Assembly: GCA_001179505.1 (NCBI GenBank)
Contig: CDMY01001064.1
Location: 124,001-188,000 of the forward strand
DNA length: 64,000 bases
Origin: Vitrella brassicaformis CCMP3155
Lineage: Eukaryota > Protista > Chromerida
Reading direction: 5' to 3'
A model generated the notes under the pieces. That model was not told where the DNA came from. It searched no databases and saw nothing but the letters and a program-made list of their open reading frames with translations. The stretch's first letter is position 1, and every line of letters begins with the position of its first letter. A program made the translations under genes and the position numbers. Positions 1-64,000 of this stretch are shown here, one piece after another.

Positions 1-75
1 ACACACACACCGTCTATCCACCTGCGGCCATTCATTATGTGCGCATGCGGTGGTGTGTCGCTTCCTGTCCTGCAG

Positions 76-1324
76 GCGAACAGTTCGGAGGAGATTGAGA
101 CCGTCTGCATCGTCGACACACTCAGACGAGCTGGTGCGACGCATAGAAAGAGAAAAATCCCCAGTGGGCGGGCGGGATCTGGTTTGTGTGTTCATGTGTG
201 GTGCGTCCTATATGTGTGTGTGGTGTGCAGGTGCTGATGTGACGGTTGCCTCTGTGGAGGACTCGAAGCTGTGCGTCATGTCACGGAAAGTCAAAATGGT
301 CAGCCAGCTGCCACAGGCTCGCGCACACACATGGATGGAGACCATGTGTGCTCTTTCTGTGTGTGTGTGCAGGAGGCTGACGTGCTGATTGGGGAGTGCC
401 AGGGCCAAGACTGGGACTGCCTCGTGGTAGGTCCATACACACACTGCGCACACACGAGATGAGCCTCATGCCATCATGAGTGACATGCTCCCTCCCTCCC
501 TCCCCTCCCCGTGTTGCGCTGCAGCTCCCTGGCGGCATGCCCGGCGCCGTAATGACTATCAATGAACGAACCAACACACAGACGGATCGTTACCAAAGCA
601 ACGGGCTGTGTGTGTTCCTCCCTCCCTCCCCAGGAGAGCCTCTCCAAGTGTGCCGCGCTGACGGAGCTGCTCAAGACACAGAAACAAAAGGACAAACACT
701 ACGCCGGTAGGTACCTCGAGCAATCCATGTGTCCACATACAGCTAGCTCCCTTCACCGCCCATATTTATGCGATGGATGGATGGATGCAGCCATCTGCGC
801 CGCGCCCGCGGTGGTCTTGGCCGAGCATGGGCTGCTGGAGGGACACAAGGCAGTCTGGTGGGTGCGACAGACACACACAGAGAAGACGGCCACATCGCCA
901 GTATGCATATGTGTGTGTGTGTGTGTGTGTCTGTGGGTGTGGGTGTGTGCCATCAGCTATCCTAACCCTAAGTTCCAGGCGAAGCTGGGCAGCCCCGAAA
1001 AAGACCGAGTCTGCGTGTCGGGCAAATGTGGTGGGTGTTGATTGAACACGTGCTGATCTCTATTTGTCCTGTCTGCCTGCATTGCACTCTGTGTGTGTCG
1101 TGTGCGTCGATCTCTCAGTGACGTCGATCGGGCCCGGCTCGTCGCTGGAGTTTGCGTGCAAGCTGGTGGAGGTTAGTGAGCAAAGGGGACAGACAGACAG
1201 ATGGACGGAGAGAAGGGGGTGGGCCGAATGTGCTGCGTGTGCAACCCTCCTTCAGTTGCTGTTTGACAAGGAGGCGGCGGACAAGCAGCGTGACGCACTG
1301 CAGATGCCTGCTGCGGCCCGTTAG
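76..1324 (+). CDS. DJ-1: DJ-1/PfpI family protein (glyoxalase/deglycase-like), multi-exon, 5' end lies before the window
   Basis: Spliced exons give SEEIETVCIVDTLRRAGADVTVASVE...DCLVVLPGGMPGA...AICAAP (nucleophilic Cys)...HKAVCYP...VTSIGPGSSLEFACKLVE...MPAAAR*. Phases are consistent at GT-AG junctions (e.g. intron 299-372). Confidence 0.93.
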
Positions 1325-1934
1325 CTGCCCGTAGCGACAAACCACTATCGCTTTCTCGTCAATTGCCAATTGAGTGGCCGGGCGGACTGGAGGTGTGGCA
1401 TAGAGTCGTTTTTCCCTGGCGTGAGTGGTGTGAGTGTCTCCCTCCCTCCCTCCCTCTGCCGGTTTTTGTGTCCATGTCTTGCCACAAGCTCGTGTAGTAG
1501 AAGAGGGAGGCTACGTGTGTGTGTGTGACCGGCGCAACTCATGACGACGCGGCGCATTCATGTGTGGTGTTCTCTCGATCCATGCGTTGCATTTGGTGGG
1601 GTCGGTGTGGTGTGGTGTGAGTGATGCGAGACCTTCCAAGTTCGATCCTCGATGGAATGAATCAATCATCCGGTTCCTGGTGGACATGTAGCCACACGGA
1701 GAGCCGCCCTCCATCCTCCCTCCACCCAGCTAGCACTGATGGCTGTCTGCTGGTCCATACGCCTGCCTACATTAACAAACCCACCTTGAACACGGAGAAA
1801 CACACCGCAACACAACCCGCCTGCCTCTGTACACATCCATCCATCCATCCAGCCATCGGTGTACAAGACAGCCAGCCACCAATTGCATTGCACTCCCTCC
1901 CAAACCAACAGCCATCTCGGCTTCAACTCAACCG

Positions 1935-3932
1935 TCACTGGCGGCCCCCGCCACTGACGAGTCCGCCAGTGAGTTCGACGAGTTGTCTTTCCTCTGGCGT
2001 CATGGCTTCCCACGCGGGGCTGTTGGGCGCCAGCATGTTGCCCAAGTCCGGCTCCTCCTCCAGCTGCCGTCGACGGCCTGCACACATGACACATATGACG
2101 CCCATGGCATGGATGAGGGAGGCACAGCAAAGCAAACGGTTTGCTGTGCTGGTGCGTGACTGAACTGACCGAGTGCTGCGAGTCGTTTGTTGAGCGGCTT
2201 GACGACGTATTCGCCCAGGTTGCTGCCCTGCTTCTTGAGGAAGCCCCATATGAGCCACAGAACCAGCACGTAGGCCGCGGGGTACAGCGCCACCCAGAAC
2301 CACTGGGGACGATACCGCTCCTGAACCAACCAACACCCACACCCAATCACAAGCAGCACTGTGCCTGCCTGCCTGCTGGATACCATGGGTACTGACTGAC
2401 TGACCTTGCTCTCAAAGAATTCGATTTTGGTCATGTTTGGGTATTCGAACTGGACGAGGTCGAGGTAGGCGGGGAGACTCTTGACCATCAACCCGAACAA
2501 GTCAGACTCAGTCAGCACCAGCACCCTGCTGTTCTCCTTCAGCACCGCCCTGTGTGGGTATCATCACGTCAGTCACACGACCATCGCCAGCCAGTGGATC
2601 AGATCAGGTGAGGTGAGGTTTGTGTAGCCACGCACCTTTCATCGAACTTGTCTGCGAGTTTGGGGACTTCGTCGCCCAGGTGCCCCGATAAGAGTGCATG
2701 CCGCACATAGGCATGTACCTTGATGCACTCGTATTCGCAACTGACACACACACACACGCGCACATACACAACATCGACAGATACCATCCATGGCATCCAT
2801 ATTATGATGCACACCGGCGGGTGGGCCGACCTTTCTCCCCAAATGGCAGCGTACAGCTTGGGCGCTTTCCGCCTGATGTAGTCGGGTGTGTACTCCTTCT
2901 GGGCCTCCGGCTGTCACACACATACACGCACAGACAGACAGACAGACAGACAGTCCCAGACACAAACAACAAGTGGGTGAGGTCAGACGTGTGTGCGTGT
3001 GTGTATGTCGACTTACGGACATCCGGGGCGTATTGGCCAAGACCATGCCAAGCTCCATCTTACCCGTCACCTGCACACCACATATCGACACAAACACACG
3101 GCTCTGGCTGCGTGGGTGCGGTGTGTTGTGCGAAGGCCTGGCCGTGTGGAACATGTAGATGATGCGTACAATGACGCCCCGTGGGTCGTATAGGTTGTTC
3201 TCCTGTATGGCGAGTTGGCAGGACGCGGCCGACCTGCCCGTGCAGAAGTGGGGGATGCTGTCCACCATGCACTGCTGAATCGCTGGCGTCCACCATCCTG
3301 ACCGAGCGCGTTTACGCAGACAGACAGACAGACAGACAGACAGAGGGTGATCAATGGCGCGCACCACAGTGTCCTGGCTGGGGACTTACCGTATTGTTCA
3401 TTTCGGTCAAGGCACTTCTCCAGCTGGCAGACGCAAGCAAAGGCGGTGAGCCAACGACCCACGTGGATGATGATCATTCTCCATGCTTACCGATTCCGCC
3501 TTTCCAGCTGCCATGATCTCCTGAACAGACACCCACACAACATGAACACACATCTGCCAGGTCACAATGCCTTGCAACGCTGCTCACCGCCTGGTTGAAC
3601 GACGCCACGAGCTTGTCATAATCATGGCTGTGCAGGCCCAGGAGAACCAAGTCGGGCTTCTCCGCCTCTATCACCCGCCGCACCCCCTCGCCGTTGTTCG
3701 GGGCCTCCACGTTCTCAGGCAGCACTGACATGAGGGTCATCTTGACATTGATCCTGGAGGGCTCCTTGCCAAACGTTGCCACCCAGCTGTAGAAGGTGCG
3801 GCGACTCGACGGCAGCCGTGACGCATCTGGCCGTAATGGCATCTCCCTCAGTGCTGTGTCGTGCAGAAGGCAAGGGACAGATCTGCCGCAGCGGGATAGG
3901 CCTCGCCGGGATGGGCCGCAGAGGAGATTCAT
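1935..3932 (-). CDS. Multi-exon protein with R/S-rich leader, possible TraB-like domain and C-terminal TM helix
   Basis: ATG 3932 MNLLCGPSRRGLSR...SRRTFYSW looks like an organellar presequence. VRRVIEAEKPDLVLLGL resembles the TraB 'V..VI...KPD.V.VEL' strand. Hydrophobic WFWVALYPAAYVLVLWLIWGFL near the C-terminus. Family call is from motif memory only. Confidence 0.45.
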
Positions 3933-4387
3933 CGACAGGAGCTGACACTGCTGGCCTTCCCGTGTCAAGCAGGACAGTGTCGGAAGTGTGGAGCTTTCAT
4001 TTTTCTCTTGCGAGCTAAGCTGGCACAGGGAATGGATTCAACCAATGGCATCTTCGACAGAAAATGCGCCGCCACTTCCGTTAGGTCAAGAAGACCGTGA
4101 TGGGAAGTTCTGCTTTCTGAGCTATGTTGTGGAATTTGGTAACAGCGTGTGTTTTGGGTCGTCAGAGTCACCGCACGCACACAACGGATGGCCGCCTGGA
4201 CTGTCACGTGGAGATGTGTAGAATACATCCACAAATATAAAGCGTAGGCAGCAATATGAGCGGAGTGCATCCGCCACCCCCTCCTTGCAAATCTCCCACC
4301 TCTCCTGGCAGTCGGGCCCTCGAGGGTCACCCGATAGCCGGGCCCGTGTCGCCGCCACCACTCAGCCTGCCCCGTCTTGGTGTTGGT

Positions 4388-5140
4388 CTACCAGCCCTGA
4401 AGGGAAGGACACACACGATTTGATTGACACAGAGATTGCAATTGTATGCTTGGACAGTGAGCGCACCTGCTCCGTCACGCCGAGCCTCGCCGCCTCCACC
4501 ACGTAGTAATACTTCGGGAACTCAGGCGAGCCGGGCCCAAAGAGGGGTTTCTGCATGACAGTCGACAGCAGGCGAACAGGCAGATGAGCAGGTCCACTGG
4601 ACGTGGTGCGAAGTATGCTTACGCCTATGAAGTCGTATTGCTCTTCTGGGGCGACCTTGCTCCAGGCGGTGGTGCGGGGCTCTGAATCATGCATGTGTAC
4701 AAGTATGAGGCCACCGCCTGGCTGCATTGCTGTGTGCTGACTCACCACGTAGATGTTGTGGTCGTACTGCCACCGCCTGCCCTCGTGGCCCACCACACCA
4801 TAGGCCTCGTTGATGGCCTGGGCCTCTTTGGTGGAGGTGGCGGCGTGGGCGGGCTGGCCGTGCTGCTGCTGCTTGTCCGGGTGGCACCTCTGCAAACACA
4901 CACATGAAGAAACAAAGAGAGGGAGAGAGACAGAGAGAGAGAGAGGCAGGCAGACAGAGAGACAGACAGACAATAGCTCATGGAGATTCAACTACGTTGA
5001 GAGACGCTGCACTGACTGTCACAGTGACTGACCTGCAGGAGTGCGTCTCGCGCCTTTTTGATGTCCGCCGGGGTAGCGGCCGGGACGGCGCCCAGCGTCG
5101 CATAGTACCCTTTTGGGTCGCTCACGCTCACTGCGGCCAT
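4388..5140 (-). CDS. Small type III J-domain (DnaJ) protein
   Basis: MAAVSVSDPKGYYATLGAVPAATPADIKKARDALLQ|RCHPDK...AQAINEAYGVVGHEGRRWQYD. HPD motif intact. Spliced C-terminus ends ...GVTEQ|GW*. Confidence 0.85.
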
Positions 5141-5429
5141 GTTTCTCTCTCGCCGTCTCTCTGCTGTCTGATGTCGCAGCGTAGCGGAAAATGAAAGCAC
5201 GAGCCCCAAGATATAAGATGCAGACAACGATGGTCGTGGCCCGGAGAAAGAGAAGAGACATCCGCAAATATAGAATGTAGGCAGCCATCTGCACAAGAGA
5301 GACACAAACATCAGGTCCACCTACTTCCACACGCTTGCTCCATGACACCAGCCCGCACAAACGAGTCGGGCTGGTCTTGCTGTCTGCTTAAGGCATCCGT
5401 ACCTTCACTCCGGCGGCTCTCATGCATCA

Positions 5430-6200
5430 CTTACACACCGCGCAGGCGCAACGCGTGCACCAAAGTGTTGCGCAGAACCCTCTCGCCTGCAAGCACAGTC
5501 CATGGCACACAACGTACAGATGTAACCCATCGCCCGTCATGTGCGGGAACCTGGAAGTAGTAGTGGTTGTCGCCTTTGGTCTTTCCGTCCTCCTCGGCCA
5601 GCTGGTGGGCGCGCCGGCGCTTGCTGAACGACATGACACACACGCAGACAAACCAAAGGCCGAGTTCAGTGATCATCAATGTGGCGTCTCGGTAGGTGTG
5701 CTCGTCCTCACGACTCCTGGAACTCGGCCTCGCTCGTGTTGGCCATGGCCAGCAGCTCCCGCTGGACGTCCAGCCGGGCCTGCGTGAAATGCATTGTCAG
5801 CCTCTGTGTCTCTTTCTGTGTCTGTTTCTGTGTCTGTGTGCCTGTCACCTCGTCGTAGTAGTCCTCCACCGGTTTGTTCGCGGGGTCCGCCAGCTTCATC
5901 GTAAAGGCCCGCGTCGTAAACCTGGCAGCCAAAGATAGAGAGAGAGAGAAGACGCATAAGACATTGATTGATCAATGGAAGCACTCGGTGAGACAGCTGA
6001 GTGATGTGTGTAGTGGCGCCCCTGACATGTCGTCGAAGGTGCGGCCCAGTCGGGTATCTGCATGTCACTCACACACATGCTCTGTGTGTCGCTGTGTCGC
6101 TGACTGCTCGGCCTCTCTGTGCATGCGCCCTTACCGTCAGCAATCCCCCCAGCAGTTTGCTCTTCCCCCTTGAAGAAAGCCCCCAGCAGCTTCAGCGGCG
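5430..6200 (-). CDS. Multi-exon coding module of unknown function (no secure start; may belong to the CCCH gene)
   Basis: Phase-consistent exons with high GC3: PLKLLGAFFKGEEQTAGGIAD|DTRLGRTFDDM|FTTRAFTMKLADPANKPVEDYYDE|ARLDVQRELLAMANTSEAEFQES|KRRRAHQLAEEDGKTKGDNHYYFQ. No family recognised. Confidence 0.5.
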
Positions 6201-6260
6201 CTGCATGGCAGATGGATGGCACAGGAATGTTGACGTCGGCCAGGGATGTCTCAGTGTGTG

Positions 6261-7530
6261 TCTTACTCGTCGCGTTTCTTCTTCCTGTTCTCCCTGTTCC
6301 TCTTGCCCCGCTGCTTGGCAGAAGGGCAGGTGCGGCCCTTGGTGGCCTGCCTCTGCTGGCGGCTCGGTGCCTCGCGCAACTCCCCCTCGCCGTGCGCATA
6401 CGGGCACTGCAATGGAAACACCGTGCAACGCACGCACCAGACTACAAACAGTGCAAATGAGCTCAGGGACGTCTCACCATGGCCTGCGAGCAGCCCCTCC
6501 CGCTCATGAAGTCCCGGCAGAGCTGCGTCTTGTGCATCAGGGCGAAGAAACGTTTGTTGCCGTTCCTGCAAAGGGATCAAGTTGTGCCGCTCATTCCATT
6601 CATTGCACATCAGTGCAAAGCGGCTCCTCACCTCCCTCCGCTGGGGCTTGTTGATGGCCGGCGCCACCTGATGCCGTCCGTTGCTCGACATTTCCCACCA
6701 AAATTGCGACATCGTCCCACTATGCCGTCGAGGCAATGCATTGGGTGCAGATGTCTGAGTGATGACGATTCTACAATCTGCAACACCGACACACAACACA
6801 CACATGGCAGGCAGTGCACGAGTGCGTGCATCGTGAAATTGTCTTTTCTACCGGCCATTTGTCATGGCATGACATGGATCCTCACCTGCTGATGCCCGCG
6901 CTGATCTGCATCGAGTTGCTCATTGCCGCAGCCGCACCCTAAATCGAAACCATACACACAAGTGTCCGGTGAACGAGCGTGTGTGTCAAGTGCATCGACG
7001 TACCTGAAGACGATACGGTGCCCATGGCGGCAAGCAGACGTCGCACAGGCCACGAGAGAAGGCGCACCCACCGACACAGATCGGTATCCTGCGTCACCAG
7101 GGTATCACGGAACACAGCAGATCTGCGTGATAGAAGGCAAGCAAAGCGGACCAAACTTCGTCTTTCTGAAGCACTCGCTCCGCCATGGTGAGGTGGTTGG
7201 TGCGGCTCTCCCCGCCCCATGGCCCTGTCGGCCAACACCTCGTGGATGTTCAACGAGATGCATGCCTGCACACACATACGTCGCTATGCGCATGCACACT
7301 GCTTTCCCTCTCTTTCCCTCACATATATTCCGCAATGAGGCTCACCTTGACCATGCGGCTCCTGCTGTCGGCCACGCGCCTTAAGGACGCCTTGAGAGGG
7401 GTGAAAGGCGTCAGAGGCACTCTGGGGGTGCCGGTGGGAATGAGGCGGACACAGAAGAGGGGCACCGACCGGGTGTGTGTTTGTGTGAGGGCCGTGAGGT
7501 CGTCTGTGAGGATGGCGCCAGAGACATGAT
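6261..7530 (-). CDS. CCCH-type zinc finger protein (TTP/ZFP36-like finger)
   Basis: Spliced HKTQLCRDFMSGRGCSQAM|CPYAHGEGELR matches the KTxLC...C...C.YAHG..ELR signature, with Cx8Cx4Cx3H spacing. Upstream exons and start are uncertain. Confidence 0.7.
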
Positions 7531-7993
7531 GCGAGGGGCTGGGTGGGATGAGAAAGGGTTAGGCGGTGGGAGGGCGGCGGGCTGCTGGGCGGGCGACAAG
7601 AGGGGGTAGGAGCTGGATGGGCGTGTGTATAGAATGCCCTCAAGCAAGCCTCAGAGAGGCCGCGAGGGCTGTGGGAATGCCCGCAAACTGTGCACGCAGG
7701 CACACTGCAGGCGGTGAATGCCCTCGCAACCCCTCACTTCCGAAGGAGAAAAGGGGGCGAGGGCCACGCCCATCGTAGTCTACCCGTTGCCTTGCTTCCT
7801 GACAACAAAGAAAAGACCAATGTTGACGGAATGCGTGCATAGCCATATCTCTTGATCGATCACTCTGTCACTGGCCTGGTCAGCCATCGGCTGCTGCAGT
7901 GCAACCCAATGGCCGCTGAAGGCCCTGGAGAACCTGAAAGCAACGGAGGAAAGGACAGTTCACAGCGAGACACACTTGTTGGCCTACAATCTG

Positions 7994-9590
7994 TCATTCA
8001 TGTGCATACCACGGGTGTCGCAGGATCGTATCATAGTTCAGTGTGTGGGGCCGACGGGTGAGGGTGTCGTAGAGGTCATAGGCCTCTGGGCTAGCCAGGG
8101 GCCGCTGTAGACAGCACAGCCAGCCAGCAGAGGCAACACGAACAATGGACATAGATGAGTGGATGAATGGAGCTTGTTCTGTGACATAAAAGTGGGTGCA
8201 GCAGCCGCGTCGCTTGTGCGGCCCGTACAGCAACTCACCCATGACCGACCTGCGAGACAAAAGAACACAACCAATTGGGGAGGTGCAGCGAGGCAATTAT
8301 CGTAGAGCGCGTTACCCTAGCCCCCTAATGTCCATGATCTCGCCATGCCTCAGCCTCTTCTCGGGCATCATGAAATCCTGGCTGTCTTCTGCTCTTCATA
8401 CGCTGAAGTACCATCCTCCTCATCTTTGCCCTACCTCCGCAGCAAACGCGCTTCCCCAACCGATGAGCTTGAGCGGAGGCGTCGACCCGTCCCGCCCTGT
8501 CCTCCACCTGATGTTGGCCGCTTTCAGATCCCTGCGACACGACACCAACCATGACAGCCAGACTTTTGCTGCCTTGCGAATGGCGTTTTATGTCCAACGG
8601 ACCTGTGAGTAACCTTGGCCTTGTGCAGCAGCTCTCGAAGAAAGAGGACCAGGGGGAAGAGCACCTCTTTGGCCTCCTGCTCACTGATGAGGGAGCGGCC
8701 CAATGGCGTCTTCCGGGAGGTCTTACCCGTACATCTCCATCTCCAGGAAGACACTGTCGTTGCTCTTGGGGATGCGGCCCTTCTTCGGACGAGCATCCAG
8801 CTGCAAGACACACCAAACAAGGCAGGTTTCGACCCAGTGTGCAGAGAAAAGCTGCTCCTACGGTGACGCCAGGGGCGTCTGTCTGTTTGTCTGTCTGTGT
8901 GCGGCCTATTTGTCGAATACGAATTGCGACAGAGTCTTGGCGGAGTGCCGCAGGGCCAGCACATACCGCCGCGCAGTAACGATCTGGTTGCTGATGGAGT
9001 CCCAGAAGGTGTGATACTCTTCACCATCCGACCCCACGGCCAACACAAAGTGGCTGAAGTTGCAGGCCTATGTTGGACCGAGATTCTGGCCTGCATACAC
9101 ATCACACACCACTCTTTCCACACACACCACACACACACACACAGGGCGTGCCCCTCTCCCCCCTCACCCACCACACTGATGTTGTCTGGTGTTGCTTTGA
9201 AGTACCGCAGGACGACCTCCTCACCGAGCGCCTGCAGCTCGTTGCCGATGCGCCGCTCGTCGGTGGGCAGCTTCTTTAGTGCCTGCATCTCGCCCCTCGT
9301 CCCTTCCGATGCGGTGCCCGTGTTGGTGCCGCAGAGGCGCCGCTCCGCTTGAAACATCTTCAAACAAAAGAAAGATACCACATTCAGAGATGGCCAAGCG
9401 CTGTAATCTTTGTGCTGTAGTAGCAGCAGCTGTACCACTGAGCCGCTGACTGCTAGGTCTCCCCTGTCCAGCCGAGGGCGGTGGGCGGTGGGCCGTGTTG
9501 AAGAAGATGGTGGGCTCTTCGTCGTCTCCGATGTCCACAATGACGATGCAGCTGTCGTGAGGGCTCTCCGGGACAGGCTGCAACATGAAA
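7994..9590 (-). pseudogene. Degenerate Ser/Thr protein kinase, copy A
   Basis: Subdomain remnants: LCGTNTGTASEG/ALKKLP (I-II), VTHR|DLKAANI (VIb), LKLIGWG (DFG Asp lost), DFMMPE (APE), DIRGLG (IX), SPEAYDL...ILRHPW (XI). A stop plus frameshift (FLEMEMYG*DL) interrupts the hinge exon. Confidence 0.7.
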
Positions 9591-10424
9591 TCCTGCCATC
9601 GGCAGCCATCCAATGCACGTCCGCACATCCCCCCTGCTCGTCTTTCCCCTACCTCCGCAGCAAAGGCGTTTCCCCAATCGATCAGCTTCAGCAAAGACGT
9701 CGTCCCGTCTCCCTTGTCCTCCACCTGATGTTGGCCGCCTTCGAATCCCTGCAACAAAACACCAACCACAACAGCCAGAAATCTACTGCTTTGGGAATCG
9801 TATTTTGTTCTCAACAGATCTGTGAGCAACCTTGGCCTTGTGCAGCAGCCCTCGAAGGCAAAGGACCAGGGGGAAGAGCATCTCTTTGGCCTCCTGCTCA
9901 CTGATGAGGGAGCGGCCCGACGGCGTCCTCCTGGAGGCACAGTAGCGCTGCAGCTCTAGCTCGTAGATCTTCATCTCCAAGAAGACACCGTCGTTGCTCG
10001 TGTGGACCCACCGTCATCGAAAGAGAAAGATGTACCAATACAATACAATAAATACACCCAGGCGTTGCTCGAAGCACACCCTCGGGCCGCACCTCTATCG
10101 AATCAGAGAGACACACACCCGTGCCCCTGCTGCTGCCGTTGCCCCTCAGAGGCAAGGAGTGTGAGGAGCTGGTGCTCTTCCTCCCTCTTCATGAGCGCAT
10201 GCAGCTCGTTGCCGTCGATGCGACGCTGGTCGGTGGGCAGCTTCTTTAGTGCCCGCATCTCGCCTCTCGTCCCCTCCGATGCGGTGCCCGTGTTGGTGCC
10301 GCAGAGGCGCCGCTCCGCTTGAAACACCTGCAAACAAAAGAAAGATACCACACTCAGAGGTGGCCAAGCGCTGTAATCTTTGTGCTGTAGTAGCAGCAGC
10401 TGTACCACTGAGCCGCTGACTGCT
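9229..10424. repeat. Direct repeat, approx. 9229-9454 and 10198-10424 (part of the kinase tandem duplication)
   Basis: About 225-nt near-identical blocks encoding QHKDYSAWP...FQAERRLCGTNTGTASEGTRGEM.ALKKLPTD. Other paired blocks are approx. 8430-8720 vs 9640-9940 and 9500-9580 vs 10430-10495. Confidence 0.92.
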
Positions 10425-10545
10425 CAGTTCAGGTTGAAGAAGATGGTGGGCTCTTCGTCGTCTCCAGTTGTCGTGAGGGCTGTCCGGGACAGGCCTGGTG
10501 GTCAGCATCAGTACGGCATCATAGTACGCCATTACTTGTTGCATC
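9591..10545 (-). pseudogene. Truncated degenerate protein kinase, copy B (subdomains I-VII only)
   Basis: ALKKLP, FLEMKIYE...SEQEAKEM...VAHR|DSKAANI. A 1-nt deletion shifts the frame before LKLIDWG, and the copy is cut after DFM, where it joins the start of copy A. Confidence 0.65.
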
Positions 10546-10900
10546 GTCGCCTCTGAATGGACGTCTTCTCCCGCGCCGGGCGCCAGCTGACGCCGTCCGT
10601 TGCTCGAAGAAAACAGACGGCGTCAGGACCAGGAGAAACGACAGAAGCGGTTTGGAATCGGTTCTTTTTTTCTTGAGACGGAGGCGTCTCCGCCATTCTC
10701 GCCGAGCTCGCGAGGGCATTCCGTGAAACTGCACAGTGGATCGCGGTGGGTGAACAGCATTGAAAGGCAGGTCTGTGTATGCCATTGCACGAGTGACGAC
10801 CAGCCCCGGGGAAAATCCGCACCTCCATCCATCTACGTCCATCGTTTCGTCACATCACGGCGCAGATCTCATCCACCTCCATCCATCTATCTCCATGTAG

Positions 10901-12427
10901 CTGAGGCTGCTACGGCTCACCTGGATCATGAAGGACGGCAAGGCGTCGACGGTGCTCAAGGCCTGCAGCTCCTCCATCTCGTTGGTCCTGCTGTCCATTT
11001 TACTGCTGCGAGTGAGCCTACCGCTGGTCTATTATCCCCCTTGGGCGCAGCAGACAGCCGCTGCTGATGGCGCACTTCTACCATGCCATCGGCACTTCCA
11101 CGCCTACCTCCTGACCATCAATCTCCAGCTCTCCAGCGGCAACTTCTCCCTCTACCGTGATAGCAGCTTGTCAGCTGACGCCGACACACATGCCCTGCAG
11201 ATCACCCACGCAACCAAGACATTCCTCCTCTTCGTGACGGCCACCGACAGCGACCATCGCGGCACCTGCATCCGATTTGCTGCGGCCTGGCTCAGCTACT
11301 TGTGTCTGGCGGTTGCCTTCCTCGCCGGATGGGTGCTGCGGGACCCCTGCAGCGGCAAAAGGCGGGAGATAGAGCGGGTGAGAGGCGACAGTAGGGAGCT
11401 GGTGGTGTGGCGTCGGATCGCACATGTGCTGGACAAAGCCCTGAGCAAGTATGAGAAGGTCCACACGAGGGGGAGGGACAGGCGTCAAGGACGATGTAGC
11501 CTACCGGCCGACAGCCATTGCAGTCGTGATAGGTAAGAATCAGCACCCCCACACCACTCACAGGCAGGGCAGGGGGAGGGATTGAGAAGGCATGTTTGCT
11601 GTTGTTGTTGTTGTCGTTGTTGTTGTTGCAGTAATATGGCGGCTGAGCCATCATCGTGTGCGGACGTGGCACGGTGGGCGAAACAGGCGACATCGTGTGG
11701 ACAATGGACATCAAGTGTGCTGTCCTTTTCGGCTGCTGCCAGTCTCGAGGCGCGTGTGCGTGAGCGTAGTGAGCGTGTCCAGGCGCTGGAAGCAGAGCGA
11801 CATGCACTACTGCAGCAGCTCCAGAGCCGAGAGGAACAATACCGTGATCAGTGCAGCAAGTGAGAGGAGACGAACATGGTTGTTTCTCTGCATGTCTTTC
11901 TTCCCCTCAGGTATGAGTATGAGCTGCTGTCGTCGATAGAGAGGACCAAGGAGCTGTCACGTCGACTGAATGAGGCGAACGCCGTCATAGCCGAGAGCAA
12001 CGCGAGAGTGCAGATGCTAGTGCAGGCACACCAAACCGAGAATGCCCGGTGGGTGGGGTGGTCGGGTGGATGAGACATGCAACCACACACACACATATCG
12101 AGCATTCATGGTGGGGTCGTGTTGTGTTGTGTTATGTGCCTGCACCCCTGCAGCCTCCGTGACAGCAACCACAGGCGGTGGCTGCGCGTCCAGGAGCTGC
12201 ACCAAGAACTCGCCCTCATGCAGTCACACATGCAGGAGTCAGCACACACCACATCCATCCATCCATCCATCTGTGAGCACTGATTTCTTGTTCTATTATT
12301 CTCTGTGTGGTGTCATGTTAGGCGTGAGGCCGACGTGCAGGCCAAGGAGGCCCTTCTGAGTAGATGCCCACACGAGCTGAGCCCGTCTGCGGCCCTCATC
12401 AAGCAGCTGGCCAACGACGAGACGTAG
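10901..12427 (+). CDS. Hypothetical protein: two hydrophobic segments followed by a long coiled coil
   Basis: Exon 10901-11531 (SISLVLLSILLLRVSLPLV; AAAWLSYLCLAVAFLAGWVL) splices in phase (ag|t aat atg) to heptad-rich exons LEARVRERSERVQALEAER..., YEYELLSSIERTKELSRRLNEANA..., ending QLANDET*. 5' exon unresolved. Confidence 0.6.
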
Positions 12428-12844
12428 TCATGTGGCTGACTTGCCCAATATGGAAGGATGCGGGGGAGATGGATGGATGATAGCAGTAGGGTGGTGGGGG
12501 TGTTGACGGATGCCTGTGGATAGATAGTTGGTGGCCCCGTGGTGGGTGAGCGGGTGAGACAGACATGCATGATCTGATCGGGACGGCGGCATTGAAGGCA
12601 GAATGCATCGATCAATAATGAATGCATCAGTGAGGGGCCATGTACGTGTCATAGCCATCCCATCCACACAATAAACGTACCTTGACCGACCATTCAGCCA
12701 CAGGCAGGCAGACAGACAAACAAACAAGTACACACACATCACATGCACTGCAGCACTAGGGACTACACATGGGACTGTCTACACGACTAAGCAGCACAAT
12801 CTCTCTCCCCGCTCCCTCCCTCCATCGATCCATCGATCAGCTAG

Positions 12845-15800
12845 CTATGCAGTGGTGAACCCTTGGCTACCGTATCGGCACGCAACAAAGACTTTCTCCT
12901 CCAGTAGCGCACTGCTCTTATAGGGCGGCAAGTAGAGGGTGTTGAAGCACGTGGCGGCACGGGGCAGCCGCATCGTGGCAGCGTCCTCCTCACGGTCACG
13001 GCAGATACGAAATAGAGTCTGGCCGCCCAGACCCAGCAGGTGACTGCATCGCGCACAGAGACATACACAGAGAGAAGGATGAACACACAACAACCTGATG
13101 TGGTTGTATTAGTGGTGGGTGGGTGCTTACGCGAATCCCCCCGCCGGCGGATGTGACGTGCCAGTCGCGAAGCGGAGGAGCAGCCTCTGCTCATTCTCAT
13201 GCAGACGGCGGACGAACGACCAGAACCATCGGATCTGAGAGAGAGAGGGACGGACACCACACACACACACACACACATTCGTGTACTACTGACCACTGTC
13301 TGCCCCCGGCCACCTATCTATAGCATCGACCAGATGAATACCTGGTCCGAGTCGGCTGTGTATCTCTCTCCGTATGTGGTGTTGGCCTCCCAGTCGTCGA
13401 CGTTGAGGGGCTCAGTTCCGGTGCCCCTCACGCACAGCTCCAGCTCGGCAGGCGTCAGGATGGAGATCCACTCGCCGGGCAGCACGTACTGCAGGCCCTG
13501 ACGCAGCCGCTCGAGACCCTGCCGCCGCACACCCCACAAACGGGACCTGTTATATTAGGCAAGCAGACATACGAGAGGAAGGATGGGTGGTCGGTTGTGG
13601 TTGCTATGGTTGGTGTGTTTGCTCACGTGGTTGCCAGATAGACGAACTGTTCTTTGTTGTCATCGGTCACTTCGACGTTCTCGCCGTTGGGCACCAAATC
13701 GACCTGCTCGCTGCGCCCCTCACCCACCGGCACCTGGAACGAGATGAGGCCCTCGTTGATCGAGCCCTGCAGCTCCATCTTGACCAAGTCCTGCACACAC
13801 ACCAGCACGACAAACACATGATAGCACTCACTCATGCAGCCAGTAGCTGCCTGATGGTGTGGTTACCTTACCTGCCAGTTCTTGTACAGGTTCTGGTCCC
13901 ACTGCTCCATCAGCTCCACCTCGACGGTCTCCTCCTCAGCCCCTGCCTCCAGGGGCTCCTTCCGCAGCAGATACGCCCACCCCGCCAGCGCCAGAGGGAA
14001 GGCGATGGTCTCGCCGTTGACGAATGCGGTGCCGAGAAGGCGGCCCAGGCCCTCGTAGAACGACAGAGTGTTGTCGTCCTGGTCGATGTCGATCTTGGGC
14101 AGCAGATAGCGACCGCCACTGGGGTTGGCCTCAAATGCTGACAACGGACTGGAAGACGCACCCTGCATAATTAATTGCATCATGGCCACAGTGAGATAAG
14201 GCGATCCACACCCACACACACACTCTCTCTCTCTCTGTTCGTTTCTACCTCTTCTGTGGTGGCCGCATGAGCTTGTCCCGCCTGTGCCGCGAACACGCCG
14301 TGGAGTGCGTCCCACATCTCCCGCTGAGGCCCCAGGCAGATGCCCTCCTCCTCACGGCCATGCAGCTTGAATTGCACGTTTGGCCGGGGTGTGAGGAGCA
14401 TGTTCCTGTTCTTCTGCAGGAGCTGCCGGGCCACCGATTGGGACAGCTGGGTCCTCTCGACCATCAGTGAGTAGTGCCGCTCAAAGAAGACGATCTCGTT
14501 GTCGTTTCTCGTGTCGATGTAGCCCTCTCTAGGGTCGAATTCCCAGGTGTCGAGGTGTTCTGGCGGGGGGAATGCAGCCATGAGGTGGCTGTGTGCGGTG
14601 GCGGGGCCGGTTGAGAAGTCGTAATAGGCCAGGAGTTGGGCGGCGCGGCGGTAGTTGTAGTCGCGGGTGTGCTTGGTGCGGGCCTTGTTGATGAGGTAGG
14701 CCAACCAGCGGTTCTTGTTGTCGAAATCCAACACCGTGTAGCCGCGATCTAACGAAACACAACACACACACGCACACACACACGAATGTGGTCAATTGTG
14801 TCGGACGAGCGCATTCTATCATGTGGTGAATGGATGACGTGAGGTACCTGCCATGGTGCGTAGGAAGCTCAGGTGTGTGTCGAGCTTCTCGATGCGGCTG
14901 TTGGTCCTCAGGTAGGCGTTGAGGACGGCGAAGAAAGACGGCACCGTGCAGAGGTAGCGGATGAGCTTGCGGATCTGCCTGGCGCTCGCGTCGTTACCGT
15001 GCAGCGCGCCGCTGGCCAGCCGCTCCAGCTGCCCCTCCGGATTGGCCTCAAACAAGGTGGCCAGAATCTCGCGCTGCTCGAGCGACCGGCCGCCATCGGG
15101 ACCCTCGCGCGTGAAGTCGGCGTACAGCAATGGAGGCCAACCTGACAGCCGACAGCCATCTGGTCAGTGTGAATTGCAGTCTTCCTGGCTGCCCACACCT
15201 CTGAGATCGACAGCTGTGGGGTCGGCGCGATGGCTGAGCAGTAGGCGGATGATGTCGTTCTTGTTGCTGGCGCTGGGAATGGACGCAAAGTGCAGGGGGG
15301 TGGCCCTGGCCTTGTCGCGGGCCGTCACCGCCGCACCCGACTGCAGCAGCTCACGCGCACACTCGAGGTGGCCTTGCAGGCAGGCTACATGGAGGGGCGT
15401 CTGGCCTGAATGGCCACACACACACACACACACGGCCTTGCCTTCGTGTTGTGTTGTCTTGTGTCGTGTTTTGCTTTGTACCCTCCTCGTTGAGGACGTC
15501 AGCACTGAGGTGTCGCTGTCTGAAGTGGGACAGCAGCACTCTGAGGGCATCGGTGTGCACGTCATAGGCCGCAAAGTGGAGAGGCGTGTTGCGGCCACCA
15601 ATGCCGTCGGGGAGCGCGCCTCTTTTCCCTGCCTTGGTCTGCTTGGCAGCATCAACTCCCCGCACGCTCAGCAGAGACCTGAGAAGCCAGAAAGTGACGA
15701 CAGACGAGCATCACTGGGTGCGTTAAAATATATGGAGGCCTCTGCATCTCTGTGTTGTCGTACTGGAGTGCTTGGGCGTCGCCGTTCTTGGCCGCGACGT

Positions 15801-17662
15801 GCAGTGCGGTGTGTTTGCCGCCGCCGACCGGGTGGTGGATGAGGTTGGCCAGGGACCAAGTCGATCGGCTGTGGTCATCTGTCCACATGGAGGCTCCGTC
15901 GATCAGGACCTGCTTGTCGACCAACGGGCATGCATCCATCGATCGCATCAAGACAACCGTGAGTGACTTAGATAGGTACGTACGTACGTACCTGAAGCAC
16001 TGCCGTGTGACCCCTGGCAGCGCTGTGGAAGAAAGGCGACGCGCCATTGCTGTAGGCCAGCCACCCACAATGAGTTGAGTGATGTGTGTGGTGTGATGTG
16101 TGTGGTGTGATGCCACCCTCCTGACCTGTCAGGCTGGATCCACTTCTCAAACTCGCCCCAGTCCATCCCCTCCTCACCACAGATCGTGTCCACTATCAGC
16201 TGGCACCCCTTCGCATTCCCATACATGGCGCAATAGTGCAGCGGAGACCTGTCCTCCTCGTCCGTCACCAGACGGAGGCCATCGCCTCCACTTGCCGCCT
16301 TAGACCGGGCTGATGAAGCGGCTGCTGCTGCTGCTGCTGGAGGGAAAGAGTCACCGTCGCGGGCCGCGAGCAGCAGCTGCAGGGCTTCATCGGTCTCACA
16401 GGCGGCCGCTATGTGGATGGGCGTCCTGCCAAACGACACCTCCTTGGCCATGGCTGGGGCACAGCTGTTGGCAAAGAGGGCGGCCGAATCCATCTGCCCG
16501 TGGGTGATCGCCCAGCAGATGGCTACGGCGATCTGCGTCTCGCGCTTGGCGTTCCTGGGCATCTTCTTGAGTCCTTTGCTGAGCTCGTCGAGGCCCTTGA
16601 ACCGCTGCAGCGCCTTCACGAGCGGGTTGGCCTGCTTCTTGCTAATGCGGAACAAGTCTGCGGGGGGCGTGAGGTCTTCCTCCCACTTGTGTGTGGGGCC
16701 CTCCCCTTCGCCCGCACCGTCGTCCTCTTCCCCCGCCCCCTCGCCACTGTCGTCGATGAAGTCATCCATCGACGACACATCGCTGGCCGCCGGGACGCCC
16801 TCATCCTGCGATGTGTCGTCGGCGGCGGCCGGCTGGCGATGCATGGTCTCGGACAGGTCGGACTCCTCGTCACTCGACACCGTACCGCGCCGCCGAAAGT
16901 TGAACACTGGAAAATCTGGCGGGAGAGGCAAGGAAGGACACACACATGATCAATCCGCATGTACGATGACGGGGTGTCTCTCTGGGTATGTGGGTGTGCT
17001 GGCCCTAGCAGATGCCTACCTACCTCTGTGGCCCCTTCGCTTCCCCTTCTCCTTCATCTTCTTCTCGGACTTCCGCTTCTTCTGGTTGTTGCGCGACAGT
17101 GACGGCACAGCGGCAGCAGCGGCAGGGGCCTCTTCCTCAGGGAACACCAGGCCAGCATCACCATCCGCATCATCCTGGTGGCTCTGCATCTCCTCGTCCT
17201 CATTGTCCACCTCCTCGGTGGGGCGCAGCCTGCGCTTCTTCCTGCGCGAGACGACGTCACTGCCACTGTCGTTGTCGTTGTGGTTGTGTGCGGCTGCAGC
17301 TGCTGCCGCCGCCGCGACCGGAGCCCCACCACCGATCTCGTCATCGTCTTCGTCAATGACCGTCTTGCGCCGCTTCTTTGATCTGCACGCACAGTGACGC
17401 CAGAAAGGCAGGCATCTTGGGTGTGTTACCATCGTCGCTTCCCTCCCTCCCTCCTTGTGTTGTGTTGTGTTGTGTGGTACCTAGTTGCCAGCTTGTCGTC
17501 GGATGACTCGCTGCTGTTGTTGTTGTCCTTCTTGTTGGACTCATCATCGTCGCCAAGCGCCGCCCTCGAAAGCCTCCTGCGTCTGGCTGAGCGCTGACTA
17601 ATCACCCTGTTCTCCTCTTCTTCCCCTTCATCCAAACGGTCGTCCCGCCGAGTCCTTACCAT
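12845..17662 (-). CDS. Ankyrin-repeat HECT E3 ubiquitin ligase
   Basis: Acidic/basic N-terminus from ATG 17662. Ankyrin motifs RTPIHIAA, RSPLHYCA, HTALHVAA, NTPLHFAA, QTPLHVAC, ATPLHFA. HECT motifs EEEGICLGPQREMW, FYEGLGRLLG, LVPNGENVEVTDDNKEQFV, LTPAELELCVRG and LPRAATCFNTLYLPPYKS (catalytic Cys). Confidence 0.92.
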
Positions 17663-17803
17663 CCTGCTACGCTCCAAAACACAGCCGACGCCGACGCCTT
17701 TCTCTCGACCCCTTCAGAAAGCTCGCAGACGCGTTGAAAGCGGACGGCTGGATCTGCCGCTTGCCAAAGGCGTTGAGGACAGAGGCAGCGGGGACGCGAG
17801 AAT
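17663..17803. promoter_or_regulatory. Putative bidirectional promoter between the HECT ligase and SOUL genes
   Basis: Only 141 nt between divergent ATGs; no motif identified. Confidence 0.5.
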
Positions 17804-19414
17804 ATGATGGTCATTGGATGGATTCTCGTGGTGCTGAGCATCTTCCGTGCCGCCTCATGCTCTGAGATCGGCTCTGCAGATCTGCCATCGTCAGGCAGTC
17901 GTGTGGCGTCGCTGCGTCCGCAGCTGCAGGAGCTGCTGAGTCGCAGCACACCGCGCGACAAGAAGGTGTCGCTTGCAGAGACGCTGATAGATGAGCTGCG
18001 GAACGACCCTGCCGCATCGGCACGGATTATCGAAGAGGTGATTGATGTAGGCACGCACACACACACACACACACACACACGGAGAGAAGACTGGTGCGGC
18101 ATACAGACAAGCGCATGCGTGTGTGTGTGTGATTTGCCGTGTGGTGTTCCTGCAGGTGTTGGATGAGCCTGACGTGAAGGGCCTGTTGAGTATGGTCAAG
18201 TTTGCGCTATCTGAGTACCGCAGCAACCTGAGGAGCCTCCGCCGACTGCTGGTCGACATCATTCTGCCGGAAATACAGCGAGACGGAGACGAGGGGGAAC
18301 AAGGCAAGTCCACACATGCGTCCATCCATCCATCCAAGTGCAGTTTCACATCATATGTGCGCTGTTTGTCGTGTGTGTGCAGATGACCTGGCTCTTCTGA
18401 AGGATGGCCTAAAACTCATTGCCCGCGTCCTGCCAGAAGCCAAGTCAGGTGTGTGACTCCCAATGGACATCTCGTTCCGTCATGTCTATCTGATTCTTCG
18501 TTTTGTCGTGTCGTGTGGATGCGTTGCAACGAAATGGAATGCAGCCCGTGCGCTCGAGAGCGAGGCCCGGCGTCGCATGCGTCGCACCAGCCCCAAGGAG
18601 ATGCTCACACGCACGCCCAGCGGCCTCGAGACCCCCAAGTACCTCGTCATCAAGCGCACGCGGAGATACGAAATCCGACAGGTGTGTCGCCCAACGTCCA
18701 TGCGGCCCTCTGCAATGGTCTCCCTCTCTGCGTGCCCCTCTGCCCTCTGCCAGTACTTGCCTTACAGTGTGTGCGAGACGGCCATGGATGACGAGCCCTA
18801 CCGCACCGCCATCGACCCCGCCCGCCGACGCGTTCAGAACCCCAAGCGATACTCGGCCTTCTACCGCCTCGCCAACTACCTGTTCGGGGGCAATCGACGC
18901 AAGGAGAGCATGGCCATGACCACACCCGTCCTGATGGACTTCACCGAGCCAAGACCGTCCCCTTTCCGACGCGCTTTGAACGCAATTGGCGTGGGTGGTC
19001 GCCGAGTGCGGATGTCGTTTGTGATGCCGTCCAAGTACTGGGAGAGGGAGGGGGGCTCTAAGACCCCGCCGCGGCCGGAGGGGTGGGGCGTACGGGTGCG
19101 GTACGTGGAGCCGCAGGTGATGGCCGTGGCATACTTCGGGGGCATCAGCAACAAGGCCAAAGTCGACGCTGCCAGAGACAAGTGAGCCGGGGCGGGAAGA
19201 GTGGGCGAGTAAGGGCTGGCTGTCATTGATCTGATGGATGTGTGTGTGCAGGTTGCTGTTGGGGCTGGCCAAGGACGGCATCGACGTGGAAGACCCCGAG
19301 TCGTACACGCTGCTGCAGTACAACGACCCCTTCACCGCGCCCTGGATGAGGCGCAACGAGGTGGCCGTCAAGGTCAGCTGGCCGCCCTCCACCAGATCTT
19401 TCCTCAAGAAGTGA
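17804..19414 (+). CDS. SOUL/HBP-family haem-binding protein with signal peptide
   Basis: MMVIGWILVVLSIFRAASC leader. LETPKYLVIKRTRRYEIRQY, AFYRLANYLFGGN...MAMTTPV, MSFVMPS, MAVAYFGG and LLQYNDPFTAPWMRRNEV are typical SOUL motifs. Confidence 0.9.
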
Positions 19415-19978
19415 AGTGAAGCGCTCTCTTCCCTTGTCCGCTCTGGCATCTCCTACCTAGCTTCGCTGTCTTGTACATACACACATGCAATCAATAGGGT
19501 CTGTCTGTCTCTGTTTATCTGTGGCTCTTTGTGAGAGAGGGAGGGAGGGAGGCGAGATGGATGGATGGATGGATGGACGAGTGAGTGATTAGTCAGTCGT
19601 TTAAGCGTGTGAGAGACTGGCTTGTAGCGAGCGAGCCAGCGAGTTGTGTTGTATCCTCCCATGCATGTAGCTGTGGCAAAGACGGACAGCGTAGCAGTCA
19701 GTGGATGGGGGTGGATGAGATGAGATGCGATCGATGGTGCAGCGACTATCTATTGACATTGGTGGACTCACACGGCAGTCAGACGGACGGATCCGATCCG
19801 GACACGCATGCACTATACAACATGTATGACGACACGACCCGTGTGCAGCCACTTCTGAACGAACAGAACACCTCACGGACGGATAAACGCACATACCGCC
19901 TCCGCATCTAATCAGCTTCCCCTCATGCTCGCGCCACGGCTGTTCGTTCCCTCTATGTGATCCACTGGCGTAGGCTAC

Positions 19979-22900
19979 TCAGTCCATTGGTTCTTGCTTG
20001 ATGACTATTGGCTCCTCCTTCAACACTGGAGCTGCGATCGACGCCGGCTCGGGCTGCGGCAGTGTGGGGGCCGCCGCTGGCTCGGTGTGGGGCATCGTCG
20101 AGTCTGTCGGCGGACACTGGGGGTCCGGCTCGGGCTCGTGGATGACCTGCACCCACTCAGACAAACATAATTATGTCTGGGCCCCCCCTTCAGTCTTACC
20201 GCTCTGCGTGTACGCCACGTGGCGGCCTCTCGCACCCACTCCTCCCCCCTCCCCAGCGACTCTGCCTCTTCGACCAAGGCCTCCACAGCCGCCAGGAGGG
20301 TGGCGGTGTCTTGCCGAATGGCCCCCAGCAGTTGACGGGAATACCACTTGTGAGAGCTTACGACCACGGGCATCCTATCGCCACGCTGCCAACGGGGATA
20401 GGTGATCTGCTCTGCTGCAGCGGGGGGGCCGTCGGCAGGGGTGCGTTCTATGTCGCGGTCGTCGAAGTGCTGCTTGATGTACTGCAGGCCCTGATCTGTC
20501 ACGTCGGGCAGGTGAGCGGGGGGCTGTTGGTTGGCCACCATGTCCGCAACCATCGCCTGGCACTCCGCCACACCGGCCCGACCAGGCACGTCGGCTGCCC
20601 GGCCCTCCCTCCCGATGCCAAGCTCCAGCAGCTCCACAGCACACCGCAGCAGACGCCAGTAGGTGACGGTGACTCCCGTGGCAGCGTCTCCTTGGGTGTC
20701 GGTGATGCGCAGTAGAGAGAGGAGTGTCTCTGCGATGGCGTGAGTGAGGCAGAGGGTGGGGCTGGGAGGGAGGAGGCTGCTGTCCGCCTGGTAGTAGAGC
20801 TGCTGGTTGAGGTAGCGGGCCACCCACGCGCCGATGCTGCCATGACTGGCTGGTGTTGCAGCGTCGACCTGCCGTCTCTTGAGCAGGTCGCGGTTGTGGC
20901 ACACGACGGTGAGGCAGAAATAGGTCAAGGCCTCCGGGCAGCGCTCCATCACTGTCGCTGGCAGCACGGCGTCCCGCTCCTCATCGCCGCTGTCCTGGTC
21001 TTCGGCCTGGAATCCCTCCTGTGGCTCGTGGTGTGGTGGTCTGTATGTGTTGAGGTTGCACGACAGGGGGTCCTTGAGGCTGCTGGCGAGGAGGGAGAAG
21101 AAGGGGCTGTCCCACCGCAGCAGCGGCCACTCGTGCACCAAGAAGACGGCCAGGCGGCGACAACGACACGAACGTGCGATGTGCCTGAGAGACAGACAGA
21201 CGACACACATGTCGAGATGTCACCGGTGTGGATCAGTGGGCGGGCTGGCGGCAGGCATGTGCGTGGGTCTTTTGCATTTTCCCCTTACGCGAGCGGCTCA
21301 GCGACTTTGCCCATAGCTCTCTGACGCCCCCAGCCGGCCCCCCACGCACACACCACCTCTGTGGCCATGAGTAAGGTCTTGACTTCATCGGCGACCGGTG
21401 CTGCCGCTGCTATGCTGGCGACCTGTGCCTCCAAATGAGGCCGCAGGATGGCTTGGTGGACCACCAGTGACGGGTGCTGGCAGAGAAACGCGCACAGGAA
21501 CCTCACCCACAACAGCTGGAAGCCAGAATCGACACCTGATGACAGCAGAGTGGCAGTCACGGATACGCACATGCCACTGGATGCACACAGAACTTACCGG
21601 GGAGTCTGGATGCCGCCCCCATGCTGTCCGCCAGCTCCTTGACGCACCGCTCCGCCCCACTGGAGGCCGCTGCGTCGTTGGACAGACAGTGGGCGATTGT
21701 GATGGCCCACTGCATCCCCTCCCTGATCTCATGGAGGGGGCTGGAGCCTGGCGCCTCCGGGAAGAGCTCCCCCGTGTCCGCATCGCTCACAAACGGCATA
21801 CCGAGCCCTGAGCAAGCAGGGCAGACAACGTCCGTCACAACAGGCCTGTCTTCGCTGCGCCGACCTGTGCCAGCAACCTACCTTTGAAGCATTTGGCAAC
21901 GGCAGGCTTGGTCTTGGAGACCTCCCCTTCCCTCCTCGGCCAGCTCAGCAGCGATGTCAGCAGCCTCAAGAGCGCCAACCGCAGATTCGCCCGCAGCTCA
22001 GGCAGCCCCGCGATCACCTCACTGGCCCCGTTTGTCAGCTCAGCCAGAGCCCCGAGGGCCCGCATGCAGCCTTTCCCCTCTGCGCGTCTCGCTTCCTGTA
22101 TCTCCGGCAAGTCTGCCGCCACCTTAGGTGCATGAGTGTAGGGGGCGGCGAGAGGCGTGAGGGCGTCCCTGAAGGTGGTGGTCTGTGTGGGGCCTCTGCG
22201 GTCGGCTGAGGGCCAGATGAGCTGCGTCGAGAGGTGGGGGAATGTCGTCAGGATGGCGTGTGCGGCGAGGGTGCAGGACTTGACAAGTGCGTGGGCGATC
22301 TGCGCCTTGAGATTCTGTTGGGGTATGAGGCCGGGGAATGCATCCCTGATGTGTTGGAAGAACATGTCCTTGGCCTCACGCCACGACTGCGCTGCAATCT
22401 GAACACGCCACGCACAGCAAAACGATTGAATGAGCCCTCTAGCTATTGTTTCTTTTTCCCTGCGGCCATATGAATGACCTGGGTAATGTGAAAGCACCGC
22501 AACACGCACTGCCAGTCGTCCGGCACATGGCCATCACCCCCCATCGCCCCATCTGCCACTGCATACGCCTGCCGAACGGCACCGACGAGGGACTGCAGTG
22601 ACAGCCACAGCTGCCGAACCGCCGTGTTGAGGCGCCGCTCCAGCGCAGCCGATATCTCCTGAGAGGCCTTGACGCGCGCCATCTCCTTGAGACATCCATC
22701 TATCTCGCCCACCCACACGTCGATGGCAAGGAGAGTGACGACCCGACACTTAGACACTCTCGCGATTGCCGGCTGTTGACCGTCTCCAGCTGGCACTGCG
22801 CGTGTGGCCGTCTCGAGCTGCTGCAGGTGGGCCATCAAGCAGGCAAACACGGGGCGGATGAGGTTGATGGTCTCCTGCACTCTGGCGAGCTTCCTCCTGT

Positions 22901-25900
22901 CAGCCCTGATGAAATCTTCCATCCCGGCGGGCAGATCTTGGCCGTTGGCCGGGCCGAGCCGCTGCTGCAACCACGCTGCGTCGGAAATGAGGGTGGCGAG
23001 GAGGGTGTTGGTGTTGCCAATGTGCTTCTTGACGGTGGAGTTGGCTGTGGGGTTGGCCGCGGCCGCCGTGCCATGGACGATGGTAGACTGCAGCCATGCC
23101 AGGAGGGCCGAGGGGACATCCACCTCGTGTGGCGAGTCGGGGACGGGTGGCTGTCTGAGAAGCTTGGCAGCCGACCGTGGGTCGTGACGCGACACAGCGG
23201 CGATGAGAGCTATGGCGATCTTGATGGGATGGTCGAGCCGGTGTGCCCTTGGCGACGCGCCATCATCGACAGATCCGTCCTCACCCACCAGCACCCCCTG
23301 AAGCAACCACACACACACGTCGACCGCGAGACGTGTAGATGCGTGGCGTCGCATCCATTCATACCAGTAGGGGCTCGTCAACTTCCCTCGTCTGGTCCTC
23401 TCGCTGGGCGTCGGCGGCTACAGCACCCTGCGACCCGCCCTGGTCGGTGCGGGGCGTCATCTGCCTGGCCATGCCGCCGACCAGCTGCCACGCACTCCGC
23501 AGCACACGTGTCATGTCGAAGCTGCGCGGGAGCAGAATGCGATCGTCCTGAACGTACGAACGAACGAACGAACGAAGGAACGAACGAACGAACGGACAAA
23601 CGAAAAGCCATACAGTGCTCTCCAAACTGCGGTCCTCCCCACCTGCTGGTTCGTTGCGCCAAAGAGGAAGCGGCCCAGAAGTTGCGACAGCTGCCACTCG
23701 GAGGCGCCCTTGTCCAAACGCTTGGCCACCTCCCGGGCTATCTGCTGCGTCATCGGCTGCCGCCCCTCGCCCGCACCAGTGAGCGCATCTAGGCTCCACA
23801 GACGCACCGCCAGTCTGCCGAACCCCCAGCAAACGCGAAACCACTCCCTCTCAGCGCCCTCAATCGCTTGTGGAGGTGATGGAAACTCAAGCAGCGCGCT
23901 GCAGTGCGCCGAGGTGGAGGCGAGCCGCTTTGTGGCGCAGTTGAGGGCAGCTGTCTTGACGGGCAGGCCGACAGGGGAAGAGCGGTCACCCAAGTACGCA
24001 GCGACCAACAGAGCGACGTGCCACCGATCGTCTGCGCGGTCGTCACGCGCAAGGGCGAACAGCCGGTCCACTATGGCGGTGGCCATCTCGTCGGTTGACG
24101 CCAGGCGGCACAGGAGACCCAGCAGTTTGAGCTGCTGCAGCGCCACTGGGGCAGCCGCAGAGGTGGTGTGCGCGGCCTGCTCCCGTCGCTGCCCATGCCT
24201 CTCCTCCCCCTGCCGTCTCTGGGCCTCCCTCCTCTCCCTCTCGCGCCGCAGCTGTTCTAGCCCTCGATTGTCCATCTCACGACGGGACAGATACAGCTCG
24301 GGGTCAAACGGGCGGCCTCTCCGACGCCGCCCATCCGTCGGGTCCTCCTGGTGGTCGAAGAGTCCATCGCTTGGCTCGGGCTTGGCGGGTTGGTGGGGCT
24401 GCCAGGCATCGGGCAGCAGGGTGATGCAGCGGTCGAGAAGTGAGCGGAAGGGGTGGTAGATGTTGGGCTCGTGGGAGAAGACCCCATCGATGGCGGCGGG
24501 TAGCTCATCCGGGTTGTGGTGAGGGAGCTGGGTGAGCCACGTAGAGAAAAGGGACAACGCGTCCTCTCCCCCTCCCGTCTCAGTGGCAGCCTCCCCCTGC
24601 CTCCGCGCCCCCGGCCTCCCCTCCTCCCCCTTCAATCGTTGCCATGCAGCCCACAGCGCAGATCTCAGCTTGACGCCCTGCTCTGACCACGACCATCCGC
24701 TGTCCTCCACGCCCATCCTCTCCCGCAGACGCAGCCTTTGATCCAGAGGCAGACGCTTATAGGATGTGGCGGTGTCGGATGACGGGATGATGAGCGTGCC
24801 GTGGCTGCTCGACGCCAGCCGAAGGAAGAGCCGACTGCATGGGTCCTCCTCGAGCGTGCGGATGGCGTCCGACCACGGAGGAATGGTCCTTGGGTCCACT
24901 GCTGCCTCGGGGGGTGGCGCGTCCGCTGTCTCATCCTCGCCGTCTGGACCGGCCGACTCGTCCTCACCATCATGATGCATCCGATGCCTGGCGTCCCTCT
25001 CTCTGTGCCCGGCACGTCGCTGTTGCCTCCTCCCTCCCCGATGGACTCGCCTCTCTTTGTGGCCCTCTGCGTGCCGTCCTGGCGCCTTGGCTTGCCGCCG
25101 ACGCCGTCGGCCGGGGGGTTTGCGATTGGCGGGGCTAGGTGAGCGGAGGGGGGCATCCTGGGGTGGTCCAAACAGACTGTCATCGGAGTCGGATGCGCCG
25201 AAGAGACCGGTGTCATCCATGAGGTCGCTGGATGAGCCGCTGTCCTCCTGTCGGCCCATGCCGCCGCGTTGCCCCCTTCGCTGTTGATTGAGGAATCGAG
25301 AGAGGTGAGGGCCTCTCTCACCGCACTTCTGGTCCTTCTGGGAGCTCTTGACATTCTTGCGCTCTCTGCCTCTGGCGTAGTTGTGCTGTGCCACCCGCTC
25401 GAAGGCATGCTTGTCATCGTCGAACAGATTGTTGATGTTGTAGTAGAAGGTGGGAGATGGAGCTACGGCAGCGCGGCCGGCGAAGTCTGACAAAAGGAGA
25501 GAGATGGGGGACATCTGCTTACTGTGAGGGCTGACGGATGGGGTGCAGTGTCTGTGTGCGTACCGTCGTGTCCGCCTTCATCCTCCTCGTCATCATCCAC
25601 TATGTCTACTGGGGATTCTGAGCTCGCTCGCGACCGCCTGCGATGCCTCTTCCGGCCACCATGGCCACCTCTCCTCCCGCCGCCACCCTCACCCTCCTTC
25701 TTTGCAGGCCTCCTTTGCCTCTGTCGCTCCTTCTGGCTCACACCGCCGCCGCTGCTGCCGCTCTCACTCGATGTGTCGTCACTGTCACTGCTGCTGTCGC
25801 TCGACGATGAGTCCACCTCCATCTCGGCGGGCTGACCGTCGGGCTGGGCGTCCATATCGTCGTCGCCATCTGCTGCCTTGGCGCTTGCTGTCCTCGGGCG

Positions 25901-26850
25901 TTTCGGAGGCGGGGTGTTGGGGCGTGGGGATGACGGCCTCTTGCGGGGTCTGGGCTTCTCGGAATGAGCTTCTCCGTCCCTGGGGAAATACACGACTGCA
26001 GTGTGTTGGTTGTTCCCAACCGACGCACCTCGGGTGAGCAGCCCGTGCCTTCTTCCTCCTCCTCTTGTCCACATCGGGGTGCGCCGGTGCTCTGGGCTGC
26101 TGCGACGGTGGGTGCCAGGTGCTCGCCGCCTGATGGTACAGCCGCCACACCTCGCCCAGCAGCAGCTCTGTACGGGTCGTCAAGGCCTGCAGGCAGGCAA
26201 GGAAAGGAAGAATGGACATATATCAGTGTGGTGTGCGACAAGCGGGATCACTTCATCCACCATACTTCCTCCTTATGCTCACCTTACCTCATCCAGTGCC
26301 AGGTCATACGCCGCCACGACCTTGTCGGTCAGTTGCTTGGCAAACGTCGGCCGCACCCGTGGCAGGGACTCATCACCGCCGGCCTTGTGCAGCCTCTTGC
26401 ACCCCTCGGCGGACTCCGTCCACACCAACAGGGCCAACAGACGCCACAGCTCCACCCCCCAGCCCTCCACACCAAGCGCCTCATTGACGGCACGAATCAT
26501 CTGCACACCTTTGCGCAAGACCTCCTGGGCGCTCTGGCTGGTGGCGTCGACTGTGCGGCCTGAAAGCTGCTGCGCCGGCTGATGCTGCAGAGCCTCGACG
26601 ACGTCGATGAGTGTGCCGGGTGCGATGGGACCGGGCGGGTCAGCTGTGCGAAGGCGCTCCTGTATGCTGCACAGATGGACGACTTGAGCTGCCATGTGTG
26701 GCGGCAGGGGCTGGTGCGGTTGCTCCATGCCACCAGATGGATGAATCTCACCACACTGAAGGCAACGAGCGAGTCCGCAGCTGCGGGCAGGAGATGCGAA
26801 GCTGCCAGTGACTCATCATCTTCATCAATCCGCCACCAATCACCGTTCAT
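19979..26850 (-). CDS. Very large multi-exon hypothetical protein (acidic/basic disordered N-half, helical Leu/Ala/Trp-rich C-half)
   Basis: Chain of long minus-strand ORFs (26279-26728, 25785-26219, 25463-26074, 23511-25514, 22443-23381, 21835-22509, 20020-21210), with GT-AG sites checked in phase at several junctions, ending ...IKQEPMD*. Could be split into two genes; start (26728 or 26850) uncertain. Confidence 0.6.
23551..23597. repeat. (ACGA)n tetranucleotide microsatellite, one of many intronic (CA)n/(GT)n/(GACA)n/(GGAT)n tracts
   Basis: aacgtacgaacgaacgaacgaacgaaggaacgaacgaacgaacggac. Confidence 0.9.
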
Positions 26851-26911
26851 GAATGAGATCTGTTTCCTCCTCCTGCTGTAGGTTGGCGTCTAGGCAGAGT
26901 TGCCTTCCTCA

Positions 26912-26957
26912 GTATGTAGGGTATGTAGGGTCTAGGGTATGTAGGGTTTAGGGTATC
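26912..26957 (+). repeat. Degenerate telomere-like (TAGGG-containing) tandem repeat with G-quadruplex motif
   Basis: gtatgtagg gtatgtagg gtctagg gtatgtagg gtttagg gtatctg: five GGG runs with 4-6 nt loops, including one TTTAGGG. Confidence 0.75.
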
Positions 26958-27063
26958 TGCAAGCTCAATGGTTATCCTTCTTAAAAGAAAGGGCACATGC
27001 GATAACCCAGGAAGGCGTATGAGACGGCAGACATGAGACCTACTCAGCCGTGACTCATCGGTG

Positions 27064-27330
27064 ATGATTCATTGCCCGGAGATTCGGCGGCGGCTCATGT
27101 CCATCTTCAAGCAGATGTGTTACACCGCCCGACACGACTACCCAGGCGACGGCGAGAAGGAAATAGCCAAGATCAAGACATGGATCCGCCAGCGGCAGCA
27201 CCTCCAACAGCCCGAGGACCTCAAGAGGTCCCTGGCGTGGCTGCGCTTCTACCGGGGAGAGCTCGAGGCCACCATCTCACTCGCCAAGTATCGGGCAATG
27301 AAGAGGAGATACGACCGGACAGACAAATGA
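27064..27330 (+). CDS. LYRM5: LYR-motif protein 5 / electron transfer flavoprotein regulatory factor 1-like, intronless, 88 aa
   Basis: PEIRRRLMSIFKQMCYTARHDYP...ELEATISLAKYRAMKRRY aligns with the remembered LYRM5 pattern [20 protein letters not shown]...ELEALYFLRKYRAMKQRY. Confidence 0.85.
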   Translation: MIHCPEIRRRLMSIFKQMCYTARHDYPGDGEKEIAKIKTWIRQRQHLQQPEDLKRSLAWLRFYRGELEATISLAKYRAMKRRYDRTDK

Positions 27331-28798
27331 CCGGCGATTCGCTGACCCAGGCGAGTGACTGTATGGAGCGGTGCAAGGTGCTGTACAAGTCGGGCGGCCA
27401 GCGCCAGCAGTGCATCGTCCTTCTCGAGGAGACCCTCTCTTCGCTGCCGTCATGTGCCGAGCCTCCTGTTCTGGCGGAGCTGCATCACTGCCTGGGCGTT
27501 ATGATTGCGGAGGAGTCGTCTGATGCTTCTTGTTCTTCCCCTCCAAGCAGCAGGCGGGATTCACAAGACGCGGCTGAAGCTGCGGGTGCATTGCTTCATC
27601 TCGAGAAGGCCGTCGAGCTGCACCGCTCATGCGTCAAGTACTGGTGCAGCCTGGCGACGCTTCTCCAGCGGGCGGGGGATCACAAGCGCGCTCTCGAGGC
27701 AATCAGAGCGGCAACCGAGGTGGATGGCCACTGCATCAAGGCATGGGAAAGGCGTGGCAGTCTCTCACGGGGTCTCCGGCTTCACTCGGAGGCGCTGATG
27801 TGCTACGAGCGTCTCATGGCCGAATGTCCAGAGGATCCGTCTTGGCCCTTCTTCGCTGCTAAGGTGCTCTTGCGCGACGACAAGAGGTCTGCCAAAGCCG
27901 TGGCCTACCTCAGGAGGGCTGTCGAGCTGGACCCCACCAATGAGTGCGCGAGGTATTGGCTGGCGTTCTCTTCTGGCGAGGCGGATGGGGTCGACAAGGC
28001 GCCGTCATCGTACGTGCAGAAGCTGTTTGACGGCTACGCGCATTCATTCGAGTCACACCTGGTGGGCAAGCTGCACTATCAGACACCTCAGCTCGTGTGC
28101 CAAGTGCTGCGTGAGAATGGCCCCCTGCTATCGCCACCTGAGCCTCTGGACGCACTCGATCTTGGCTGTGGCACTGGGCTTGCTTGTCGGGCACTGAGGA
28201 GCGGTGACATGATGGAGCGCCTGGGCGCATCGCCCCTGACTCTTGTGGGTGTGGACCTGTCGGAGAAGATGCTGCGTGAGGCGGATGCTAGAGGGGGCTA
28301 CGATGCGCTGATACAAGGCGACATTCTTGAGGTGAGAAGATTAGGGGCATTCGACGACCTGTGCAGAACACACCTACTGTTTCCGTCTCTGCCGCTCTGC
28401 AGGTGCTCAAAAGGTGGCCAGACGTCGACATCTGTCTCCCCGCTGCGGCTGTGCGGCCCCCTCTGCCCCCGTCCTTCCACCTCATCGTGGCCTGCGATGT
28501 GTTTGTGTATATCGGCCACCTTGGGAGCGTCTTCGAGTGCATCTCTCCTCTGCTGCGCGAGGGGGGGCTGCTCATCTTCTCGACTGAGAGCGGCGACGCG
28601 ACTTCAGGTGACCGTGGATTCAGCCTGACTTCGACGGGCCGCTACTGCCACGGTCGGAGATATGTCGAAAGGGCGGTTGAGGCAGCTGGCGGGATGTCAG
28701 TGGTCTCCGTGAGGCACGAGATGCTTCGGAAGCAGGCCGGTGAACGCGTGATGGGCGATGTGTTCACTGTGAGGAGGAAGGCCACATCCTTGGCGTGA
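27327..28798 (+). CDS. TPR-repeat class I SAM-dependent methyltransferase (COG4976-like), one intron 28332-28402
   Basis: TPRs (ALLHLEKAVEL...YWCSLATLLQRAGDHKRALEAIRAA; AVAYLRRAVELDPTNECARYWL), YVQKLFDGYAHSFESHLVGKLHYQTP, SAM motif I ALDLGCGTG, LVGVDLSEKML, LIVACDVFVYIG, LREGGLLIFSTE and GRYCHGRRYV. Confidence 0.9.
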
Positions 28799-29359
28799 AG
28801 GGGCTTTTGGTTCGCGTTTTCCTTTGTGCGGACGATGGATGAGACTGCTTCTCGATGGATGAGACATATATGTGCTTCACGGTTTCACCACGCACAAATG
28901 GCTCACACTGCAGGCCAGGTTGTTCCGATGATTCTGTCCACCACCCGTCAAGTCAGACAGCACTCAACTACACTAATCAGGTCAGCTGTTCTGTCAAGTC
29001 GGGTCAAGTTAGTGCAGGGCGCAGCATTATCGAGCGCAACACGGATGGCAAAATTGACCGCTGACGAGTCAGTCAGACACGCAAAAGTCCCACGTAGTCA
29101 GGGACAGCCAAAAGACCGGAACATGGGTGCATCATACATACATGTCACACTTCTCCCCCCCTGTAGCCCTGCTGTCCGTACACACGTCTCTGTCCATGGT
29201 CGCACAGCCATTCGCACACGGAAGCTGGAATGGACGGAAGCAAGGGCGGACGGCTCATGCAGCCAGACTCGTTTTGCTTTCTCTGCAGAAACCACACGAA
29301 CGAAAGCAGTGGTCGAGACCCACTGATCGATCACTGTGTCCTTCGCCGTCTCACCGTTT

Positions 29360-32300
29360 TCAGCGTCGCTTTCGTTTCGCATCCATCCAACTGTGGTCCT
29401 CCTCCTCTTCTTGTTCTTCCTCTCGGCGGCGGCCACCGGAAGCTGCTTAACAACAAGCAGACAAAGCCAGAGAGTCAGTCATGTATGCATGCCCACATGC
29501 CCGCGTGCCTCACCGCTGCTGCCGTACTGAAGATCCCCCGTGGCCCCCTGGAACAGCTGCACGCCCTCCTGGGTTGGCCCGAAACCCCCCTCACCCCCAC
29601 CACCCCCACCGCCCTGCTGCGCAGCGCCAGCAGCAGCAGAAGATGCTGCTGCTGCTGCTGGAACAGCTGCCCCCTCCCCACTCCCTTGGTGGCCAGTGGG
29701 AGCGCCGGTGCCGAAGGACAGCGATGGTCCCGACAGCCGCCCCCGCCGTCCGCGTCTCCGCGAAGAGGGTGACGATGAGGGCGATGCCGATGCCGCCCCT
29801 TCTGCTGCTCCTGCTCCTGCTGCTGGTGCTGCTGCCCCACTGTCCTTGTCGGCCTGCTGGGGTGGGCCGAAGAGGGGGGCGGACTGGAAGGACTGGAGCG
29901 ATGTCGGCGATGCTGCTGCTGCTGCTGCTGTTGCCCCGAACAGATGGGCGGACGGCGGGAGTTGAAAGGCGAAGGACGAAGGGCTGCCCTTGAAGGCCAG
30001 CTCGGATGGCGGCCGTGGGGCGGCTCTGCCGGCGGTGTAGGTTCTGCCGAAGATGAGGGGGGTGTCCCTGTCCTCGGCCTCCTGCACACAACACACGCAG
30101 GAAGCCACGCATCGTGACGCATACATGATGTGGGTCTGTCTGTCTATCTGGTGTGTGCGCTTCCTTGCCTACACAGATACATACATATACTTACGCACCA
30201 TCCATTCCCACTCCCGCCTGGTCATGACCTCCTCCCAGCGGGCCGCGATGACCTCCTTCTCGCGCCGGTCCTTGTCCTTGACGAACACCTGCCAGTCCTG
30301 CGGACATCCGACACGCACAATCAATGAAAGGGAGTGGGATGAATGGATAGCTGCACCTCTTGTGGTATTGGGGAGAGCGGCAGCACGTCGCCTTGCCTCC
30401 AAGCCTGTCAACACAAAGACAACGCGGGACGGACAAATAAGTCATATGCACATCTGCACATCTGACGCATCACGAAGCCACGTACCAGCTCGACTGAGTG
30501 GTCGCCCCCTCCGTCGGCCTGGTCAACCAACACATGACAGAGAGACAGACAGACAGACAGACAGGAGAGTGACACATACATGCAGCTATAAATCTGTGGG
30601 GTGAGGTGAGTGGGTGCCAAGGTCCCATCTTACCTTTAGGACAAACTTGCGACGCAGCTCCAGGGAGTCCATCAGGTGGGGCTGGTACTCCACGTCGCTA
30701 TCGGCGGCGCTGCCCAGCTGCCCACTCTGGCCCACTCCCCTACAGGCAGACACATACGCACACAGACACATACGGACACCAACGACAGGCACAAATGACC
30801 GACCACATGAGACATGGTGGGTGACAGGCGACTTACCACGAGAAGATGTCCCCTGTCTGGTTGGTGGCCACCGTGTGGGTCCTCCCGGCACCGACGGAGA
30901 GGAAGCGCACCCCCTGAGAGACACAGGCAGACAGGCAGAGAGCCATAACAGTGACTTGTCCTTCGCCTGTGAGAGCTCACCTCGACCTTCCTGCTGCAGG
31001 GCACCGTCACGTCGACCAGGCGGTTGGAGACATCGAGGCCCGTGTTCTCGCCTGCACTACAGATACGCACAAACGAATGCGTGTGTGTATGGGGGTGGGT
31101 TTGATGTGTACATGTATCCTCCGTGGCCACATGTGTTGGCATTGCGTCCTACCCTTGCCCCAGGTCATGACGCTTCCGTCACGGATGAGGGCGATAGTGT
31201 GGAACTGCCCGCCACACAGGCTCACCACCTGCACACACACAGAGATAGATACCCAGACAGACAGACCACTTGCAGTCGCTGATCATCGGTCATGTCCACA
31301 CGTGTGGCTTACGTTCTTGTCGAACAGGGCCGGGATCTCGGTGAGGCGGTCGACGGTGTTGGTCTTGGTGCTGATGCCCACCTCCCCACACGAGTTGGAC
31401 CCGCACCTGCATCGACAACACACACGCGAGCCACACACCAATGTTCGTGTGCATGTGTGGGCCGCTGCCCGACCTTTCCCCACCCATAATGGCGTTTGCC
31501 GTCGTTGGCGGCCAACACCGCCGCCACGAAGGTGGCATTGCCACACGCCCACACGCGCCTGATGTCGGCCTCTTTGCCCAATCCCAACCTGCACGTGACC
31601 AACACAAAACACAGATGCATCTTCGGGGTTGCCTAAGTGCCCTCCATCTGTGGCGCCACTCACTGGTGTGTGGTGCGTCTGGTGGGGAAGAGGGCGGCGT
31701 CGAATGCCGCGCGGTCAGTGGGGCCTGTGGCGGGCGGCTCGGGGAAGGTCAGCTGGGAGAAGTCGTTGGCCCCCCACACGTACAGCTGACACACACACAC
31801 AAATACAAACAGACAGACAGACAGACATCGATGGTGGATAGTGTGTGTTGTGTGGTGGTACCACTTCCTTCGAGAGTGCAACGGTGTGGTTGTCGCCGCT
31901 CGCCAGCTGCTCCACGTCCATCAGGCCGGGCAGGCGATAGGGATAGAGCTGCTTCTTGACCGCACCACCCACCTTGACGCCGATGCGCTGGCCGTTGAAG
32001 ACCTGCAGCGACAAAACCAACCGCACAGACAACGGTGCAAACTCATGCACGTTTGTATGCGTGTATGTTTGTTTAGCTCGCTTACGGCATGGTTGAGGGC
32101 TACGGCGAGGCCCACAGCGCCCTCATCCGCCAAGACTAGCCTGGCCTTGCTGCACACACACACACACACACACGGGTGTGACGCGGATGCTGTCTGTCTG
32201 TCTGTCTGTCCGCCCTCTTGCTCACCTCGTGTCGTCGGCGTCCCGTCGAATGTGGCTCACTGTCGTCGGCAGCCGGCCCTCGAAGAACCCCCGCACTTGC

Positions 32301-34309
32301 TCGTTGGACGCCTCGGTGGGGAGGCCCGTGACGTCGAGGCGACGGCGGGGGAAGCCCTCGTGGCGGAACATGGCGTAGCTGGCCTGCATCCTCAGACACA
32401 CAGACAGACACACAGGGACATTAGTGGTTGGATGGATGTGTCTGGGGTGTTTGTGTGCGTGCGTCCCTCACCGAGTAGATGCCCCAGAGGTACACGCGCC
32501 CGTCGAAACCCAGGGCCGCCGTGTGGTGGCCGCCGCAGGTGATCTGAACGAACGGCCATGAAGAAATATATGAAGAATGGCTGCAGTGGATGGGCTGTGC
32601 CCCCATCTCTGCTGCCCACCTTCTTGACCGGCACCGGCATTTTCGCCACCAGCACTGCATCCCATCCACGCACACACACAAGAAGAGCAACAACAGCTGC
32701 TGTGGTGCTGTGCTGTGCTGTGCTGTGTGGTTGCTTGCATGGTGCTCACTTGGCGTGACGTGGTCGCCGTCCCGGCCGAGCTCGCCGTTGTCGCGGGCAC
32801 CTGACAGACAGACAGACAAGGGTCCGATGTTACGCCGGTGTGCACACACCGACCGTGTTGGTCGACGAATGCAATGCCTCTCTCGGTCACTGCACTCACT
32901 ACTCACTCACTACTTACCCCAGGTGTAGATGACACCCTGAAATGTCAACGCGGCCGAGTGGGCGTCACCCGCAGCGATGTCCCACACGCCCTTGCCCTCC
33001 AACGACTGAGCAACACACACATACATCCACAGACAGACAGACACAGACGTTGATTTGATAGACAGTGTCCTTTCATACACACATGCACACGTGGCCGCAT
33101 AGATGCGTGCGTACGGGAATGAGTTTGGGCTTGCGGCGTTCAAAGAGGCCAGCCCTGAGGCTGTACCCACACTGGCCGAACTCCACTGAGTGAGCAGACA
33201 GACAAGACAGACAATTAAGGCGATAGACAGACAGACAGACAAACAAACCCACCCCACCGTCATCCCATCCACCTCTCCCCTCGCCCATTGTGTGCACGTG
33301 CACTTACAACTGCCGTGTGAGTAAACATCGCCCACGGGCACCATCACGCCCATCCCGGCGCTGGTGTTCTCCCAGGCTCCCAGCAACACGTCCATCTGGG
33401 GCGCCGCCACGCCCGCGTTGCTGTTGGTGTTGTTGTCCTTGAGGGGTCGGCTGTGTGGGGGGCCTGGGGTGGGGTAGACCTTGGGCAAAATGACGGCCAG
33501 GGCGCTGGAGACGGCTGCGGCCACAGCTACACACACATGAATGCACACATGGGTGGGATGGGTACGTGATGGCATGCTCCTTTGACTCGTTTGACTCACC
33601 CGCGATGGCCTCTTCCTCCAGTCGCACGGTGCCGTCCTGACCCACACACACGCGGCACACAGGAGACCGACCGTACTCAAGTGGACAAACCATGGCGTTT
33701 TGCATACTTGTCGGCGTCTTGGCGAGTCCTCGATGGCGAGCGGCCGTGGCCCATCTTGGATGGCCAGCAGCCGGGGGGACCCGCCGAACGTGATACCTGC
33801 ACGATACGATCAGAACGCTCATGTACATTCCACGTGTGATGCGTTCGGCTTGGGAATACTCACGCGGCCGAGGAGCCTCTTCTTGAAGTTGCCGGCGATC
33901 TTGTGGGTGTGCCGGGCGGGCGTGGGGCTGATGGCGGCCCTCACGCCGGCCGAAGAGGCCCTCCATGGCCCGCATGATGCGCTCCTGCACACACACAGCC
34001 CAACACAAATCATACTTTTCCCATCGGTCCGTCTCCGACCACCCACTGCCTCCCACCAGCCCTCGCCGTCTGTCCCTCACTGCGATCTTGCCTCTTTGTG
34101 TGTTTTCTGACCTTGCAGCGCTGGATTGTGATGGTGGCCCACAGGATGGCGCCACCGGTGGCGAGGGCGAGGGCGGCGCGGCGGCGGCGGTGGGCATCTG
34201 CGATGGCAAGGTGGCAGGTGCCATGCACGAGGCACTTGGTCTTGCAGACCGGCACCATTGCACACCCCGCCTTGAAGACACCGCCGAAAATACTCTCGAA
34301 CAGGAGCAT
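29360..34309 (-). CDS. RCC1-repeat (regulator of chromosome condensation-like) beta-propeller protein
   Basis: Repeats: DVYSHGS|LEFGQCG, IAAGDAHSAALTFQGVIYTWG, ITCGGHHTAALGFDGRVYLWG, LASGDNHTVALSKE|LYVWGANDFSQL, LCGGQFHTIALIRDGSVMTWG, GVGQSGQLG. First exons traced in phase from ATG 34309. C-terminus ...DAKRKRR*. Confidence 0.88.
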
Positions 34310-34927
34310 TTCGCCGAAATTGATGAAAATTGATGAATAGATAAGGTTGTCTCGCGTCCAGCGCCCGAAGCGATCTGTCTCGTTGTCGGCTGATGGGGGC
34401 TTCCAGGACAAGATGAGTACAGCGATAGACAGCCCACGCGACGTCGGTCCGGATGCAGTCCTTTGCAAACGAAAATGCGTCCTCCTTCTCGGCACCTCGA
34501 TCCGATCCCACCAGCCATCACCGACTTATTCGCACTGCAAAGAGCGCCTCAGCAGGATGATGTGGCCGGATGGCCGAGGTTCGCGGCCTGGCGGATTTGA
34601 TGTCAGCGATGTTGCCGCGCTGCCGATGGCGAGCAGCGCCATGGAGAGCGTGTGCAGGCCGCCGCCACCGTGGAATCGTTGAGATCTCTGGCCGCAAGCA
34701 CCAGTCGCAGAACCACACACGAAATAGCGCAGATCGGCCCATCGGATGTAGATCTTCACCTGCAGGCACACACAGCACAGGCAGGAACATTGGCAGTGTA
34801 ATGGCGTCCCATTTTGAAGGGGAGGCTTCTGCTAGCTCAGATGCAAAGCTCGCAATCGGGGGCATTCCGATTCTGTCTTTTTGGTTTCTCCAATGGAGTC
34901 TGTGTCTGCAGCGCCAAGTAACGATGA

Positions 34928-35352
34928 GGGAGGAGCAACGACAGAGCCGACGGAGCCACAGAGAAAGCGTCGCTGGTTCCAGTTCGCGTTCAGGGAGGCG
35001 ACAATGTACGTCCTGTCGTTTATGACGTGACCAAGCGTCCCTTCGACCGGGTGAGCGACGTCAAGCAGTTCCTCCTCGGGGTCCCCCTCTACCGTTTCGC
35101 CCTCACTGATGTGAAGCTGACGAGCTGCAGCTGCGGAGAATTGGGGAACGACACGTACCTCACGGACCTGCACGAGGGGTATGTGCCATGCCACGCACCA
35201 GCGCACCACACCGCCTGTCGGACCCGTACGTATCGTGTGTGTTCGTGTGTGTGGTGTGTTTGTGCAGGCTGGGGAAGAGCCGTGACGATCCGTTTGTCGT
35301 GCACCTCGAGATGCCGATGCCAAAAGATCTCAAACGCGCAGCACGTCCATAA
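34928..35352 (+). CDS. Ubiquitin-like domain protein (5' end unresolved)
   Basis: VPVRVQGGDNVRPVVYDVTKRPFDRVSDVKQFL...CGELGNDTYLTDLHEG|LGKSRDDPFVVHLEMP...P* follows the UBL pattern (D.V.DVK; G.EL.ND..L.D; VHL). Very high GC3, phase-2 intron. In-frame stop at 34925 means a splice acceptor is needed. Confidence 0.45.
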
Positions 35353-35427
35353 TGGGCTTCGATCGGCTATTGCCCCACCGTGCGGCGGAGCGGTCGCTGA
35401 CCGAGAGGGAGGGAGCCGTCGCACGCC

Positions 35428-35616
35428 ATGCCCAAGGACGAGATATCGAAGCGGCTTGAGAAGAAGCTTAAGAAGACCAAGAGCATCCTCACCTACCGCG
35501 AGAAGGTCGGAATGGGCTACAAGACCACTGAGGAGAAAATGGCCACGGACCTGACGGCGGAGGAGCTGCTGGACAAGCGGGCCAAGGGGAACGGAGACAA
35601 GTTCTCCCGATTCTAG
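35428..35616 (+). CDS. Small basic intronless protein (62 aa)
   Basis: MPKDEISKRLEKKLKKTKSIL...EELLDKRAKGNGDKFSRF*. GCCATG context and strong GC3 bias. The C-terminal LLD.R.K...DKF resembles the FRG1-type C-terminus (from memory). Confidence 0.65.
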   Translation: MPKDEISKRLEKKLKKTKSILTYREKVGMGYKTTEEKMATDLTAEELLDKRAKGNGDKFSRF

Positions 35617-36217
35617 CCTGACGGGATGGACAGGGGGGAGGGTGCGAGGGGACGGGGGCTGGAGGGCGGGATGTTTGGGATGTTTCCTTTGTTTCTCTGC
35701 TGTGCGCGCTCTGTGTGTGTGTGTGTGTGTGTCTGTAACCTTGCACCGATGTGCGTGTGTGCGTAAGGACAATGCCGACTTGTTGTGTATTTCTGTACCA
35801 ATGAATGGCTGGTGTGCAGTGATGCTGAGAGAATCCGACAACAAATCCACGTCATTGGGCCATCGATGCGTCCACTGTATAGTGTTTGATTAAAAGAAAC
35901 AGTCACTCGCAATTGTGCAGACCCGGAACAATGAAATGATAAATATGAGCGAGTTCGTAAAGTGTCTGCCATCAATTCAATTCACGCATGCACCCAAGCG
36001 GCCACTAATCGGCAGCATAAGTAGACGCCCGATGTTTTCTTTGGTGTCACGTGCGAAACAGTTTTTGACGCGCAGGAATCGCACGAGATGCGCTTGTGGA
36101 TACCCATGTGTCTGCTTGTGTATGATAAGCGTTCATGTCTCCACAAGAACGCAATCACACGCCAAAAACTATTCGATTCGAATACGCTAAGCACCAGAGA
36201 CACAACTGCCAGCAAGC

Positions 36218-36517
36218 NNNNNNNNNNNNNNNNNNNNNNNNNNNNNNNNNNNNNNNNNNNNNNNNNNNNNNNNNNNNNNNNNNNNNNNNNNNNNNNNNNN
36301 NNNNNNNNNNNNNNNNNNNNNNNNNNNNNNNNNNNNNNNNNNNNNNNNNNNNNNNNNNNNNNNNNNNNNNNNNNNNNNNNNNNNNNNNNNNNNNNNNNNN
36401 NNNNNNNNNNNNNNNNNNNNNNNNNNNNNNNNNNNNNNNNNNNNNNNNNNNNNNNNNNNNNNNNNNNNNNNNNNNNNNNNNNNNNNNNNNNNNNNNNNNN
36501 NNNNNNNNNNNNNNNNN
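36218..36517. other. Assembly gap (300 N)
   Basis: Run of n characters. Confidence 0.99.
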
Positions 36518-36568
36518 CCCCCCCCCTCCTCTGGAGAGACATCCGCCACTGCCCAGTCTGTTTATTCA

Positions 36569-37669
36569 TCACGCCGAAAGGCCAACTTGCGTGATGAAAG
36601 TTGTCGATGGTTTCCTTGGCTCAGCACTGGTTGGGTACGACTGCTCGCCCTCTTTCGCCTCTTCCTCCTCATCCTCTTCCTGGTCTTCGTCGACGAGCTC
36701 ATCATCCTGCTGCTGTGCCTCGTCCAAGTGACGCTTCAGAGATATCAACTCCTGCCAAGAACGACCACGGATGCATCAATTTCTTAATGTAAAGCTCAGC
36801 AAGCGTTGTCACCTCGACGATTCTGGTGCCCAACAAAGACATCTGCTCTGCGCGGCTCGTCTTGTCCTCTGCAACACGTGACGTTGCGGAGAGATGCATG
36901 GGTGCAGGAAGGCAGTGCGATCCTGTGTCTCAAAGCTCTGTCACCTTCCAGTCTCCTGCTCATCAGCATCTCCTTGTCGTGATCACTCTTCATCCTGAGG
37001 ACGGGACAAACACCGAGAGAAGGCGCCTTATGCACCCACATTCACTCCCTACCGCATCTCCTCTACCATATTACCTGTTGACGACGTCCGCGAAGCTCTT
37101 GCGTTCGTGGAATATCTTGGTGCGAATCCGCTGGTTGTCTTCCCTTAGTCTCTCATTCTCCTTCTGGGCCGCCTGCAGGCGCGCCCTCAGCTGCTGCTTC
37201 TCCGCCCTCTCCCTCTTGAGCTGCTGCTTGCTCGCACGCAAACTCTCTGCCAGCCCCAACTTCCCATCGACCTGCAGTGCAGACACACGCCACACACGCA
37301 TGCATTCGGTGTGTGTTTGTTTTTCCGTGGGCGTCTTGCATTGCCGTCTTTTGGCTCACCTTGAGGAATGTGAGGGCCTCCGTTCTCGCCTGCTGGGCCT
37401 GCATCAGCAGGTTGGCGAGCGACTGGGCTTGCGCGGGGTCGACTTTCGGCGAACCTTTCTCGCCATCCGGGCTCAATGCGTCGCTGTCAAGACAGAGGAA
37501 GGCATGGCACGATGCCACTGCTGATGCAATGGCGTGTTTGGTTGCGTCCTCACGTCGTTTGGATGATTCCAAGGGTGAGTTCGAGGTCCTCAACCCGCTC
37601 TCTCAATGACGTATTTTCGCTCTTGAGGCTGCTGACCTTTTGCCGTACGAAGTCAAGAGCGACAGCCAT
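36569..37669 (-). CDS. Coiled-coil hypothetical protein with acidic C-terminus
   Basis: Six phase-consistent exons: MAVALDFVRQKVSSLKSENTSLRERVEDLEL..., LRASKQQLKRERAEKQQLRARLQAAQKENERLREDN..., ELISLKRHLDEAQQQDDELVDEDQEEDEEEE...GLSA*. Confidence 0.75.
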
Positions 37670-38787
37670 TTTTGCGGAAGCGTGTCTCGTTATTTTGAGC
37701 TCGCAAATGTATGGAGGATCGCATTCATTGCTTGGAGGGGGGGTTTTGTCTGCGCAGAGAAGCGCAACAAGGGGAGGAGACTACGAGATATAAAGGGTAG
37801 GCACCGATGAAAAGTGACTTATGTAGCATCCATGCATGCCAATCAGTTCTACCCGAAGCACTCTCCGCTGTCTGTCCGTTGCCGTCCCAGTCGGTGTGTC
37901 AGTTGCCGCCGAGGGATGTTGCCTCCTCGCATGACGATTCGAATGGCGGGACCAACATTTTTTTCCAACGAAACGAAATTTGTCCGGAGCAGCAGCACAC
38001 ACACACAAATGTGGTCACTCACCGGCTGGCCAACACACACAGACATGCATGTCTCTCTCGGGGAGAAAACCGCCGCCAACGATGTGCAGACGGAGAAGCA
38101 AACAATCGGGCGAGAGTCTGTACTTAGACTTGTCGCCGCCTGCCCGCCTTCCTGCTCACTGCTCACTGCCTGCCTCCATACTGAGCGATCGTCCACTATC
38201 CATCACTTGTCGATCCCAGTGACTTCACTATCTACTCGTTACAAAACCCCAGCCACTGGGATCACTCGTGTGCAATACATAAGGCGGAGAGCGCAAATGT
38301 GAGGAGCCAAGGCAGGGATGGACACACTAAGCAGACGCAAGCACACAGACAGACCTTTTCCCAGGAATGAAGAGAGGGCGGCGAGGAGGGGGTAATAAAA
38401 GCAGACGACACACGTGTGGCCGCGTCATGCACACACACACACACACACACACGCGCACACGCACAGACAGAAGACACACACAAGACGAGGCAAGATAGAG
38501 CCAAAACAAAGGGAAGAGCGGAGAGAAAGGATAGACTCTGAGGCACAACGCCCCGGATTGGATGGAATGGATGGCTGATTGCGTGGCGTCACTGGCTGTT
38601 GCCTTCACTTCGCACCGAGAAGGGAGCCAGCCCACCACACACATACCTCACATACGAAAATGGTGCATGTGGAAAAAAGCGGAAAAGGCCCTACACGGGA
38701 CAGCAGGAGACATATGAACGCGCCCTACTAATAAGCCAGCCAGCTAACGGCATGCACGTTATGTGGCCGTCCCTCTCCGTCGCTCAT

Positions 38788-40713
38788 TCACTCGGCGTTG
38801 GCCATGGCGATGACGACCGGGATGATCCGCTGCATTTCCTTCTCCTTCGCCGCCTCGAGGATAGCGCTAGAGCCACTGCCAGACTCAGTCTTGTCGCTCG
38901 CAAAGACTTCGGCATTGGCGGTGGCCGTGGCCGTGGCCGTGGCATCAGCGTTGGCCTCCTGCTGGCCGCCTGTTGACTCGTTCAACACCTCGCTCATCAC
39001 CTCCTGCACATCCACCGCCAAGGCAAAGATCGGCCAGCTCAGAGGCCATCTATGGATCTGTGTGTGTGCGTGCGAAAAGGTGGGAGAGCCGGACCTGCGT
39101 GACGGTGACCACAGGACCCTCCTGGGTGATGTCCGCCGACACATTCTGATGCAGCAAACACACAGCATGGCAAGGGGGCATGCAGCAGAACCACATGAAG
39201 CGACACAGCTACGCAAAACAGCTCACCGGCTTGATATAGATGTTGTTTTCGTTAATGTCCTCGTTGACGACGTCCTTGGTGAGAGTCACGTTAACGGCAA
39301 TCTTCTCGTCCTGCACACCACACCACACCACACCACGTCACATCTCCATCTGTCTGTCTGTCTGGCTGGTGAGCGTCTGGTGTCCCCGGGGTGCCCGGCT
39401 GACCTTCTTGAGGAAATCGAGAGGGTCGTGCATGTAGGCAATCATGTCTTCCATCATCTTCATCGGGCTCTCGCTCTCGCCGCTCTCATCGCCGCCGCTC
39501 ATGAAGGTCTTGACGGGGTTGAGGCGCGGACTCTTGTGCGAGTCGACCTTGCGCTCCATGTTGCTGTGCACAGCCGAGCGGCGGGGCTCCGTCGACTTCT
39601 TCTCCTTGTCGCCCTCGCTGTTGGTGTTCGTGCCATCCGCGTCCTTCTCGGCCTCTGAATCAATCAAGACAGGAATGACACACAGGGAAGGGAGACCAAG
39701 GCGTATGATTTATGTGGCGTGTGCGTCTCGTGCGTGTGTGTACTGTACGTGTACCTACCTGCTTTGAGCCTCTTATGGCTGGCGATGCCCATCGCCTGCA
39801 TCCTCAGTGCGCCTTTCGCGATGAGCTCGGAGACCTCGCCGGTGACCTTGGCACCGAAGGTCTCCTTGTAAGCCCTGGTCCAGATGTTGTCCGCCTCAGC
39901 CTCGCGCTTATGCACCAGGAGCTTGGCCTTGCTGCTCATGGCAGGGGAGTCCTTGCCGAACACGTCCTTGAGTATGGCGGCCGCATCCGGGGACCACAGG
40001 AACTGGTCGAGGGGGAGGTTGTCGCGCTTCGCGAACCACGAGGCGGCGTCGAGTGTGAGGGGCATGACGTCCTTTTTGGCGATGCTGAGGTCCTCCAGCT
40101 GATGCACGGCCTTTGCCAAGGACCCCTCCGTGACGTCGTTCAGGAGCCTCTCCAGCGCTGAGGCCTTGTGGTCGGCCGTGAGAGCCTTCGCCCCCAGCAG
40201 GGAATCCAGGAGCCCCTCGAGGAACGACTTGGAACCCTGACTAGATGCAGCTGCAGCAGCGGCAGCAGCAGCGTCAGCAGCAGCGTCAGCGGCGGCGTCG
40301 GCCAGGCCGCCGAAAGACTGGCTGTCGCCAGTTGTGCCGTTGATCTGCAGACATGACGTCCACGCGCACACAGATGGACAGACTCAGGCGTGTGCGTGGT
40401 GGTGGTGGGGTGTGGGGGCTCACATCAACATCGCCGGTGGAAGCCGTGATATCGGCTCTGTATTCGGCGGTGTTCTCGATAGGGATGGAGATGTTGACCT
40501 GCTGGACCGTCTGCAAGAGGCAAGCAAACACAACGGTGACGACATATGCTTGTTCGACGCACGACGCACCGTATCAGAGTTATTGAAGAAGTCATTGACA
40601 TCGATGTCGACAACGTCGTTCTCTATGTCCTTTTTGATTTTGTTTGAATTCTCTCCCAGTGCCGACGACATGAGGAGAAAACCGAGCAGGGCGCCGAGCA
40701 TAACGTGATCCAT
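38788..40713 (-). CDS. Secreted acidic protein of unknown function
   Basis: Signal peptide MDHVMLGALLGFLLMSSALG. Exons rich in D/N/V/I (IENDVVDIDVND; IAVNVTLTKDVVNEDINENNIYIK), poly-Ala linkers, ending ...VVIAMANAE*. Confidence 0.75.
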
Positions 40714-40992
40714 TTTGTCCACGAGCTCAGGCCACGCAAAGCAAGGAGTCGACACTCGAGAACGCCCTTTCGTACACAAAATAAGGCACAACACGGAACC
40801 GGACTGACCTCTGCGTTTCCACAGGATGACTGTACACTGTACCAACGGTGTAAACTTGAGAGATCGGCACTCCGCACAATGAGCCAGTGGCTGCATGTCG
40901 CCAACCGCTCACGGCCATCCTCTCCCCTTGTCCCTCCTGCAGAGCTTCAGACTGTGTGGCATCCATCGTTACCCACCAACTCGCGGAGCCAA

Positions 40993-42709
40993 ATGGCCCG
41001 TGTGGTCCTGGTAACGTCATGCTGCCTCCTGACGTTCGCTCTGCTTGCGGAGGCGCAGTTTCCAGCCCCAGGGGGATGGGCGTTTGAGCAGCTGCTGCCC
41101 AAGAATGAGGGCGAGCCCGAGGGCGCTGAGAGTGAAGTGACGCTCGCCCATCGGTTCAGCTTGTTCGGCAACCCCATCAAGATACCCGAGATGGACCTCG
41201 AGAAGTACCTCCCGCCACTCGTCCAACTCAACCTCAACCTTGCGGACGTAAGGAACGACACATCCCGTACCTGTGCGCATCGAGGATAACATGGCACACC
41301 GATCTATATCGATGCATGCGCACTTGTGGATCATGTTATGATGCAGACCTTTTACAATGAAGACACGGTCGAGGTTAATGTCAACAGGGAGGTCGACGTG
41401 GCGAACAACGTCGACTACAGCCTTGGCGCCGGGGCAGCCGGTCAGACCCAGAGCTTCAAGAGCGGCCTCATGACCTTCCAGCTGCACGACAACCAGCTGC
41501 TGCTCCTCCCCGACCTCCCACTCGACGGCGTCAATCTGGCCAAGCCGGTCAGTGAGAGCCTGGCGGTCAAGGGCGAGGGCGACAAGAAGGAGACCAAGAT
41601 CGACGTCGCGTCGATTGGCATGGACGTGTTCGACCAAGGACACACTCTGTCAAAGCTCGATGGGCCCGTCATAGAAGGCGACCTCAAAGGCCACCCCATC
41701 GGAGAGGTCTGTGGTGTGGGGGAAGGGGCCTTGAGAGGCCAAGGCATGTGTGTGTGGGTGTGTGACTGCACTGCAGGCGTTCCATGGTCGGTATGGGCGC
41801 TACCCACAGGGCAAAGAGGCACAGGACCTGATGCGGGGCGGCATCAGGTGAGGGGATCGCAAAAATGGCTTTCTCTATGACATGCCTTTGACGCTGTTCC
41901 TATCATCAGATTGCAGGCCCTGAAGAACGACGCCAGGAGGAGAGTCGCCGCAATCACCAAAACCAAGCCCGAAGGTCAGACACAAACGCAATCACGTTCC
42001 CCTCCCTCGTCTCTCCCTGTGCATCCATGTGCCCTCGTTCCCTGCCGTGTTGTACGTGCAGATCTGGTGATCAAGGGACAGTCGATGAGGGAGCGCGAGA
42101 ACGGCTTCGACAAACTGATTGCGCTCGCCAAGAAGGCCTCTAGCTCATTCCTGGGCAACAGCGATGATGCCGACAGCACGTATGACGTCGACAAGAAAGA
42201 CGATGGTACCGGCGACAAGACTCACGAAAGCGACAAGACCGAAGATTTCGGCAAGGAGGATTCTTTGGAGACCATGTCGGGCCTCCTCATGACAGTGCCC
42301 AATCCCACTGAAATGCTCGACAAAATGCCGGAGTTTCAGGACCTCGACAAATTGCTTCCGCCCATATTCGACCTCGACATCGCTGTGGTGAGACATGGAG
42401 GGAGGGGAAGGAGGAACAGACCAGCCACACGCGCACACGTCTCGCTGCACGCCATGTCGTGTGTGGTTGTGATTGGGTCAGATCAAGCACATCAACAACA
42501 CCGACGACATGAAGACCGTGACGGAAGTGGGCGACGAAATCGACGCGTCGATGGAGATCGGCAAGGGTGGCTTCGACGAGGAGTCGACTGAGGAGCAGAG
42601 CAACGGCATGCAGAACGTGGTCCTGTTTGACCAGGTCAAGGTTGAGAACGAGGAGGCCGACGTCTGGAAGGGACTCATCCCATTCCTCTTCGTTCTCGGC
42701 ACTCAATAG
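40993..42709 (+). CDS. Secreted acidic protein of unknown function
   Basis: Signal peptide MARVVLVTSCCLLTFALLAEA. Exons TFYNEDTVEVNVNREVDVANNVDY..., MQNVVLFDQVKVENEEAD, and a short hydrophobic C-terminus VWKGLIPFLFVLGTQ*. Confidence 0.78.
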
Positions 42710-42863
42710 CCGTGCCGGTAGTCATTTGTGTTGCTTCTCAAACACGCATATATATATATATATATGTGGATGGCTACATCACATCTTTGGTGGGCCAGAT
42801 GCTTCGTGGCCGACGCTGTCGGGATTCTTTTGGGATGCGTTTAGCGTGCCACTCGCCACAGTT

Positions 42864-42897
<34 letters not shown>

Positions 42898-44074
42898 TGT
42901 CTGTGTGTCTGTGTGTCTGTGCGTGAGTGTTAATGCTGGCTTGCTTTTCTCCGTGTCTCTTCCTTTCCTTTGCGAACTCTCTTTTGCTGCTTCTATAGCT
43001 GCTGCTGGTTTTGGTCTGTGCCCGATATCTCTGTGTAACGATCAGAGAGGGCAGCGACGGCAGCAGAGAGAGCCACAGCAGCTGCGGCCTTCATTTCACA
43101 TTCTCTTTCTCGTTTAACCAACCTGCCTTGCGGTGTCTCCTCTGTCTTCGATTCTTCTACATGAGTCTCTCTCCCCCTCCCCCTCTCGCTTTCCCCCTCC
43201 CTCTCCTTATATCCATCCCCCCGCTGCTGCCATCTTTTGCCTGAGTTCGTGTGTGTGTGTGTGCGTGTGTGGTGGTGCCTGTGTGTCTGAGTGTCTCTAT
43301 TGTTGCTTATGGTTGACGTTGATTGGTGTTTCTCCAGCTGAGCTGGCGCCGTGGCGTGTTAGCTACGGCCTTTTGGTGGCGTGTCGTGGTGGGCTGATTT
43401 GAGTGGTGAGTGCGCCATGGGTAGTAGGTAGGTCATCCATCCCATCCTCCATTCTTCCATCCATGCACACATCCATCCACACATCCATCCACACATCCAT
43501 TGGGTGTTTTATCAATAGTGAAGAGTGAGAGGCGGCGGCCGGAGACGCGAGAGATATAGTGTGGTGACACATGTGTGTGTGCGTGCGTGCAGGCATGTGT
43601 GGACAGGAGGTGACTAGCCTGGATTGGCTCTCGCCCGGTTGTCTCTCTCGTGCCGCCTCATGACATCATGGAGTGACTGGCTCGAGGGAGGGAGGGAAGG
43701 AGAGAGAGGCGGGGATGCCTCACCTCACATGCATGATCAATGATATTGATTGACTGATGATCGGTCGTGTCGTGTGTGCCAACGAGAGACTGCACAGGTC
43801 CGTACAAAACGCCAAAAAGACCTACAGCATGACTGTACAAATAGAGATAAGATACAGAGATACACGGCCCAACCCACGCCGGTATGGCTCTCTTAAAGGC
43901 TGGCTCTACGACGGATAAAGTCCAAGAACTCACAACACACACACATCTCTCGCCGCCTGTCTGGTCTGTCTCTCATCGCTCGCTCTCACATAAGAACTAC
44001 ACACATGGGGCAAAAGACGCAACAGAAAGGAGGGTACATCACTGGGAGGGAGCACACACACAGCACACACTCAG

Positions 44075-46365
44075 TCACTTCTTCTTCGCCTTGGCGGGAG
44101 CTCCCTTTTCGACGACGTCACGGTGGTTGTCTTGGTGATGGAAGTCGATCATGATGAACCGACCCTCCACCCAACGGAGACCCACATACGACGACGCACT
44201 CGCCAGGGCCGCCAGCGACATCAGCGCAATGCTGCCGACGCCTGTCCTCCTGCAGTTGTCCAGTGCAGTGCATCCACACACAGACAGTCAGCACACAGAG
44301 TCGTCTCATGATACCGGCGGACTGACCTGAGCAGGGCCGATGTGAAAGTCGCTGTGGATGTGAGAAAGGCGAGGGCCAGCGACGCCAACTTGCCACGCCT
44401 GATGGATGGATGCATCGTCGGCATTCATTGTGTCTGTCATGCACTCTGTCACTCCTTCTTTTCGACATGACATGCATAGGTACCTAATGTTCCTCATGGC
44501 GCCCATACAGATGGGGCAGTGTTTGGTGTGCGATTCATACACGTCCTGCAGCAGAGACCGGTCGCGCTCAGCGCTGCCAAGGGCCTGCACAAGGAAAGGA
44601 AACAACAAAACGCACACACCTTACTCAAATCATGGTTGCTCACTCACCGATGAGGCCTGTAGCCGTGGGTATGTGTTGGCATAGGTCGGGATGATGCCTG
44701 GGGGCGAGAACTTGTGCAGCCATCGCCTCAGCGACCGAGTGGGGACGTCAGAGGCACTCGGTAGGAAACAGACACGGTCATAGGGCACGCCCTCCTGCGG
44801 CGACTGGCCGCTCGCCGCACCCACAGCGGCCATCTGGTTCAGGATATTCCTCTCTGCAGCAATGAAGCATGCACATCAGGGTGTTTGTGTATTGTGCTGG
44901 GGGGTGTAGGCATAGCCTACCCTGTTGGTGCGGGAAGACCATGTCCTGGTTAAGGAAGTAGGTCTCCCACATGTGACGCACGAAATGGGGGATCACGTCA
45001 TACTTCTGAGGGATGCTCGACGCAGCACGCATGAACAGACGGGAACGACCTGCACACACACACACACACACACACACCCACAGAGCGACATACACAACCC
45101 GTTTGTTTGTGTGTGCATGCCTCTGTCCCCATACTGACCAGGCTCTTGCGGCACACAGTAGCATATCATGTAGTTGGTGCGCTCGCCCTTCTGCGTGCGG
45201 TACTCCAGCCGGCAGGGCGGCCGGAACGTGACGGTATACGAATCGAGGGCCCTCGACCACCCGCCCAGCACGGCCGACACGAAGCCATCGGTCATCGACA
45301 CGTTGGACGCGAGGGCCATGTCGAGCGGGCCCGCACTCTCACGCGACACCTTGGTGCCCTGCAGCGTGATAGAGTTGTGATGCGTCACTGACAAGGGGGA
45401 CACACAGCAAGAGAGAGAGAGAGATGAACGGATATCTGCCAGGTACGCAGCCCAGGGCCTACCAGGTACGTGTGCGGGGTCCAGGAGGTTCTCGAGTAGC
45501 GCCTCGGCGCCGTAGGGCATGTCCCTCATGTACATGAAGTGGCGACCGTCATTCCATGTCGACTGGAAAGAAGGCAGCTCCAGCTCATCCACTATCGGCA
45601 GAGGCGTGGTTGCCGATGCCTTGAGGCCCTCAGGCGAGATGTCAAGCCATATCCACACGTGACCTTGGGCAACCTACACAGACAGACAGACAGACAGACA
45701 GGTGTCCTGAATGGTTTTATGTGTTTGGTGCTCCGTCCTCCCACCTGGCATGGAACGGCTTGTGCGCAGGCCCTTTTGTTTTTGGTAGCGAATTTGACAT
45801 TGGTGTTTTTTGCCTGGGGGATGTCAAGGCATTTGCCGTCGGGTCCGCCGAAGGCCCAGCCGTGGTAGGCACACGTGATGGTGTGCTGGTACTTGTCCAC
45901 AATGCCCTCACTCAGCGGCGCCAGCCGGTGCGGACAGCGGTCGACATAACACCGCCACGCATTGCCGTCGTGCCACACACAGAACGAGCTCCCCAGCACA
46001 CGAACCGCATGGGCGTGGCCCCGGTCAGCGCTCTCAGACAACAGCACCGGGTACCACGCCCGCAACCAATCATAGCGCTCGGCCGCAGGTGGCCGGTCCT
46101 CGGCAGCCGACAGATCTTCATCGACATGGGAATACTCCTGAATGAGCGGGAAGGATGCAGCAGTGGGCACGGCCGCGTCCGCAGCGACGCTTGCAGATAT
46201 ATCGGGCGCAGCAACAGCATCATCTAGCGGGGCTGCTGTGTGCCGCGATAGCCTCAGTCGCCTTGGCGAGGGAATGGGAAAGAGCGATGAGTGGCCGACG
46301 AAGGCGGCATCTGCGTGCCATGTGCTGAGGGGCAGGGTGAGCGAGAGAAGGAGCACCGACGCCAT
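44075..46365 (-). CDS. Plastid-targeted Rieske non-haem iron oxygenase, PAO/Tic55/PTC52 family (copy 1)
   Basis: Leader [23 protein letters not shown]. Rieske [13 protein letters not shown]...CAYHGWAF, mononuclear Fe site [10 protein letters not shown]|VTHH, C-terminal [12 protein letters not shown] (CxxC) and hydrophobic helices. Confidence 0.9.
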
Positions 46366-46536
46366 GGGTGCCGCAGACGAGAGGAAAGGTACTGCAATGA
46401 CTGCACTGTTGCCTCAACGGCAACACGTGGTCGAGCTCGCAAAACGCGTCACTCCCCGTTGTCTCCCTTCCGTGAGGCTTCCGTGAGCCCGTGCCTGTCC
46501 CGCCGTCCGCAGATCTCTCACTCTCTCGTATCGACA
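46366..46536. promoter_or_regulatory. Putative bidirectional promoter between Rieske oxygenase copy 1 and FAS1 gene 1
   Basis: 171 nt between divergent ATGs; the FAS1-proximal part is duplicated upstream of FAS1 gene 2. Confidence 0.5.
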
Positions 46537-48080
46537 ATGATGTTCAAGATCCTTGCCCTCGCCCTTCTCGCTGTGGGTCTCGTCAACGGCGCCGGCGAGG
46601 CAGCGGCGGAGAGTGCATCGGCACCCGCTGAAGCTGCTCCCGCTGCTGCGGCCCAACCTGAGCAGGAAGGAGAACCTGCTGAGCCAACCGACAACATCAT
46701 CGACGTTGCCGAGGAAAATGGCTTTCTCCTTCTGCTCACCGCCCTCAAGGCCGCCGACCTCACCGACACTCTCAAGGGCGACGGCCCGTTCACCGTCTTC
46801 GCACCCACCGATGAGGTGAAACGCACTCTCTCCCTGTGCTGACTGCACCGTTCATCACTGTGGCTAGTCATGTGTGGTGCATGTCTCCTGTTCTGCAGGC
46901 CTTTAAGGCTCTGGGGGAGGATGCTTTAGCGGAGCTCCTCAAGCCCGAAAACAAGGAGAAGCTAGCGGGCATCCTCAAATACCACGTCGTGGCGGGCAAG
47001 TTTGGCTCGGAGGATCTCACAGACGGGCAGGTGGTGCCGACTCTCCAGGGCGAGTCGGTGACGGAGACGATCGATAGCGACGGGACAATCATGGTGAACG
47101 ACGCAACGGTGGACCCTGCCGACGTGAGTAGTCAACACAGCACACCGCACCACAGAGAGAAAGATGCCTGCCTGCTGCAGTCATCTGTGTGGGTTCTCCC
47201 TCCCTGTGTGTTGTCAGGTCCCGGCCAGCAACGGCATCGTCCACGTCATCGATAAGGTGCTCATACCTCCCAAACCCGACGAAGGTGAGGATGGCGGGTC
47301 GCGCCGCTCTCTGCGGGCCATGTAGAGAGAGGAGAGGCCTTTCTTCCTTCTTTTCTAGCTGGGGCTAGTCAGGGTGTGGGCTCGTTCTTGTCTCTGTTGT
47401 TTATCTCTCTTGTCTGTCTGTCTGTCTGTCTGTCTGCCTGTGTACACGCTGCTTCAGAAGTGGGCACCATTGCCGAGGTTGCCGCGGCCACGCCTGAGCT
47501 GAGCATTCTCGTCGATGCCCTCACGGCCGCTGACCTCGTGCAGACCCTTGAGGGCGATGGCCCATTCACCGTCTTCGCACCCACCGATGAGGTGGGATGC
47601 ACTGTCCTCTCTGTCCTGACTGCGCCGTTCATCACTGTGGCTATCCATGTGTGTCGCGTCTCCTCTCTGCAGGCCTTCGTTAAGCTGCTGGCGGAGTTGG
47701 GTGTGACCTTGGAGGATCTCGTCGCCGACACGGAGAAGCTAAAGGACATCCTCCTCTACCACGTCGTTAGTGGCGCGGTTAAAGCGGCGGATCTTGAAAC
47801 GGGCCCGGTGATGACTGTCCAGGGCGGCAATGTGCAGGTGACGGTCAAGGACGACGGGACAATCATCTTGAACGAGGGAACGAACGACGCAACGGTTGTG
47901 ATCAAAGACGTGAGTAATGCACACGCCACACCACACCTCAAGAGAGAAAGGCCTGCCTGCTGCAGAAATTTGTGAGGGTTCTCCCTCCCTTTGTGTTTTC
48001 AGGTCCCGGCCAGCAACGGCGTCGTCCACGTCATCAGTGAAGTGCTCACACCTCCGACTCGCCGCTCTCTCCGTCATTAA
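46537..48080 (+). CDS. Secreted fasciclin (FAS1) protein with one or two FAS1 domains
   Basis: Signal peptide [18 protein letters not shown] and an A/P/E-rich linker. Domain 1 [11 protein letters not shown]|AF...LKYHVV...D|[15 protein letters not shown]; domain 2 [11 protein letters not shown]|AF...LLYHVV...D|[15 protein letters not shown]. Confidence 0.93.
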
Positions 48081-48129
48081 AGAGGAGAGGCCTTCCGACC
48101 GGGGCTAGTCAGGGCGTGGGCTCGTTCTC

Positions 48130-51100
48130 GTCTGTCTTCTCTCTCTCTCTCTCTCTCTCTCCCTGTCTGTCTCTCTCAGTCTTGACTCCGTGTACCCGCT
48201 GCTTCAAGGTCAGTGGGGCGAGTTTTGTCGAGACCAGGTGGTATGTGATAAGCGCACCTCTGCTATGCTCACCACGCCCGCTCGACACGTCCATGCACAT
48301 GAGGAAAGTGATCGTGTGCATGTGTGTGTGTGTGTGTGTGTGTGTGTGGAGGGCGGAGAGGGAGCAGGGGGGTGGCACACGCGTATTGTGGGCTGACCAT
48401 TTGTTTTTCTGGGACCCACAGCGACGTTGCTGTGGGTGCGTGGTGGGGTGAGACAGCTGTGGTGAAGTTTATCGTTGCCCTTTATCGATCCATGTAGTGT
48501 CCATGTAGTGTGTGCATGCCGTTCATACTGTGTGCGAGCCCCTGCCTCTCAGAGGCAGTCTGAGAGGCAGGCTCGCTCGCTCTTTATGATAGCCACACAT
48601 TCATTCACACATGGGCCGACTCAGGCCGACGTCTCTCTAATTCATCCACTTGCACTGGTGAGTGCATCTGTGGCATGTATAAAGGGGCAGATAGGGGGAT
48701 GATGGGATGATGGATGGGAGGTCACGCCATACTTGATACATCCATGATACTTGATGACAGAGTCACGTCACGCTTCTCCGTTCACACCCACACACGTCAC
48801 ACCACACACACACACATTTCCACACTGGGCTCGGTTCGCGACGCACGATTTTAGCAGAACAGGCACTGGAAGGATCATTTGGCACATGTGTGACGGGCGG
48901 GGTTGCGTGAGTGTGCGGGTCTGTGTGCGTGCGCGTGCGGGTGTGTGTACTGTTGGCGCGCGACGCCTGGCAGGCGTCGGCTCCCACAGGCAAGGGACAC
49001 CCAGGCAGAGAGATTTTCAGTGGAATGACGACGGGAGGGCTGCATGTGTTGATATCACACGTGTTGCCGTTACCTGATCCTTCATTGCAGATGTCTGCCA
49101 ACTTGTCTTGTGAGTGGGGACTGGGCACAGGGGGGACAAGGGCGTGGGCGTAAAGGAAGCGCAACACATCGTCTCCCGAGATCAGATGTGCAGGCCACCC
49201 GCAGCCGACAAAGGCGTCATGCATTGAAGCGCAAGATCAGAGAAGGCGACAACCTCTTTTGAGTGCAGGGGTGTCCGTAAAACAGTAAAGGCGAGTGTTT
49301 AGGCAATGCGTGAAACCGGAAGGGAGGTGGAGCTCGCAAAGATCCGACGTCAAGATCCGCTCCCCCGCTCGTGCCTGTCCCGCCTTCCGCAGATCTCTCA
49401 CTCTCTCGTATCGACAATGATGTTCAAGATCCTTGCTGTCGCCCTTCTCGCTGTGGGTCTCGTCAACGGCGCCGGCGAGGCAGGCGCCGCCGAGGCACAA
49501 GTGTCAGGAGATGGTGCGTCGGCACCCGCTGAGGCTCCTCCCGCTGGTGCGGCCGAACCTCAGCAGGCAGGAGGAGAGCCACCTGCTGATGCTGAGGCAA
49601 CTGGTGACATCGTCGACATTGCCTCAGAGACAGATGACCTCAGCACTCTGGTCACCGCCCTGGAGGCCGCTGGCCTCGTGGAGACCCTCCAGGGCGCTGG
49701 CCCATTCACCGTCTTCGCACCCACCAATGCGGTGAGATGCACTCTCGTGTGCTGACTGCACCATTCGCCACTGTAGCCATGTGTGTGGTGCATGTCTCCT
49801 GTCTGCAGGCCTTTGAGGATGTGCCGAACTTAGACGAGATCCTCGCCGACCCGGAGGAGCTAAAGGACATCCTCCTCTACCACGTCGTGAGTGGCGAGAC
49901 TGCCTCGACAGATATCCCAACGACTGCCAAGAAGGTGGCGACTGTCGAGGGCGAGGAGGTCGATGTGCTGAGGGATGACACGGCCACACCGAATACAGTC
50001 ACGGTGACCGACGCGCAAGGAACGACGTACGATGTGGTGAAGGCCGACATCAAGGCCACTAACGGCGTCATCCACATCATCAATGGAGTGCTCATTCCCT
50101 GAGCCGACGATGGTGCGGATGGTGAGTCGTGCCGCTCTCTGCGTGCATGTGAGAGAGGAGAGGCCTTTCTTCCTTCTTTTCTTATTGGGGCTGGTCAGGG
50201 TGTGGGCTCGCGCTTGTCCATCGCTCTTGTCTGTCTGTCTCTCTCCGCCTGACTCTGTGCACACCCTTCTTCATGAGTGCGGCGAGTTTTGTTGAGACCA
50301 GGTGGTATGTGATAATCGCACCTCTGCTATGCTCACCACGCTCGCTCGACACGTAGATGCAGATCAGCAACGTGACTGTGCGTGTGTGTGTGTCCGAGGG
50401 AGGAAGGGAGTGGCATGTGTGTTTTTTTGAGATCCACAGCAACGGTGCTGTCTGTGTGAGTGTGGTGTGTGTGTGCGTGATGATGCTGTGATGACGTCCG
50501 TTGTTGTTTTATCGATCCATGTAGTGCGTGCGCGTTTTTTCCGCTTGCTGTGTCCGAGCCCCTGCCTGTCAGAGGCACGGCGGCTCGCTCTCTCTGATAC
50601 CGACACATACAGACATTGGCCGACCCGGCTAACACGTGTCTGCTATTCACCTGCATGAAGGTGTGTTGTGTGCATTTGTGGGAGAGGGGGAGAGGGGTGG
50701 GGCTGATGGGTGTCCACCACGCGCTTCTTGATGGTGTCACATGACTGCTTGTCGTTCGCACTCACACACGTCACACCACACACACACAGATTTTCGCATC
50801 GGCTGGGTTCGCGACGCACCAATTTTCGCACGACAGGCGCTGGCTGGATCACCTGACGTGTGTGTGACGGCCGCGTGTTTTCTGAGGCGTCTTTCTTGTG
50901 GCTGGCTGGAAGGGATGTAAGACACGCAGAGGTGTGTAGGTCCACGCCTCTATCTGTTCGTCGTCTGAGTCATTCGTTGTGTTTTGTATGTGGTGTTCAC
51001 TTTGGGGCTTGGGCTTGGCGTGCGTGTGTGTTCGGGTGTGTGTATTCGCGGCGCGACGCATCTTCGCGTCCCACCTAGGGAACGGAGAGGTGTCTGCGCC

Positions 51101-51290
51101 ATAGCCATGGGACGCTCAGGCAGACAGATTTGCAGACGAATGATGGTGCGGAGGCTGCATGTGTGATGAATTCGCACCTGCTGCTGTCGCGTCATCCTTT
51201 CTTTGCAGATCTGTCGGCCTGCTTGTTTTGTGAGTGGGGACTACACAGGGGGGACAAGGGCATGGGCGTAAAGGAAGCGGTCAACACATG
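48130..51290. repeat. Direct duplication of the non-coding region downstream of each FAS1 gene (approx. 48130-49170 vs 50220-51290)
   Basis: Shared blocks include gagaccaggtggtatgtgataa.cgcacctctgctatgctcaccacg, cacacacgtcacaccacacacaca and gtgagtggggact...gggggacaaggg..tgggcgtaaaggaagc. The region approx. 46430-46600 also matches 49320-49480. Confidence 0.85.
49417..50102 (+). CDS. Secreted single-domain fasciclin (FAS1) protein, paralogue
   Basis: [18 protein letters not shown]; [11 protein letters not shown]|AFED...LLYHVVSG...[18 protein letters not shown]. Confidence 0.9.
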
Positions 51291-51416
51291 ATCTCCTCCT
51301 CACAATTTGCAAGCCAAGCTCGCAGCCTCGCAGATCTTGCGTTCTGGAGCACAGCAGAGGGCTGTCCTGCGCCCGTGGCAAACATGTTTGTTTCAGCTCT
51401 GGCAGATCTTCGGAAG

Positions 51417-53784
51417 ATGTGTCACCTGGCTCTTCTCTCGCTGCTTGCTCCAGCTGCATACGTCACTGCGGCAGAGGCCGCTTTTCGAAGACTCGACAGC
51501 GCATTCGCCCCTCCCGGCACTCTATTCCACCAGCCCGCTAAGCGCCACGCGCTTTCATCACTCCGCGAGGCTCTGCATAAAGGCACGGCAGAAGCGGTGC
51601 TGCTCACGAGGGAGCCTGCAACAGATACGGCCATGCAGCAATGGACAGGCACCTTCACTCTGCCCACTGAGCATCACCAGCCGGCCGCTGACTCATCATC
51701 CGGCCGGGAGCAGTACAACTGGCTACAGGCGTGGTACCCGGTGCTGTTGTCTGAGAGTGCTGACCGGGGCCGCGCCCATGCGGTTCGTGTGCTGGGGAGT
51801 TCGTTCTGTGTGTGGCACGACGGCAATGCGTGGCGGTGTTATGTCGACCGCTGTCCGCACCGGCTGGCGCCGCTGAGTGAGGGCATTGTGGACAAGTACC
51901 AGCACACCATCACGTGTGCCTACCACGGCTGGGCCTTCGGCGGACCCGACGGCAAATGCCTTGACATCCCCCAGGCAAAAAACACCAATGTCAAATTCGC
52001 TACCAAAAACAAAAGGGCATGCGCACAAGCCGTACCTTGCCAGGTATGTAACCGACACACACACACACAGACGGTGATCAGTCGCATGGTAGGGAGGCGT
52101 GATGCTCGGCGTGTGTGTCGTGTTGGTCTACAGGTGCGTCAAGGTCTTGTGTGGATATGGCTTGACCTCTCACCCGAGGGGCTGGCGCTCGCCAATGTCA
52201 CCGAGCCAGCTGTCGTGCCCGAGCTCGACGAGCCAGCCTTCAAGAAGACTGAGGCAGAGGGCCGCCACATGTTCTATATGCGGGACATGCCCTACGGATG
52301 CGAGGCCCTCCTTGAGAATGCCATCGACCCGTCACACGTGCCTGGTGGGGCGGGGCGGCAACCACAGCCACACGCCACACACATTAGAATGGATCCACTC
52401 TTTGTGTGTGCCTGTGTTGTTTGCCCTGGTCAGTAACGCATCACAACGCGCTGACATTGCAGGGTGCGCGGATGTCCCGCACGACGACCAAGCCGCTGGA
52501 CATGGTGCTCAAAGAGCGGGACGTGTCGATGAGGGAGGGCTTCACAACCATAGTGAGGTCTGGCGGGTCCAAGGCCTTCGACAGCTACACGGTGAGCTTC
52601 ATGCCACCGGGGCGCCTCATGTACCGCACGCAGAAGGGCGACCGCATCAACTACTCCATCTTCTACTGTGTGCCGCAAGAGCCTGGTGACTACCGCCACA
52701 CAGACGGACAGAGACAGGGGGAGAGAATCAGATCACGGCTCTCTATCTTTTTCTGTGTGTGTGCGTGCAGGTCGCTCTCGCTTCTTTCTCCGTGCTGCGT
52801 CGACTCTGCCTCAGCCGTACGACTGGCTGCCCCAGTGGGTGCGCCACACATGGGAGACCGCATTTCTTAACCAAGATATGGTCTTCCCACACGAACAAGG
52901 TCATCCACACACACACACACTTCTTGTGCGCTAGGCGACATGTCCTCGTGTATCTCTGCTGTGTCGTGTATGCAGAGCGTCATCTGCTGAATCTGAAGGC
53001 GGCGATGGAGTCCGATTCGCCCCATGAGGCCACAGTGGACCGGCTGTACTACATGCCCGCGGCGGCTGACGTGCCTATCCGTGCCGTCCGTCGGTGGCTG
53101 CAGCGCTTCTCCTACCCAGGTGTCATTCCCAACTTCATCAACATCAACCCTGTCCTCAAGGGCAGCTCGGTAAGACACACACACACGTGATGGATGGGGG
53201 GATGGAGGGACGGGAGCAGAGCCTAGATGGGTGTGTGTGTTGGTGTGTGTGTGTAGGCTTTGGGTCCTGCAGAGCGGAGCCGGGAGCGTTTGTTGACTGC
53301 ATGGGACTCACACACCAAGTACTGCCCCTACTGCAGGGGGGCATACAGGAACCTCACGTGAGCTCAGACGACGATACATACATACCAGCCAGCTGGCCGG
53401 ACGGACGCATAGACCTGCATGCTGCTGTCTGTCTGTCTGTCTGTCTGTGTGTCGTGTTCCTTCGTTCAGTCTGATAAAGTATTTTGCGATTGGTGTGGCG
53501 CTCCTGTCGTCCTCATCTTCTTTCGCAGCTATAATGCTGAGGTGGGTGCCAGTGCAAGGCAGGCACAGCACAGCATCGTTTATACGAGCGATGATGGCTC
53601 CATTCATCATTCTTTCCTCAGGCGCGTTGGGATGAGCGGCACACTGGCTCTGTCGGCGGCGCTGGGCGGGCTGCTGGCCCGATGGCTGCACGTGTTTACG
53701 AGGCGGTTTGTGTATGAGGACTTCTCACATCAGCTCAACCAGGAGGACTACATATTGGCCGCCAACCGACTCAGGAACCTGTAG
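51417..53784 (+). CDS. Plastid-targeted Rieske non-haem iron oxygenase, PAO/Tic55/PTC52 family (copy 2)
   Basis: Leader MCHLALLSLLAPAAYVTAAEAAF...[18 protein letters not shown]...CAYHGW, ENAIDPSHVP|VTHH, SHTKYCPYCRGA and C-terminal hydrophobic helices, ending AANRLRNL*. Confidence 0.9.
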
Positions 53785-54379
53785 CAGGGCACCGCACCCA
53801 ACCCACTGTAGAGAGTGTGGCAGGGCAGATGGACCTGTGGGCGTGGGCACCCATGGATTGGTTTGGGGGTTTTTTTTTGTTTTGTTTTGGTTGATCCCGC
53901 TGCATATGGGGAAAGTTTGTATATAAGACCAACCGATCTGACGGACGGACTTGTGTGAGAGAGTCGTATGTATTTGTTTCTCTGTGTATGGTATGCGGCG
54001 GTGCGCGCTCGCACGGCCTCTGGTGTGGTGCAGTGCACGGCGGCCTCCATGTGTATTCTATGCGAGGCGGGCCGGCTGGCTGGCTGGCAGTTGTGAAGAG
54101 AAGAAAGAGAGTGCGTGGCGACTTTCTCGTCGTGAGAGGAGAGAGCGCATGATGGTCGCTCGCACAGTGAGTGAGGGGTGGAGAGAGTGAGGGAGGGGGG
54201 GGAAGGGGGGGGGCTGTGTGTCGTCCATGTTTGTATACATAATAATATCAACAGCAGTGAGTCAGTCAGTCCTACACCCACCCATGTCATGTCATGTCAT
54301 GTCTGTACAAACAAACAAGGCTGCAATGAATGATTGCAATGAATTAGTCAGTCAGTCCATATATTCTCTCTCTCTCTCT

Positions 54380-56594
54380 CTACAGCCTTGCCCTGGGCTG
54401 CGGCTGCGCCAGTGCCGAGAAGGCATGCACCACTGCCCGCGACATGACGCGCAGCTGCTCCTCACTCACATGACGATGCACTGGCAAATACAACACCTGC
54501 AACACACATGACACACACAAGCCCTCACACACACACACACACACACACTTGTGGTGCTCGACCCACACGCAGACGCCCACCTGTTTCATCAGTGCATCGG
54601 CATTGGTGGGCCTGGGATAGCTGCCCGTAGCGGGTGGGTGTATGAGTGTCAGCTGAGTGCTGCCGAGCGAAGCGAACACGCCGTACGCCTCGAGGGCCCT
54701 CTCCATGCGCTTGGGGTGCACATGTGGTGGGCATATGATGGGATACAGCCAGAAGTTGACCGTGTGGGCTGCGCTCCCCGGCACACCAATCCCGTGACTC
54801 TCTAGCCCTCGTGTAAACACCTGAGACACAAGCCAAGCGACAGGAATGAATGGATGCGTCTGTGTGTCTGTCTGTCTGAGACATGAACGAACGAGTGTGG
54901 GAAGGCAGGCCTACACGCAGTTTGTTCATGTCGTTGTCGAATGCCGTCGGATCCCAGTACTGCAGCCGATACTTGAGGGCTCGTAGCAGACCGAGGCAGG
55001 GGCGGAGGCGAAACCTGAACAGCAAAGCGAAACCTGCCTGTCGGGCTGGACATCTGTCGTGCCTCGCTCACTGCTGCAGCCGGTCCATCTCCCCGCCAGC
55101 CTTGAAGTTGCGCAACTGAAGAAGGGTAAGTAGGCAGAATGGATGGATGGATGAGCGGACACGTCTGGCGTGACTGACCAAAGACTAACCAGATCAATGA
55201 AGAGCGGCCGATGGTCCAATCCGAGCGCCCTCACAAGGGACAGGAGCAACCTGCTCCCGTTGGGCTTCTGCAGCACCAGGATGACGAGCACCAAAAGCAC
55301 CTTACGCCGGTACCTGACGGTGGACTGCACCGGCCACTCCATCCGCAGCTGACGAGCCCCCTGGGCGACATCTGGGTCGCGGAATCGCACCAGGGCACCC
55401 CCGAGGGCTGTTTGTGTCTTGATGGTGCCGAAGGAGAAGAGGGCGACGTCGCTGCGGGGGTGCCCGGTGTACTCGGTGCCGGCGAATGCCTCGGCGCAAT
55501 CCTCAATCAGACACAGCCTGTATGTATCAAGAGGGAAGGGAGAGAGGCACATGACATCAGGCCTGCCTGTACTTGCTTGTCTGCACGTCGTTTACCTACC
55601 TGTGTTTGTCTGCGATATCAGCGAATGGGTCTACCGGGTTGAAGCGGCCGTAGATGTGCGTCACGAACAGGGCCCACGTCTGCACCGACGGACGGCATCA
55701 CATCACATCACATCAGATACGGGCCAGTTGAATCAAATCAATGATTTATTCTGTGTCAGCCATCAGTCATTCCATCTCACTCACCCTGGGAGATATGGCT
55801 GCTTCGACAGCCTGCGGCGTCATCTGTGCCGTCCGCACATCCAAGTCAATCGGCACAGGAACACAACCATGATACCTACACAGACACACAGACACACAGA
55901 CCACATGCGCCATTGAACAAAACATCTACCTTTTCGCCTCCCACCGGCCCGCCCGGCCCACCTGAGTATCCTGGCGATGTCGGGTATACTCACAGCGCTT
56001 ATCAACACTTCGTTGCGATCCACATACGGCCCCCCGACTGCTATCCCGCTATCCTCGGTTGGCCTCCTGCCCCGCATGGCGGTGAGGAAGAGGTCCAGCC
56101 CGGCACGCGCAGAGTGACACACCACACCACTGAATGATTGACGAGAGGGTAAAGGAGGAGAGGCAGCTGGAGGGCCGACGGCCGCCGCTACAGGCACGTC
56201 AGGCGGGTCGCTGCGGCTGCGGGCTTGGCCCAGCCAAAGATCCACGACCTGCAGCACACACACACACACACATACACACATACACACTAAAGCCATACGT
56301 GGTTCTGTGCCAGCATTCCCCGTGCATTCTCCTTACCTCCTGCTCCACCCGCGCAGCCTCCTTTTCTGAGCCCCAGCTCCCCGAAGGCAGTGTGCGGTGC
56401 AGTATGCAGAGGGCGCTGGGGATGGACAGATCTACCGACAGGGGATGAGTCGGCACCAGCCGATAGCCCGATAAAATAAAATAAAAATGCTCCAGCGACT
56501 CGATGTCCTCTGCCGACGAAGCAGGCGCATCTCCGTCAGAAGGATGATTATGTGCCGAGTCTGCGGCTGCGTCGTCGCCCGTTGATGGCAGCAT
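54380..56594 (-). CDS. DegT/DnrJ/EryC1/StrS-family PLP-dependent aminotransferase
   Basis: SARAGLDLFL, NEVLISAVSIP, PVPIDLD...EAAISPR|TWALFVTHIYG, LIEDCAEAF, DVALFSFGTIKTQTALGGA (PLP lysine), WLYP and VLYLPVH. Confidence 0.85.
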
Positions 56595-57243
56595 TTGGTG
56601 GGAAGAGAGAGATGCCTCAAAACTCCATGCCAAGCGCCATGCTCACGGGGAAAGGCTGCAGTGCCTCAAGGTTCCAACTCTGTAATTGCAGCCTGCACCT
56701 GCATAGTGAGTAGAGTGGGTGGGCTGGCTTCGTTGGGGTTCTTGAGGAAAGAAGGAGGGAGCTCGCAGATCTTCCTTTCCTAGGGCTGCGTGAAACCGCT
56801 GTATTGTGTTTGGTTGGTCTTTACCCGGTTTCTCCGTTTGTGAAGGGTTCACCGACGGCACCGGCTCTCCCATTCCAGCCGACTGTGGCCCAGCGACGGC
56901 GTCGGCGACACCACTGCACGGCGGACTCTGCATAGTGGAGTGACGAGGTGGGGAGAGGCCGCTGCGGTGAGGGGAGAGAAGAGGAGGCCTGCCTCTGCTG
57001 CAACGCCACTGCACACCCTGCACCTCCTCCCGCAGCACAACGGACATCAGCAAAAGGCAGCAACCACATCCACCTGCCCTCGTCCCCTTGTTTGCAACTT
57101 GCAACAGCCCCCCAACGCAGCCAGGGACCTCAAACACACCGACCCGCAAGGCCGTGACCACACCCACACACCGGCGCGACTCGTCATCCCGTTTGTCTGC
57201 ACCCGCTTGGTGGTGTCGGGCTCGGCTTGGTCCGTGAGCTGCC

Positions 57244-60200
57244 ATGGCGCTGCACGGTCCTGCGGCTGGCGAGACGGATGTGTGTGGAGACGCCAGTTGT
57301 GACCGTGACTTGAGCGACGCGGGTTTGCAGGAGGAGATAGCGGTGTATGCGGAGGAGCATTCCGTCAAGGGTGCAGCCAAGAAGTACAACCTGGGGCGTG
57401 ACGTGGTGCGTGTGTTCCTGGAGAAGCATCGCAAGGGCTTGTACAAGGCCAGGCCCTGGTACCTCAAATGGATCTCATGCGCACACAGAAACATCAACGG
57501 CGCTCTCCAATACATCTCGGTGAGGGGGTGTCAGAGTCAGTCAGAGAGGAGAGAGGAAGGGAAGCCGTGTTTGTGTCTGTGTCGGTGTCTGTGAGTGTGG
57601 TGGGGACACCTTTGTTGTGTGTTGTGGTGGTGTGCTGTGCTGTGCTGTGGTGTGTTGTGTTGTGTTGTGTCAGTTTTCCGGTGTGGAGGAGGACGACAAG
57701 GCGTTGCGTGACCTCCAGGCCATCGAGCGGCAGCGGGAGAGGGACCTGCAGGCCAGGGACAAGAAGACCAAGGAATACAAAGACCCCACACACGCCACAC
57801 CGTCACCGTCACCGCCGTCGTCACCTGCGCCACCCACAGCCACACCCGGGCAGCCCCGCACAGAAACCGCCAAGCCGTAAGACAAGACCTCACTGACCAG
57901 CTTAGCTACTTGCGTTGCCATGCATGACACAGCAAAGCCACAAAGCGTATATATGTGTGTTTTGTGTTTTCTGTGTTGCAGTGGAGTTGTGTCTGGCAAG
58001 GATGGTGCCAAGAAGAAGACGCGAAGCAAGGCCACCGGAGCCACCAAGGACGCCACACAGCCCGACGAGTAAGAAAGAGATGATTCCAACGTCCACCACA
58101 CACACACACGTGTGAATGTCGTTTCCCTCCTTGCCTCTGTGGGCTCGTGTGTGTGTGTGTGTGTGTGTGCAGTGTGTGTACTGGTCGCACCAAGCCCGCC
58201 GTGTCCGACGTCTCAACTGCCCCATCTGTGCCCGCAAAAGGTGAACAGAACAAACACTCAGCCCACAACACAGGCAGTGCAGTGCATCTGTGGTGGCTGC
58301 CATTCATCTCTATCTCTCTCTCTCTCTCTCCGTCTGTGTGTGCAGTTGGCAGCCCATCGCTTTCCTCACACCCGCTCGTTCTCCCAATGCCCGAAGCTGG
58401 CAGGTGCGCAGCACAGCACAGCACACAAAGCACATACACTTGCCCTGCAGCCATTAATGGCTCCATGCATGTCTTGGCTGTGATGTGAATGTGTGTGTCA
58501 GTGGTTCTGACATGAATGTGCTTGGGGTCCGTCGGCTGGCCAAGGACTCCTCCGCATCCACCAAAGACACACTCGACAGTGACGCGACAGACAGGTGGGT
58601 GAAGTGAGTCGATAGATATATCGACCAACACACACACCACACGACACAACACACGTGCAACGGTCCGTCTTTGTCTCCTTCACTCACTCCTCAGTGGCAA
58701 CGCGAGCAGCGGCCGCCTGCCCCCGTCTGACAGCAGCACCGGGGACTTCACCCCCTCCCCATCCGACGCACTCAAGGGGGACCACACCGCTGACGACACA
58801 TCCGGGGGGGCATCACCCACCAACACCGACACACTCGGCGGCTGCAGCGCCACCTCTCACACCGGCACCTCCGTGACGGGCTTGTGTGGGATGAGCCACA
58901 GCAGCAACGGCGCCTCCGTGTTGAGCAGTGTCGACATGAACGCATTCCCCACAGAGCGGAGCATCTTGGGCGGCCGTGGTGGGGCCGGCGAGAGCGACGG
59001 CAGCTGCGACGTCGTGGTTGGTGCTGATAGTGGCGTTGTTGGTGTGGACGGTGGTGTTGAGGGCGAGAGGGAGGCCGATGCAGGTGTGGGTGTGGTGGAG
59101 GCGCCCGACCGCACGCCCGTCACTGTGGTGCCCGTGCGTGAGGACAAGAAGGATGACGTGGCGCCCCCGACCAAGAGCGATCACAGCAAAGGTACGTACG
59201 CTACGCGGCACCTTACCTTCACCCTCACCCACTGTACTGACTGGTGTGTTTGTTGTGCCAGACGGCAAGAGTGTGGCTGTGAGTAGCGCATCCGTGAGTG
59301 TGGCTAGTGCCCCCCACCCGGCCCCTGGCAGCACCGGCGGCGGCAGCCGGCCGCCTCTGTCGGCCACCGAGAAAAGTCTGCTCAAAGTGCAGCGAAAACT
59401 CAGAGAAATCGAAACACTCATGCAGAGGTATGTTTGGTTTTAACAGATCCCCTGACGGACGGACGGCACACACACACGGAGGGAGACGGATGGATGGATG
59501 CCTTGTCTCTCTCTCTCTCTCTCTCTCTGTGTCTGTGTGTGTCTGTGTGTGTGTGTGCAGGCGTGTCAGTGGGGTCAGTATGGAGTCTACTCAGCTGCAG
59601 AAGATCTCGAAACGGCCGCAGCTCCTGGTCGAGGAGGCCACCCTACTCAGTAATAGGAATACTGACTGACACCTCACACACATGCATTGCAACACCGCCA
59701 CTCACTCCTTCATTCACTCACCGTTGGTCTCTCTCTGTGCTGCCTCCCTCCCTCCTTGACTGATGGATCAGACGATTTGCCGTGGGATTCACTGTTCTGT
59801 CGCAACGTTCCCAACGTGCCCAGCCCCCCCACCCGCCCCATCACACACCCCCACCCCCCTCCCCAGCAGCAGCAGGACACCGACACACCCGAGGCCTCAC
59901 CTGCGTCGTTCCGCCAACACCTCGCACAGGCACACACAGAGAAAAAGCACGACCACACCGAGCGACAGCAGCAGCCCGCCAAAGCCAAGGTGGCCGAGCA
60001 GACCGAGGCGGCCACTTTGGCTGAGGAGAAGGTCGACGGCGCCAAGGACGACGGGCGCGCCGAGGACGACGCTCCGCAGGAGCAGGCAGGATGTGACGCG
60101 GGAGGCAATTTGTCCAAGGCCGGCGAGGGTGGTGGTGAGGTGGAGGTGGGTGCCGCGTCGTCCTCTGACGGTGCCGCAGGTCCCTGCTGGACGAGCGGCG

Positions 60201-63200
60201 AATACGGTCAGGATGACGACGGCGCACACACAGACACCCTCGGCCAGACCAAAGACAAGAAGGAGGACAAGGCCAATGATACTGATGGGGCGGCGGGTGG
60301 CGGTGGTGGTGTAGGTGTAGGTGTTGAGGACGATTCCGTGTGGCCGTCTCTGTCGGCTGCGGCCATCCCCCAGGCGCCCAAGACGGAGCGTGGCGTCAGT
60401 GTGAGTGAGACGGGGGAGGAGAAGGAGGCCGCCGGGTCGGCCATTGCGGCCGGGACGGGCGGCAGTGGTGGTGGTGGTGGCAAGGGCGGCAAGGGGCGCA
60501 AGACCACACGCATGAGGCCCCTGACAAGGTTCAACGGATCGCCGCACCCACGGTAGGTCAGGGAGGCGAGGCGGTAATCTAATCCATCAGCAGAGAGAGG
60601 AGCGATGCAGTCCGGGTGTGAGGTGCGTACTCTGTGTGTGTGTGTGTGTGTCTGTGTGAGTCAGTGCGCTGGTGGATTCCGGTAGCGTTGTTGGCGAGGG
60701 TGAAGGGGCGGGCGGCGACCAGCAGAAGCGCCGCACACGAAACGCATCCAATGCGACACCGAGACAGTAAGGAAACCCACAAAAGACAAAACACGACCGA
60801 CCAGCATCATCTCTCTCTGCCCTTCCCCGCTCATGTATGTGTCTCAGAGAATACCGTCCTGCGGTGGTCGCAGAGAGCAAGGGTACCACACCTGCCCACG
60901 CCCAGCACTCCGAGTCCGCCCTTGGCACCCACACCCACACCCACACCAAGAAGCCGTCGGGCCGTCGTGAGGAGTACCGACCCGTTGTGCGTAGAGCGAG
61001 TGCCGGTGCCACCACTGCTGGTGGCGGTGCTGATGGGGGCAGTAGTGGTGTTGTTGACACAAAGGACAAGGAGAGGGTGACAGTGGCGAGTTCTACTACT
61101 GAGGAGGGCCCCGTCGGCGCGTCGGGCAAGGCCGAGAGGGTGGACACGATTACCAAGGAGATTCAGACGCTGCAGGGTAGGCCACGTGCCAAGAACGACG
61201 GTCGAGTCAGCTGCGGGCCCTCGCTCATGGGTGTGGTGTTTGGTGCCTTGGCGTGCGCAGGTTTGTTGAGTGAGTGCGGCCGGTCGCAGTACAAGGTTGA
61301 GAAGAAACTCAAGGAAATCAACGCGCTCGAGGACAGGTACACACACACGGACACGGACACAGAACAGAGGAGGTAGGCAGGCACATAGAATGGTCAGACA
61401 GACAGACAAGTGAAGTGCGTCTGTTCTGTGTGGCTGTGTGGTCTGGTCTGGTTGTGTTGTGCAGCCTGGCTGCGGGCAAGCACCTGGAGGCCAACCAGAA
61501 GAGCAAGATCGACAGCAAAGAAGAGCTCACACAGAAAATCCAGGAAACCACTGGTATCTTGTGTTGCGCGTGACAGACACGCATCGAATGACACCCACCC
61601 ATCGCCTGTGCGTCTCTCTGTCCGCGTGTGTCACTCAGCGGAGTTCAAGGCGATCGAGTCGAAGCTGGCCACCCTCAAGAGCACCAAGGCCTCCCTCCAG
61701 CGCGACCTCGAGATCCTCTCCACCCGCCCTCGCCGACCACCCCCACAGCCATTCTCCGCCTCATTCGCAGAGGCGCGGCTCTCGCCAAACGCGACCAAGA
61801 TTACGCCTGCCCGCCACACACACCCCACCCCAGGCACCGGCACCGGCACCGGCAGCGGCAAACCGCCTCCCCCCACCGTGCCCCCATCGCCACACAAGCG
61901 GACTGTCGGCCGTGGGCTGATCCCTTTTCATGTGCCCGACGCGCCGCAGCGGCCCATGCAGGCTGGGGGCCGTGGCGGCATGACCGCCAGGAGCGGTGTT
62001 CGGCCGGTGAGTGCGCCGCCCGCTCGTGGCGCGTCGAACGAGACGCCCCCGTTGCTCAAGCGTGAGGTGGAGGGTGAGATGGAGACGGGTGCAGAGGGGG
62101 AGAGGGAGGTGGTCGGGGAGAAGAAGGACAAGCCGCAGGCCGCCGTCACCGATGACGCCGATGCGGAGGCGAAGAGCCAGATGAACGACATGATACCAGA
62201 GATGCAGTCGGCACAGACGGATCCGTCTCGCAGCCCGCCCGACGTGTCGCCGCCCATCTACTCCAACTACCCCAACTACCCGATGTCCCCGCACGGCGGC
62301 CCCTTCAGCCCCCTCGTCGGGCCGCATCCCTTCCTGCCCCACCCCCATGGCTACCACCCAATGCCGCACATCTACCCCACACCCGGCCCCGGCTATGGCT
62401 ATGGCTACGGCTACGGCCCCCACCAGCAGTATGGCCGTGGGCCTCTGCGCAGAGGCCGGGGTCGGTACTACGGCGGCCGGGGGCTGCGGGGAAGCGGCCA
62501 CTGGCACGAGTATGGCATGGGCATGGCCATGGGCGGCATGGGTATGATGGGCCCACACGAGTACGCTGTTCAAGTTGGTGTGGATGAGGGCTTGATGGCG
62601 AGCCCACCCCCAGTGCGGCCCCCGGTGCCATTCTCGGTCGACGTGGCCGCTGCTGCCGACGGAGGCAAGGAGGAGGAGGAGAGTGTCAAGGGGGAAAATG
62701 ACGACACAGACAAGGAGGTGAGCACGGCCGAACCTGAGTGCACACGCGTGTGCGCGCGGTTGGGGCTCACGTCCGTTGGTGTCTGCGTCTGAATGTTCTT
62801 ATCCTCAGGTGGAGAAGAAGGATGGCGATGGTGACGGCGCGGCGGATGCGGATGCTGCTGCTGCTGCTGCTGCTGCAGACTCAACCAAGACAGACAAGGA
62901 CAAAGACACTGCTGAAGGAGACGGTAGGCACCACACCACACGACACGGCACTGCATGGCGCGTCATGAAATGATACTTTGCGGTTGTGTCTGACGAGCAG
63001 CTCCCGATAACGACAACTCGCCGGACGACGCGGATGCCGCCCAAGAGCCGATTCCCGCGCTGCCGCCATTCGCAGGTGGCGGGATGCCTCCTCAGATGGA
63101 CTACAGACACCACGTGCCCAACCTACCGCCACCCACCACAAGTGAGGAAGCATCGAGCTAGGTCTCCTCGCAGGAGGAGAGGTGCGAGGTGGGAGGTGCA

Positions 63201-63451
63201 CTGACTGGTTGTGTGTTATGTATGGATTGTGTGCCAGCAGGTGTGAGCTCGAGTGTGGCCTACTACTACTACGAGCCCCTGCAGCACGCGTGGATTGAGG
63301 TAGGTGGGTGCGGCGAATTGATTAAGAGGGAGGGAGGGAGGGAGGCATAGCATCCACTCACTGGTGGAAACGATTGACGGCTGGGCTGTTGTCCTCTCTC
63401 TCCCCCTCTCTGCTGTCGTGCTGTGTGCAGGTGCGCCTCCCGCGCCTGTAG
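57244..63451 (+). CDS. Large low-complexity protein with N-terminal HTH-like segment, two eIF2A/PYM-like coiled motifs, RGG and Y/G/P-rich region
   Basis: Exons checked in phase from 57244 through most junctions (e.g. aagcc|gtaag to tgcag|tgga). EEIAVYAEEHSVKGAAKKYNLGRDVVRVF; EKSLLKVQRKLREIETL...QLQKISKR; KVEKKLKEINALEDSLAAGKHLEANQKSKI; GRGPLRRGRGRYYGGRG; ...AYYYYEPLQHAWIE|VRLPRL*. True start may be further upstream. Confidence 0.7.
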
Positions 63452-64000
63452 GTTCGACCCCCGTCAGTACCCATCCCATCGCACACCACCCACCCACGCC
63501 TCGTCACGTCACACGACCTTCCGTCTCCACTACACTACACCCCACCCACCACAGCCACCACAGTTCAGTGCGGTGCATACGTGTGGTGTCTGTCGTGTCA
63601 TGCTTTGTCATCTTCGTTGTGCGTTTTCATGTCGGGTCCACGGCCCGCCCATCCATCCATCCGTCCACCCATCCATCCCGCCATCACACCACACCCTCTT
63701 CTGATGTGTGTCGTGTCGTCCGTGCTGTGCATGCGATGCGTGTGTGTGTGCCTGCCTCCTGTGGTATTTGGCTAGATCCAAATTTTCACCCACCCACCCA
63801 CCCACACACATATCTCTGCCTGTGGACCGAGTGCACATGGGACGGGCGGCGCCATGTCATCTGTCTGTCTGTGTGGTGTGGGGGGGCGTGGCGTGTGTGG
63901 TGGAGTGGATGGAGAGTTCCCTCCTCCTTATTGTATTGTCGATCAATTAAGGGCGGCCGGCCGGCCGGCTGGCTCCTTGCAGTGTGTGGCACACACACTC

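Follow-up and report, generated by a model that had tools for sequence, protein, structure and literature searches.

Does Vitrella brassicaformis CCMP3155 make two unrelated proteins from one nuclear mRNA? The question is raised by a 64,000 nt stretch of DNA from this organism (the window), which a preliminary description made from the sequence alone had correctly placed in an alveolate. Direct reading of the sequence and its ORF list bore out the central observation of that description, a 4 nt ATGA overlap between an intronless LYRM5 ORF and a methyltransferase ORF. ORF1 runs from ATG 27064-27066 to TGA 27328-27330 and the ATG of ORF2 lies at 27327-27329 (context caaATGAcc), with 4 nt common to the stop of one and the start of the other. 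The two ORFs occupy different frames, each with its own start and stop codon, and there is no intergenic space. Our answer, given with slightly better than even confidence, is that the LYRM5-like ORF1 and the TPR-methyltransferase ORF2 share one bicistronic mRNA. The locus comprises the following features.

26912-26956, strand unassigned: telomere-like tandem repeat of TAGGGTn units, carrying a telobox
26976-27063, plus strand: transcript 5' leader, holding three short uORFs
ATG 26997 (2 codons), ATG 27019 (5 codons) and ATG 27033 (6 codons), plus strand: leader uORFs, from the ATG list
27064-27330, plus strand: ORF1, 88 codons without an intron, ETFRF1/LYRM5-like LYR-motif protein
27180-27182, plus strand: AUG inside ORF1 in the methyltransferase frame, strong context gacATGg, possible alternative start
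27327-27330, plus strand: ATGA stop/start overlap of ORF1 and ORF2, read from the sequence
27327-28331, plus strand: ORF2 exon 1, coding for TPR repeats followed by the first half of the class I SAM methyltransferase domain, with LDLGCGTG as motif I
27363-27365, plus strand: second in-frame Met of ORF2 (MERCKV), the start in the reference annotation, Leu in the paralogue (B) described below
28332-28402, plus strand: ORF2 intron, 71 nt, GT..AG
28403-28798, plus strand: ORF2 exon 2, remaining methyltransferase domain, stop TGA 28796-28798
28799-29282, plus strand: 3' untranslated region of putative extent; RNA cover runs on into the 3' end of the convergent gene

Homologue matches indicate that both ORFs are real genes and rule out chance ORFs. 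A phmmer search with ORF1 over 1.8 billion representatives gave 20 hits, among them Toxoplasma TGME49_268985 (E 6.7e-14), a Prorocentrum protein (5e-10) and the mammalian ETFRF1 cluster (3.5e-4), and no other LYRM subfamily appeared among the named hits. The Toxoplasma and mammalian matches uphold the earlier LYRM5 label, and sequence similarity places ORF1 in the ETFRF1/LYRM5 branch of LYR proteins. Homologues align from residue ~4 of the 88-aa product, which supports the start at 27064; the reference annotation, which has no overlap, begins ORF1 at Met12 (77 aa) and ORF2 at Met13 (454 aa, ATG 27363). Among aligned relatives, K75, Y76, R77 and Y83 of a C-terminal KYRAMKxRY motif are invariant or nearly so, and at residues 14-16 the tripeptide I-F-K stands opposite L-Y-K of ETFRF1, where relatives carry L/I/V-Y/F-K/R. 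Pfam Complex1_LYR (PF05347) gave no match at E <= 1 to ORF1 itself and matched 6 of 16 aligned relatives (best 1e-15), while a profile of the ORF1 family matched LYRM4 at 6e-4. An AlphaFold2 model of the 88 aa (pLDDT 84) predicts a three-helix bundle (helices 5-25, 30-43 and 50-87), whose best PDB matches are ISD11/LYRM4 (TM 0.73/0.86, rmsd 1.1 A), L0R8F8 and LYR subunits of complex I; so short a protein gives only weak Foldseek E-values. Mammalian ETFRF1 (LYRM5) has the same length, three-helix LYR fold and C-terminal KYRAMKxRY motif, but identity is ~30%, LYK stands where ORF1 has IFK, and binding of ETF by ORF1 is only putative.

The 466 codons of ORF2, interrupted by one intron, encode TPR repeats and a class I methyltransferase domain, and its closest matches place it among TPR-repeat methyltransferases of a predominantly bacterial family (E ~1e-29; 1839 relatives at E <= 1e-3). 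Pfam TPR_1/2/8/14 and Methyltransf_11 passed their cut-offs, a Methyltransf_25 domain was also matched, and the LDLGCGTG, VGVDLS and post-II motifs align with nine homologues. Bacterial proteins named 'predicted TPR repeat methyltransferase' share this architecture of N-terminal TPRs and C-terminal Methyltransf_11/25, with 29-45% identity and a conserved motif I, whereas in Vitrella the gene is interrupted by a spliceosomal intron and its GC content resembles that of the host. The best 120 hits included no relative labelled as eukaryotic other than Vitrella's own paralogue.

This assignment bears on the suggestion that ORF2 might be linked to ETF through methylation of ETF-beta, for which we found no support. 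The methyltransferase-domain matches at E <= 0.1 comprised Methyltransf_11/12/23/25/31, and the METTL20-type family PF10294 (Methyltransf_16) was absent from the Pfam matches of either exon at that threshold. The link is further weakened by LYRM5 standing alone in Toxoplasma and Prorocentrum, and by paralogue B, which lost the methyltransferase and kept LYRM5. A check for conserved synteny and overlap, also proposed at the outset, was negative: LYRM5 is not followed by a methyltransferase gene in Toxoplasma, in Prorocentrum or on either of two metagenomic contigs of relatives, and homologue searches surfaced no Chromera orthologue of either gene.

Evidence for transcription comes throughout from unstranded short-read contigs, namely those of runs X1 and X4 and the transcriptome-assembly contigs L003 and L004. 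Because X1 and X4 have zero cover over 26000-26937 and contain spliced joints, they behave as RNA. L003 and L004 begin at 26987, traverse both ORFs and lack the intron 28332-28402, which is confirmed in X1 by the joint 28329>28401 (cut +2). A 417 nt X1 contig (27230-27646) bridges the ATGA overlap, and an X4 contig begins at 26976. RNA cover is continuous across both ORFs, and its onset at 26976-26987, ~80 nt 5' of ORF1, is sharp in two independent assemblies. An exact look-up of the 88-aa ORF1 product returned no further transcript contigs. Alternative splicing that would excise ORF1 or join it to ORF2 was rejected, as no such joint occurs in the RNA runs or transcript contigs, and so was resolution of the pair by spliced-leader trans-splicing, with no loose end near 27300 among the best-supported ones and no chromerid report found in the literature.

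The RNA contigs also fuse the LYRM5-methyltransferase unit to its convergent downstream neighbour, a minus-strand RCC1-like gene to which the CT..AC joints 29283-29354 and 29443-29513 belong, so contiguity of a contig is not proof of one molecule. Moreover, L003, L004 and the X1 contigs are mosaics of two paralogues (A, the window copy, and B). A second strain with a mosaic locus was considered and rejected, since assembly explains the mosaic better and a DNA run also yields B-type contigs at places where both copies have to be present; these contigs were therefore not used to judge the integrity of ORF2 in another strain.

Paralogue B is an inverted copy ~45 kb away in which LYRM5 is intact, the ATGA is identical and the methyltransferase is a pseudogene, with four disabling changes against none in copy A. 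B-type variants are present in RNA along the whole of this dead methyltransferase, and therefore transcripts begun at a LYRM5 promoter extend across the second ORF. Comparison of the two copies gave an omega of 0.14 for ORF1 and 0.34 for ORF2, with purifying selection on both; the ORF2 changes (31 synonymous versus 33 non-synonymous) depart from neutrality with p = 4e-5. Judged by omega and by the intactness of copy A against the four disabling changes in B, ORF2 is functional. We rejected the idea that synonymous sites are under additional constraint towards the 3' end of ORF1, as the 0 differences observed there do not depart significantly from the ~2.7 expected and gene conversion would be equally explanatory.

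These results point to one transcription unit, in which an mRNA starting at ~26976-26987 would carry ORF1 and ORF2 and lose the intron 28332-28402; that both ORFs lie on a single RNA molecule is what we infer from them. The strongest competing explanation, which we consider rather unlikely, is that the locus gives rise to two overlapping but separate mRNAs. The methyltransferase would then have a start site inside the leader or ORF1, the LYRM5 mRNAs would terminate either within the methyltransferase gene or at the 3' end used by that gene, and the 4 nt overlap would be mere tight packing in a compact genome. Short-read contigs cannot separate overlapping transcripts, as the merged convergent neighbour illustrates, and, given the length and internal AUGs of ORF1, a shared mRNA would yield ORF2 product inefficiently. 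The depth of X4 unitigs identical to the window copy also rises slightly, from 18.7 over the leader and ORF1 to 29.3 at the start of ORF2, but it is 15.5 and 19.4 further along ORF2, and depths this similar mean that neither part is in large excess. Inside ORF1 the RNA-run contigs were seen neither to start nor to have a loose end, and their depth does not step, which argues against separate transcripts, as do the sharp onset of cover upstream of ORF1 and the continued transcription of the dead methyltransferase behind LYRM5 in paralogue B. Co-expression from one mRNA, as first proposed, thus stands as far as a single transcription unit is concerned (continuous RNA contigs, flat depth, no splice that removes ORF1, the paralogue and selection), and stops short of a proven single molecule.

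On a shared mRNA, both proteins would be made from the one molecule, with ORF1 translated by scanning ribosomes from an AUG of moderate context (G at -3). The number of AUGs inside ORF1 is that expected (4 observed versus 4.0), to which the leader adds three uAUGs, and this absence of depletion argues against simple leaky scanning to ORF2. Instead, the most likely path to ORF2 would be termination at UGA 27328-27330 followed by reinitiation, either at AUG 27327 within the overlap or at AUG 27363, 33 nt downstream. An extra contribution may come from ribosomes that finish a short leader uORF and then scan past the ORF1 start. N-terminal alignment of ORF2 with bacterial homologues makes no choice between the candidate start Mets.

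Termination-reinitiation at AUGA or UAAUG overlaps is established in viruses (victoriviruses, influenza B M2/BM2 and caliciviruses), where the ORF1 stop overlaps the ORF2 start by 1 to 4 nt and reinitiation depends on an element further upstream that is either structured or complementary to 18S rRNA. The Vitrella AUGA shares this type of overlap but, unlike the viral cases, has no excess structure, as the 120 nt around it fold no better than shuffles (z = 0.16). No structured reinitiation element or known RNA family was found at the junction, where all Rfam matches fall below threshold, and at 88 codons ORF1 is long for efficient reinitiation. The preliminary description had favoured this mechanism; the stop/start overlap on which it drew is present, but the length of ORF1 and the lack of a structured element upstream of the AUGA count against it, and we put forward reinitiation specifically as a possible route, tentatively held.

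An improbable variant retains the bicistronic mRNA and has ribosomes begin ORF2 at AUG 27180, which they would reach through leaky scanning or through delayed reinitiation following the leader uORFs. The methyltransferase would then gain a 49-residue N-terminal extension from an alternative frame of ORF1, creating a short dual-coding stretch. This AUG (gacATGg) has the best context among those of the region, lies within the open methyltransferase frame and is preceded only by 27064, of moderate context, and two AUGs of weak context; uORF3 stops 10 nt before the ORF1 AUG, so that ribosomes resuming afterwards would tend to skip 27064. The open frame had already been pointed out in the preliminary description, and it does extend 5' of the ORF2 ATG, with an ORF listed from TTG 27072 and the preceding stop at TGA 27051-27053, but it is not unusual, being seen in 23% of ORF1 codon-order shuffles (P = 0.23). 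The 49 residues are Ala/Pro/Arg/Gly-rich, as off-frame GC-rich coding DNA is, and align with nothing in homologues, while the dual-coding stretch contains a single A/B difference, too few to test dual coding. A programmed -1 frameshift joining LYRM5 to the methyltransferase was also rejected, given the same shuffle result and no X_XXY_YYZ heptamer in the ORF1 frame.

That ORF2 is untranslated, a relic gene in the long 3' UTR of a LYRM5 mRNA, is highly improbable: paralogue B is exactly so, its intact LYRM5 standing ahead of a methyltransferase pseudogene that is still transcribed, but copy A holds all 466 codons and the spliced intron intact where B has four disabling changes, its omega of 0.34 comes with a significant synonymous excess, and the SAM-binding motifs are conserved.

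The Vitrella pair is likely to be a new instance of an arrangement previously described in green algae, whose bicistrons commonly encode LYR-motif proteins (PMC7896298) and, at some Auxenochlorella loci, have a stop codon that overlaps the next start codon (PMC11291117). Loci in Chlamydomonas, Chromochloris and Auxenochlorella (PMC7896298, PMC11291117) resemble the Vitrella pair in combining a small, mitochondrial-type LYR protein with an unrelated second ORF per transcript, separated by a tiny inter-ORF distance and each with its own start and stop. The algal loci rest on single-molecule reads and proteomics, whereas the pair in this chromerid alveolate rests on short-read contigs. In addition, algal ORF1s have weak start contexts and AUGs are avoided before ORF2, in keeping with leaky scanning, whereas Vitrella shows no such depletion and has three uAUGs. 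Because its ORF1 lacks the algal type of AUG depletion, the locus offers a natural test of reinitiation versus leaky scanning, with paralogue B, where ORF2 is dead and ORF1 and the overlap are retained, as an internal control.

Closer to Vitrella, polycistronic transcripts have been reported in the apicomplexan Cryptosporidium parvum (PMC11761812, preprint), where alveolate nuclear genes of a compact genome are likewise co-transcribed, in RNAs carrying 2 to 4 genes. That work has a long-read basis and often finds internal monocistronic RNAs alongside, in which it differs from Vitrella; no LYRM5-methyltransferase pair is known there, and translation of downstream ORFs is not settled (PMC11761812). 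A further parallel is human L0R8F8 (AltMIEF1), a LYR-family microprotein matched by both the ORF1 family profile (E 0.006) and the predicted ORF1 fold, which PDB entries name 'MIEF1 upstream open reading frame protein'. It is a member of another LYR subfamily (mitoribosome assembly), its downstream gene is unrelated, and its upstream-ORF status is taken from the deposited name.

A full-text literature search found no report of a nuclear bicistron in Vitrella, only plastid polycistrons. If confirmed by long reads, the Vitrella locus would provide the first description of a nuclear bicistronic mRNA from a chromerid, extending eukaryotic polycistrony to photosynthetic relatives of apicomplexans. 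The placement of a LYR protein in an alveolate bicistron would suggest a general reason for the association, such as low-level or stoichiometric co-expression. Since both proteins are shortened in the reference annotation so that they do not overlap, similar loci are probably hidden elsewhere in the Vitrella genome. A more specific scenario, to which we attach little probability, is that the methyltransferase is a transferred bacterial gene expressed behind a host LYRM5 ORF, with its prokaryote-style ATGA kept and translated by termination-reinitiation. Such a history would provide a natural example of a transferred bacterial gene gaining eukaryotic expression without its own promoter, and an independent alveolate case of the recurring link between LYR proteins and bicistronic mRNAs seen in green algae and, by deposited name, in human MIEF1.

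The telomere-like repeat lies ~30 nt 5' of the first base with RNA cover, and the telobox within it, AAACCCTA at 26942-26949 on the minus strand, is the sole copy in the window. Homology between paralogue B and the window copy begins only 12 nt upstream of the ORF1 ATG, and the non-homologous region upstream of paralogue B also has AAACCCTA, ~105 nt before its ATG. The repeat with its telobox may be a candidate promoter-proximal element.

The stop codon of ORF1, a LYRM5-like gene, and the start codon of ORF2, a TPR-methyltransferase gene, share an ATGA, which was confirmed directly in the sequence. The two genes are arranged as follows:

ATG 27064, TGA 27328-27330, + strand: ORF1, LYRM5-like, 88 codons (sequence and ORF list)
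27327-27329, + strand: start ATG of ORF2, sharing ATGA with the ORF1 stop
27327-28331 and 28403-28798, + strand: exons of ORF2, 466 codons in total (sequence and ORF list)
between 28331 and 28403, + strand: intron of ORF2, 71 nt, GT..AG (sequence; spliced joint in RNA)

The reference annotation avoids this overlap by shortening both products, with ORF1 from Met12 (77 aa) and ORF2 from Met13 (454 aa) (27064-27365), and other tight gene pairs may be hidden elsewhere in the Vitrella genome. The methyltransferase frame is open across ORF1, with no stop upstream of its ATG until 27051-27053, but this carries no weight, since 23% of ORF1 codon-order shuffles also leave the frame open.

ORF1 alone gave no significant match in Pfam or PDB. 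An exhaustive phmmer search with ORF1 returned 20 relatives, including Toxoplasma gondii TGME49_268985 (E = 6.7e-14), a Prorocentrum cordatum protein (E = 5e-10) and the mammalian ETFRF1/LYRM5 cluster (E = 3.5e-4). These alignments begin near residue 4, extend to the KYRAMKRRY motif at the C-terminus and place I-F-K of ORF1 at the position of L-Y-K in ETFRF1. Pfam Complex1_LYR was matched by 6 of 16 aligned ORF1-family proteins, while the family profile matched LYRM4 and a human LYR-family protein whose deposited name is MIEF1 upstream-ORF protein. The AlphaFold2 model of ORF1 is a three-helix bundle (pLDDT 84) whose best superposition is with ISD11/LYRM4 (TM 0.73-0.86). Collectively, the relatives, profile matches and predicted fold bear out the LYRM5 label, point to an ETFRF1/LYRM5-like LYR protein and show that the 88-codon form is correct.

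ORF2 features TPR repeats and a Methyltransf_11/25 domain (Pfam). Proteins bearing the name 'predicted TPR repeat methyltransferase' align with it from end to end and are 29-45% identical. Its nearest Atlas clusters are bacterial, the gene neighbourhood of its best match is typical of bacteria and, Vitrella's own paralogue excepted, none of the best 120 matches is labelled as eukaryotic. No characterised or solved relatives were found beyond generic TPRs. A functional link through ETF-beta methylation, as raised in the preliminary description, is unsupported, as ORF2 has no Pfam match to the family of METTL20, the ETF-beta lysine methyltransferase.

Transcript contigs L003 and L004 (transcriptome assembly, 2.4 kb) start at 26987, span ORF1, the ATGA and ORF2, and lack the ORF2 intron. 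Past ORF2, both cross two CT..AC introns of an RCC1-like gene that lies convergent on the minus strand, which indicates that unstranded assemblies fuse overlapping transcripts of different genes. The 3' end of this RCC1/WD40-like gene occupies 28800-29600 (introns 29283-29354 and 29443-29513), and transcripts from it run up to or into the 3' end of the methyltransferase unit, which is why the assemblies join the two. Four public sequencing runs were compared with 26000-30000. X2 and X5 were read as DNA because the intergenic region and introns are covered, and X1 and X4 as RNA because 26000-26937 is uncovered and spliced joints are present, including the GT..AG joint of ORF2. In all four runs, many loose ends and back-and-forth joints (29661>29807, 29835>29642) fall within 29640-29840, where the coding sequence is of low complexity, rich in repeats and similar to numerous other genomic sites.

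The first RNA-covered base in X4 is 26976, and the depth of X4 unitigs with full identity to the window copy is 18.7 over the leader and 5' part of ORF1 and 29.3, 15.5 and 19.4 over ORF2 exon 1, with no step up or down at the ORF1/ORF2 junction. A 417 nt X1 contig (27230-27646) bridges the ATGA overlap, and no splice joint excising ORF1 was found in the X1 and X4 RNA contigs. This continuous cover is the pattern predicted for one shared mRNA, in contigs without ends, strand or single molecules. On balance we lean towards a true bicistronic mRNA, as had been proposed. The main rival, separate overlapping mRNAs for ORF1 and ORF2, is compatible with such contigs through an internal start, but the lack of a depth step at the junction speaks against it, and it is rather unlikely.

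An inverted paralogue of the locus (copy B, L001:4235-7118) lies on the window's own contig, CDMY01001064.1 of the Vitrella brassicaformis CCMP3155 assembly GCA_001179505.1, approximately 45 kb from the window copy (copy A). The segmental duplication takes in the LYRM5, methyltransferase and RCC1-like genes, with 90.5% identity from a breakpoint 12 nt before the LYRM5 ATG through the RCC1-like gene; the 5' leader of copy B is unrelated to that of copy A. Copy B retains the ATGA and an intact LYRM5, in which two of six differences change an amino acid, and the overlap predates the duplication (dS about 0.07-0.1). Its methyltransferase, although transcribed, is a pseudogene that carries four disabling changes:

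1-nt deletion, leading to TAG after approximately 22 codons
27744-27746: TGG>TAG
28502-28503: 2-nt deletion
after 28702: 4-nt insertion

The annotation lists this pseudogene as P0003, a protein of 232 aa. B-type variants occur in the RNA runs along the entire length of the pseudogene, so transcription of a LYRM5 unit continues across the second ORF even where the latter is useless. L003 and L004 are block mosaics of copies A and B, most simply an assembly effect. Nei-Gojobori comparison of A with B gave an omega of 0.14 for ORF1 and 0.34 for ORF2 (31 synonymous versus 33 non-synonymous changes; neutrality rejected at p = 4e-5), which indicates that selection has acted on the methyltransferase as a coding sequence over most of the period since duplication and leaves an untranslated ORF2 improbable.

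On a bicistronic mRNA, the first-ranked route to ORF2 would be termination at the ORF1 stop and reinitiation at 27327 (C at -3) or the next AUG, 27363 (T at -3, G at +4). The overlap fits this proposal, but ORF1 is long for such a route, the 120 nt around the ATGA show no excess RNA structure (z = 0.16), and neither an RNA family match at the junction nor a slippery heptamer was found. The second-ranked route would be a start at 27180 (gacATGg), in the methyltransferase frame within ORF1, by ribosomes past a skipped ORF1 AUG. Three AUGs in the leader begin uORFs of 2, 5 and 6 codons. The start context of ORF1 is G at -3 and A at +4, and three further in-frame AUGs lie inside this ORF. Leaky scanning in green algae is marked by weak ORF1 context and avoidance of upstream AUGs (PMC11291117); this signature is absent at the Vitrella locus, because the number of internal AUGs in ORF1 matches shuffle expectation.

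Nuclear bicistrons are established in green algae, with LYR-motif proteins of five subfamilies common among them (PMC7896298), and stop and start codons overlap at some Auxenochlorella loci (PMC11291117). The Vitrella locus shares the overlap and the LYR protein but lacks the leaky-scanning signature of the algae. Polycistronic transcripts are described in Cryptosporidium (PMC11761812, preprint), and full-text searches for Vitrella polycistrons found only plastid ones. The locus is probably a member of this known kind of bicistron in a new lineage. The two genes are not a conserved operon-like pair: in Toxoplasma, Prorocentrum and two metagenomic relatives LYRM5 occurs alone, and copy B shows that they can be uncoupled.

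Upstream, 26912-26956 is a telomere-like tandem repeat (TAGGGTn), approximately 30 nt 5' of the first transcript base, that contains the sole AAACCCTA 'telobox' of the 64-kb window. The unrelated upstream region of copy B has AAACCCTA in the opposite orientation, approximately 105 nt before the ATG, and the telobox may be a promoter element. A divergent minus-strand gene (1995 aa, start codon 26728) is covered over its 5' part (26000-26937) by the DNA runs and uncovered in both RNA runs, and may be silent under the conditions of the latter. Finally, a LYRM5-like protein of Diphylleia rotans (P0134, EukProt transcriptome) carries the label '.p2' for its Trinity transcript, which hints at a further, longer ORF beside it; if so, this could be another LYR-containing bicistron.
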